DNA from: Podarcis bocagei
Taxonomy: Eukaryota
Assembly: GCA_964188305.1 (NCBI GenBank)
Contig: OZ076901.1
Direction: 5' to 3' (one strand)
Length of the DNA stretch: 64,000 nt
Part shown: positions 1 through 64,000 of the stretch, piece after piece
Numbering within the stretch: position 1 is the first letter of the stretch
Layout of the letters: each line of letters starts with the position of its first letter
Position numbers and translations under genes: made by a program
Notes under the pieces: model-generated
Seen by the model: the letters and a program-made list of their open reading frames with translations, nothing else
Told to the model about the DNA's origin: nothing
Databases searched by the model: none

Positions 1-576
1 CCTGAGCCAGGTCACAGGCTCACCCTATTCATACACAGATATACCCTTAAGACAGGTTTTGTGAATGAAAAGACAATGGGGAGGCTTTTCCATTTTCCTT
101 TGACCTTGCAGAGCAAACATTTGGTCAGTCTGGGAGCCAAAATGGTTCCAGGGCTGTTTTCCTGTGCTGCTTCAGACATGTGGTTTATATATTTTTGTAC
201 ATGTTTGCTTGGTACATTTATGAACATTTATTATATATATAAGACCTTATTTTTTTATTTCAGCTCCATGTCAGGAGAGCTGTAGTAGGCAAGCCTTTGC
301 TGCACCACCACCACCCGCCCTTTACGCTTCTGCACTTCCTGGCAGGGCTTGTGTGTCGCAGACACTTCAAGCTGCTCCGAGGATGTTGCAGTGGAAACTT
401 TGAGTGTCTTCAGTCTCTCTTTGCTGAAAGACTTGCCAAGACTCCTACTCAGCGATTCCAGGACACCCCAAAAGCAGACCTTCCCTTTCCCTTTACAGGA
501 GTAAACAAGGTGGCACGAATTGGATGGGAGAAGTCTAATTCAGCAAGAGCCAGGAGATAGCTGGAAACGGAGAAGG

Positions 577-3500
577 ATGCACCTGGGAGTCTGTCTCGCA
601 GCCTTGGGTCTTGTCCTCCCTTTGTGTAAGTATACCTGGCTTGTTGTGGTGGGAGGGCTGGATTGGATGGGAGGACATCAGAAGGACACACATCACCTTG
701 CTGGGTCAAAAGGGCCCTCCAAGGTCCATCTAGGCCTCGGTTGGCCACCAAAGGCAACCTGGAAGCCCACAAACTGGGCACGAAGGCAATGCCCTCCTCT
801 GCTACCATGGTGGCCCATTTGGGTTACATCAGAGCAGCCAATCCAAGAGTTTGCCCCTCGCTGATGATGCTGAAACAGGCTCTCCGAACACCGCAGGAAA
901 CTCCCAGACCATTGCTGTGGTGCAGTGGATCAGTGCATCTGGCTATCAACCAGAACATTGGTGGTTCGAGCCCACCCAAGAATGGCTGTGGGCAGGATTC
1001 CTGCATTGCAGAGGGTTGAACTAGATGACTGTAGGGGTCCCATCCTGCTCTACAGTTCTATGATTGCATGCAACCAGGGGGCTGTAGGGACAGGCAGGTA
1101 ACCTGGAACTCATTTAAAGTGAGGGTTTGGTAGCACCTCTGCAGATGCTGCAGGAGCCATTGTGCCAAAGGGCCTTAAAGAATGGTCCTTGCTAAAATTC
1201 CACCCAGGAAGCACTTTTAAGGGGCTGAGCAGGAGGATCACAGGTTTGGGGATGACATCCTCTCCTCCTCCATGCTTCAGCCAGCTCTGTTGAGGGAGAG
1301 ATGATTGGGGCACTAGGGAGGGGCCCTCGTAGACGGTGCCAGGGCTGTCTGCAGGCGGCTTCCAAGTGTTTCTAGCCATAGGTGGTTTGGGGCACTGGGG
1401 CTTAAAATATGCCAGGAAAAGGACACAGGCACTGGGTGAACTGGGAAATGTCCCCACCCCCATCAAGCTCAAGAGCATGTTTACATGGATCAGGCTATCC
1501 CTGGGCAGGTGAGCCCCTCAGTCCTTTGAAAATCAACCCAGCAGTAGCAGCAGAGCTGGATTCCTCACAGCTTCCTTGCAGACACTAATCCTGGGGATCT
1601 TAACTTCCACATTTCTCTTGCATAGCTTGCCCCACATCTTGGCCCTGCTGCAGATTGGGGCTAGTCCCCCGCCCACATACCTAACACAGACCCCACCCTC
1701 CAAGTACTTGTCCCTATTTTCCAGGGACAGGCCCAGATTTACAGAAGCCATTCCAGTTTCTGATTTGATCCCGGAATGTCCAGCTTTCCCCTTAAAGGTA
1801 AAGGTAAAGGGACCCCTGTGAAGTCCAGTCGCGGACAACTCTGCGGTTGCAGCGCTCATCTCGCTTTACTGGCCGCGGGAGCCAGCGTACAGCTTCCGGG
1901 TCATGTGGCCAGCATGACTAAGCCGCTTCTGGCAAACCAGAGAAGCACACGGAAATGCCGTTTACCTTCCCGCTGGAGCGGTACCTATTTATCTACTTGC
2001 ACTTTGACGTGCTTTTGAACTGCTAGGTTGGCAGGAGCAGGGACTGAGCAACGGGAGCTCACCCCGTTGTGGGGATTCAAACCGCCAACCTTCTGATCGG
2101 CAAGCCCTAGGCTCTGTGGTTTAGACCACAGCGTCACCCGTGACGCCCCTATTTTTATTGGAGAAATGTTGGAGGGTATGGAGTTATGCGACCAGCAAGC
2201 CAAGGAGATACATAATTATACAACCTTTAGAAGACATGTGAAGGTAGCCCTGTATAGGGAAGGGTTTTTTTAAAAAAGGTTTAATGTTTTATTATGTTTG
2301 ATATATGTTGGAAGCTGCCCAGAGTGGCTAGTGCAACCCAGTCAAATGGGCAGGGTAGAGATAATAACAATAATAGAATAGATGTCCCTTTTTTCACTGG
2401 AGAAATGTTGGAAGGTATGCTAACTAGAGGGGAGGGGGCATTGTGCTTGTTTCCATAATTTATATCCCGCAGCTTCAAGATAATTTCTGCTGCTAAATGT
2501 TCTAATTCAAAACTATATGAAACAAAACATCTTAACTGATGTTCCTGACTAAAACAGCTGTGGTCGGTTCAAATAAAAGCTCCTCTGATTTAAAAGCATG
2601 AGTCTTAGCATCTCTTAAATGCCCTGGTAGAGAGAGAACTGTCACAGATGGGAGAAGCTGTTGTTACTTTCCCCTCAGCTCTGCTCCCCCACTACGTTCC
2701 ACATGGAGAGCTCCCCCCCCCCCCACTGCCCTTGGCATGAGAGGTCCTGAAACAGAGAGAACCAAAGGTTTCTAAAGGCCTTGGACAAGGCTTTTCTGAG
2801 GGGCTGGTGAATGAAATCAGAGCTCTTTCTCAGCCAGAGGCACCAAGGAAAGGGCAGAGTGGAGACCCTTTTGCCCTAGCCTTGTGGTCACCTGTCTTTT
2901 CTTCTGTTCTCTAGCCTCATCTTCTGAATCGCACAAAGTGGGCATCTCTGGGCGCCGCGTGACTGTCACCTGCCCTCTAGAAAATGCCAATTGGAAACTG
3001 GTCAATAAAAAGAATGGAAATTATAATGTCACCGAAGAAAATGAAATCTTGACCATTGAAGCCATGAACAACATGGAAGTGGTCAAGGGTGACTTCACCT
3101 GTCAGAATGGCACGGCATCCCGCAAGATTTATCTGCAAATCAAAGGTCAGTGCTCAAGGTTGAGGTTCTGGTGCTAGAAATCCTCTGCGTTCTTCAGGCA
3201 AGAGCTACTGTGAGGGTTGACTATGCTCCAACCCCAGTATGCCTCTGAATAATACCAGTCAGTGGAATCGAAAGGGGGGGCGGAGAGAAGAGTGCCGTCC
3301 CGCTCTTCTCCTGCTTGCAGGCTTTGTTTTGGGGCATCTCATTGGCTGCTGTGACACTGGGCCAGCTGGGCCACCTTTGGCTTGACCCAGCTGCAGGGCT
3401 CCTCTGATGTGGGAGCTGGAGGGATCCAAGGGAGATGGAAAGAGCTTCTTCTCCTCCTGTGCCAGAAGCCAAGTCTGGGGTATCCATTCCCTGACCTTGC

Positions 3501-5029
3501 AAACAAAGCCTGCCCGGCCCTAGCAGACTCAGATAAAACTGGAGGAGACAGCCGCCCCACCCCAGTGAGATCTTTCTCCAGAGCCAGATTGTTCCAGAAC
3601 ATCCCAATACATTTTGCTGTCTGCAGTGAAGGACAAGACAAATCCCACCCACCCCCTTGTATGTGTAGGAGCATCTACAGGCTGGAGGGCAGCTCTGTGC
3701 AGAGGCTCCTCTGCTGGACTCCGGCGCACAAGAGAGCTTCCTCGCATGATGGCTCAGCACTACCAGGCTGCCCAATCCACCAGGGGATGCAACATTTTAC
3801 CCACCAGGTGCCAGCAACCTATGCTATGCCACTGGCTCTGTGCACCAACCCCTTCCTTGCCCCATGCTGCCTAATTGTAGGGCTGCCCCAGTTTCCATGG
3901 CTTGACTCTCTTGCTCTCCTGGGCAGCCTGTGATGACTGCGTGGACCTGAGCATCGGGCTGGTGGCCGGCATCGTCGTTGCTGACCTGCTCATTACCCTG
4001 GGGATCATGTTCCTGGTCTACTACTGCAGCAGCAAGAAGCCTGCCACCAGCTTTGGTGGGGGGGCCGCAGGGGGAGGCGCCCGCGGACGGACACGAGGTG
4101 AGTACTCTTGTGGTACACCTGGACTCTCCACAGGGGTGACTTCAGCTTCCTCCGTTGTCCCACAGAGAAAATTGGAAGTCATCTAAGCTGGGGTTGGATT
4201 GGTAAATGAATGCCAAGCATATACGGCTCCCATCTGGAGCTGGAGGTGGGGAGGGTTGCAGATCTGGTGCCAAGGGTGGGTTCTGGTACGTCCACAGCTT
4301 AAGAATTTGGGAGACCTGAAGGCTCCTCTGGGTGTTGCTGGGATGGGATCAGCTGGTTCAGGGCTTGCTTCAAGGGGTGAACTGGAGGAGAAACCAGCTG
4401 GTTGGCTGGCTAGACCCTAGCAGGGATCCTGATTGGCCCAGCCCAGAGGTCATAGCAGCAGCAGTTGCTCTGGGGTGGGGTGGGGGGACTTTACAGCCCC
4501 ATCATTCTGACACAAAGTATTTCAGCTAAAGCACCCAGGAGTTCCTTATATGTGCGGACAGGGGCTGATGCCCCACGCTTAACCACCCTGCAATAACCAC
4601 CTCCAATTCTTGGCTGTGCTAACAAATACCCACTTTGCATTGTCTTCCAGGCCAAAAGGTGGACCGCCCCCCACCTGTCCCAAACCCAGACTATGAGGTA
4701 AGCACAGCAGAGGGTGGCTGCCAGGGACCGGGAGGGAGAGTCTATGGAGGGCGGCCAAAGAACCTGATCACCATCGGCACTGGGAGGGCCAAGGGCTAGA
4801 CTGGGCACACCTGGCAGGAAGGCCCTGCAGCCCTCTGGGGGCAGCTGCTTGCTCACCTGAGGCAATCAGGCCCTGCTTGCTGGTGATCCCCATGGCCTCT
4901 CCAGGGGGAGACAGAAATGGCCCCATCACAGAAGGACCCTTGGTGAGTAACCTCTCCTCTTTATTCCAACAGCCCATCCGGAAAGGCCAGCGGGAGGTGT
5001 ATGCTGGGCTGGAGCCCAGGGCCTTCTGA
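577..5029 (+). CDS. CD3E: T-cell surface glycoprotein CD3 epsilon chain; coding exons 577-625, 2915-3145, 3927-4097, 4651-4697, 4973-5029 (about 184 aa; micro-exons may be missing)
   Basis: A 49-nt leader exon (MHLGVCLAALGLVLPL) ends at a gtaagt donor. The Ig exon reads VGISGRRVTVTCP...DFTC...IYLQIK. The stalk is CDDC and the TM segment GIVVADLLITLG keeps its Asp. The tail has the proline-rich RPPPVPNPDYEPI and the ITAM YEPI-x7-YAGL, with stop TGA at 5027-5029. All introns are GT-AG and the frame is continuous. Confidence 0.95.
912..1066 (+). mobile_element. tRNA-derived SINE (tRNA-Asn-like head + CR1-like tail)
   Basis: Head TGTGGTGCAGTGG...TTGGTGGTTCGAGCCCACCCA with A/B boxes, followed by the CR1-type 3' end GATTCCTGCATTGCAGAGGGTTGAACTAGATGA...TTCTATGATT. 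Confidence 0.65.
1692..2419. mobile_element. Composite non-autonomous DNA element containing a LINE 3' fragment and interrupted by a Sauria SINE
   Basis: Imperfect terminal inverted repeats CCCACCCTCCAA (1692) and TTGGAAGGTATG (2408-2419). The right-end motif GGAGAAATGTTGGAGGGTATG also occurs internally near 2160-2180. Confidence 0.5.
1794..2141 (-). mobile_element. Sauria SINE (near full length)
   Basis: (AAAGGT)n reversed tail, conserved core GGTCATGTGGCCAGCATGAC...GTACCTATTTATCTACTTGCAC, and a tRNA-like head at the right end. Homologous to the copies at 5969 and 37918. Confidence 0.9.
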
Positions 5030-5883
5030 GACATACCACAGTCTCTGGCCACGAAACCTCATTGTTGCTGACTGCTGGTGGCACCACCATCTCCCTTTGC
5101 CATGAGCAGCTTCCCTTGGTGGCTGATGGGTAGCCTCACACCCTCCCTGAGTCTCACAGCCTGGAAAACCATCCTCCTTCTCTGCAGCTTAGTCCACTCC
5201 CTTCAATGGGTCCACGTGTGCCTCCGATGGGGTCCTTCCCAGCTCCTCGATGGCCCAGTAGAAGAGCCTCCTTCTGGGTCAGATAAGCATCGTATCCAAG
5301 TCATGCCTGGAGCAACTTCAGCCCTGCACTGCAGAGAGGGATGTCGGGCACGGAGACCTGGGACAAGTCACAGGGACTGGGAAGGGTGCTATGGGCTTAG
5401 GGTCATAGGCCCACCTGGGCTTGCACTGTGAATGGTGTTCCAACCCTAAGCCAGCTCAGATTCTCCCAATTCCTCTTCTCCAGCCACACACCTGGGCAGG
5501 AGCTGGTTGCTGGGTTATGCAGGTGGGGGGAGAAATGCTGGGCAGAGAGTCTTGTCCCATTTCTGGAACCTTAACTATGGGGGCTGATAGAAGTCAAGCC
5601 CTGTTCTAAGGCATCTCCCCTTTGTTCATTCATCAGTCCTGGGCCTTCTCCACCACATCAGCCCACCTTTAAGCCCCTCTGTGGTTTGGTCCCCACCCCA
5701 CCCCAAAAAGTGCTCCTGTGACCCAGGGAAAATGGTCGGTCCTGATTAAATAATCTCAGCTGACTTCTCGGCTGCCCTTCTCTCACCCAGCCATGCTGTG
5801 TTTGGGCACCACAGCAGATGCGCTGACCTCTTGGGGGACAGAATTGTATGTATTTTGTTGTGGTTGTGTTTGCAAGGAATTCT

Positions 5884-5889
5884 AATAAA
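5884..5889 (+). terminator. Probable CD3E polyadenylation signal AATAAA
   Basis: First AATAAA I found after the CD3E stop, about 850 nt downstream and preceded by a U-rich tract. Confidence 0.6.
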
Positions 5890-5968
5890 GTGCCTTCCAG
5901 GCCAGCGTGCTGCATCACACTGGCTCTCTTTGCACGTCATTCTTTAATGGGTCGGTATGTTCTTTGCT

Positions 5969-6277
5969 AAGGGGGATCAAAAGGTCGGCGGTGCGAATCC
6001 CCACAATGGGGTGAGTTCCCATTGCTCGGTCCCTGCTCCTGCCAACCTAGCAGTTTGAAAGCACATCAAAGTGCAAGTAGATAAATAGGTACCGCTCCGG
6101 CTGGAAGGTAAACGGCGTTTCCGTGCGCTGCTCTGGTTTGCCAGAAGTGGCTTAGTCATGCTGGCCACAGGACCCGGAAGCTGTACGCCGGCTCGCTTGG
6201 CCAATAAAGCAAGATGAGGCGGCAACCACAGAGTCGTCCTCGACTGGACCTAATGGTCAGAGGTCCCTTTACCTTTT
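5969..6277 (+). mobile_element. Sauria SINE, 5'-truncated, with 13-bp TSD
   Basis: Same core as above, ending CCCTTTACCTTT. Flanked by TATGTTCTTTGCT at 5956-5968 and 6278-6290. Confidence 0.9.
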
Positions 6278-6609
6278 TATGTTCTTTGCTGGGAACTCCT
6301 GATGACTTTGTAACTAATAGGGGACTCAAGAAAATTTACGGATGTAGCATAATGGGAAAAGGCAGGGCAGAAAAGGCAGGGATTACTGGTTATGCCCAGG
6401 GTGGGAAGACTTTAAAGCTGTCAGGAAGACAGGTGAGGAAGATACGCTAGTCAGAGCGGCGGCAGCAGAAGGCAGGACTGCATTAACGCCATGGGCCAGA
6501 TACTCTGGCTGAGTAGCCCCTCAGCACCCTCTCGGGAGCGCCTCAATTCTCTCTGCTGCCCAGGGACTGCTTGATGGGGAAGGGCAAGTAGCAAACACTC
6601 ATTCCCTCG

Positions 6610-6805
6610 CCCCAAAGGAAGTGGCAGTTGCGGGAAGAGCTGTGGTCCCACGTAAGAGTGCTCAGCACTCAGCTACTATGGCACTTGTTCCGCAGGATGT
6701 GGTCAAGGCAAGCGCAGCTGCGTTTTCAAGAAAGGCGAAAAACAGCTCCCACGTGCAAAAGGCATGTGAGTCAACGTCCAATGTGTGTCTGCGCCTTTGT
6801 GCAAG
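6610..6805. promoter_or_regulatory. Candidate T-cell enhancer between the convergent CD3 genes
   Basis: AGGAAGT (6616), CAGTTG (6625), TGTGGT (6641), ETS:RUNX composite GCAGGATGTGGT (6692-6703), CAGCTG (6715), CACGTG (6750), TGAGTCA (6767) and CCTTTGT (6794), all within about 190 bp. Confidence 0.5.
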
Positions 6806-6985
6806 TTGTTGACTTCATGTGGAGCTTAAACTCTCAGAGCAAACTACCGATCTTCCTTCAAAACACATTCAGCCACACACCACTCGAAAGACTGCAATTT
6901 GTTTTCAGTAAAATAAGTAATTTAGAAAGGTATCCGCCGCAGACAGTTGAGATGCAGTTTCGTTGGAAACTAGAGCTGCATTTCC

Positions 6986-6991
6986 TTTATT
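6986..6991 (-). terminator. Probable CD3 gamma/delta polyadenylation signal (AATAAA on - strand)
   Basis: TTTATT on the + strand, about 350 nt downstream of the - strand stop codon. Confidence 0.55.
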
Positions 6992-7343
6992 ATTATTGAT
7001 TTCATTCTACTGATGCATTGCTTGCTATAAAACAGCTGAGAGCGAACAGACCATGTTCAAAGTGGATCGCTGCAGAAACAACAAAAGCCCTTTTGGCTTT
7101 CTTAGTTATTGGAGCCCCTTCAAATCAGAGGGGAAAGTTGTGGGGAAGGAAGAACAAAGGGATACCAGCTCAATAGTAGGGACAGGAGTTACATTTTGAA
7201 ATGAAAGCACAGCAAGAGTCAGACTATTTCTACACCCTTAACTCTAGCTTGAAGCAACCTTCCCTTTTGAGCTCCCCATGGCCAAAGCCATCAGCAATTC
7301 ACTCTTCGCTGCCACATCAGAGGAAGAACACTTTGTCCCCTTC

Positions 7344-10300
7344 TCACCGGTGGCGGGTCTTGGCCACTCCGATGTGGCTGTACTGCCCATTGTTGCGTTC
7401 TCCGAGAGGCTGGAGGGGAAGAGAGGCCTGCAGTTAGAACAGGGGTCTGTACTTTTCTTAACCTGCCCTAGGAACTTGCAGGTTGACTGAGGAGGATTTG
7501 GGCAAGACTGGTCTGGTGCATGGGACTGCTAGTGGACCGCGTCTGCATTGAAAGCCCCCCCACCCCCGGCTGCACTTGACCCATCCTGGCGCCACTGGAG
7601 ATGGGGTTCCCGTTAGCTATCTGGAGGCTGCAGGGATTTCCAGGGGGGCAGCTGGGTTAGTCTGCTGCAGCAAAACCAGCAAAGGCTGGATCCATTTCAG
7701 CTGCCCAGCCTGGAGTCCCTTGCCCTTTGTTTATTCATTTTTTTATGGCAAGAGGTTGCGTGGTGTCATGACCTGCCCGTGACAGATCAGAGTTTTCCCA
7801 ATATTTCTTCCATCTCACAAAAAATCTGACAGTTTGTTGAACCGGCAGCACAATCACTTCTTTTTTAGCACCTTACTACTGCCTGCCTTTTCATGGCACG
7901 TTAAAGATTTAGCAGGTTTACTAGAGCAGACGCTCTAGATTCACTTTCTCTGTCTACTTGTTTTTTAAAAAAGACCAGAAAATCCAGCAGCTATCCCAAT
8001 GAACTCCCAGAGTAGAAACAAACATGCACAGACCTTACAGCAGGCTCTGTATGAAAGAGTTGCTGCAAGGGCTGCTCACCCTGTAGTCCCCTGACCACTT
8101 GAAATGTCTCAATGCTGGGCTAACCTGGTTCTGACCTAGCCTGTCCCTTTAAGAGTACCCAGTTTTTCTAGACCAGGAGCTGGGAATCTCACCCCTCCCC
8201 TGCCTTTGCTGAACTACAACTCCCATCAGCCCCAGCAAGCCTGGCTAGCGGACAGGGATGGTGGGAGTTTTAGTTCAGCCCTATTAGAGTACCAAAGGTT
8301 CCCCACAGCTGCTCTGATCCTCTGTCATGTTAACTGGGGAGCCTGCACCCCACCCCACCCTAGTCTCCCCTCCAATGCACAAGCAGAGGGAAGTTGGGCA
8401 ACTCCTGCAGTGATGAAGTCATGAAAGCCCAGTCTACCCACTTCCAAAAGGTGGCACTATGCTTCTCTTCCTATCAGCTAACCAGAGCCAGCCATCAATC
8501 AGAACCCACCTGAACCAAGAGCTCTTAAAAACAGAACATTGCCAACATTCCTTTTCCCCTCATGATCTTTCAGACCACGCAGGATGATGCCACGTTACTG
8601 CTGAATAGTGTGGAAACTTGCTTGTAAGCTGAAGAACGTCAATAGACTTGAAATGCTTATTTTCGTAAGCCTCATTCAAAATAAACTCTCTTAAAATTGT
8701 GCCACTGGAGTTTGATGTCCGTTTGCAACTGCTCACTCCGGGGGCGAACTTTGGTAATATGGTGCCCTGAGCAAGGACAAAATTTGGCGCCCCCCCCCAT
8801 CTTATTTTCCCAACAATTTATTTTGGTGCAGCTGATTTTTCGTGAATCTTCTTAGTACAGTGGTACCTCAGGTTACATATTCTTCAGGTTACATACACTT
8901 CAGGTTACACACTCTGCTAACCCAGAAATAGTGCTTCAGGTTAAGAACTTTGCTTCAGGGTGAGAACAGAAATTGGGCTCCGGCAGCACAGCGGCAGCAG
9001 GAGGCCCCATTAGCTAAAGTGGTGCTTCAGGTTAAGAACAGTTTCAGGTTAAGAACGGACCTCCGGAATGAATTAAGTACTTAACCCGAGGTACCACTGT
9101 AGTTACCTATATAAATATAGGTATTAACAACAACACTATCATGCGCCCCCTTGACTCAGTGCCACCACCCTAAATCTAGTGCTGCTTAGTCATGGGAGAG
9201 ATTGTGTGCCTAGACCAGTGTTTCCCAACCTTTTTTGGGCAAAGGCACACTTGTTTGATGAAAAAAATCTCGAGGCACACCACCATTACAGCCCCGTGAC
9301 GTCAGCGCGCAGCGTCACGCCGGGAGGGACGCACGAAAGTGTAAGTTTCAATTTTTTCCCCTCCCCCTTGCCGGGGAACCTCCAAGCTTTGGGGGTGGGG
9401 GGGGGAGGAGGCAGCAAAGCGAGGCAGGAAGGAGAGCGCGGCTTGGCTGGGTGAGCTTTGGCATGGGCAGGGAATGAGAGCCGCGAGGCGGGCGCTGCGG
9501 ACGGAGGCGCTGCCCGCCGAGCTCGCAGGCAGCCAGGCAGGCAGACCGCGAGAGCCCCGCGCTGGGCGGCCTCTCCTCGCCGCCGCCCCGCCTCTCGCCG
9601 CCCGACTCGCCCGCCTCCCTCCAGGCAACATCTCGCGGCACACCAGGCAACATCTCGCGGCACACTAGTGTGCCGCGGAACAGTGGTTGGGAAACACTGG
9701 CCTAGACCTCTTGGATTCAGCCTACGCATTTGTGTCCGAGGAGGCTGCTATCTAGGGAAGAAAAGAAAGCTGCTGTTTCCTGTTGAAGGATAGGTGTAGG
9801 CTGAGTGCTTCTTCCACTTAAGAATGGAGGCTTAAGAATGGCCTTTGACTCCAAGCCAGAGAGGAAAGGGCTGGGAGCACCAACACACCTCATATTTGGA
9901 AACAGCTGCAGCTTCTGTTTCAAGAGTTAAGGACTCTCCCTGCTTCCTGCTACAAGCCCCACATCACAGCAAACTTCAGTTGTCCAGAAAGAACTGCAGG
10001 TGTTCTCATCATCCATTTATTCTTCCTTTAATATATTTTTTTTTCAAATGAAGTTGCTTTGGGGATTTTCTGCCACCACAGTCTCTTCATTTTACCCCAT
10101 TGGGAGGCTAATCTCTGGCCACGAGGGCTAGAAACTAGCTTTTTAAAAAAACACACAGACAGAATCATGATTCCCAGGAGAATATATTGCCTCTGCAAAG
10201 CAGCACCCTAGGCTGAGGCAGAAGAAGCTTTGCAGAAGTCAAGGAATTCTTGGATGCCCCTCATTTCACAGCTTGGGAGGAGCTGTCCAGGAAAACACCA

Positions 10301-13300
10301 CCATGGAGGAGAGGAAGGGACTGACCACAGGCACCCACTCACCTGGTAGAGCTGCTCATTGGCTAATAGGGTCTGCTTGTCAGAAGCTGCAAAGTCAAAA
10401 CAGGAAATTTCAGGATGACTCCAAATGGGTGATTAACACAATTAAAAATTAAATATACCAGGTATGGGAGCGTGGATGCCAACATGGACATTGCTCCCTG
10501 TTTCAAGGCTGTTTCCCCATCTCCCAGGAACTGCCTGTCCCCCAATGCTCACCCTGAGACCGTCGGCCCGGCTCCCCCGCGGCAATGCAGTACACGCCAA
10601 CAGCCAGGAAAAATGTAGCCACGATGCTGGCCAGCAGAATCCCCATGATCGCGGCAACGTCCAGACGAATACAATTCTGGCACACTGTGTCAAGAGGGAG
10701 AGAACTCAACATGCATCCTATGCTCACAAGCACACCTGAGTTTTGTCCACATGTGGCTTGATTTGAATAGAATATGCCTCTGAGCACATGGAAACTGTAC
10801 TAATTTTGATGTTTGCCACCCTGGGCTCCTTTGGGGGGAACGGGCAGGATAGAAATTTAATAAACGACAAGAATAATCAATACAGTGGTACATCGGGTTG
10901 CAGATGCTCCAGGTTACAGACGCTTCAGGTTACAGACTCTGCTAACCCAGAAATAGTACCTCGGGTTAAGAACTTTGCTTCAGGATGAGAACAGAAATCG
11001 TGCAGCAGCGGCGCAGCGGGAGGCCCCATTAGCTAAAGTGGTGCTTCAGGTTAAGAATAGTTTCAGGTTAAGAACGGACCTCTAGAACAAATTAAGTTCT
11101 TAACTTCAGGTACCACTGTAAATGGATGGTCCCTCGCCACTGAGTGACTAGAAACAACCAGCACTTTTGTGGGGTGGTGAATGCAGGGGTATGTATACCC
11201 CTAAACATTTTGTGAATCTTTGTACTTTTGTCCATTTACTGTATTTATTTCCCCCGATTTGAACTATAAAATGGTGATTTTCTGGAGTCAAAATGAGAGT
11301 AACCCTAAACATTTTTTGTTTGTTTGTTTTGAAAAAAAGCACTGGAAACAGCCATTTGCCATCTGGGACTAGATGAAAAGCACTTCTGCTTGTAGGGTGG
11401 GTTTTCTAGCTAAACACAACTTCTAACATCCAAACAGCCCATCAACCCAACAAAACAAACCCCGGAGCCCAGGGACTGTTGCTGCACCACAACCAGCAGA
11501 GAGACCTGCGCAATATGCTTAGCAGGATACTTACCACTAACAAAAGAACAAGCCAGCCGAGAGGCTTAAAAGTGGAACAGAAACAAATTTTGTCACTCAA
11601 AATTCTCATCTGAAAAGTATTCTAAGTTTGATGTCATTGTGTGACATCCAATGATATTTGATATTTGATTTCAGCTTCTTTAAAAAATGAAATCACAGTC
11701 AGATCTGATGTGAGCAAAGGCATTTAGTATTTGACAGCTCCCATGAATGCTGCCAATGGCGTCTGAGATCTTCCATGCAACAGCAGGTAGTAAGATGTTT
11801 GCTTTTGAAATAAGATTGTTCATTTAATTTAACCAATTACGGTAATTAGGAAACAAGCCCCAGAAAAAGATAGTACTCTCTACCATATGCGGTGATCTTG
11901 TAAGAGAGTAAAAGCTTTATGGGAAATGATTTATAACGAATTTTAACAAAAAAACAGAAGCTTTTCTTTTAGGGATAGTAGATAGTGAGATACCAAAAGA
12001 CCCCCCCAAAATTGTTTATGTATGCTACGACTGCAGCTAGAATGGTTTTTGCCCAGAGAGGGAAAGAAGCTGTAGTACCAACCCTGGAAAAGTGGCTAAT
12101 TAAATTAATGGATTATTTTGAACTGTCAAGGTTAACGTGTGTAATAAGAAACTTATTTCCTGTCCCTTCACATGGGGGAGGAAGGGCTCACGCACTTCGG
12201 ACGAACACCTGAAGACGTGTGCTATTGCACTCGAAGACACCTCTCGGGTCATCCAGGATGTCACCCAAAGACAGGCTAGAGTTTCCGTGGTTTAATGCAT
12301 TCCCATCTTTCTTCCAGCTTATTGGGAGGTTTTTATCCTCCGCTTCGCAGTAGAGGACAATGTTATTCTTTTGCTGCTTCACCGTGATGGAATCCTCAGC
12401 AATACCTATGAGGAAGGAATGACAAGGTGGAGGAAAACACCCGAACAGAGCCCTTGGGTCCATCTAGCACTCAGAAGGACCCAAGATCAGCCACAGCTGG
12501 GATGCACGAAGGAAGACCACAACCGTAAGGTAAAGGCCCTTTCACAGGAACACTCATAAGTGATGAAAAACATGGACCATATTGCTTGTGCTGGAAGAGG
12601 AGGAAGCTACAGTGGTACCTCGGGTTACATACGCTTCAGGTTACAGACTCTGCTAACCCAGAAATATTACCTCGGCTAAAGAACTTTACTTCAGGATGAG
12701 AACAGAAATTGTGTAGCAGCAGCGCGGCGGCAGCGGGAGGCCCCATTAGCTAAAGTGGTGCTTCAGGTAAGAACAGTTTCAGGTTAAGAACAGACCTCCA
12801 GAACAAATTAAGTTCTTAACCTGAGGTACCACAGCACTAAGCTGACTCCCTCCTGCAATGCAGGAATATACAGCTGTCCCATATGGGGATCAAACCTGCA
12901 ACCCTGGCGTTATCAGCACCATGCTCTAACCAACTGAGCTATGAAGAAAGGTAAGTCATTCCACTATCCAATAAAAGAGGGAGGGAATTACGTTAAGTTG
13001 TGCCAATAGTCAGCCACAACATTGCGCTACTTCACCCACTTCTGAAACAGAAACACGACCTTTTAAATGTTTTGTGGGAAGGGGCTTATTGGTGTCAAGG
13101 AGTGGTAACGATGCCCACATCTGGACACAGACGTCAGGACAATGTCTGCAACCCAGACACAAACAACTGCATCTTCCCACTGCAAAACAATGGAAGCAAT
13201 CACTCGGTGTTCAGCAGCAGTGGCAGAATGAAAAGGACAAATACCACACTAGGGACAGCTAGGAAAGGGACTGACAATAAGATGGACACAGCATTGTGTA

Positions 13301-13573
13301 AATCTACAGTGTGGCTGCATTTGAACTACTGGCTGCCACATCTCGATAAGAACACCAAAGAGCTAAAAAAAAAAGTGGGGCAGCCAAAATGAGTAAGAGA
13401 CCAGAACCCCCTCTGTCACAAGGAAAAGCTAATGTGTTTGTGGTGTCTTAGTTTTAAAAAAATGATGATGGGGAGAAGGGACATGATTGAGGTTTATGAA
13501 ATTATGCACATTGGACAGAGAAAAGTCTGCTTCTGCTCCTCTCTCTCATACAAACACACACAGACACTCACAC

Positions 13574-13649
<76 letters not shown>

Positions 13650-14259
13650 CTACAACCCAGAGTCGTACAATGAAGTGGAAGAGTGGGACATTCATCAGAG
13701 AGGGAGAGGGAGAGAGACGCAGATGAATATATTTCTTGTGGAATTCTCTGGTACAAGATGTGGTGATGACAGCTATTATTAACGTAGATTGGCGATTGAT
13801 CCTGATGGCCAAATGGAAGCTGTCTCCTGTGGTTGGTGGTTCTGCTTTATCCTCTGAACAAGGCACTGACATTTCATAGGGTCCAACAATAAGAGTCCAG
13901 CCAGTAAGACCTGATGCCTTTCAGGGTGGGACACAGAAGGTAAATGTGGCGAGCATCTTCTTTTCAAGCATTTGATACATACAGGTTTTGGGAAGCGTTT
14001 AAGAGCACAATTACAGGCAAAAATAATATGGGAAAGGATCTGTCAATGAACATTTTAAGGTGAATTGGTTAGTTGCCTCTCTTTGTCTTCCCACTCAAGG
14101 ACCCAACTTCTTCACTTTTCTGTCTTTGTTCCCCCACCTCCACAAATGTCAGGTCCTTTCCTGAGGCTGGACTCAAGGGCCTTTGAGCGAGGTCCTACCT
14201 TTGGAGAAGAGCAATCCAAAGAGGAAGGTTGCACACAAGAGATGCTGGCTGCGTCCCAT
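7344..14259 (-). CDS. CD3D: T-cell surface glycoprotein CD3 gamma/delta chain (single non-mammalian CD3G/CD3D co-ortholog); coding exons 14259-14199, 12405-12196, 10684-10553, 10386-10343, 7409-7344 (170 aa)
   Basis: Spliced translation: MGRSQHLLCATFLFGLLFSKGIAEDSITVKQQKNNIVLYCEAEDKNLPISWKKDG...[100 protein letters not shown]. It has the DPRG Ig motif, the RMCQNC stalk, the SDKQTLL di-leucine motif and the ITAM YQPL-x7-YSHI. The 132-nt and 44-nt exons match CD3D/G gene structure, and its position and orientation match CD3D. Confidence 0.93.
8858..9099 (+). mobile_element. Tc1/mariner-pogo (Tigger-like) MITE, copy 1
   Basis: TA|CAGTGGTACCTC ... GAGGTACCACTG|TA terminal inverted repeats with TA target duplication. 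Confidence 0.88.
9216..9699. mobile_element. hAT-superfamily non-autonomous element with CpG-rich interior
   Basis: TIRs CAGTGTTTCCCAACC / GGTTGGGAAACACTG and a perfect 8-bp TSD GCCTAGAC (9208-9215, 9700-9707). Confidence 0.9.
10883..11118 (+). mobile_element. Tigger-like MITE, copy 2
   Basis: Same TIRs, TA TSD and internal sequence as copy 1. Confidence 0.88.
11870..12150 (+). mobile_element. Degraded L1-clade LINE ORF2 C-terminal fragment
   Basis: The translation LFMYATTAARMVFAQ.GK...PTLEKWLIKLMDYFEL resembles the C-terminus of squamate L1 ORF2. It is frameshifted. Confidence 0.55.
12610..12834 (+). mobile_element. Tigger-like MITE, copy 3 (right TIR slightly degenerate)
   Basis: TA|CAGTGGTACCTCGGG ... 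GAGGTACCACAG. Confidence 0.85.
12838..12942 (-). mobile_element. tRNA-derived SINE fragment (tRNA head + CR1-like tail)
   Basis: Reverse strand reads ATAGCTCAGTTGGTTAGAGCATGGTGCTGATAACGCCAGGGTTGCAGGTTTGATCCCC...ATTCCTGCATTGCAGG. Confidence 0.65.
13577..13647. repeat. (CT)n(CA)n compound microsatellite inside an old CR1-like fragment
   Basis: Read directly from the sequence. Confidence 0.9.
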
Positions 14260-15760
14260 GACCCTTCTTCAGAGTGTGTGTTGATAACCCGCTTATTCTT
14301 TCCCTTGAAATGAAATTGCTCACTTTGCAAAAAGACACCCACAAAGAAGTGCCCTTTGCTCAGTGCTGTGCTGAGCTGGATATGAAAGTAGAAGAAAACA
14401 TCTCTGTAGTCAGCCAGGAACAGGAAACCTGTGGGTGGGAGGCCTCTCTGTCCCCACTGTGCATGGAAATGAATGAGTGAATAGATGTTAAGAAAGAGTA
14501 CAATTTCCGAAGAGAATTACAGGGGAGGGGGGGTGCTCTTGTGTTTGAGTCCTGCTTGAGGGTTTCTCACAGGCAGGTAGGATTGTATGTGAATAGGATG
14601 CTGGACTTGAAAGGCCATTGATCTAATCCAGCAGCCTCTTCTTATGTTCTTAAATGGAAGGAAATAGCCTGCAGAACATGGAAATTTAACTGATTCCTCA
14701 CCACACACTATTTCCCCCCCACTACCAGATCTGCCAACTTCATGAACTGTTGTCTAGAGAAATTGTGTACTTGCTAGGGGTGGCATGCAGCCATCACACC
14801 ATCAGAGGGTGGGTATTTTGGTGGGGCCAATGGTGAGGTGAATCCTGGAAACCTGAAACAGCCGCTGGCAGAAAATGACAATTGTGGGCCGGGGCTGGGC
14901 GGGATATAACTTCCACTGTGGCATTACAAAGCACTGTCTAGTATATGAGAAAGATAGATTGCATCGCAGGGTTGTTGTATAATTCCCCCTCTCCTCTCCA
15001 TTGGATAGGGCGGTTTTCTCCATGTCCTGTGTGTAGGCTTCCCAAGAAGGCATCTGGTTGATGACTGTGGAAAACAGGAGGCTGAATAAGATGGATCCCC
15101 ATTGGGGCTGGACCAGCGACACAGCTCTACTTAAGTTTGGCCACAGCTCTCATACTGCAACATGGAGATAATACTTGTGGATTTGATTTTCATTTCTGAA
15201 ATATTTTAAAGAACCATTTAAAACTGCATTGATTTTTCACAAGAATATCTGAGTATGAAACAGAATGAACTCGGCTGCAATGCTAGAACAGATATACAGA
15301 TATAGAAAGAGTGTGTATGAACTTCCACCACCACTTCTATATGTGTGGGCAGCGGGTAAGGATGGATATGCTGCTGTCCAAACAGAGCTACACAAAAGCA
15401 AAGCAAAACTGGATCTCTAGCCATTGTTTCATATGAACAGCTGTCACTTTTACCTTGGTGGACAAAGTGGGAAAGCAAGGCTTCAAATACAGCCAGGAAG
15501 TCCCGCCTTCAGAAACGTGAACGGTCAGTCTGATCCTATTACAGAGCTACGATTTCAAAGTGTTTTCAGTTTAAAGAACCTTAAGAGCAGTTATTGAGCT
15601 TCTGTAGCATCGGTTGCAAGCAAAAAGCAACGAAGAGGCCCGTGGCTCCTCGTGTTCCAACAAATATCCTTATGCTATAATCTTTCGGGGGCAAGAGGCC
15701 ACTTCCTCGGATGCATCACCCTCAGTTGCAATTGCAGGGATATGAAACACACATCATCAT

Positions 15761-15856
15761 ATATATAAATTTTTATTTTTTTAACATATCATTTTCAACA
15801 GTAATTAAACATACTTTTACATCTTATTCAAATTTTTGACTTCCATCAATCCTGTC
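15761..15856 (-). mobile_element. Short 5'-truncated retroposon insertion with 18-bp TSD
   Basis: TGAAACACACATCATCAT at 15743-15760 and 15857-15874 flanks a 96-bp AT-rich insert with a T-rich left end. Confidence 0.65.
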
Positions 15857-16079
15857 TGAAACACACATCATCATGGCTGTAAGCGGAGGCGGGGGACGAC
15901 TTGTGTCCAGGGAAGCTGCCATTCTTAGGAGAGCTGTTGCGAGTCAGAGGGGGCGATTTCTCCCTCCCAGCTGTCCCTATTCAGAGCAAACGGCCCTGCA
16001 AGCCTTTCACGAGATGTGATCCTTCGGCCACAGCCCCCTCTCTACAACTTGCGGCATGAGGACGGCAGAATGTACAGTA

Positions 16080-16292
16080 CAGTGGTACCTCAGGTAAATA
16101 CTCAATTCGTTCCGGAGGTCCGTACTTAACCTGAAACTGTTCTTAACCTGAAGCACCACTTTAGCTAATGGGGCCTCCTGCTGCCGCTGCACGATTTTGT
16201 TCTCATCCTGAAGCAAAGTTCTTAACCTGAAGCACTATTTCTGGATTAGCGGAGTGTGTAACCTGAAGCGTATGTAACCCGAGGTACCACTG
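16080..16292 (-). mobile_element. Tigger-like MITE, copy 4
   Basis: Same family in the opposite orientation, TA-flanked. Confidence 0.88.
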
Positions 16293-16479
16293 TATTTGTT
16301 TTGGAACTGGTGTTGGCTAATTTTGCAAATACTGGCGCTTACGGGTGGCAGGTTGTGGGAGAAGCAAACGTTTCCTACGAGGCGACACTCGGGTCTTCTG
16401 CTACCTTCGGGGCGCAGTGCAACGGATGGCTGCTGCCCAGCCAACAGCTGTATTAAAAAGCTTGGAGTTTACACATCTC

Positions 16480-17250
16480 AAAACGGGAAATAGGAAGCGA
16501 GCTAAGAACACAACCACGTAGTCCTCTTTTACTTTTTCCTATCTCTGTGGCTCTAATTTCTCTCTCTCCCCCGCCCCGCCCCGCCCCATGCGTTTCCGCC
16601 TCCCCTTCTTCCATTGGTGGGGCCCGCTTCCGACCCTGTAGGATGACGTGTTGGCGCGATCCAGTGGCGTCACGCGTTGTCAAGTTTACTGACTGGGAAG
16701 TGGTCTCGAAGCGGTCGCGGACCGGTAAGCAGGCGAAGAAGCGGCGGGTCCCGTCGCTGCGAGCCTTGGGCTGGAAGGGCCAGGCCAGGCCGGTGGGGTT
16801 GCCCTGGTTTGGGGGAGCCTTGGTGCGGTGCGGGTCGCTCGGCCCAGCCGGCAGGCCCTCCGTGCGCGGGAGCCGTCGTCACCGTCGCCTCCTGGCCCGG
16901 CGCTTCTGCCGCAGCTGCGGGTCACCAGCGTCGGGCCTTCCTAGGCTCCCTCCTCGGGCCCTGGAAAGAGGGCTTCTGAGGCGGCCTCTGAGGCCCTTCT
17001 CTCGCTTTGGTCCCCAGCCCTGGATGGAGTTCGCCTGGCGGGGAAATGACCGACCAGGAGAACAACAACAGTATCTCCAGTAACCCCTTCGCCGCCCTCT
17101 TCGGCTCCGTCGCCGACGCCAAGCACTTCGCCGAGATCCAGAAGCAGCAGCAACTGACGCCGCCCGTTGGTGAGAGGGGGAGAGGTGGCCTCTCTTTTGC
17201 GGGGGGGGGGGTTGACGCCCCTGGCCTAGGAAACATTGGGTCAGATCGAA
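16480..17250 (+). promoter_or_regulatory. UBE4A CpG-island promoter with short non-coding first exon (donor at 16725) and acceptor at 17017
   Basis: CpG-dense. Contains tandem GC boxes (16569-16587), ATTGG, ETS-like CTTCCG, CRE half-site TGACGT (16644) and E2F-like TTGGCGCG (16651). A CCG|gtaagc donor and a ccccag acceptor lie upstream of the ATG. Confidence 0.75.
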
Positions 17251-18787
17251 GGTTGAATCCCACGTGGAGGCATTGCTGAAAGCACTTGGCTGATCTTATC
17301 TGTACCCCCACCCCTCCCTGTCCTTATTTTAAACGACAGACCATTTTACCACCACCCCCAAAAGCTGGGCATCAGTAACCATAGATTGCAAAAACTAATC
17401 TGGATTTTAAGGAATTGGTGCGAAGAAGAATTGAATTAAAATGGATAAAAACTAGTAGGTGCTGAAATCCTCAGTTTTTCACTGGTTTAACCCCAGGCTC
17501 CCAAATGGAAGGGTTTTTCCTCTGCTTCAAGTTGTGCAAATCTTTGGAAGAGCAGAGAGAGTTCGTGGTGGTGGGATAGTCACTGAGGCAGTCTTTCTGT
17601 GTCTTGACTGGCCCAGCTAGCCAAACAAATTGTGTTTGGGTGATAAGGTATAAGTGGTGCCCATGTGGGGCTGGCAACCAGTCTCCATGCGTTTTCTAGA
17701 GGCGACAACAACATGTTTGTGATTTGTGGTAAGCTGACTTTGTGGCTGGTAGCTATATTTGCCTGATGCCTGACACCTTATCTATATTTACCTGATGCCT
17801 GACACCTTATCAAGAAGCCAAATCTGAGGCAAAGGCCATGCTGGTCCCTCCTTCTTCTTGACGCAGAGCCCTCCAGGGCAAAAGGCCAGGGTGCGTGGCT
17901 GGTGCCTGGTGGGGCCAAGTTAGGCTGCTTCTTAACTAGTTCTACTTCTCCAGTGGAGGAAACCTCGGCCAGCCAAGATGATTCTGACAACAGTGTGTCT
18001 GAAAGCCTGGATGATTGTGACTACTCCGTGGCTGAGATCAGCCGCTCATTCCGTTCCCAGCAGGAGCTCTGTGAGCAGCTCAACATCAACCACATGATCC
18101 AGAGAATCTTCCTGATCACACTTGACAACAGTGAGTATGGGGAGTTAGTTCCTGGGATCCAGACTAGGAGGAACTCTCAGTTATACTAGGATTTTTGCAG
18201 CTTCCTGAGAGTAGGGCTGCAGTATTCTATGGTGGCTGTAGACTCAACACAGATAATCTTCCACTTGTAGTTCCTTTTGCTGTACTATGTGCTGCAGAAT
18301 CTCCTAAAGAACTTGGCCGTGTGTGGTTTCTCTTACACTATGCTTGTCACTGTATAAATGCTTTCCTGACACATCAAGTGTGGTGGCAGGGAGTAGTGTT
18401 TCCTGTAATAGTGCTGCTCTATTCTGCTGCACAATGATTTGTGTGGGGCAAGAAAACCCCTCAAGCTTGGATCCCTATGTGCATCAGTTGCCTTAAAAGT
18501 CTCTCAAGAGTTCCAAAATGCTGGAATGGCTGTGTCCCTCCAGGCATGTTCTGTGCCACTGGCACTCAATAAAATAAAGCTTAAATCTCTCCCTTCCTCT
18601 TCCCCAGTGAACTGATAAAAATAAATTCTGCCTTTAGGAAAAATGAAGTTAACGTCTTCCAAACTAGGGGGGGGGTGTTATTGGGTTGTTGTTTTTATTT
18701 TGATTATATATTTTGTGGTTTTATATGTTGATTTTGTTCTATGAACCACCCTGAGACTTCTGGGTACAGGGCGGTATATAAATCCAA

Positions 18788-18864
<77 letters not shown>

Positions 18865-21800
18865 GGGGCGGGAGGATGATGTATGGGTTGGGGGCTTGGG
18901 CTTGTAGGGACACAGATTCATGCTTGTGGTGTTACTGATGTTGCTGGTTTGATGATTCCCAACCTGCAGGTGACCCCAATCTCAAAAGTGGCAATGGGAT
19001 TCCTGCACGCTGTGTGTACTTGGAGGAAATGGCAACAGACTTGGAGGATCAGGATTGGCTTGACATGGAGAATGTGGAGCAGGTATCTGTGCATATGCAA
19101 ATGCAGTTGATTTTTCTGCCCGACTGAGGGCTTGGCAGAGCGTCCGTGAGCCTTGGTGAAGGATGCAGGCTTTGCCCTTCAGGACACACTGTTCTCTGTG
19201 CTGATGTTCTTGAAGGACCCTTCAGCTGGATCAGTCTTGTGAATGGAAGACATTTGCCTTCTTTCCTTTTGTAGTGCTCACTTTATAGAGCAAGGCTGAC
19301 TAACCTATGGACCTGCAAATGTTGTTAGACTTTAGCTTGAATAATCCTCAACCACTAGCCATACTGGTTTGGGGCTGATGGGAGTTATAGTCCAACAACA
19401 TCTGGAGGGGCACAAGTTAGCCACCCCTGTTCTAGAGCCACCAATGTTGCATTTTGGACTTTTTGTTTAATCAAGCAGACTTGTCTGACCTGGGTGCCTG
19501 AATCCTATCACCCATTTGCTTACAGCTCATGATCAAGTGGGTGAAGGATCTGGCCTTAGACACAGAAGTTGTCTTGGATGACCTTCTGGTCTTACTGTTT
19601 GTTTTTGATACATAGTTGGGCACTTGCTCTCTGTGGCTGGTGGGTGGGCAGGGTTGTGTACTGACCATTTATGTCTGGCTTGGCATGTCTCTCCAGGCTC
19701 TCTTTACCCGGCTACTCCTCCCTGAACCAGGGAATCACCTGATTCACATGACCTCGGCTGGCATACAGAATCTATCAGCTGAAAGAGATGCAGGGGAGAA
19801 GCACATATTTCGCTACCTCTTTGCCAGCTTCCAGAGGGCAAAGGAGGAGGTGGGTCAACGCCCCACATCCCTGTCAGCAAGTCTGACTGCCTGAGCAGAG
19901 CAGCCCAGCAGACCAGAGACAAAGTGCTCTCCTCTGTTCTCCTAGATTACCAAAGTGCCAGAGAACCTGTTGCCCTTTGCCATGCGCTGCCGAAACCTTT
20001 CTGTGTCCAACACTCGCACGGTCCTCCTCACCCCGGAGATCTATATCAACCAAAATGTCTACGAGCAGCTAGTGGACTTGATGCTGGAGTCCCTTAGAGG
20101 AGCCCGTAAGTTACAGAGGCAGAGCTGGGCACCCTAGAAGAAGATAATGGGCTACAACTGCAGGAGGTCCCTCAAAGATACCCCACCTTTTTATTATAGT
20201 TGTGAATGTGTTGGGGTGTCTGTATCCTTCTATGAGAATGCATAAAGGATTGGTGTTCACTTCTCTCCTACTCTCTTACTGTAGGCTTTGAAGATGTAAC
20301 TGAGTTCCTGGAGGAAGTCATAGAAGGCCTCACTATGGATGAGGAAGTGAAGACCTTTGAGGAAGTAATGGTGCCTGTCTTTGATATCCTCTTGGGACGG
20401 ATCCGAGAGCTGCACCTTTGCCAGATCCTGCTCTACTCCTACCTGGACATGCTCCTGTACTTCACTAGGCAGAAAGATATAGCAAAAGTGAGCATTTGGC
20501 TAGCCTCTTCAGAGTGCCAGGGAGCAGCAAAGCAATCAGCCATGGCCATTTTCAGCTTCCCTCCTGGGCAGAGGGGTAGTTGCTTGTTCTCTTCACTGTG
20601 AAGGAAGCATGGCCTTCCTGATTCTGTGCTGCGGTTGCAACATGCATCAATGATGGGCTGGCCAATATGGCAGAGCCATCATTCCATAAAAGGGTGTCCT
20701 TCATTCCACTACTTACGTCGGGGCTTTACCTGTACTGGCTGACCAGCAGTACCTTCTATTTCTGTTTGTTCAGGTTTTTGTAGAGTACATCCAGCCAAAG
20801 GACCCAGCCAATGGGCAGCTCTACCAGAAGACTTTGCTGGGAGCTATCTTGAGCATCTCATGCTTGTTGAAGACCCCAGGTGTGGTAGAGAACCATGATT
20901 ACTTCTTGAATCCCTCTCGGTCCAGTCCTCAGGAGATCAAGGTGCAGGAATCCAACATCCATCAGGTGTGTGGAGGTGCACATTTCATACCAGTGTAGCT
21001 TAACCAGGCAGAGTAGAGGGGACAGCGGCGGAAAATGACAACTTCTGTCTCTTAAATTTATCTCCCTAGTGTGATTTGGTGGGTTCTTGGTTGTTCCTTA
21101 AGTCACAGATTGTCAACATCAAAGTATAGTGAAAACCTCTGCAGGAAATTCATGATGCTTGGGGTATTTGAGAAGACCAAGACCCATTAACTGCTGAAAG
21201 TTAAGGCATTTAGGAGAGAGGAGGCATAGCTCAGTGGGTAGAGCACAGATACTGCATGTGGAAGTTCCCAGTTTAAGTTGACTGAGCAAGTATGTGTGTT
21301 GTACACATCTTAAGACTTCTGATGTTTTGGTAACAGTTCATGGCTCAGTTCCATGAGAAGATCTACCAGATGCTCAAGAACCTGCTGCAGCTATCACCAC
21401 AAACAAAGCACCGAATCCTGTCCTGGCTGGGAAACTGTCTCCATGCTAATGCAGGCCGCACGAAGATATGGGCCAACCAGATGCCAGAGATTTTCTTCCA
21501 GATGTATGCCTCGGATGCCTTCTTCCTGAACTTGGGGGCCGCCCTCCTCAGGCTATGCCAGCCCTTTTGTAAGCCCAGATCGCCCCGGCTCCTCACATTT
21601 GACCCTACCTACTGTGCACTGAAAGAGCTGAATGAGGAAGAGCAGCGGAGCAAGAATGTGCATATGAAAGGTGAGCCACGACTTGGCAGGTGCCCAAATC
21701 TTGTCCTCATACTCTTGGCAAGGCAGCCTGTAAGGGAGGAGGCTGCTGGCCAAGGGCAGAGGAAGAGCTGGAGGAAACCAGAGTGCTCCCATTGGCTCTG

Positions 21801-24800
21801 GCATCCTCCTGGTAGATGTTGCTTGGTGGGGAAGCAATTCCTGTTAACTTCCTTCAAGGTTTGGAGAAAGAAACCTGCTTGATCCCAGCCACAACTGAGC
21901 AGGAGCCAGAGTTTGCCCCCAGCTACAACCTCGTGACGGAGAACTTGGTGTTGACCCAGTATACCCTCCATTTAGGATTTCACAGGTACTGCCTCCAGAG
22001 GGTATATGGGTGTGTGGGAATGGCAAGGCCTTGCAAGTGCCTCTTCCTTAGACACTGAAAATTTGCCTACAGCAGGATTGGGCTGTAAAAGCCTGGTTGG
22101 CAGCCTTTGCAAGCTGAGGTGACCTGAGATATCCTACTGACAGGCAAAGCCTGTAATGAGAACAGTGATATGAGAGCACCCCAATCAAATTTGTTTAAGC
22201 AGATATTGGTTTGGGGAAAGGGGATTTTACTGGTATAATGAAGAAGCTAAACCAGTAAAGCCAATGCACGTGATTTCCAGCTGTCCCCTTGAAGCCCCCC
22301 TCCTTGATGTGGAAACCCCCTCAAATCAAAGCAGCTATCAAATAAATGATTGCAAAAAGCCTCTGGATGCAGTAGTTTGTTCCAGTTTGCTGCTTGTGTG
22401 ATCCAGAAGAGAGAATTGGTTCTGTTCCTGGGGAACCTGAGTTTGTTGCATCTCTAGTTCAATGGGGGAGCCTTGGACTCTTCCTCCCGATACTCACAGA
22501 GGCTATCTTGTACACCCCACTTTGCTTCTGTCCTTCTGGTTAATGTATGTATTTCTGTTGCTTGTACAGGTTGCATGACCAGATGATCAAACTAAACCAA
22601 AGCCTTCACCGGCTGCAGGTGGCCTGGCGAGAGGCTCAGCAGAGCTCCAGCCCTTCAGCAGACAACCTTCGGGAGCAGTTTGAGCGTCTCATGACCATCT
22701 ATCTCTCCACCAAAACAGCTATGACAGAGCCGCAGATGTTGCAGAACTGTCTTCACCTGCAGGTCTCCATGGCTGTTCTCCTGGTCCAGCTGGCCATTGG
22801 AAACCAAGGGACCGAGCTAGTAGACCTGACATTCCCTCTGTCTGAAGTGGAGAAGAATGCTCTGGCCTATGTCCCAGGTGACCAGCAAGGGGTTTCCCCT
22901 TCAGAAATGTTGGGCTTATCTCTTTGGCCTATATTGGCATCAAAAGATTTTGAACACTTCTTTTCCTCCAGCTGTTTCCTGAAAGTTAAGAGCACCCTTG
23001 CTGTTCTAGTCTGACTGATGGGCATCTAAAGAATTATAAAATATACCCTTGTGTAGTTCTCATCGGGGTTTAGTTGACCTAGAAAAGTTCTGGGATGGAG
23101 CGAAATAGTTTACAAGCAGGGGCCTATAGTTCTGCTCTCTCTGGAGCAGGCCTAGCTGGTTTATTGCAGCATCCCTGGGTGGGTAGGTAGGTAGGTGGCA
23201 GTGGTGACCATGGTCTAGGATTCTTAAGTCTGGCAACCCAAAAAACATCCACGCACCATCACTGAATTAATCGGGGCAAAACATTGCATTGGCTGTGCTT
23301 GTGTGCAGTCTATAGTTCCAGTCTAGAGATGGAAGGTTGAGGCTTCTGGAGTTCTGAAGGGAAGAGATGCTGATGTATAAGAGGACCTGAGAATTATGCT
23401 GGCAGCAGAAACACCAGACATGGAAGCCCACACGAGCAGGTACTGAAGGCCCAGGTAGTTTTAGGCTTGACTTTGCAATTAAGGACAAATGTATCTTTTT
23501 CCAAAAAAAACAAACCAGCTGTGCTTCCCAGGACACCACACAAAATACCTGAATTGGACATCACTTGCTGTACAGATTCCACATTGCTCTAAAAGATTCC
23601 CCTGCTACATCTTAGGGACCTTCTCCCTTGGTGCCAGAAAGATGTACAATTCCAGAAGAGGAGTCTGTCTTGCTGGCAGTGATGGTGTATGCTACCTAAA
23701 AAGCTAAAGTTAGAGAGACAGTGAAGTGGATGGGGACACACAAACACATCTGTCTCTATCCTTAGATGTGAAATAGCTGCAAGTGTGCATCCATTTCCAA
23801 CACCTTCCATGTTGACAAATAGGTTTCTCTTCCTGTGAGCTTTAGGCAAGGCCAGGTTGTGGTGTATTGGAGTATGCTTAGTTTGACCCTGGAGAAGCTA
23901 AAATGCTGTCCTGCTCTAGAGGAGTCTTTGTACTATTAAGTAAGTTCTTTATTTCTGGTCAAGGGCTGGGTCTGAACATTCTCCCAGCAAGCACCTCATT
24001 TGGCGCTTTGTATTTGCAGAATTTTTTGCTGACAACTTGGGTGACTTCTTCATATTCTTGCGCCGCTTTGCTGATGATCTTCTGGAAACGTCAGCTGACT
24101 CCCTGGAGCACATCCTTCATTTTGTGACTATCTTCACTGGGGATGTGGACAGGTAATGGCCTCTCCAGCCACTTATCCACCTCATTGTCCTTCATCCAGG
24201 CTTCAAGGGTGGTCACCAGTAAATATTTGGGAGTACAAAGGCAGGGAGAGAGGTTATGGCCAGATCAAATTAATCCCCTTTGAGCCAAGCAGTGATGCTA
24301 CAGCTCCTACACCTTAGCACGGCGGTGTAGAAAGCTTAAGCCATTCAGGCAGCTGGTAATGGTTTCCTGTTCTGCCTCCCTCTGTATTCTTGAACAAAGA
24401 CTGTCACCTTGAGCCGCTTTCTCCAAAGGAACAACAAGGGGCTTTGAAGTCCTATCCTTACCTGGCAGGTGTGGCTTTCTGAAAATGGCGTGGCAGGCCT
24501 AAAGATACCTACAGATCCATGTTTGGTCAGTAGGTTGGAGCTTCCCCACCCTCGCTCTAACAACTATATTGACTGTTGCATTGTGAGATAGCTATTTATT
24601 TTTGTTTATTTGTTTATTCAATTTATATCATGCGCCTTCCTCCAAAGGAGCCCAGGGTGGCAAGCATGTCCGTACTCAAACAGCGCAACTGAAACTTCTA
24701 AGAACAGTTAAAAATGCCTAAAATTAATTACCTATACTCAGACTAATAATTTCAAGGTTACTGGGGACAAAACTTTCAGCCATGAAATGCCAGGGCAAAC

Positions 24801-27800
24801 AGGAACGTTTTAATTTTTTTCATAAAAGTTAATCGTAAGGAAGACAAATGAACCTCACAAGGGAGGGTATTCCACTAAAGGGTAACTGCCACTAAGAAGG
24901 TCTTGTTTTGGGTCACCGCCAGCAATGGCACCACCAGCAGGGCTTTCCCTGCTGATTATAGGGTTATCCTCTAAGGTCCTGAGTGTCCAAGCTTTTGGGG
25001 TTTTAGGAGATCAAATTCTACATTTCCACTTGAGCCAGGAAGAAATCAGGTAACACTTGCAGAAGTTGGGGCACTTGCCTCATGGTTCTGGCATTTTCCA
25101 AGTTCTGCCCCAGTTGGTGTCTCTGAATTGTGGTCAACAGCAGGCAAAGAGGAAGCCACTAAGAAGCAAAGCTTCCAGGATATGTTGGCAGGGCTAACAG
25201 TCATCCTTGAATGTCCTCCCAGGTGGTTGATCCTCATTTGCCCTCCTGCAGGATGAAGAACCCACACCTGCGAGCCAAGCTGGCTGAAGTGTTAGAGGCT
25301 GTAATGCCTCACATGGACCAGGTGCAGAATCCCCTTGTCTCCAGTGTCTTCCATCGCAAGAGGGTCTTCTGCTCCTACCGGCATGCTGCCTACCTTGCCG
25401 AGGCACTCATCAAGGTCTTTGTGGACATTGAGTTCACTGGTAAGGGGGCGGTGGGAGAGAGGGACCTTGCTCTAGCGGTGCCACTTTCATCATCTTCCTC
25501 CTCCTTGAGCTGCTGCCATTTCCATTCCTGCTGAACAGAGCCATCCTCCCAGTCACATGCTTTGCATCTGTGATAGCAGCGCTCAGGGGCGAGGGGGCTT
25601 TCCTTTTCTCCCAAGTCCTCTGAGCACCTTGTGCTGCACCAGACATGGGTGACGTCTCTCCCTGTACCATTCATGGCTCAGGGCACATTTTTGAGCTGTC
25701 CATGCTTTTTCTTGAGTGTAAACCATGAAACCATGAAAGTGGAGGGTGGAAAGAGCCTTTGCTGTTCCCTCTGGACATTCAGTAGCACACTGCCATGCCA
25801 AGATGCAGCTTTGAAGCATGAGGACCTGCCATATTGTGAGCAAAACATCCCTTCCTTGGTCTTGTGGTGCTGCCAGATCTTGGCATTCATTTTGGCTTGG
25901 CCTGTTCTTTTCCTCCTGCCTAGGAGATCCCCATCAGTTCGAGCAGAAGTTCAACTATCGCAGGCCTATGTACCCCATCCTCAGGTATATGTGGGGCATT
26001 GATTCCTACCGGGAAAGCATCAAGGTAAGGCTTGGGAGGTACATGAGTTGCTTCAGCCAGGACAGCAATCATCTCTGGGTGGGAAACATCTCTGTCTCCC
26101 CCTCCCTCTTCTTGCAGGCACTTGCCGACTATGCCTCAAAGAACCTAGAAGCAATGAATCCCCCCCTCTTTTTGCGCTTCCTAAACTTGCTCATGAATGA
26201 TGCCATCTTCCTGTTGGATGAAGCCATTCAGGTAAAGCATTTTATTTATTTTTTGATGATGGGAAGGAGCACCAAAGAGGAAAATAAAATGGTCCCAAGA
26301 TCTATGAAACAAGAATTTCTCATAGCCATGAATGGAATTGCCACCTGCAGTTACTCTGATAGTACCAGGAAGGTTGTTTGTGTGTGAGAGAGGGGGTGGG
26401 AGGAGAGTTCTTGAAAGTTCTAGGAAGATTATCTGTCTCTGAACTGATCGTTGTAAACTAGTTCAGGAGAGGGAGTGAAAGGAAGTTTCTCTGGCGGCCT
26501 CTGTGCCACAAAGGCCAGTTCCCCTGAAGGGTTTGTGTGCGTGGAGACACTTTAAACCAGTGGTTCCCTAACTTTTTTGGGTCACCACCCCTTCGGTTCC
26601 ATGGACTCATCCCCAGTGCCTCCCCACCACCCTTTAAAAAGCATTATTCGAAATAGTGGTCCACTAAGGAAAATTACAACACAACAAAATTCAGAGCAGG
26701 AGCAATTAATTGCATATTTGTTCAGAGCCCAATTAAAACTGTTTAGTTTAATTAATGCAACAAAATTCAGAGCAAGATCCAGTGATGCCAACTTTTCAAA
26801 GTTTGATAGTAATTTACACCTTCAGTGCCCCCCCACCAATGCCCCTTGCCTCTTAGCACCCCCCTAGGTAATCCCACCCTCACCCCTGGGGGTGGTACCA
26901 CCCACTTTGGGAAACACTGCTTTAGACCAACTTCATTTGCATTACCCATGCTTGTAAGATTCATTCCCTCTGCCTCTACTGAATACTGTTGTGTGTTCAT
27001 CACTTGCTCTACTGCTCTTTCTCAACCTTTCCTCTGCTGGTGTGAGCTGGAGAATTCTGTTCTGCCATGTCTGCCTGAGAGAACTGCATCTGGCCTGTGT
27101 TGAGGAAAGAGGCCCATTCCGGAAATTCAGTCTGGCTGATCTGTTGCTGTTGCCCCTCTCAGCTGCTGTCCACCTCCTTAATAGAAGATTGTGGAAAATG
27201 GGCCAGAAGACTACTGAGCTATGGTTACGTGTGCTTCATACACCCTCTTCCTTCTCTCCCTTTCTCCCCCACCTCAAATCGCTCTGCAGTACCTGAGTAA
27301 GATCAAGATCCAGCAGATTGAGAAGGACCGGGGTGAGTGGGATGCCTTGTCTACAGAGCTGCGGCGTGAGAAGGAAGCCAGCCTGCAGATGTTTGGGCAG
27401 CTGGCTCGCTTCCACAACATCATGTCCAATGAGACCATTGGGACCCTGGCCTTCCTGACTTCAGGTAAAGACAGCAGTCTCCAGCTAGGAGTGAGGAGGG
27501 GAGCTGGGCTGTTCAGGGGACCTCACAGAGACCTGGTTTACATTGCAGAGATCAAGTCCCTCTTTGTGCACCCCTTCCTGGCTGAGCGCATTATCTCCAT
27601 GCTCAACGACTTCCTGCAGCACTTGGTGGGCCCCAAAATGGGGGCTTTAAAGGTCAAAGACTTCAGCGAGTTTGACTTCAAACCCCAACAGCTGGTTTCT
27701 GACATCTGCACCATCTACTTAAATCTGGGGTATGTGTATTGGGAAGGAGAGGGCAACTTGGTGGTGGTGGCAGCAGCCCTCTGAATGCTTTCCCCCATCA

Positions 27801-29464
27801 TTCCCTTTTTTGGAGCATTTCGTTGACCACTGTTGCAAAAAGAGGGCAGGGCCAGCTGAGCCTTTGGTCTGTCTAAGCCAAGAGCATTGGTATGCTTGTG
27901 GAAGTGTGAGAGAACAAGAGAATGCCAAAGGTGGAAGGCTGTAAGGCAGACTGACTGGGCTTGCCTAGGGAAGAGAGCAGAGAAGCACCCTTCCTTGCTT
28001 GAATGTGCAGAAGGGCCTTGCCACTCCCACTGTTGTCTCATCCCTCTTCTCTTTCAGGGACGAGGAGAACTTTTGTGCCACAGTGCCCAAGGACGGGCGA
28101 TCGTATTCCCCAACTCTTTTTGCTCAGACAGTCAGAGTCCTGAAGAAGATTAACAAGCCTGGCAACATGATTGTGGCATTTAGCAACCTGGCAGAGAGGA
28201 TCAAGGTGAGGGGTGGTGGAGGGGAGCTGGCACTAGCTTCCTCCCTGCTTTCCACAAAGGAACCCTCCTTTTTGGAGAGCTGCATGTTGGTGCCTCATCC
28301 TCTGCTGTTGGCATTTTGAGCTGGGCAGCTTGTGTATGCTCTTGCGAGAAGGAGGCTTTCTCTACCTAGTAGCATGTGCAAGGAGCAGACCCTCTGAGCT
28401 ATAGGCTTTCACTAAGTCCCTCCATGAAAGGAAAGGCAAGGAAACAAAACGGAGTGTAGTGGGAGCATTAGCCCCTTCCATAAGCCAGAATTACATTCCT
28501 TGCCGCTTCCTGGAGCTAAGCCAGGCCCAAGAATACAACTTTGCTCTCATTTGTTGCCCTTAAACAAAGGCTCGGCGGCAACTAGTCGTCTGCTGAGCTT
28601 CTTGGGTGTGTTGGGGAGAAGTTCCCTTCTGTCATCCATCCCACCATTGACCTGAGCAGGCAGGGACCTCTCTAACAATTGTTGGGCTTTCTTCTAGTCC
28701 CTTGCAGACCGCCAACTGCAGGAAGAGGAGACCTATGCGGATGCCTGTGATGAGTTTCTGGACCCTATCATGAGTACTTTAATGATGGACCCGGTGCTGC
28801 TGCCTTCCTCTCGGGTCACTGTAGATAGATCGACAATTGCAAGGCACCTCCTAAGGTATTCACAAGGCTGGGGAGGGGTCAGGGTAAAGGCTGAACAACT
28901 GATTGCTTATCTCTTCTAGGAAAATATTAGGTGGCTTTAGCTCCAAGCACCTCCCCTTGCCCAAAGTCATTTGATGTTAAGGTAGCCCAATTTATCCCTG
29001 AGTCTGCCTCACTTAGCTCTACTGTTCCAGGCATACCCAATTTTCTAAAATAAGCAAATTCCTTTCACTACAAAAGGCTGCCTCACAGCAATGGTTGCAC
29101 ATTGGGGGTCTGTCAGAGCACCATATTGGGCTTCCACAACTGTGGCCAAATAAAAGGCAGTCTTTGTCTGCCAGATGACTTCCTCCTTGATTTGATATCC
29201 ATCTGGTGGGGTGGCGGTGGGCCTGTGTGTCCATCTCCAAAGGTTGGTGGCTCTGCCTCCTGCCCACATATCTGTGCTACTAGCTAGTCTCTCCTTTACC
29301 TGCTTCCTGGTGTTTTTTCTCCTTGTAGTGACCAGACTGATCCTTTCAACCGGAGCCCCCTCACCATGGACCAGATCAGACCAAATACTGAACTCAAGGA
29401 GCGGATCCAGCAGTGGCTCGCAGAGCGGAAGAAAGAAAAGGAGCAGTTGGAAGGGACTCTGTGA
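17046..29464 (+). CDS. UBE4A: Ubiquitin conjugation factor E4 A (U-box E3/E4 ligase, Ufd2 family); coding exons 17046-17169, 17954-18130, 18970-19082, 19697-19849, 19946-20105, 20285-20487, 20774-20965, 21337-21670, 21859-21985, 22570-22877, 24020-24152, 25252-25439, 25924-26024, 26118-26231, 27290-27464, 27549-27729, 28058-28205, 28698-28855, 29329-29464 (about 1074 aa)
   Basis: Starts [21 protein letters not shown]. Contains Ufd2-core motifs ([40 protein letters not shown]) and a C-terminal U-box ([48 protein letters not shown]). All 18 introns are GT-AG and the exons sum to 3225 nt in frame. Confidence 0.97.
17753..17810. repeat. 29-bp tandem duplication in a UBE4A intron
   Basis: CTATATTT(G/A)CCTGATGCCTGACACCTTAT x2 with one mismatch. 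Confidence 0.85.
18786..18863. repeat. (AAAT)n(AGAT)n microsatellite
   Basis: Read directly from the sequence. Confidence 0.9.
19291..19429. mobile_element. Short palindromic hAT-like MITE (ACTACAACTCCCA family); relatives near 8174-8311, 31092-31217, 40695-40820, 44494-44620
   Basis: Inverted ends with TSD TTATAGAG/TTCTAGAG (7/8). Internal GCTGATGGGAGTTATAGTCC matches the arm shared by the other copies. Confidence 0.6.
26558..26919. mobile_element. hAT MITE (UBE4A intron)
   Basis: CAGTGGTTCCC...GGGAAACACTG ends; TSD CTTTAAAC/CTTTAGAC (7/8). Confidence 0.75.
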
Positions 29465-30167
29465 CCTGGATTGTGGCCCTGGCTGGGCTTCCGCAACCCC
29501 CAGGACCTTTAAGCTGCCTGCTCCTTCCCTCTTTTGCGCTACCACTGCAGAGTTGTGAGGGGAGAAGTGTGGGGGTTCTATGGGCCTGTTTTTGGTTTTG
29601 GGTTTTTTGCCATTAGGACTTTTGTCAGGAATCTTTAGCTGCTCCCTGCCTTTTTGGTTCACCTGCTGTCCGGTTTCCACAGCAACTGCCCTTCCCCGTA
29701 TCCCTGCCCAGATAGGTTTCCCTTCTGTTGCAGCAGCATTTCTTGTGCCAGAAACTTTTTTTCTGTTTTAATGTGAAGGCAAAAGCTGCACTCTCCCCAT
29801 TGGACAGACCTTTCTTTATGCAATCCTGACACTATTGGTGGAGATCTGCAACTCACTTTGGTCCACACAGGGGGACTATTATCCACCAACAGCCTTTGGT
29901 TAGAGGAAGCTGATGCCAAGAGGCTGGGTGAATGTTTGCTGTAGCATTTGCCCACTCCCCGAGCTTGACATATCATACTGTGGTGATGAGCCCCCGTTGT
30001 TGCTTTTGCTGGCAATGACTTAAGTCTTCTGGGCTGGTGGGCCTGCGCCCAAAGCACTGTGTACATGTTCATGCAGGTGCCCTATAAATCCTGCCTGCAT
30101 TTATACTGTGCCTGTTGCATGTCAATATGTATGCAGTGTGTATATAGTATGACATTCACTTTAGACC

Positions 30168-30173
30168 AATAAA
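30168..30173 (+). terminator. Probable UBE4A polyadenylation signal AATAAA
   Basis: AATAAA about 700 nt after the stop, followed by GU-rich sequence. Confidence 0.6.
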
Positions 30174-31091
30174 AGTGTCAGGTGTCCATGTTTCTTTGGT
30201 GTTGTATGCCCGTTGATCCTGTAGCCACCTACCTTCAACCACTTCCTCTCTACCAGGGTCACTGCTGCAACCTCATTGGAGTTGGTGTGCTGAACATGCC
30301 CCTTGGCTGCTCTTTGTTTAACTCTTCAGTATTTCCATTTCAAAACAATTATGTATTTTTGTTTTAAATATTCTATCCTGCTCCATTTAAATGAGGTAGA
30401 GCATATACTTGATCAGCTCTCCAGAAGTAGACGCTTTTCGTATATTCTTGTTGGCTTTCCTCCCCTCCAGCCTGGTGTAGAAAACCCTAACCCTATAGAA
30501 GACTCCACAATCCTTCCTCAGGGCCTAAACACATTTAAATCTTCCCAGTGGAGATCCTACACTTTGAGCTGTCTAGCTGGTCCTGTGTAAGGAGATAAAG
30601 AGCAATTATGAAACTGCTTTCCTGAGGTCCTTGGGCTTCCTAATTTTTCTTTTCTTTCTTTTTAGGGTTGCGCGACTTGTTTCCCAATATCAGTGGTGCA
30701 CCAAAAGTGCTTCTTCTCACCCCCTTTCGCAGTGTGTGGTATCCAAAAACCCCCAAAGCAGGCAACATGCTTGTCACAGGCCCGTCTTTTTATACCCTGT
30801 GACACTTTCTTCCTCCTATCCATAGCTTCCATAACCACCTCCCCTTCCTTCCACAACTTGCCTGTATTCAGGAGTGCATTGGCTTGGAGAAATTTAATTG
30901 GATAGGGCTCCATGACAGGGTCTGTCTAAATGTGTCCCACAGTATCTCCCCCTACACAATCTGTTTTTTTGAACCACTCCCCATGGAAGAAGACCTGAAT
31001 TTGAAGAAGCAGGTATTCGGGGGGGGGGGTGAAAAGCATGCTGCTACTCCCACTACATTGAAGTGGGGCACTGTGGGTGCTTTGTCTAGGA

Positions 31092-31217
31092 TACGGTTTC
31101 CCAAATTTGTGTCTCTGTTGTTGGACTACAACTCCCATCATCCCTAGCTGGCAAGACAATGGAATGATGGAAATTGTAGTCCAAAGACAGCTAGAGACCC
31201 AAGTTTGGGAAACCCTG
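31092..31217. mobile_element. Short palindromic hAT-like MITE
   Basis: GGTTTCCCAAA ... TTTGGGAAACC ends, with internal inverted arms GGACTACAACTCCCATCAT / ATGATGGAAATTGTAGTCC. Confidence 0.65.
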
Positions 31218-31276
31218 GCCTGGGGAGTGTTCCGCCAGTGATGGATGGGGCTGTACTCTGCTGTGAAAGCTCAGAT

Positions 31277-31460
31277 TTAGGAATGTCAGAAGCTGCCTTA
31301 AATAAAGTCAGATTTATTATGATGTCGGGTTTATAAAGTCCACCTAGCTCAGAGTTGTCTACATTGGTGGCAACTTTCCATGGTTTGAGGCAGGGATCTA
31401 AGACTTGCCTGGAAAGGTTAAGCACTGAATTTGGGGCCTTCTGCATGCAAAAAGTGCTCT
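31277..31460 (-). mobile_element. Degraded tRNA-derived SINE (same family as 40858-41049)
   Basis: Reverse-complement similarity to the 40858 element, including the GCAGCTTC...CCTA tail and TGAGCTAG core. Confidence 0.5.
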
Positions 31461-31599
31461 TGGATCCACCTTTATCTGTACAGTCAAGTGACTATGATGG
31501 TTTCAAAAACTCTTTCACGGGCACCAGCTGTTATTCAACTGTAACGCCCCCAACCCATAACCAGCACGCAAATATCTATGTATTAGGAACGTGTGTTAT

Positions 31600-32600
31600 G
31601 ACGGCTGCCTTCTAAGGGTGCCCTCGCTGCCTGCCACGGGCTCTTTTTTTTCCTTTTCGGCTTTCCCTGTCCAGGCTGCGGACAAAAAGGAAAAGCCCGC
31701 TGCTACCTCTCCGGGGAAGCCAGCCTGGGGCCGCGTTCCGCTTCTGCGCATGCGCTTCGCTGGAAGCGGCTCCTTGCCTTTTTTCACGGACTTCGTTCAC
31801 CCTCCTTCCGTCAGCGCCTGCGGAGGGCGCACGCGCACAAGCATTCTCTCCACCCCCATAGACAGTTGTCTTCGATAAACGCCTGCTGGAAAGAAAAGAG
31901 GAAAAAATAATTTTAAAAATCGCGGGTAAGGCAGCGAAGACAGCAGCCACTGAGAAAGGCCGGCAGGCACGTCCGCCCTCCCAGCAGCTCGGCGGCTTCC
32001 TCCGGGCTAAGTGCGTGGGCGGCGCGAGCGAGACCGGCATAGCTGGGGCAGCTGCGGCGGGGTCCTTACACTCCGCCTGGCTGTGACCTTCAGGGGGCTT
32101 CTTTCGAGCGGCTCCTGCTTGTCCGCTGTTCCTCCTCCTCATTCCTCTCCGGTCCTCCTCCGTCCGCTGCTCGCTCCCGGGATGGCGCAGGCTGCGCAGA
32201 AGCTGGTGACGGCCATCACCACCCAAGGGCCCAAGCTTGTTTCTGGTCAGTCAGGGGTGGGGGCGAGTTTCCTTCAGGGACAGCTGAAGAAGAAGCGCTT
32301 CTCAATCGCGCGGCTGCTACCGCTTTCACGTCCGCGCTGGAAGAGGAAGGGCAGGCGGCGCCGGCCACGGAGCCTGCCTCCAGTTAGGGGGCGGGCGACG
32401 AGCCGTCGCCTCTCTTGGCAGGGGGCGGCCCTTTGCTTTGCCCGACTCCCGCTGCTCCTCCCCCAGCCTCGGTGCTGGGGACGGCCGCTCCGAGAGCTGT
32501 GGGGCCGAAGGCAGGGCGGGGAAGGAGTTTCATTTGAGGCTTGCGTCGAACCGGTGAATTGCCCTAAGGGAACCTGACGTCCTGACGTGGCTTCTGCCAA
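31600..32600 (+). promoter_or_regulatory. ATP5MG CpG-island promoter with NRF1-type site
   Basis: CpG-dense region spanning exon 1. TGCGCATGCGC at 31745-31755 and a GCGCACGCGCAC variant near 31827, plus ETS-like CTTCC cores and GC boxes. Confidence 0.75.
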
Positions 32601-34562
32601 AGGAACGAGTTTGCTGCTTAGTCGCACTGTGGCTTTAAATCCCATCCCACAGTAATGCCGTGCAGCAAGTAATACTGGAGCTCATGGCAGAACATGTATA
32701 AAATTTAATCAAGCAGCCGTTCAATAAAACTGTTTGATGTGCATGCAGTGGGACTGACCTTCGCATGCCCAGAAGAATAAGGCGGTCTTAACCTAGCATC
32801 TAAAAAAATACCATGGGCTTAGGATTGAGGGTGGAAGGTAGTCAGCATTATGAGGGGGCAGGACCTGTCATCCTCTTGTCTGGCTCTGTTTAGCAGATTC
32901 GGGCTGAAATGTCTCAACAGTTGTTTTAAATTATTTTCTTTTGATCCCAGCTGCTCAGATAAATCTGTCAAAATCTTTCTCCAATTTCTACTCTTAGTTT
33001 TTTTATTTATTGACTTGATTTAGGGGGGGCAGCTGCTACCCCTGGCTACGCCCATGAACCATACCATGATGAGACCTGGCAAACAATGCCATGCTGGGGA
33101 AGGGATTCTTATCAACATGGCAACGCTACAGAGATGATGCTTTTCTTAGTCACCATTACCTATGTGGGAGCTTTACTTATTGAATGGTATTCAAAACTGT
33201 TAAAGGCACTTACTATTGTTGCCAGTAGGGACCAGAATTGTACTGTTTTGCTTTACTTCAAATGCTTAAATTATTTTTAAATGTACTTAAACACTCAAGT
33301 GAGTTCTGGCACTGAATATTTGGATGCTGCAAGTTTTGACCTACATGTGCAAAGTTACCTAGAGAGATGGAAAAATTCCAAGTGCTGCTTTGCTCTGGTG
33401 CTTAAAAATGTGCCAGTGCTGGGGATTTGGACTACTTTTCTAACCTTGGTTATTCACTCAAGAGTTCATATTAAATGGCCATTGTGTGCAGATTGAGAGC
33501 AGTGATCCCCCACTGGACGCAGGTGTTTAATGACGGTAGATTTACCTGCTGTCAGGAAACTGCCACTTTTGGCACAGTGGGACATTAGTTTATGGTGATT
33601 TGTAGATGTCTGCTTTGCACACCTGCTTTTGCTCTCATCTCATCCCACTCTTATCTCTTTCAGCTGCTATCACTTATTCAAAGCCTCGCCTGGCCACTTT
33701 TTTGTACTATGCTAAAGTTGAATTGGTTCCCCCAACTCCTGCTGAAATTCCTAAGGCCATTGATGGCATGAAAGGATTGGTGAAGAGCATGCAGACTGGC
33801 CGCATCAAACAGCTCACTGTCAAGGTAACTGCAAGCCAGAAGTGAAAGGTCATTACCCTAAGCTATAGCTATTCTTATCTATAATAGGTTATATCTGGCT
33901 GTATGTAAAAAGTGGATTCAGTCAATATTAAGCAAAAGACCAACTGAACACCTTGTTGGTGCTTTACCCTGATACAAACATTGTGACTCTTCTAAAACAT
34001 TACAACTTGTAAATCATTAAAGTTTTTTTAAAAAAACTCCTGAGATTGTGGGCTGGGCCTCTGACCTCATCCTGGCTGGTTGCTTCTTTGTCCAGAATGG
34101 TGATGCCCGCAACAGTCAGTCATAGTCTCAAAGTTGTTTGTAAACTGGCATGCAGTTGCATTTTCATTCTTTTATTGTAGGTGATGTAACTTGCAAAGCT
34201 TTACTTGGTTCATAGGAGCTCCTATTCCTGAGGCTGGAATCTTGGATGAATTTGGGGGCCACAAGCTGAAATGCTAAAATATCTGTTCCTTCTTTCTCAA
34301 TCCTGTGGAGGAAGCATGGGCGCAGATATTTTCTAGGAACTAGAGTGTGCCGTGTAATGCACCCTATCATAGATCATAAGGAAGCCTCTGGAATGGGGTT
34401 TGTATTTGGAGGGATGATTTGCTAAAGTGGCAAAAGTTGTGAAATATTTCTCTTTTCTTTCAGGAAGTGCTGAGGAACGGCTTGGTGGCTACTGAAGTGC
34501 TAATGTGGTTTTACATCGGCGAAATCATAGGCAAACGTGGCCTGATTGGCTATGATGTTTGA
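32182..34562 (+). CDS. ATP5MG: ATP synthase membrane subunit g (ATP5L); exons 32182-32245, 33664-33824, 34464-34562 (107 aa)
   Basis: [54 protein letters not shown]...[36 protein letters not shown]. The GxxxG motif (GEIIG) is present, and the 161-nt and 99-nt exons are typical of this gene. Confidence 0.97.
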
Positions 34563-34764
34563 AAGTTTTTGGTTTCTACTCCTAACAGTGTCGTAGTATT
34601 AAATTACAGTGCTGAGATGAAATTGTGGTGGTCTCTACAAATAACATTCAGATTGGGGCAGAATCAGATGATGGTGACATGAATGCAGACAAGGATCCCT
34701 AAAATACTCCTTCTCTTCCTCCTCCTGTTGGGGGATAGGGTGGGCACCAGTGGTTGGCTGTTCA

Positions 34765-34770
34765 AATAAA
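34765..34770 (+). terminator. Probable ATP5MG polyadenylation signal AATAAA
   Basis: AATAAA about 200 nt after the stop codon. Confidence 0.6.
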
Positions 34771-37700
34771 TGCTATACAAAGAATGACTTGGAAGTGAAT
34801 GGGAGTATCTCTTGATTGTTGCCCTGTATTTTGAAGTGCCTTTATACTGTCCTGATGCTAGAATTTGTAGAAATACCAGGCTCTTGAGGCAGTTTACCCA
34901 AATACTGTAACCTTGGCCTCTCCTGGATCCTGTTTCAGTCTAAAATTGCAGGTAGGTGGGATGATTCCCTCTGAAGCTCTACTGTTTGGGCACCCTACAA
35001 CAATATAAGTTTCCTAGCAAAAACCCATTCTTCACTTTTTTATATGGTTTTTTAAATACCAAGTAGAATATGACTTAAAATAGCATATCCTTAAAATACT
35101 GGGTGAAAATACTGTTTGGGCATTAATTACTCCTCCCAGAAAGCTTAAAAGAATATGAAGGAGGCAAACTTAACTGGGTTGCATCCAGCCAGGTGTTCAG
35201 TGGCAAGGCAACCACTGAGAAAAGCCCTGCTCAGGCACAACTTCTAGTACTTGCCTTCTGAAATATTAGTTGCTTCCTAAGATGGAGTGGAGTCACTAAT
35301 AGCAAGGGGGGTGGAATTGTGAAACAAAGATTGATTTGTGTACCCACGTTAAATAGCCTTTGATCAACTAATGCTTCAATAATGTTTTGGTTACCTAGCA
35401 GTGAGTGAGCATTAAACTGGCCTTAGCTCTGTGCTAGGGTCTGCGTGACACCATTGACACGTTTATAAATGCAGCAGATTAGTGCTGCCAGCTGTGGAAG
35501 TGGTTTCACGACTTAAAAAAACAGCCACCCAACCTATCATGCTAATTCCTTGAAAACCAATGTGACTGGGCTGTTGGAAGGATAACTTTACTCAACCTGC
35601 CTTGCTTTAAATATAACCTCATTATTGCATGACTTTGTATTTAACTTTCTGTGGAAGTGCAGCAAACTATGGCTTTCCTTACTCTGGCAGGTCTGCTGGA
35701 CTACAGACCTTACAGGAAGAAACATAGTGTGATGGATGAAGCTTGGTTGTTAATGAGCATGAAGTTTTAGCAGGCGTTTCTTTTTATGTGCTGTTGTACT
35801 GCAGCTTGCTCCTAAAAACAATAGACCAGAAATCCAAATGAATATTTAATCCTTTTCCTAGTCAGGAGCACCTGAAGGCAAGTATGGCCACAGTCCTTCC
35901 AGTCTCCTGTGTTGCAAAGAGGAGTGGAACATATTTGTCCATCAGCATTGCTAAACTGGGTAGAATGCCAAAAATACACATCTTGATCAAAGTGTCTTGG
36001 TCTATATGGTAGTGGGACCCAGGAGGCGATTTCTCACTATACTGTCTGTATAAGATGTCTCTCCCTGGCAGAGAAAGTCCTATGGCTTCTTAGCGATGTA
36101 AATGCTTCACTGACCCTTTTTGCTTTGGCTGCCAAAAAGATCAGAAAGAAGACCCTGGACAACATAGCGAACTGTAAGGGAAACACAGAGATCCAAATAA
36201 GAGACAATTATTTGTAGCGCGACACCCCTTTTGTTTGCATTTATTTTTGATTCAGATTTGTCATGGCCAGGGGCTAGTACAATAAAGTTATTTGGATCGG
36301 ATATATGGTAGTGCCCCTTAACAAGGCATCCTCAGTAAAGTTAGTGTGGGTTTTGAGCCTTGAAATTTAGTGTCTTTTATAGATCGAAAACTCCTAAGAA
36401 ACGTTGTCTTCCCTTTAGTCATTTCCTGACTATTAATACATTAGCAATGTCCAGCTATATATAGATGTGGATCTGTGCCAAAGGAATGCCTTGGTTTTTA
36501 GAGAAAGATGAGCCTTAGTTGCAGAGTCTGAAAGCAGACCAGGTGGCACAATGTGCTGCTTAATTATGCCAAATATGGGTTGTACCCATAGAGGTGGCAA
36601 TCCTAGTTTTTAACGTCATTCTGCAGTTTGTGAGGAGGCTGTCAGAGGTAGCACTTGGGGCCTATGATCCAGGAAAAGAAAGGCAAGGGAATCCGCCCCT
36701 TTCTGGTGAGTGCAGTCTGTAAGGATGTATATTCAGAGGTGCATGACTGGAGTGATGGCTCCCTTCCTTGCCCCTGTTTGGAACTACAGCAGTCCACTTT
36801 CTAGGACTCCAAAGTTTTAAAACAGAGGTGGGTAAGAATATTAATGTTTATAATGGAGTTGCTGTAGAATAACCCACCAGTTTGCTTGACAGCAAGGCAT
36901 GCTCTCTGCTAGGGCCCAGGAATCTGAATGTGCACCACAAACTAAGTACTGGCACAGCTTTACAAAGACTTGGGTCTCTGGTGCAGAGGCTTTCCAACCT
37001 CCCTCTCCTCCCCCCTCCCCCACCTGTTTCCAGCTGAGAAATCACAGTATTGTTTCAGTGTAGTTGCTTAGCATCCCAGCAGGCAATGCCTACACGGAAC
37101 TTAATTGTGGCTTGCTGGTGAGAGACCCCAGGATTGAGAGACCACAGAAGGGGATCGGAAGCAGCAACAACAACACGGTAACACCGATTTCTGCAGCTCA
37201 GATTGTATTTAGCGGTGGCAACCTCCCTGGTGGGCTTTGCTACATATCCGCTGTCTGCCACTAGAGAAGTCCATGGCAGAGAATAGAGTTTGTATTACCT
37301 TGGCCTGGTCAATAATGCTGTTGTTTGTGTGGTCCAACAGCAAAATCGAGTCTTGTTTTTGTTATGCCTGGATAATAACATCTATCTAGGGGTTGGACTA
37401 CATGAGCTGCTGGTCCGTTATTATTTGCCCTGTATTCCCCTTAAGCAGTTCTGTTAAGTGCAGATGGGGAACTGCCCAGCACCCCAAAGTTTTCATGGTT
37501 ACAAAGGGGGGTGTTGGATTTTCATGGATGAGCAGGCCCAGCCTTCAGCAATGGTGAAAGCAATATATGGACACCCAAACAGCACATTCAGTCCAAGGGA
37601 ATCCATTCAGGCGAGTCCTTGGCTTAGCCTATCCCAGCCTCCCCAGCTACAGAAATTTAAGAGTGAGTCACACCATCAGTCCAGCTAGGCCTATGCTGCT

Positions 37701-37917
37701 TAGTCTGCCAGGCTGTGGCTGTCTTTAAAGAAGGGCCAATATGGAAAATGTGGCCCATTGAGGGCTTCGTCTGGTAACCACAAAGCCGAATACCCACCAC
37801 CTTTGTTATAAGGCGTTGAGGGTGGCTTCCTTTTAGTCCCAGAATAGGTATATTAAGCTGAAGCAGGAGGTTGGACAAGTGATGCTATTTCCCACTTAGC
37901 TCCTGCACAGCATGCGG

Positions 37918-38207
37918 GTAAAGGTAAAGGGACCCCTGACCATTAGGTCCAGTCGTGACAGACTCTGGGGTTGCGGAGCTCATCTTGCTTTATTGGCTGA
38001 GGGAGCCGGCATACAGCTTCTGGGTCATGTGGCCAGCATGACTAAGCCGCTTCTGGCGAACCAGAGCAGCACACGGAAATGCAGTTTACCTTCCCACCAG
38101 AGCTGTACCTATTTATCTACTTGCACTTTGACATGCTTTCGAACTGCTAGGTTGCCAGGAGCAGGGACCGAGCAACGGGAGCTCACCCCGTTGCGGGGAT
38201 TTGAACC
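37918..38207 (-). mobile_element. Sauria SINE, 5'-truncated
   Basis: GGTAAAGGTAAAGGGACCCCTG... closely similar to the 1794-2141 copy. Confidence 0.9.
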
Positions 38208-38479
38208 AGATACGTCTGCCAAATTTGGGTTTCATCAGCAAAGCTGGTGTGTGAAGCTTTCCTTGCCCCCCCCCCCTAGAGGCAGAGGGGCAATTCGCAC
38301 TGGTGCCAAGTGAAGAGAAGGGAGGGCAAAAGAGCAGCCTTCCTAGAGGCGGAGAAGCGGAGACTTCCAGTTGCAAGGCAAAGCTGGCCTTGCACCCTTA
38401 GAAAGAAGAAAGGCCTAGCAGGGTGCGCCACCAGGATGCTCTTTTCCCTAAGCGCCTTTTTTTGCTGTAATGCCGCCAG

Positions 38480-40100
38480 GCTAAGTTTTGGCACGTGAGC
38501 GAGGCCACACCCGCGCCTGCTCTTGATCTGGGGCGGCCGCCTTGCAGCGCCTCCAGCCGCGCTGCACCTGCTGCCCTTGTCCCGTTGCAGGAGGCTGCCG
38601 CGGGCGGGCATCCTCGCAAGAGCGGCCGTGGGAGCAGCTGCTGCTCCTGCCGCCGCCGTTTGCTGCGGTCCCCGCCAGTGGCCACTGGGCGGACCAGGCG
38701 GCCGCAGTGAAGCCGAAGGCCCGCCCCAGCCGAGGGCCCCGCGCCGAGCATGCCGCCCAAAGTTATGCCGCGCAGGCCGGCCGGGCTTTTGAGGTGTCCC
38801 GCTTCCCGGGCGGGGGCCCCGGCCCCTGTATAGGCTCCGCTGTTATGCCGCGGATGCTGCGGCGAGCCATGGCTCAGGCGAGGCGCGGGGCGGCGCTCTG
38901 GCGGAGCCCCGGAACCTGGATGGGAGCCGCGTGTCTGCAGCGCCCCTAGGGGCGGGTTGTGCGCCAGGCAGGTTCCCGGGCGCGGCCCGGCCCCGCTCTC
39001 TGGCTCGTCGCCTCACAGTAAAGATGGCGCACAGCGGTCGGTGGCGCTTCCCGGCCCGGCCCGGCAGCTGTGGCTGGGGCCGCCGCGGGCTCGGGGGCTG
39101 CCGCGTGCGGGTGCCGGCCGTGCGCAGCCTGCGCGGGGAGCCGCCCGAGGAGCGCCCGGCTGGCGGCGGAGGAGCGGCCGCGCCGGCGGGAAACAGCGGT
39201 GGAGGGGGCGGGGCGGGCGGCTCTTCCTCGGCCTCCGCCGCCGCCGCCCTCGGCCCGCCGCCTCCTCCGCCTCCACCCGCTGCTGCTCCCGGCTCGGGCG
39301 CCGCCGCTGCCTCCTCGGTAGCGGCGACGGCGGCCAGTGCCGGGGTGGCGCCGGGCTTCGACGCGGCGCTCCAGGTCTCGGCCACCATCGGCATCAACCT
39401 GCGCCGGTTCCGGGCGGCCTGCGGTGCTGAGGCGGGCAGAGGAGAGGTGAGGAGCAGGCGGCCGGGCGCGCGGGGGAGGGAAGGGGAGGGAGCGGGATGT
39501 GTGCGGCGGGGGGGGGGGCCTAGCGGGGGAGTCTTCCCTAGCACGCGCGCTCGCTCGCTCGCGTGTGTGGCGGGGGAAGAGAGAAGCGCGCGCGCACGCG
39601 GGGCGGCAGGAGATGGGGGGCGTGCCTGCGCTCGCGCCCGGCGGGAAACGAGCCACCTCGGGATGGATGGAGCGGGAGAAGGCGGAGGCTTTCTTTTAAA
39701 CCCCCCCCCCTCTACAACCACCACCTCCCGGAGGGGATCCGCCCGCCTCGCAACCAGCAGCCTGGGCCGCCGCGGGAGACTTGACAGGCACGCCCACCTC
39801 GCCTCCCCGGGAGGAGATGCTGCTGCTGCGCGCGAAGAACGGCGGGCCGGGAGAAGCAGCGAGCGAGCGAGGACGCCAGCGCCACCCTCTCCCTTCTCTC
39901 TCTCCTTGGAAGCATCCGCGCTTCTCGCCGGGGAGGGAGCGGGAGCGGCAAGGCCCGCTCGCACCTGCATTTCTGCCCGCTGGGAGGGGAAGAAGAGCTC
40001 CCCCCCCCCATCTCCCGACTATCAAAGCCGCGGGGCCACGATCCTGCCTGCCTCCGCACTCTTCCTGCAGGGAAGCCATCTCGCCTCAGTTGCAATGCAC
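38480..40100 (+). promoter_or_regulatory. KMT2A CpG island/promoter
   Basis: About 1.6 kb of very GC- and CpG-rich sequence spanning exon 1. A YY1-type AAGATGGCG overlaps the start codon (39021-39029). Confidence 0.8.
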
Positions 40101-41076
40101 TTTATGTAGGGATGTGTCCTTGCCAGGCGCTCTTCTATCCGCTTGCCGGCCTCCCTGCAAGCAAGGGTGTCTAAGGTGGTCAGGCATCACTGGTTAAGAG
40201 AGCATATTTATCCTGGAGAAGAAGAGACTGACAGGAGATATGATAGCCATCTTCAAATACCTAAAGACCTGTCAGGAGCCTAGGACCTGAATCAATGGCT
40301 TCAAGTTACAGTAAAGGATATTCCAACTAAACATCAGGAATAACTTTCTGACAGAGCTACAGTATTTGATAGTAGAACAGTCTCCCTCGGGAGGCAGTGG
40401 ACTCTCCTTCCACCTAGGTTTTTAAGCAGAAGTTGAATGGCCATCTGTTATGTATGATGTGGTTGAAATTCGTTCATTGCAGGAGGTTGGACTAGATGAT
40501 CCTCAGGAATCTCTTTCAACTCTACAATTATGTGATTCTATGGTTTTCTCTTCTGTTCAGTACTTTCCCTACCTTCCTATATTCCTGTAAAACAGGGATG
40601 TTCAATCTGTTCGCCTTTCAGATATTGGAATACAATACCATGGGGTATTTCTATTGCTTAGGTTGGGAGGCTGGCTAAGTAGCTTGCTTTGCAGCAGTGT
40701 TCCCCAATCTGATAGCCTCTAGAGCTTTTTGGACTACAACTCCTATCAGCCCCAGCCTGTATGGTTGTGCATAGTTGCAGTCCAAAAACATCTGGAAGGC
40801 TCCAAACTGAAGAAGGTTGTTATACAGTTGTCCCCCAAAATCATTCCTTATGGGAATGGCCTTAGATGCTCAGTGGTAGAGCATCTAGCTTATATGCACA
40901 AGGTCCCTGGTTCAAGCCCCGGTGGCATTGGTAGGTAGGACTGGGAATGTTGCATGCCTGAAACCATGGAGAGCTCCTGCTATTCATTGTAGAGAATACT
41001 GAGCTAGATGGATTAAGTGGTCTGACAATATAAGGCCGCTTCCTATGTTTGTTTGTTTGTTTGTTTGTTTGTTTAG

Positions 41077-41109
<33 letters not shown>

Positions 41110-44100
41110 ATTTCTGTTTTGCCTTTCTTCCAAGGATAACAGAGTGGTTTACAATATAAAATCACACACTCTATATATAATATTTCATAACATATATTAT
41201 ATGTAACATAATACCAAACAAAAACAATAACCCCTCCAGTTTAAAAGTTTAAAAGGCCACAGTTTAAAAGGCCATAGATTGTTTGATTAGTCAAAGGCTG
41301 TAAACAGTTATGCAGCACTTATTTATGATTTTACTGTGGTTGATACAACCTGCTGCTTACCTTCTCCTACCTAATGACAAGGCACCTGCCTCTGCTCCTC
41401 TTTGAATAAGCCTCTTGAGCAGTTTGAGGTAAGCCCTAGACAGTGCTAGGTGCCATCTCCCTCATGAATTTAGCAGTTGGATGCAATAATTTTATGTAAA
41501 CAGGTTTTAAATCAGGTCTTTTTTCAGATTTATTTACATGTGAAAATGTGTGCATGGAATTGCTGTAACTAAGCAAAGATTAATAAACCACAAGGCTGAG
41601 AACTGACTTTACCCAGTCTCAAAGAAGCTCAAGAGAAATGGGTATGGGGCTCATTATAGTATCACTTCATTTCTTAAAAATAGCTTATAAATGAGAAAGA
41701 TTAGCTTCCAGGCCCAGACAATTGAACTTGGGTTTTTCATACATCCAGTCCCAACCACTTTATTGAGTATATTGTTCTTTCTTTTCTAAAGGAGTCCTTC
41801 AAATAAGCAGCTCTTTCAGTCATTACTCTTTTTTGGGAAAGTGGGGTTTTCAAGTGAAAACATTGTTACAACAGCTGTGTTGCTATTAGGATAGCTGGAA
41901 TAACCTGTCTGAGACATATTGGGGCAGTTACATATTTTAAGAAAAAAACTTTCCATTTTACATTTTAAAAATAAGCTTTGGACATATGCTCAGTAAAGTA
42001 GTCCAATTCAGAGACAGAATATATTTGATTTAACCAAATTGTGTAGATGTAGTAATTTTAAAAAAATGTAAAATATGGAGCCCTAGTTATTTACAGATGA
42101 ATCAGTACATATCAGTGCAGTGACACAAACCTGATAAGGAACCTTTATTGCAAATATGTCACTTATTATCTTAGATCTTCCAGTTTGGATTTGTTTTATT
42201 CAGGTAGGACTTGGAGAAACTTAGACTGAAGTTGCCACTGGGATGCTTGATGTTGTCGCAACTTTTCTAAAATTAATTGCATGCAAAATGATTTGAATGA
42301 CGGGGGCATGTCCCACTCATTTCAGATTATTTGATATTGATATCAGTATGCCACACCTTCCTTGGTGACAGAGATTTTGATGGTCTTGCATTTTTTGTTG
42401 TGGCAGAGCCTATTTCCTTTCTGAGGCCTTTCAGTGATGTAGCAGAGAATTGGCCACTTAAGTGCTCTGAGCAGCAGAGCAGCTTCTGTTCTCTTTCAGC
42501 AACAGATGTTATGACCCACATCTGTTTATTCCCCCCCCCCATAATTAAAACTTAACAATGCTGAACTTGTTTCATACAACTTTAATGATGAAAAAATTAA
42601 TTTTTGCTATTCATCTGGGTTTTAAGTATTTGAGAAAGAAGCTTAGCATGTAAATGACATCTTAATTGCCTTTCTGGTACCCATCAGAGGTCTTTTAATG
42701 CTACTTTCTTTTTAGGCTATTCCATTGGGAATCTTATTAATTTTTTTGCAGCTGTTATGTTTTTCTTTTTTATTATCCTTATATGCTGTAATTCCCCCTT
42801 CAAAGTTCAACTGAAGGACAGGATATCAAACAAACAAGTAACCTAAAACAGTGATGTCACTATTGCACTGTAATGGTGAATGGATCATAATTTTTTAGGA
42901 GGCAAGCTAAAGAACTTTATTGAAATCTTTGCAGGAAGGGATGGTCAGAACTGTGTTTGAATATATTTTTCTTTCATAATTTTGAAATTTTGCCACTCAG
43001 AATTGTACATTTTACACTGATCGCATAGCAACTTTGTTGCTTGGTATGTTGTACTTCTGGTCAGCTGGTAGTATAATGTTCTCAGCTGGCGGCCGCTCTG
43101 GGTTTAGGGTGCTGCAGCCAGTTCCCTATCTTAGAGTGCCAAGCCAACGGATTGCAAAATAATAATAATATTGAGAAGATCCATTAAAAAGCAACTGTTC
43201 TAAAAGGAATTTTTGTGAAAATAAGAAATACTAGGGGGGGCGGGATTTTGTCCCTGCTCAGGGCACTATATTACCAAAGTCCACCTGACAGCATCCTGCA
43301 TAATTAAACCTCAAAAGCTAAGCTCTTGGCTCCTGTGTTCTTGGCTCCTGTTAGTAAAACATCAGCCCCCAGTCTTGCCTAGAACCTCGAAGCTTGCTGT
43401 GTACAAACCACCTTCTCCGACTCTGCAGACTTTTTTTCCAAAGAAGATCTTGGCACTTGGGGAACAGGGGAATATGTGACTGCCAAGTCAGTCTTTATCA
43501 CTTGGGCTTATATTGACTTCTGCAAAAGCAGTGCTTTATGGCAGACAAATGAAAGGTGCTACCTCTGTCCAATAGGACTTTGCTGGAGTTAAATTAATAG
43601 AGCACCTTTGAAGAAAGAGGAATTTATTTATTTGTAAAACTTAGGAGTTGCTCAAAATAAAAACATCCAACATGAAGAGTATCTTGTCTTGTCTTAAACA
43701 GCATTACTGGAGACTAAGAAAGCCAAAAGACTGTCCCCCCCCTTCCCCCCAAAATAATTTCTCAAGGACATAATGGGTAGGGGCTCCCATTCTGTGCTTC
43801 TGCTACATGAGATTCTTCTGGGAAAGAGTTAAACTCGGCACATTAAACTCAGTGCTGGTTTAATATAGTTATGTTTCTATGCCTAGTCAGTAGCACAACA
43901 ACAATCAGTGGCACAACAACAACTGTGCAAACAAAAACAAAAATGTAATGACACTGACAGAACTCCCAGAGTATCCGTAAAAGCTCTGGTGCCGTCCATC
44001 AATTGGTGATGAGATCCCCTCATTAGCAATGCACACAATGCATCAATCAACTTACAGGAACCAGCAGAAGCACTCTTTCCACCCCATAGTCATATTCTAG

Positions 44101-47100
44101 TTCCCATAAATAGAGCACCTCCTCCAGTAAAGGCATCCCAGTGCTCAGCAATAAGAGGCTTCACAGGAGTAAGGTTAAGTCTTGCTATGGGGCCAGCAAT
44201 ACTACACAGGCAACACAAGTAATGCTGCACAAGATATGTTTGTATTGTGAGGTGAGGGGGTGTTTTTGGCAAAGAAGAGCCATGCAGACAAACAAGAATG
44301 GAAGCTATATCAGCAAGCTTACAGGAGGCCATCCTTTGAGCTGCCCAAGAGCAATGTGTTTGTTACCTCCACAAGGGGGGAAGCTCCCCCTTGTGAGCAG
44401 CAGTCACTTTAGATGGGGAAATGGGTGAGGTAGCAGGACTAGGGCTGGGGCTTCCTGGACCAGAGAGGGATAACCTAACCCAGAGATAACCAACACTGCC
44501 CTTCGGACATTAGTTGGACTACAACTCTCATCATCCTTGACCATGGGGCTAAGCTGAGTGAGGCTGATGGGAGTTGGGAGTCTAGCAATATCTGGAGGGC
44601 ACCACAGTGGCTATCCCTGCCGTACTCACATAATGCAGGAGCCTGTAAATAAAAAAAACCCCTATGGTTGGGACGTTTTGATCTTCTGGGGCCAAGCTCC
44701 TGGCACGTACCACTTCCTACCCCCCACTCCATCCATGAGATGTCTCCCACCCCAATCTTAAAAGTGCCTATGTTGTGGCATTGCACTGGTTAGCATACAT
44801 GAGATCATGGGTTCAATTCCTGGTACTGGTCTGCTGGGTTAGACTCATACCAGACAGTGCAGCAACTGGAATTACTCTCCAGTAGCCTTGTTCAGATAAC
44901 TGACTCCTTCATGCCACAAGATACCCAGTCCCGACATCCGGTTCATTGACATACCCTTTTTGTTAGGATAATTACCAATGTCTGCTGACGATTTTCTCAA
45001 AGCACTGTTAGGACCCTCCAGAACTGAGCCCAGCTGCTACGTTAATTATCACACCAGGAGTTACTGGGCTGGACATGGCTGGGAGGGGACTGAATTGCTG
45101 TCTCCTCAGCAACCATGAGTGGGATGGATGGATTTCCTGTCATATGATGAGACTGGGAAGCTGGTCAGGCAATGAAGGCAAGGTGTGCCAAAGCAGGCAG
45201 GGAGCTGTCCAGCCAAGTATTCAAGCTAGAGAAAGAAAAGGGTGTTGCAGCAGCATGCGATGGTTATTATAGCTGCCCTCTAGATCCGGAGTATGTTTCA
45301 GGTTTTTTCCCTTTGTCCTCCTGAGTAGGGCCCAGGGATGGTTGATCTCATTTTGCTAGATGTGTTGAACCATTTGCTCAGCCTTCAGTTCAGGTTCATC
45401 ACTGTCTCTGCTGCTGGAGCAGGGGAGAAGGTGTCCAAGTGTCATTGGGTCTTCTGCCTTTAGATTCTCTGGGTGGGGTGTCCTTCATCATGGCTGATGC
45501 AAGATGTTAATCAGGATATGCAGACCCTCCTTGGCCTGGGCTGGTGGAGTTTTTTCTCTTTAGCACATGGCAGCTGTAGGGGGTGCTGGTTCCTTATTTG
45601 TTAACTATCACAAGAGCAGAGGCACAGCTTTTGTTGAAATGTGCCAGTTGTGGAAGGGTTTAGGTGAATGGGCTCACCAGCAGTATTGGTCTTGCAAGAT
45701 TCCTGTGCTGTGCTCTTGAAAGCTGCATGACAGGTAGAGAAGTAACAAATGCAGAAGTTTCTATTACTCTGTCTGCATGCTGCAGATTGCTGCACCCATT
45801 GCATGACTGTCTGTCACACAGACTGGGAAGGCAACAGAAGCTAGAACATTTTGATCTGTGGAACACCCTCCACAAATTCTGCCAGATGCCCAGCTTATTA
45901 GAATCATAGGGTTAGAAGGGACCATGAGGGTCATCTAGTCCACCCACAACGCAGAGATGAGTCTCATGCTTTACTCACTGAGCTATCCCAGGATGATGAT
46001 GATGATTAATTCAATTTATATACCACTCTTTATCCAAAGATCCAAGGGCAGTGTACAACATTAAGAAAACATTTCATGGAACGTAAAAATAAAAACATAA
46101 CAAAAAGTATAATAAACAGCATAATAATAAAATAATCATAATAACAGTGTCCCTCCCCCAAAAAAAGCTTTATCAGGTTTTAACTTGGCATAGACAATAA
46201 GCAGCCAATATCTGATTCTCTTATCATTTTATTGAAATGATAATTTAGCTATTGGTATGATGGTTTCCCTCTCTGATCCTTTTTCAGGGTGATAGCTGAA
46301 TTGTGTTAACATGTTTTGTATTGCCTTTCTTGAATACTGTATTGTTGATGTTTATGTATTTTAAATTTTATTGTAAACACCTGGGAATAAATGCGTAAGC
46401 TTTTTAAACATCGGCTCCGCACTCCTTTGCACACCTGTGGGACCCCTTATCCTTGCAGTCCCTGTTGAAGGAGGTTCCTGGGGTATGTTTGTGTCTGGAC
46501 TCCAGGGGGAGCCTAGAAGTGTAAGGGTTCTGATAGAAGACTTAACATTATTCTTACTTTGCTATTAGTCTTGGCTGCTTGTTGTCTATTTCAAGTGATG
46601 GAGCTCCACTGTGTATGTCATTTATATATAAGTTGCGTTCCTTGCTGTGGCTTGGCATTCTTTTGTGGCTGCACAGTTAGTTGGGAACCTGGGGACAGGG
46701 AGTGGGGGCAGTTGTTTTGGGTTGTCAGAAGCCCCTGGGCTGCAACCAGGAATCTTTGGATCTCTGAAGCTTTGGATTGGCCCCCAAATACCATTTAAAG
46801 ACGCACACTCTCTTTATTTGTATTTAGCTATTGATCTTTGTTTTTATTATTTATAGTTTTTTAAAAAAATATTTAGGGTGGTTTTCTTTTATTTCCTACC
46901 TTTTATCCACTTACACCAAAAAGTGATACATAAAGATTAGAAATCAGGAAACAGGGAAGAAGACTTATCCTTTGTGATGGAAGTTAATCCTTTAAGAGAG
47001 GAAAGTCTGCCAGGACTCTAGATGGATCTTGGGAGAATTATCATTTCTGCATAACTATTTGAATCATCTGAAAAAACTTAATTAGTGAAAGGTTTGCATG

Positions 47101-50100
47101 CTGTTATTATTAGCATTATAATTTATTACCCATCTTCATTGCAGCTATTAAAACACGATGTTAAAAATAATTTAAAACAACTTAAAATTACAGAAATAAT
47201 GCGTGTCCTAAAATGTACACCTCAGGTGTCAAAAGCCGGGATGAAGAGCCTCAGAAAATGGGGAAGTCTGAAGACAATAATGCCAAAAGATATGAGAAGG
47301 GTGAGGGAAAGCCCTTCCCAACTGACACTTTCTGCAGGAAGGGACAGCACCCAAACTGGAGTCATGACTTGTGGGGGCTATAAAGCAGTGTAGCCTACTT
47401 ATTCCCCATCTCTTTTCCTTGGGCTGCCTGGCTTCTGCTCTAGCACAGACCCGTATCATAGCCCCAGCTTCTTAAGTAGGTAGGAAGCAGGCTCCCTGTT
47501 GCAATGCTGCTGCTACTGCAAAGGCTGTTCTTTCTGGAGCTTCTCTGTCAGTTAGGTTCATTGCTGCTTCATCTAATATAGAAGGTGCTGCATTTTCCTC
47601 TTGGCTCCTGAAGGAGAAACAAAAAGCCAAGGTATGTTGAGGGAATGCTTTTACATTGAAACTGATAAATCCTCTAAGTGCTGGCACAAATAGATCCTTG
47701 TCTCATGCACCTGTTTCTCTGGTAACTTGGACTGGCTTTCTTCAGCAAATCTATGGCCTGCTTAAACATGGAGTGCTTCTGGTCTGTCTGCAAAGCTCAG
47801 CTTGGGCCATGTTGTTTTTCTAAACCCTCCCAAAGCCTTACAGACTTGCAATCTCTTTTTCCATTTCTAACTTACTTGGGGGGGGGGGTCAGCATGATAT
47901 ATACTCAACCATTTTGTAATCCCAATTGACTTTATTTTCCTGTTGGGTCACTCAGATAGGGTGGAGAGCCTTCTACAGTTGTCCTGTTTTAAAGCTTAAG
48001 GAACATAGCTAGATGGGTTCCACTTTTGTCTCAGTTGTAAGAAGAAACAACAGACCCTGGGAGTGATTTGAGTTTTCTTGGGGGGGGGGGGAATCCTGTA
48101 CAAATTACCCAGATTTGCATAAGGTGATTTGCATTAGGAAAAAAATCAGTTGGAACCAGAAAATTTTCTGATGCCATAGAGACTAATCAAATTCAGCATG
48201 TCTGTTTTACTTGTGTTTAGTAAGCAAAGCTAAAAATGTTGAAACTGTCAATCTTGCCTAATGTTTTGTTCGCAGTTGGCATCTGTTCATTGTTAATAGT
48301 GAACTTATGAAACGGAAGAGTTTCTGTGGAAAAATAAAAGCACTGGGAATTTTTCCACCTTAAATCACTGGCTCCTGAGTCATCGTTCACTAGATTCCCA
48401 CTGGAGATGCTTGTGGGTAGGGATGGAGGAATTGTCTCTTACAAGGGAAAGAAGGGAGACTCTTTTCAAGCCTGGTGACTTGAGTGGCTGCAGAAAAAGG
48501 CTTTGAGATCCAGGAGTGCAACGTCCGTATACTCAGACCATGAAGCTGTTGACTAATTAAAAGAAAATTGCAGCTTCACCCAATCCATGGCTATGTTCGC
48601 TTCACCCAATACAGGAATTATTATATAAGGCCCCTTGAAAGTGAAAGAATCTGTCACATCAGACAGAAGCTGATGAATCTCCATTTTCATATTTTGTAAA
48701 AGAGGGTGTTTGGCCCTCTAACCTACTGCTGAGTGAATGGCACATTAAACTGTTATATGCAGAGCTTAGCAGGGATGACTACTAGAATAAGAAACCAAAA
48801 TGGCAAAATCTATAAAGAGGACTAGATGTTGTTTATGGAATATATGGGAAAGTACTATAAGTAAACAATTTACCTAGCAGGATGGGAAGATTTTCAGCAG
48901 AGTAAGAAATAATAAAGTATATAAAAGTTGTTGCGATAGACAAGGTGAACTGAAAAAACATGAGAAAAGGGGGATATAAGGAACCATGGAAGGAAAGGTT
49001 AGGTCAAGGAATGTTTTCTGGGTTGGGTTTTTTTGGAGGGATTGTTTTGTTTTGTTTTTGGTCTATTGTCTATTTCTCACCAGCTGATCAGATAGAGGGG
49101 AACTGACATGTTTGTGATGTTTTCATACATACACCACCACGGGCAGTGGGATAGTGCCATAGGGAAGCTGCTTCCCACACAGCTTGGTATAAATAAGAAG
49201 GCGGCAACTCTGGTGCACTTGTAATATACAAGCTTAAGAGAAAGAGTCTTTCCAAAAGGATCTCTGTGAGATAAGGTCATAGTATTTAACAACCTACACC
49301 AATGAAATCATGCAAAAAATATATAATGGGGTTGTATATTACAGAGCTTAGGTGTGGGATGCTTAATGGTAAAGAGGAAAAATATCAAACTTTCACTTTG
49401 GGATCATTTTGTACCCAGTAGAATAAGAAGAAGACTTATGCATAAAAATGATTATGTTCAAGTTGGTTGACAAGGCTCTCAAGGAAAGATTTCTATATGG
49501 TCTGGCCAAATGCTGTATCATAATTTATATAACAGTTTAAATATATGCCCTTACATTGCATTCTTCAATTGCTCAAACACCTATCTATCCCATTCTTAAT
49601 TTAGAAATCTGCAACTAGACTTAAGGTTCTGCTTCTTGGTGGCTGGCGATCAAAACAGAAAAGAGTTCAGTGGCTGAGCATGGAACAGTACCGCAGGCCA
49701 GAAATTCAGTGAGATGCGGTTGTGATCCAGAATTTGTTGCTTGGAGGGATTAAGATGAGTTGCTGAAATATGAAGGCACAAAGTGTTGTTGAAGTGTTTT
49801 GAGACAGAGCTGAGAACTGGGATACCCAGATTTCATCCCTAGGTAGTCTGGAATTGCTTTGCCTTTCTGCCTCCCTCTCTTCCTCATTAAGTTGGACTCA
49901 CAACAGCAGGAAATCATTGCAAAGAGTGGCTGGAGGATTACAGCCTTGGATCTTTTTGAACTGCCTCCCTTGGAGCTGTTAGAGCCCAACTTTGGCTTTC
50001 CAGCTGTTAGTCAAGGCTGCTGTTCCTTTCAGGATGCCTGAGACTGATGTGCTTGCTTTCTAGGAAGGGGGAAGTGGAAGAATTGAAGCTTTGGTCACAT

Positions 50101-50768
50101 GCCCAAACTTCTCTCCCTGCTTGCTTGTCCATGGATCTTTCTCCCAGCTTAGTAGCTACAAAGGCTACCCTTGTGCTTTGCAGAGCAGTCTCTGTTGATA
50201 TTAACCAGCTGTAATTTTCGGCCAGCTCTGTAGAGGAAGCCTCAGTCCTTCCTCAGCCGAACATTGTTTACTTCTTGCAGGGAGCCCCACGTGTCCAAGG
50301 GGAGTGGCTGGCAGAGGAGATATGATGAAGCTGCTGCTCTTTGCAGTGCTGTGTGCAAAACCAGGGCCTGTGAGTGATGCGCTTTCACCACAGCAATTCT
50401 CTTTACGCAGCTCTGCTTGATTCAGCTCAGATGCAGAGGCTGCAGCTGAATTTATCTTTCATGAAATATTCTGCTTTAGAGAAATCTGCAGGCATGTTCC
50501 CTGCTTTTCTGTACACATCCTACCCCTCCCTCCTGCCAATGCTAGTAAGAGAATTTGCTGCTTGACGTAATGCTGAAAAACAAGCCACCTCTTTGCAGTC
50601 CAGTGTTGTGAATGTTGAAGAAAGGCAGCCAAAAAGCAGCTGTTCCTCAAGTTGCTTTTCTAGAACTGACTTCCAGCAGATGACTCTCATCTTGAATCAG
50701 CTGTTCCTAGCTATGGCCTGTAGCACAGCTATTCCCAGAATTAATGTTTCTTCCTATATCAAGTACAC

Positions 50769-50835
<67 letters not shown>

Positions 50836-53800
50836 GTATGCTTGTGCACATACCCTTAGGTGGCAATGGAATGATCTGCATTCCCTGGGAATAACAGATT
50901 GCAAGGGTGACCTGCTATAGTTTAAACATGGAGAACTGAAAGCAACACCTGTGGTTCTGGGCAAAGCCAGGGTACTCCATTTACCCCCAAAAAGTATGCT
51001 GAAGGAGTGCACACACAAAAATGAAGTCTGGTCCTCTGGATGACCTTGAGTTAAGTGATCACCATAAGCCTCCAGGCTTGATAGCTGTAAAGAGCTTGGA
51101 ATACAGTGGTACCTCGGGTTAAGTACTTAATTCGTTCCAGAGGTCCGTTCTTAACCTGAAACTGTTCTTAACCTGAAGCACCACTTTAGCTAATTGGGCC
51201 TCCGGCTGCCACCACGCCGCCGGAGCACGATTTCTGTTCTCATCCTGAAGCAAAGTTCTTAACCCGAGGTACTATTTCTGGGTTTGCGGAGTCTGTAACC
51301 TGAAGCGTATGTAACCTGAGGTACCACTGTATGAGTCAAAGGCTGCTACAGGTGCCTCCTCCTCTCTTTCTTTCATTGGGGGTGTAGTTCCAGCCCTCCT
51401 CCTGTCAGACCTATCAGGCAGGAATGGCACTTCCAGTTTAGGCTATCCGGGTCCTGCTGCCATAGTGGCTTCTTTCTGCTTGAGGTAGAGGGGACCCTCC
51501 TGCCACTTCACCCTGTGTATGGTGTTCTGCTTGGAATGGTTGCCAGCGGTGAACTCTTCCCATCCAGTTTGAATCCTGCAGTTGATTCTTCCATTAAGGT
51601 TTATGGGGGAAGTAAAATGCCTGCAACTGGGACCACACATGAGCAGAGCCAGCAAGGTTTGTCAGCCGCCTTATTTGTCCCAAAGCACACCTCTTTCCAT
51701 TCAGATAATTGAACAGTTGCCACTTCCTGCTTAGGGAGCTACACTTGGGGAAAGGAGGATCTTTGTCGCAGTTGGTACAGGGATTTCCCTGCTATACTGA
51801 CCTTGGGTGGCCTGTCTCATTTTTGGCAGATGGCAGAAGGATATGCTGTGTTTCCCCAAAGGACCCTGCCCGGCACAGTGTCACGCATTTTGGAAATAAA
51901 CAATAGACTGATGTTGTTACTCAAGATGCCGGCAGTTATCAGTGTTTAATGTCACAGGCAAGTAGAGGAGTTCCCCCACCCCTGAAATTTGGGAGAACTA
52001 GCACCTGCAGGATGGGATGGCTGGTGTCCTTTTAGCTTCAGGTTAAAGCCACAATAATTGGATCTAGTCTGGCATAATAGTAACTGGCAGTCATTTAGAT
52101 GCTCCTGGGAACCCACATGCAAGAAGCAGCTCCACCCCCCTCCCTCTTGATTGTTTCTCAGCATCTGGCATCCAGGGACACAGAGGTTCCATTTTAGCCA
52201 TCCTGACTAGTAGCTGTTGATAAGCCTTCCCTCCTCAATGAGTTTGTATGATCCTGTTTAGGATGTGGCCAACACCATACCTTGTGGCTGTGAGTTTGAT
52301 CATTTAGTTCTGTGCTGGTGAGCATAAGTGGTTACTGTAGAAGAGGAGTGTGGCTGCCATGTGGTCCATGCAGCAGAAGTGGCCATAGGCCAGTGATCGT
52401 CGGATAGCCTTTCCAGAGAGGGCAGCCTCTGTGTGGTGCTTTTCAGTTTCATTCATGCGTTTTCATGTCCTGCCCTTCAGTCCTAGATTTTATCCAGCAT
52501 TTCCCTTGTGGCTTGTAAGACACAGTTTCATTATCATATATAGCTGAGTGCGCATTAAGAACACAAAAAGAGCCCTGCAGCTGGATCAGACCAAAGGCTC
52601 ATCTAAAACATCAATTCTTACAGGGGCCAACTAGATTCTTATGCAAAGTCCATCAGGAAGCAGGACATAAGCGCAGCAGCAGCACTCTCTTCACTCTCTT
52701 CAGCTGCCCAGACACTAGTATTCAAAAGTATGCTGATTCCTATACTGGAAGTAGTCTACAGCAGTGTTTCCCAACCGGTGTTCCCCGGCACACGAGTGTG
52801 CCGTGAGACACCGGCTGGTGTGCCGCGAGATGCCTGGAGGGAGGCGGGCGAGTCGGGCGGCGAGAGGCGGGGCGGGGGCGGCGAGGAGAGGCCGCGCCTC
52901 CTGCTGCTGCCTGGCGCTCCTCCTCGCAGCCGGCAGCGCTGCCTGGGCGCCTCCGCGCGACTCTGTCTCGCTGGGTTTGGTCTCCCAGCAGAGACGGGTC
53001 ACACGCGCCCCTCCCTCCCTCCCTCAGCCTGCGCGGAGGCGGATTGAGTGCAGCTGAGAGCAGCTGCCGAGGGAAAAAACGTTCACTTTTGTGCGTCCCT
53101 CCCGGCGTGACGCTGCGCGCTGACGTCACGGGGCGGGGCTTTAATGGTGGTGTGCCGCGAGATTTTTTTTTAGTACACAGGTGTGCCGTTGCCCAAAAAC
53201 GTTTGGGAAACACTGGTCTACAGCCATCATGACCAGTAGCCACTGATAGCCTTACATTGGTGGTACTCTAGCACCCCACCCCCACCCTGTGGGGCTTGTT
53301 ACTACTTATTTTCATCCTCCACTTACCTGGGACCAAGCAATCAGCATTGCTGTAGATATTTCTAGTCTATTAAACTGCCTCTCTCTCTCTTTTGCAGGAT
53401 GAGCAGTTCATAGGCTTTGGTTCAGATGATGAGGCCAAAGGACAAAGTCCCACCAAATCTCCCACAGGTATGTTCAGTTTGCTACTGTCTTGTCAGGTTC
53501 ATGGGAGTTTTTTCTTAAAACGGTCTATATGGGCCTGTTCTGAAGACTGCACTAATGCTGCAAACCGTTGAGGTAACACATGTTATCTCTCTCCACCTTA
53601 TCTGTAGGGATGTGACTAAGCTCTGCTACAGGGATGGGGGGCCTTTGGATTGCAAGGATTGATGGGTTGAGTACTTAAATAGGTGTCAAATCAAGTGCAT
53701 ATTGTATAATACCTCTCATTTGTCTTTAGCATGAGCAACGTTTTAAAAGTAAACAATGCAACAATACATAGTGGGCTTTCAATTTGGTTTATCCTGAATA

Positions 53801-56800
53801 CTATCCTTAGTCTACATTTTTGGAAAGAAACAAGTGGAACTGACCAACTAATCTCCAGAGCTACTAGCTTTCATGGTGGGGAAAACTTACAGTACTTTAA
53901 CAGTCAACTGGAGAGAAATCCTTTTCCTGTAGCAGAAGCTATTGGTTCCAGCAGTTAACAAGCATTATATATAATGCTTGTTTAAAAACTTTTGTTTTCT
54001 TTGGTTTCAGTAGCCTGTTTGCATATTGTGTGACTTTGAAACGCACACCCTTATTCCCATCTTGCAGAGAAGCTGAATGTGCACTTTCTTTCCCCTTCCT
54101 TCACTTTACCTGCAGCCTCAGCCAAGCCTAGCGCACGCAAACCTCGTGGGAGACCCCGAAACAGCTCAGACCGAAGTTCAGTTGTGCTCTCAGAGTCCTC
54201 ACCTGTGTATTCACCTTCAAGCAAACCAGAACCCATCTCCATGGAAAAATTAAAGAGGAAAGAATTGAAAAGTGCAGAAAAGCGACGAGGGAGGCCTCCT
54301 GCACTTAGCAGTGTGAAGTTCAAGATCACCCGCAAAGAGGTCATTCCAGATGCTCAGAAAGGAGGCAAGGAGGAAAAAGAGAATCTAAAGAAAATAAAGC
54401 GAGCGCCTTCCACTACATTTCAGCATGCTGCAAAAATTAAGAAACTAAGAGCAGGAAAACTCTCTCCACTGAAGTCTAAATTCAAATCTGGAAAGCTCCA
54501 GATTGGAAGAAAAGGGGTTCAGATTGTACGCAGGAGAGGAAGGCCACCATCTTCTGATCGCTTGAAGACCGCACCGGCTCTAGTTGTGAGTTCTCCGTTA
54601 GAGAAGGCCCAGAAGGTGCGAAAGGAGAAAGATGGAGTCTCGCCCCTGTCGAAGGATGAGAAGCCAGCTGTGAGGCAGAGCCCCCGCAGGCCTGTGAGGA
54701 TCATCCCTTCCTCCAAGAGGACGGATGCTACGATTGCCAAGCAACTCTTGCAGAGGGCTAAAAAGGGGGCCCAGAAGAAGATCGAGAAAGAAGCAGCAAA
54801 GCTTCAAGGCCGGAAGGGGAGGACGCAGCTCAAAAACATCCGGCAGTTCATCATGCCAGTGGTGAGTGCGATCTCTTCGCGGATCATTAAAACTCCCAAG
54901 CGCTTCATTGAAGATGAAGACTATGATCCACCAATCAAAATAGCCCGTCCGGAATCCACACCAAATAGCCGCTTCAGTGCTCCCTCTTGTGGGTCCAGTG
55001 AGAAGTCCAGCGGCGCCTCTCAGCACTCCTCTCAGGTGTCTTCAGATTCCTCACGGTCCAGCAGTCCCAGTGTTGACACGTCCACAGATTCTCAGGCCTC
55101 TGAAGAGATGCAGGCCTTATCTGAAGAACGCAGCAATACTCCAGAAGTTCACCCTCCGTTGCCCACATCCCCTTCCCCTGATAACGAGAGTGGTGAGAGG
55201 AGGAGGAGGAGGTTTTCTATGGCAGAGAGAAATTTTGTGCCCAAAGCAGCTAAAAAACTGCCCAGCCTCCAAAGTGTGTCCCAGCAGCAGCAGTCATCGT
55301 CTTCCTCTCCTCCTCCACCGCTCCTCACCCCACCGCCACCACTCCAGCCAGCTGCCGGCATTTCAGACCATGCCCCTTGGCTTATGCCCCCCACCATCCC
55401 TTTGGCATCGCCCTTTCTGCCCTCCTCAGCTGCTCCCATGCAAGAAAAGCGGAAGTCGATTCTTCGAGAGCCAACATTCCGTTGGACCTCTCTAAAGCAC
55501 TCTCGGTCCGAACCCCAGTACTTTTCCTCAGCCAAGTATGCCAAAGAAGGTCTCATCCGCAAGCCCATCTTTGATAACTTCAGGCCTCCTCCGCTGACCC
55601 CTGAGGATGTTGGCTTTGCCTCTGGTTTTTCAACACCTGGAGCTGCAGCTCCAGCCCGCTTGTTTTCTCCTCTTCACTCTGGAACAAGATTCGACCTACA
55701 CAAAAGGAGCCCCTTGCTACGAGCTCCAAGGTTCACCCCAAGTGAGGCCCACTCACGCATCTTTGAGTCTGTAACTTTGCCTTCTTCTGTTAGTCGATCG
55801 GCAGCAGGAAGCACTGCAGCAGCATCCTCTTCGAAGAAGCGGAAGAAGAGAGGGTTCAGCCCAATTCGATCAGAACCCAGATCTCCTTCGCACTCCATGA
55901 GGACGAGAAGTGGAAGACTAAGCACCTCTGACCTGTCCACTCTCACTCCATCCTCATCAGTTTCTTCCTCGCTGACAAGCATTCCTGTGGGTTCCCTTAC
56001 CACCAGTGCCTTAAACTCCACTTTTACTTTTCCATCCCATTCTCTCTCCCATCCTGGGGAGTCGGCAGAGAAAAGCCAGAGACCGAGGAAGCAGGCAAGC
56101 ATTCCGGCTGAGCCTTTCTCATCCGGGAGCCCCACTCCCCTCTTTCCATGGTTCACACCAAGTCCCCAAACGGAGAGAGGCAAGAACAGAGACAAAGCCT
56201 CCAGTGAGGAACCATCCAAAGATAAAGAAAGTGACAAAGGTCTTGAGAAGGAAAAGAGCAGAGAGAGGGATAGAGAGAGGGAGAAAGAGAATAAGCGGGA
56301 GTCCAGGAAAGAGAAAAGGAAAAAGGCTCCAGAGATTCAGAGCAGCTCAACTTTGTTCCCACTGACTCGAGTTTCCAAAGGAAAAGTCGTCCGTGAAGAT
56401 GTAGCCATTTCCTCTTCTGCCAAAAAAACTGCAGGCCGGAAGAAATTGGCGGCTGCTGATCCAGCAGCAGATGTGCCTGCTGTGGTTCTTGTAGACTCAG
56501 CAGCAGCCATCATCAAGACCAAACTGCCCAAGAAAGGCCGAGGGGGGTTAGAGAAATCCAGTCTGGAACTTGGATTGGCTGCTCCTTCCATGGAAAAGGA
56601 AGAATCCCTGCGTCTCCCAGCTGCTGCTTCAGTCAACATTGTGAAACATTCCTCCATCAGCTCAGTGCTGGCTCATGCAGACAAACTTCCAATGACTGAC
56701 AAGAGGGTGGCCAGCCTCCTCAAGAAAGCAAAAGCCCAGCTGTATAAGATTGAGAAGAGCAAGTCCCTGAAGCAGGTGGATCAGCCAAAAGGACAGGTAT

Positions 56801-57234
56801 TTACCCCCAAAGTAGTGGTTTGAAAAAGAGGTAGCACATAAAGGGAAATAACTACGACAATAGAAGGCCATTCAGTGCCTGGCTGGCACCGTGAGGGGGA
56901 GGCCAAAGCTCTTGACATAAGTGGCCTGAGTAGGTGCAGCATCTCAGGTTTCTAGGTCCTTGTAAGCAAACCAGAGCGTGACCTCAGATCATCATTTAGC
57001 TGCCTCTGCTTTGGAGTCACAGTTCCCACTGAGGTGTCCTTTTGAAGCTTCCTGTTGCCTTGATCTCATGTCTTGCCCATCCCAAGGGAAAGCAATGGCT
57101 CCTTTTTGAATTACTGGTGAGAGTTTTCTCACTGCAGCCTTTTACCTTCATGCTGTATTGTTTTTAACATTCGATTGGGAGCCGCCCAGAGTTGCTGGGG
57201 AAACTCAGCCAGATGGGCGGGGTATAAATAATAA

Positions 57235-57284
<50 letters not shown>

Positions 57285-57333
57285 TGCTTCCACTTACCTT
57301 TTACCAAAGACTATCTCAACCCACCCTGGCCAG

Positions 57334-57374
<41 letters not shown>

Positions 57375-60300
57375 TACACAACAGCCAAGGGATGCATGGC
57401 AGTTACCAGATGTCTCCCCAAAGCTGTTGCACTTTTCTAACAGGTGTAGGATTTGGTGGGCTTTTGGTCACGCATGAGGTGCATAACTAGCTGTTTGATG
57501 CATTTTATGTAAGTAGTGGCAGGAATTGTTCCTTTCTTTGCAAGTCTTAGCCTTAGCTAAGTATTTTTACACTTAAAATTTTACTGTTCATGGGGGGGGA
57601 CTACTTCTGATTTCTGCTGTGTCCTCCATTTGAAAACACATTTAGAGAAGGTTCAGAGATCTTTAACCTTCTGCTGGACAAACTGCTTTTACTTTTGAAC
57701 TTGAATCGCTCCCTGTGGGATGGTTGATTGTTTCTTAACAGCCTTTTCCTGTGTTCTTGCCCTGCTTGGAATTTAGGGTCAAGAGAGTGATTCTTCAGAG
57801 ACCTCTGTGCGAGGGCCACGCATAAAGCATGTTTGCAGAAGGGCAGCTGTAGCACTAGGCCGCAAGCGAGCCGTCTTTCCAGATGACATGCCCACTCTGA
57901 GTGCCTTACCATGGGAAGAACGAGAGAAGATACTGTCTTCCATGGGGAACGATGGTAAGTGTCTGAATTTATGCTGTTTTCTCCAAGGGTGCATCAGTGG
58001 CAAGGGAAGGTATGCGAGGCTGTAGGATGAAGGAGTTGTGTTTCTAGGAAATCTGGATGGGCCCCGCTGTGAAACTGTTCTGAGAAACCAGCGATGGCCA
58101 GCAAAGTCTGTTCTGTTGAGGACTCACTTCTCCTTTATTGATTGCTGAATTAATAGCTGGTCTTTCATTTCACAGACAAGTCCTCAGTTGCAGGTTCAGA
58201 AGATGCCGAGCCCCTTGCACCTCCCATCAAACCTATCAAGCCAGTTACCAGAAACAAGGCCCCCCAGGAGCCCCCTGTGAAGAAAGGCAGGCGGTCAAGG
58301 CGCTGTGGGCAGTGCCCAGGCTGCCAGGTCCCAGAGGACTGTGGTGTCTGCACAAATTGCCTGGATAAGCCAAAGTTTGGTGGGCGGAACATCAAGAAGC
58401 AGTGCTGCAAGTAAGTGTGTGGGTGTGAAGCCCACCCCTGCCCTCCCGTTGCTCTGGGAATAAGGCCCTCCGTTGTTGGTTTATGGTGCTTCTACCCTGT
58501 TTCCTATAAAATATTTAGCCAGAGGAAGATCCTTTCACTTGCATCAAAGAAGAGCTAAGGAGCAGAAGACTAGTGACTTTGTCATCCTCTGAGCTTGGCT
58601 GCTGCCTTTCCTTCCTCTTGGAGTTCAAAGTGGCAGTTGGGGGCTCTCAAGAGAGTGGCAGGGAAATGGACAGGGTTGGGTGGGGCAGTGGAGAGATCTA
58701 CCTCCTCTTTTCTTCAGCCTTTTCAGATTTTGGATTTACCCTGCTGTGTATTCTGCTGAACGTGAAAACTAAAGTGTAGTGTGGAGAGTTGATCCCCTGG
58801 GTGAATATGTGCCACAGCATGCTTCCTCTGAGCAGCCTTCCTCACAGTGGCTTGGCCAAACCTCAGAGCAAGGTTTCAGATCTTAAACAAAGAGGGAGAA
58901 CAGTTATCTTCTTCGCATCTTGAAAGTAAGGCTTTTTGAAGATGCTTCAAAAGTAGTTGCTTTTCGGGATAGCAGAAAGGCTGACATAGCAGAGATGGTG
59001 CTGCTGGGGCGATCTTTCTCATCCTTTTAGCCAGATTGGTCTGCCATTGATCTCGAACTTTGGCATGGCTCCAAAGCAGATATCTTTCCACTTGAGATGC
59101 AGCAGCCTGCAACATGCCTGGGAATCCAAAGGCTTGTTTGTGACGGGTGATGCATATTGCCATCTCCTTCCTTTATTCCCCCCTAGGATGAGGAAGTGTC
59201 AGAATTTGCAGTGGATGCCATCAAAAGCCTATCTCCAGAAGCAAGCCAAAGGTAGGTGCCTTTTTTTCCTTATTTCTATTGTGATGGGGAGAGAAAGGCA
59301 TAGTTAACAGCTGCAGAGTCTTTGCTTCAGCCTCAGCCTCAGCTCCATCTAGGCAGTGTGGGCAGGCTGGCGTATCCTTAGGCACCACCCTCCCCTCTGG
59401 CTGTCGGTCACTTGGGGGAGGCCAGTGCCATAGGCTGTGCTATCAGTCATTGCACCTGAGGTGCTGCTTTTGCTTTACAGCTGTGAAAAAGAAAGAGAAG
59501 AAATCCAAGTCCAGTGAAAAGAAAGAGATCCATGCTGGGAAGAGCCAGCCAGAGGCTGGACAGAAAGCAGCTGCTCCTCAGCTCACCTTGGCGAAAGAGG
59601 ATCATGCCTCCAAAAGGGGCAGTGAACCTGCCCGGAAGCCCAGTGAGGAGAAGAGTGAGGAGGGCCCACCACCACTGACTCCGCCTCCCCCAGACACCAA
59701 GCAGGCCCCTCCCCCTGCAGCCCGGAAGGCTGGCAAGCAGCAGGCACCGCCCCCCACGCAGGTGCCTCCCACCCCACCGCCTAGTACAGGCCCACCAAAA
59801 AAGGAAGCCCCCAAAACCATCCCTGCTGAGCCCAAGAAGAAGGCAGCTCCACCACCAGAAGTGGGTAGGTATTCAATTGCAGCAAAGGTAGTTGTTAGCT
59901 GCCTCTGCAAAGTCAAGCAGCCCACCTCTGGACTCCATGGAAGAGATGTGACCACATCTTCTGTACTAATTGGGCTCCTAAGTGGGTCAGGAAAGAGCAG
60001 CCTTGGACACACCTGGGCAGGTTAGCAAGTGTGTGGCGAGCTGCAGGAAATCCTATAGTGCCCACTCCTCCCTAACAAATTGGAATTGCTAGTTCACTGT
60101 GTTTTGTTTTCAGCTTTCCACAACAGCGTCTTAAGAAGTTGCTGTTGTCTCCTTAAGTCCCCAAATTCTGTTTGACTGCTAGAAGCAACTCTTGGCTTTT
60201 AACAAACTGCATTTGTACTTTTCCTAGGGATCGAGCAAAGCAGACAGAAGAAAATAACTCCTCGTCCAAGCTTACCAGTGAAACAGAAGCCAAAAGAAAA

Positions 60301-63300
60301 GGTAACCTGCAAGTTGCTCTATGTCTCCAGTGAACAGAAAGAGCTTTCTTCATAGTTGGTTCCTTGCATGTAGCTTTCCTGGCTTTTAGAGAGCCCATGA
60401 AGATAGCACAAGTTGAGGATGCCCTTTGGTACAAGTTCTGACCCTGTGATGGCATCACCTACAGATGGGCTGCTTTTACAGTGGCTCTAGGCTCTTAGGG
60501 ATCCTTTTGCTTGACTCTCCAAAGTTCAGGTTGGTGTGCAGATGATGATGTTTCTCACTATGGTTTTTTTCCCTCTCCGCCCCCCCCCCCGCCGCCGCCG
60601 CCAATACAGTGGTGCCCCGCAAGACGAATGCCTCGCAAGACGAAAAACTCGCTAGACGAAAGAGTTTTCCGTTTTGGAGGTGCTTCGCAAAACAAATTTC
60701 CTATGGGCTTGCTTCGCAAGACGACAATGTCTTGCGAGTTCCTGCTGGTTTTTTTCCCTCCCCCCCCTTTTTCTAAGCCGCTAAGCCGCTTATCAGCTGA
60801 TCCGATCAGCAGATAAGCCGCTAATAGCGCTAATCCTTCAATGGGCTTGCTTCGCAAGACGAAAAAACCGCTAGACGAAGAGAATCACAGAACGGATTCT
60901 TTTCGTCTTGCGAGGCACCACTGTAGTTTGTGCATGGAATGGCCTTTCCCCCCAGAAAAGACAAGGCCATGCACCTTTAACACTAATAGATTCCAGTTCA
61001 TGTTTGGGGATGGATACCTACTGGATTGAGTTTGCTTTCAAAACAAGACAGACCAATTCAAAATTTCAGATTTTGCTTTCCAGTTTCTGAAACCCCTGTT
61101 GCTCTTTGCTTTTCAAAATGTGAAAGAAGAGAGTCCTCCTTAGATTCCAGCCCATAACTAACTGCATATATATTGAATGCTGGTTTTCCTTCTGCTGCTT
61201 GAGCAAAGAAAATGCCATTTTTTTGCCCTCTTTCACCAGGAGAGACCACCCCCAGTCAGCAAGCCAGATAATGGTACCCTCAACCTGTTGAGCACTTTAT
61301 CAAATGGGAACAGCTCCAAACAGAAACCCCTCATAGATGGAGTCCACAGGATCCGAGTAGACTTCAAGGTAACAGGGTGGTTTGGGGAGGTGCCCCTGCC
61401 TTTCTCCACCAGAAACCTGGCCTTGGGGGTTTGTAGAATGTGGCGACATCTCTTCCTTGAAACTCCCATCTTTCTACAAAGAGCTGTTCTGGCGAAAGTT
61501 GTTTAGTTTTCTGTAGAGCCTGTTGCTTCTTAAGATAGCACACAGGAGGATGAGAAAGAGTGATGAATACAAAAGGGAATACCAGCAGTTTCCGTAAACC
61601 GAGGCAGCCTCCTGAGGCTCTTAATGCCCAAGGAGAGTCTTTATTGTTAGCAACAGCATTAGTTAGGCAGTACATTGGCATGCATATACTGCTGGCACGT
61701 GCCTTTTAGAAGATGTCTAGGTATGTATCACTGGTGTGGAGAGAACCGAGGTTAAGTAACTCCATCCAGCACATTCCTTTGTATATAACAAAAGCTTTGA
61801 CAAACAAAACATTTTCATAGTGATGTGTATAGGATCTTCCTGCTTTGCTCCAGTTCTTGTCATTTCCACCACCCCTGGGCCTGGTGTAAGGATAATTCCC
61901 TTTCCATGTTCTTCCTTTTGTGTTTTTTAGGAGGACTGTGAGGCTGAGAACGTTTGGGAAATGGGCGGTTTGGGTATCCTGACCTCTGTCCCGATAACTC
62001 CCAGGGTGGTCTGCTTCCTCTGTGCCAGCAGTGGGCATGTGGAGGTAAGGGTGAGGTCCCACAGGGACAGTCCAAACCAAGTTGTCTGGTGTATGTGTTT
62101 GTGAGATATTATTTCAGCTACCTAAAACTAAAGGAAATCTGAAGCTGGAATTGAATCCTGAATAAAGGCCATCAGTTAGAGCTGCAGCTTCAACTACCAT
62201 TTGAAATGCTTCTTTACCTACCTCTCAAAGCAGGAGGTGTGGTGTCAGATAAGCACTTATGTCTCTAGTCACCAGTTGGCCTTTTGTAGCTTCACTAATA
62301 CATGCTGCTCTTGCAGAGGGGCTCTGGAGATAAAACAGCCCACAGACAAATGGTGCGGACCTTGGTGGTGGAAGAGGGCTCTCTAAGCCTCTTTGAAGCA
62401 ACTGTTATGTGAACCTGGGGACCAAACCATGAGGGTGGGGTGACCAAAGACTTTCTCCTCCTCCTCCCTCTCCCTCTGGAGCCAGCCATCCAGGGCAAGC
62501 TGATGGGCAAATAGTTGAAGTGCACAACTGCTGCAGGATGTGGCTGACCTACTGACTTGCTCCTTCCCTTGTAGTTTGTGTATTGCCAGGTGTGCTGTGA
62601 GCCTTTCCACAAGTTCTGTTTGGAGGACAGTGAGCGCCCCCTGGAGGACCAGTTGGAAAACTGGTGCTGTCGTCGCTGCAAGTTCTGCCATGTGTGTGGG
62701 AGGCAGCATCAGGCCACCAAGGTAGCCGGAGTCCCTTGATGAGCTTGCCTGTCTCCTTTTGTTCCTCTGGAATGTGGGGTTTGTGGCATTGTAAGGGATG
62801 GCCGCCAGGGATGCTAAGTTTCCCCAACACAGCTTCCTCATGTTGAACTAGGAGTCATCAAATGTCTAAAGCAGAGCTTTCCAAACTTTTCATGTTGGTG
62901 ACACACTTTTTAGACATACATCATTTTGCAACATAGTAATTCAGTTTTACTAGCAAACTGGAGGTTAAACTATCCCTTTTCCAGCCCCGGGAAAAGCATG
63001 GGGAGTGTTCGTACAACACACCTACACACAGCAGCTGACACACTAATGTGTCATGAGACACAGTTTGGAAAGCTCTGATCTAAAGCAACTACTGGAGCAT
63101 CTAGGCTTGACTTGCTGCTGTTTTCCATGTTTCCATAGCAGTTGCTGGAGTGTAACAAGTGCCGAAACAGCTATCACCCAGAGTGCCTGGGACCAAATTA
63201 CCCAACAAAACCTACGAAGAAAAAGAAGGTTTGGGTGAGTTCTGTTGCATCGTGGGGACACTTGTAAGGCAGGGATACCTTCCCCTCTTATTATAATCAG

Positions 63301-63675
63301 ACTGCCAGATGTCTTAGCCTGATGTTGAAAGTGGTCCATTGTTTACAAGGATATGCAATAAAATCGGTCTGAATCATAAACTGCTGGATATGGCAACCCC
63401 ATCAACTGGCCATTGCGAAAGAGGCAGGCTGAGGCATGGTTTTCTGTTCCATGGCTCACCCGTAAAGGGAAGCATCTTTGGTGCCTGCTATGACTGAATC
63501 CTATGATCCCAGAGAGAGGCTGTGTAGCCCTTTATTCCTTGTCTGTCTTTCCAGATCTGCACGAAATGTGTCCACTGCAAGAGCTGTGGAGCGACAACGC
63601 CAGGCAAAGGGTGGGATGCCCAATGGTCTCACGACTTCTCTCTGTGTCACGATTGTGCCAAACTCTTCGCTAAAG
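39024..63675 (+). CDS. KMT2A: Histone-lysine N-methyltransferase 2A (MLL1), 5' part; exons 39024-39446, 53398-53467, 54116-56796, 57777-57954, 58176-58410, 59187-59251, 59481-59864, 60228-60301, 61240-61368, 61931-62044, 62575-62721, 63139-63234, 63555-63675; continues past the window
   Basis: Contains the menin-binding RWRFPARP, the LEDGF-binding FIGF, three AT-hooks (KPRGRPR, KRRGRPP, RRRGRPP), the CXXC domain (RCGQCPGCQVPEDCGVCTNCLDKPKFGGRNIKKQCC) and PHD1/PHD2 fingers. Exon sizes 70/178/235/65/74/114/147/96/121 fit the known gene structure and the frame is continuous. Confidence 0.97.
40195..40542 (+). mobile_element. CR1 LINE 3' fragment
   Basis: CTGGAGAAGAAGAGACTGA..GATATGATAGCCATCTTCAAATA... 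followed by GGTTGGACTAGATGATCCT...TGATTCTATG, a typical CR1 3' end. Confidence 0.8.
40858..41049 (+). mobile_element. tRNA-derived SINE (Squam3-like)
   Basis: GCTCAGTGGTAGAGCA (A box), GGTTCAAGCCC (B box), a body, and a GCTTCCTATGTT tail running into a (GTTT)n microsatellite. Confidence 0.7.
41046..41105. repeat. (GTTT)n(AGTTT)n microsatellite
   Basis: Read directly from the sequence. Confidence 0.85.
50771..50834. repeat. (CT)n(GT)n microsatellite
   Basis: Read directly from the sequence. Confidence 0.9.
51104..51329 (-). mobile_element. Tigger-like MITE, copy 5 (KMT2A intron 1)
   Basis: Same family, TA-flanked. Confidence 0.88.
52762..53215. mobile_element. hAT-superfamily non-autonomous element, same family as 9216-9699, opposite orientation
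   Basis: TIRs CAGTGTTTCCCAA / TTGGGAAACACTG and a perfect 8-bp TSD GTCTACAG (52754-52761, 53216-53223). Confidence 0.9.
57165..57282 (+). mobile_element. LINE 3' terminus (L2-like) with (TTA)n tail; similar ends near 2310-2375, 10800-10865, 18735-18830
   Basis: GAGCCGCCCAGAG...CAGATGGGCGGGGTATAAATAATAAA followed by a simple-repeat tail. Confidence 0.55.
57339..57372. repeat. (CA)n microsatellite
   Basis: Read directly from the sequence. Confidence 0.9.
60607..60923. mobile_element. Second Tc1/mariner-pogo MITE family (KMT2A intron 8)
   Basis: TA|CAGTGGTGCCCCGCAAGACGAA ... TTCGTCTTGCGAGGCACCACTG|TA, with repeated internal CGCAAGACGA motifs. Confidence 0.85.
62872..63077. mobile_element. hAT MITE (KMT2A intron 11)
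   Basis: 16-bp perfect TIR CAGAGCTTTCCAAACT / AGTTTGGAAAGCTCTG; TSD GTCTAAAG/ATCTAAAG (7/8). Confidence 0.82.
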
Positions 63676-64000
63676 GTGTGGAGAGACTGGGTGCATGATA
63701 GGTCTGGTCTGCTGCGGAAGTATGCTGTATCATGCTGAATGGCCTGGGAAATGCTGGCAGCTGCAGTTCCATGTGCAGATGCAGCCCTTGCTTTGCTAAA
63801 TTCCAGTACTTCCTCTAGGGATGCGGGGGACAGCAGCAGGGAGCACCTTCACACTCAAAGGGGGCAAGTATAGTACTTGCTGCTGGCTGTTAACAGTGGC
63901 AGTGACTGATAGCAGTCTTGCCCTTTGCGTGGAGTCCCCTGACCGCTAGCCAGCCCTAAGTGTTTGGCTTTGTATACTGATGGTGGGAGATCTGGACCGC

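Follow-up and report, generated by a model that had tools for sequence, protein, structure and literature searches.

Three basic and six acidic residues within the membrane underlie assembly of the TCR-CD3 complex, and to our knowledge the pairing of one basic residue with two acidic ones is treated as the universal principle of TCR-CD3 and of many other activating immune receptors. A 64-kb stretch of the genome of the lizard Podarcis bocagei (contig OZ076901.1, hereafter called the window) harbours a gene for a CD3 gamma/delta chain in which a serine occupies the place of the membrane acid. This locus raises the question of how a TCR might be assembled with such a chain, and whether the serine is confined to this species.

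When human or mouse complexes are reconstituted with either acid of a CD3 dimer substituted, assembly is defective, and DAP12 dimers that pair one Asp with one Ser form at a very low level only (PMC1440944). The acid of CD3 gamma takes part in assembly (PMC2120718). The membrane acids belong to DxxxT motifs, whose Thr hydroxyls form part of the lysine network (PMC13107469). Because both acid replacement and the Asp/Ser state of DAP12 impair assembly, an interface with serine in place of an acid would not be expected to work without compensation, if the mammalian mutants are a guide.

The CD3 gamma/delta gene of the window

Our assembled gene model consists of five minus-strand exons coding for 170 residues, with AG/GT borders at every internal junction (Table 1). 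Exon 1 fits the MGxxxHLL consensus of reptile orthologues. The Ig exon scores 37 bits against the Pfam profile PF16680 (Ig_4), above the curated cut-off of 30.1, and the same profile gives 56.8 bits on a near-identical protein (P0080), in which the ITAM domain PF02189 is also detected (27.7 bits, cut-off 22.2). A single ITAM, YQPLGERNNGQYSHI (YQPL-x7-YSHI), spans exons 4 and 5 and fits the pattern YxxL/I-x6-8-YxxL/I. Apart from the substitution, the gene had been described in the initial annotation as intact, and its canonical splice sites, leader, Ig domain and ITAM agree with that description.

Table 1. Positions of the features described in the window (P. bocagei, OZ076901.1)
Feature	Position	Strand	Content
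CD3 gamma/delta exon 1	14199..14259	-	Start codon and signal peptide, MGRSQHLLCATFLFGLLFSK plus first base of Gly codon
CD3 gamma/delta exon 2	12196..12405	-	Ig domain with DPRG motif; Pfam PF16680 Ig_4
CD3 gamma/delta exon 3	10553..10684	-	CxxC stalk, transmembrane helix, start of cytoplasmic tail
Ser110 codon AGC	10626..10628	-	Homologous to human CD3 delta Asp111 and CD3 gamma Glu122
CD3 gamma/delta exon 4	10343..10386	-	ASDKQTLLANEQLYQ, first half of ITAM
CD3 gamma/delta exon 5	7344..7409	-	PLGERNNGQYSHIGVAKTRHR plus stop codon, second half of ITAM
CD3E stalk and transmembrane exon	3929..4045	+	Asp-x3-Thr kept (GIVVADLLIT)
CD3E transmembrane motif	3968-3991	+	GIVVADLL
CD3E proline-rich exon	4665-4694	+	
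KMT2A exons	about 54-60 kb		

The protein differs at 4 residues from its Podarcis muralis RefSeq counterpart, at 5 to 6 from those of P. raffonei and P. lilfordi, and at 11 from that of Lacerta agilis; in a maximum-likelihood (ML) tree it nests within Podarcis. CD3E lies on the plus strand, tail-to-tail with CD3 gamma/delta. From CD3E to KMT2A, tblastn searches of the 64 kb returned only noise apart from CD3E, without any second Ig or transmembrane exon of the CD3 gamma/delta type, so that the claim of a sole gamma/delta gene holds for the locus. The gene qualifies as a genuine CD3 gamma/delta on every count considered: its Ig domain and stalk, the homology of its transmembrane segment, its ITAM and the order of the neighbouring genes.

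A serine at the position of the membrane acid

Exon 3 is bordered by an AG acceptor (10686-10685) and a GT donor (10552-10551). It comprises 2 nt, which finish a Met codon, followed by 43 codons and 1 nt, and reads (M)CQNCIRLDVAAIMGILLASIVATFFLAVGVYCIAAGEPGRRSQ. Ser110 is encoded by its 19th codon, AGC. When all PDB chains were searched with this exon (phmmer), only CD3 delta and CD3 gamma matched, in both cases ungapped, over residues 93-134 of human CD3 delta (E 8e-9) and 104-143 of human CD3 gamma (E 4e-8). Ser110 pairs with Asp111 of delta (IIVTDVIAT) and with Glu122 of gamma (FLFAEIVS). The exon reading and these alignments confirm that serine stands in place of the acid.

Compared with the canonical motif of one basic and two acidic residues, the Asp or Glu of the gamma/delta chain is lacking, with Ser (AGC) instead. 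The other elements are present: the hydroxyl found one turn below the key position in DxxxT is there, the window sequence being S-I-V-A-T, and CD3 epsilon has its membrane Asp in ADLLxT. The latter observation agrees with the initial annotation, according to which the neighbouring CD3E keeps its transmembrane Asp.

The translation of exon 3 contains no further acid within the membrane span of CD3 gamma/delta, as had also been proposed. The sole Asp of the exon, part of an RLD sequence, was considered as a displaced or compensating membrane acid and rejected, because its counterpart in human CD3 delta is an extracellular ELD, and because Asn replaces it in four other serine-bearing species.

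Distribution of the serine

Homologues were collected by scanning 1.84 billion representative proteins with the exon in HMMER, and by two word-indexed searches using Anolis and Podarcis proteins. Among them, 263 sequences of CD3 gamma, delta or gamma/delta could be compared at the key position. The residue is Asp in 138 of them, Glu in 86, Ser in 36 and Asn in 3. The sequences behind the finding are already public.

All but one of the 36 serine entries come from non-gecko squamates, the last one being from a sawshark. Every named non-gecko squamate sampled (19 of 19, in 11 families) harbours the serine, across lacertids, an amphisbaenian, iguanians, anguimorphs, snakes and skinks. They include Podarcis muralis, P. 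raffonei, P. lilfordi, Lacerta agilis and Zootoca vivipara (Lacertidae), Rhineura floridana (Rhineuridae), Sceloporus undulatus (Phrynosomatidae), Pogona vitticeps and Phrynocephalus forsythii (Agamidae), Anolis carolinensis and A. sagrei (Dactyloidae), Varanus komodoensis (Varanidae), Elgaria multicarinata (Anguidae), Crotalus tigris (Viperidae), Candoia aspera (Boidae), the colubroid snake Erythrolamprus reginae, and Lerista edwardsae and Tiliqua scincoides (Scincidae). Three read-assembly sequences without a species name also have it. No acid-bearing CD3 gamma/delta from a non-gecko squamate was found in the scan of 1.84 billion proteins.

Geckos have Asp (Gekko kuhli, G. japonicus, Heteronotia binoei) or Glu (Sphaerodactylus townsendi, Eublepharis macularius), and two further gecko-like read assemblies have Asp and Asn, respectively. 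Asp is found in tuatara, in all turtles and in all birds, with every one of more than 100 turtle and bird sequences being D. The remaining exceptions in our sample are the sawshark CD3 delta-like protein (Ser), a shrew CD3 delta (Asn) and a goby (Asn). This alignment across squamates, which the initial annotation had called for in order to place the D->S change, thus separates non-gecko squamates, all with serine, from tuatara, turtles and birds with Asp. The annotation had presented the substitution as a peculiarity of one lizard; on the contrary, serine is fixed in all non-gecko squamates sampled.

A serine form is also found as a transcript. A read-assembly contig of 917 nt (SRR12656984) contains an uninterrupted open reading frame of 183 residues coding for a skink-like serine form, which groups with the skink in the tree. 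Because the genomic gene covers several kilobases, this contig represents a spliced mRNA.

A single origin

We compared the genomic loci of nine squamates. The order UBE4A-CD3 gamma/delta-CD3E and the relative orientation of the genes are common to all nine, and each locus has exactly one gamma/delta-type and one epsilon-type transmembrane exon, indicating that the serine and acid forms are orthologous. The ADLLxT motif of CD3 epsilon is kept throughout.

In an ML tree of 30 proteins, a single branch (support 91/86) separates the 17 serine rows from all others, requiring only one change, and shuffled labels were never as clustered as serine is on this tree. All serine species read use AGC or AGT at this codon: the former occurs in Podarcis, Rhineura, Varanus, Candoia, Pogona and Elgaria, the latter in Lerista and the skink-like transcript. 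The gecko codons are GAC (Gekko) and GAA (Sphaerodactylus). Such a pattern would fit a single two-step change, for instance GAC>AAC>AGC. The Asn of one gecko-like sequence is a possible intermediate on such a path.

In terms of the standard squamate phylogeny, which we take as given, the change falls after the split of geckos and before that of skinks. As judged from tree, codons and orthology, serine took the place of the acid a single time, in the ancestor shared by all non-gecko squamates, and we regard this single origin as established.

Constraint on the serine

The branch lengths within the serine clade sum to approximately 6 substitutions per site, a value somewhat inflated by one mis-annotated row, and the key site is unchanged along all of them. 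Among 16 non-gecko squamates, 8 of the 43 exon columns are invariant, namely C, Q and C of the CxxC stalk, Gly14, Ala18, Ser19, Phe25 and Val30. The Thr at i+4 is nearly invariant, and non-gecko squamates keep either this Thr or a Ser at i+3. Since the serine has not changed over some 6 substitutions per site and so few columns are invariant, it appears to be kept by purifying selection, and its invariance argues against full neutrality. The invariance could nevertheless stem from a need for packing rather than from contact with a lysine.

The initial annotation had considered that its observation would lose its meaning if the substitution were already known to be widespread and neutral. Widespread it is, but neutral it does not appear to be, nor does it appear to be known: we found no description of the squamate serine in open-access PMC papers or bioRxiv preprints, an absence that is weak evidence, and reptiles are not mentioned in a 2026 review of membrane-based immune-receptor assembly.

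How the serine chain might be accommodated

The explanation that we consider best, and probably correct, is an ancient and selectively maintained switch to a contact in which the TCR lysines meet one acid, the Asp of CD3 epsilon, together with hydroxyl groups. With a single gamma/delta-type chain, both CD3 heterodimers would carry the serine chain, and each dimer would thus supply one carboxylate. Each lysine of TCR alpha and beta would then pair with the lone carboxylate of CD3 epsilon, solvated by Ser and Thr hydroxyls. The putative donors are Ser110, the conserved Thr one helical turn below it and the Thr of CD3 epsilon. Such a membrane network would comprise three basic and four acidic residues, versus three and six in the canonical complex. 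We infer that the serine may take part in the contact with the lysine and that assembly would still be efficient. In the nine squamate loci, we saw no compensating change in the membrane span of CD3 epsilon.

Alternatively, the gamma/delta acid might have become dispensable, perhaps since the loss of the gamma/delta TCR, with contacts of the ectodomains and stalks and the Asp of CD3 epsilon being sufficient. The serine would then be a tolerated small residue without a role towards the lysine. The variation among geckos (D, E, N), as opposed to the strict D of turtles and birds, suggests a looser constraint in stem squamates, which is when the gamma/delta TCR was reportedly lost, and the Asn residues of the shrew CD3 delta and of a goby are natural departures from the acid. 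However, a neutral site would be expected to drift to Ala, Gly, Thr, Asn or Cys, whereas the serine is constant across 11 families over the divergence given above, while adjacent membrane positions vary freely. We therefore regard this alternative as rather unlikely, although it is the strongest of those considered.

The timing of the gamma/delta TCR loss also bears on the switch itself, as the initial annotation had tied the two together. Squamates are reported to lack TRG and TRD and to possess an extra TRE locus, and both the loss and TRE are reported for geckos as well (PMC11754216). The loss thus stands as a reported squamate trait but not as the sole cause: it is insufficient by itself to explain the switch, because geckos share it and yet keep the acid. 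The change to serine would be later than the loss, and the link between the two loose and indirect.

The remodelling of squamate TCR chains, without TRG and TRD and with the extra TRE (PMC11754216), might also speak for a changed partner or stoichiometry, in which the serine chain would no longer lie beside a TCR lysine, for instance owing to another arrangement of the complex or to a different use of TRE. We find this improbable. Squamate TCR alpha retains its Arg and Lys and TCR beta its Lys, as read in the skink Tiliqua rugosa, and the Lys is also present in TRE (PMC11754216); the CxxC stalk, the Ig domain and the ITAM of the serine chain are conserved; and geckos, with TRE and the gamma/delta loss reported for them too, keep the acid. 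The congener of T. rugosa in our sample, T. scincoides, bears the serine.

That an acid-bearing paralogue hidden elsewhere in the genome performs the canonical task is very improbable, given that a second gamma/delta-type exon is found neither in the 64-kb window nor in the eight other squamate loci, that two protein searches returned one gene per lacertid proteome, and that the acid form is missing from non-gecko squamates among the 1.84 billion proteins scanned. Finally, a sequencing or assembly error or a pseudogene is next to inconceivable, as the initial annotation had already argued in the case of a sequencing error, since the independent assemblies of four other lacertids have an identical transmembrane exon, serine is found in many species, the reading frame and splice sites are intact and a transcript of a serine form exists.

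Comparison with known receptor systems

The lizard chain shares its exon layout, CxxC stalk, PF16680 Ig domain and ITAM with human and mouse CD3 delta and CD3 gamma (e.g. PDB 6JXR) and with the single CD3 gamma/delta of birds, turtles and tuatara. The ungapped match of the transmembrane segments, the Thr one turn below the key position and the location of the gene beside CD3E and UBE4A are further common features. In contrast with these canonical chains, its key residue is Ser rather than Asp or Glu, and one acid per CD3 dimer is predicted instead of two. Gecko CD3 gamma/delta (Gekko, Heteronotia, Sphaerodactylus, Eublepharis) is orthologous and found in the same gene order, in animals for which the gamma/delta TCR is likewise reported absent (PMC11754216), but it keeps Asp or Glu (GAC or GAA), with Asn in one gecko-like sequence.

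The dimers of DAP12, DAP10 and Fc receptor gamma, with one basic and two acidic residues and DxxxT motifs, follow a similar principle, in that the Lys or Arg of the receptor meets a polar site with Thr hydroxyls (PMC1440944, PMC13107469). However, the Asp/Ser pair that assembles very poorly when engineered in this type of dimer would be the natural, conserved state in lizards. CD79A/CD79B of the B-cell receptor is an Ig-superfamily heterodimer with ITAMs that assembles without a basic-acidic trio, through hydrogen bonds of hydroxyl and aromatic groups within the membrane (PMC13107469). Unlike the lizard chains, it belongs to another gene family and has extensive helix packing, whereas in lizards CD3 epsilon still provides an Asp and the TCR a Lys.

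Implications for TCR-CD3 assembly

Taken to its full extent, the preferred reading of a switch to one acid plus hydroxyls would mean that non-gecko lizards and snakes, roughly at least 9,000 living species, have used an alpha/beta TCR with four membrane acids rather than six for well over 100 million years, with a selectively maintained Lys-Asp-Ser/Thr contact at both CD3 dimers that arose after the gamma/delta loss. To this broad statement, we lend about even credence.

If it is true, the rule of two acids per basic residue would not be universal, and squamates would offer natural sequence solutions for charge-reduced receptor assembly, possibly with altered ER quality control or signal coupling. 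The finding may also be of use in engineering receptors that bury fewer charges. The ancient, clade-wide serine represents a natural test of whether the rule reflects physical necessity or mammalian history. For squamates themselves, it is a second fixed remodelling of the TCR, beside the loss of the gamma/delta chains and the gain of TRE.

Replacement of the membrane acid outside non-gecko squamates

At the position homologous to Ser110 of the Podarcis bocagei CD3 gamma/delta chain, Ser was also found in a protein from the sawshark Pristiophorus (P0047, annotated as CD3 delta chain-like isoform X2), in the context GILIASVIST, whereas skates have Asp at this site. The sawshark CD3 delta-like protein may represent an independent, second instance of an acid-to-Ser replacement. 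Asn takes the place of the membrane acid in three other natural sequences, namely the mammalian CD3 delta of Sorex araneus (P0006, a 136-residue model that is possibly partial), a protein of Neogobius melanostomus (P0055) and a gecko-like read assembly (P0053).

Squamate gene models

Several database models of squamate CD3 gamma/delta, i.e., the Ensembl/UniRef entries for Podarcis and Anolis and those for Phrynocephalus and Lerista (P0001, P0002, P0030, P0043 and P0036), run past the donor site that follows LYQ and continue into the intron. As a consequence of this read-through, they are devoid of the true last exon and of the second half of the ITAM.

Genomic environment

The features identified around the CD3 gamma/delta gene are collected in the table below. 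UBE4A adjoins CD3 gamma/delta in the nine squamate genomic loci (L001-L009), and by analogy its place in the window must presumably be between KMT2A and CD3 gamma/delta, in the region 15000-50000.

Features in the vicinity of the CD3 gamma/delta gene, with positions in the window
Feature	Position	Strand	Description
Part of CD3E with the E-M-D motif	3929-3960	plus	Residue just outside the membrane
Simple-sequence repeats, first intron and upstream region of CD3 gamma/delta	13500-13700, 18790-18890	minus	GA/GT-type dinucleotide runs; short tandem unit translating as SIYL repeats
Long open exon and CXXC zinc-finger exon (CGQCPGCQVPEDCGVCTNCLDKPKFGG)	54052-60000	plus	Taken by us to be KMT2A

A possibly concomitant difference in CD3 epsilon

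The neighbouring CD3E genes of the window and of L001-L009 were compared at the E-M-D motif. Just outside the membrane, both geckos (2/2) carry Asp, and each of the eight non-gecko squamates has either Ser or Gly at this residue. The CD3 epsilon substitution may be a second change that took place on the same stem lineage as the switch to Ser in CD3 gamma/delta.
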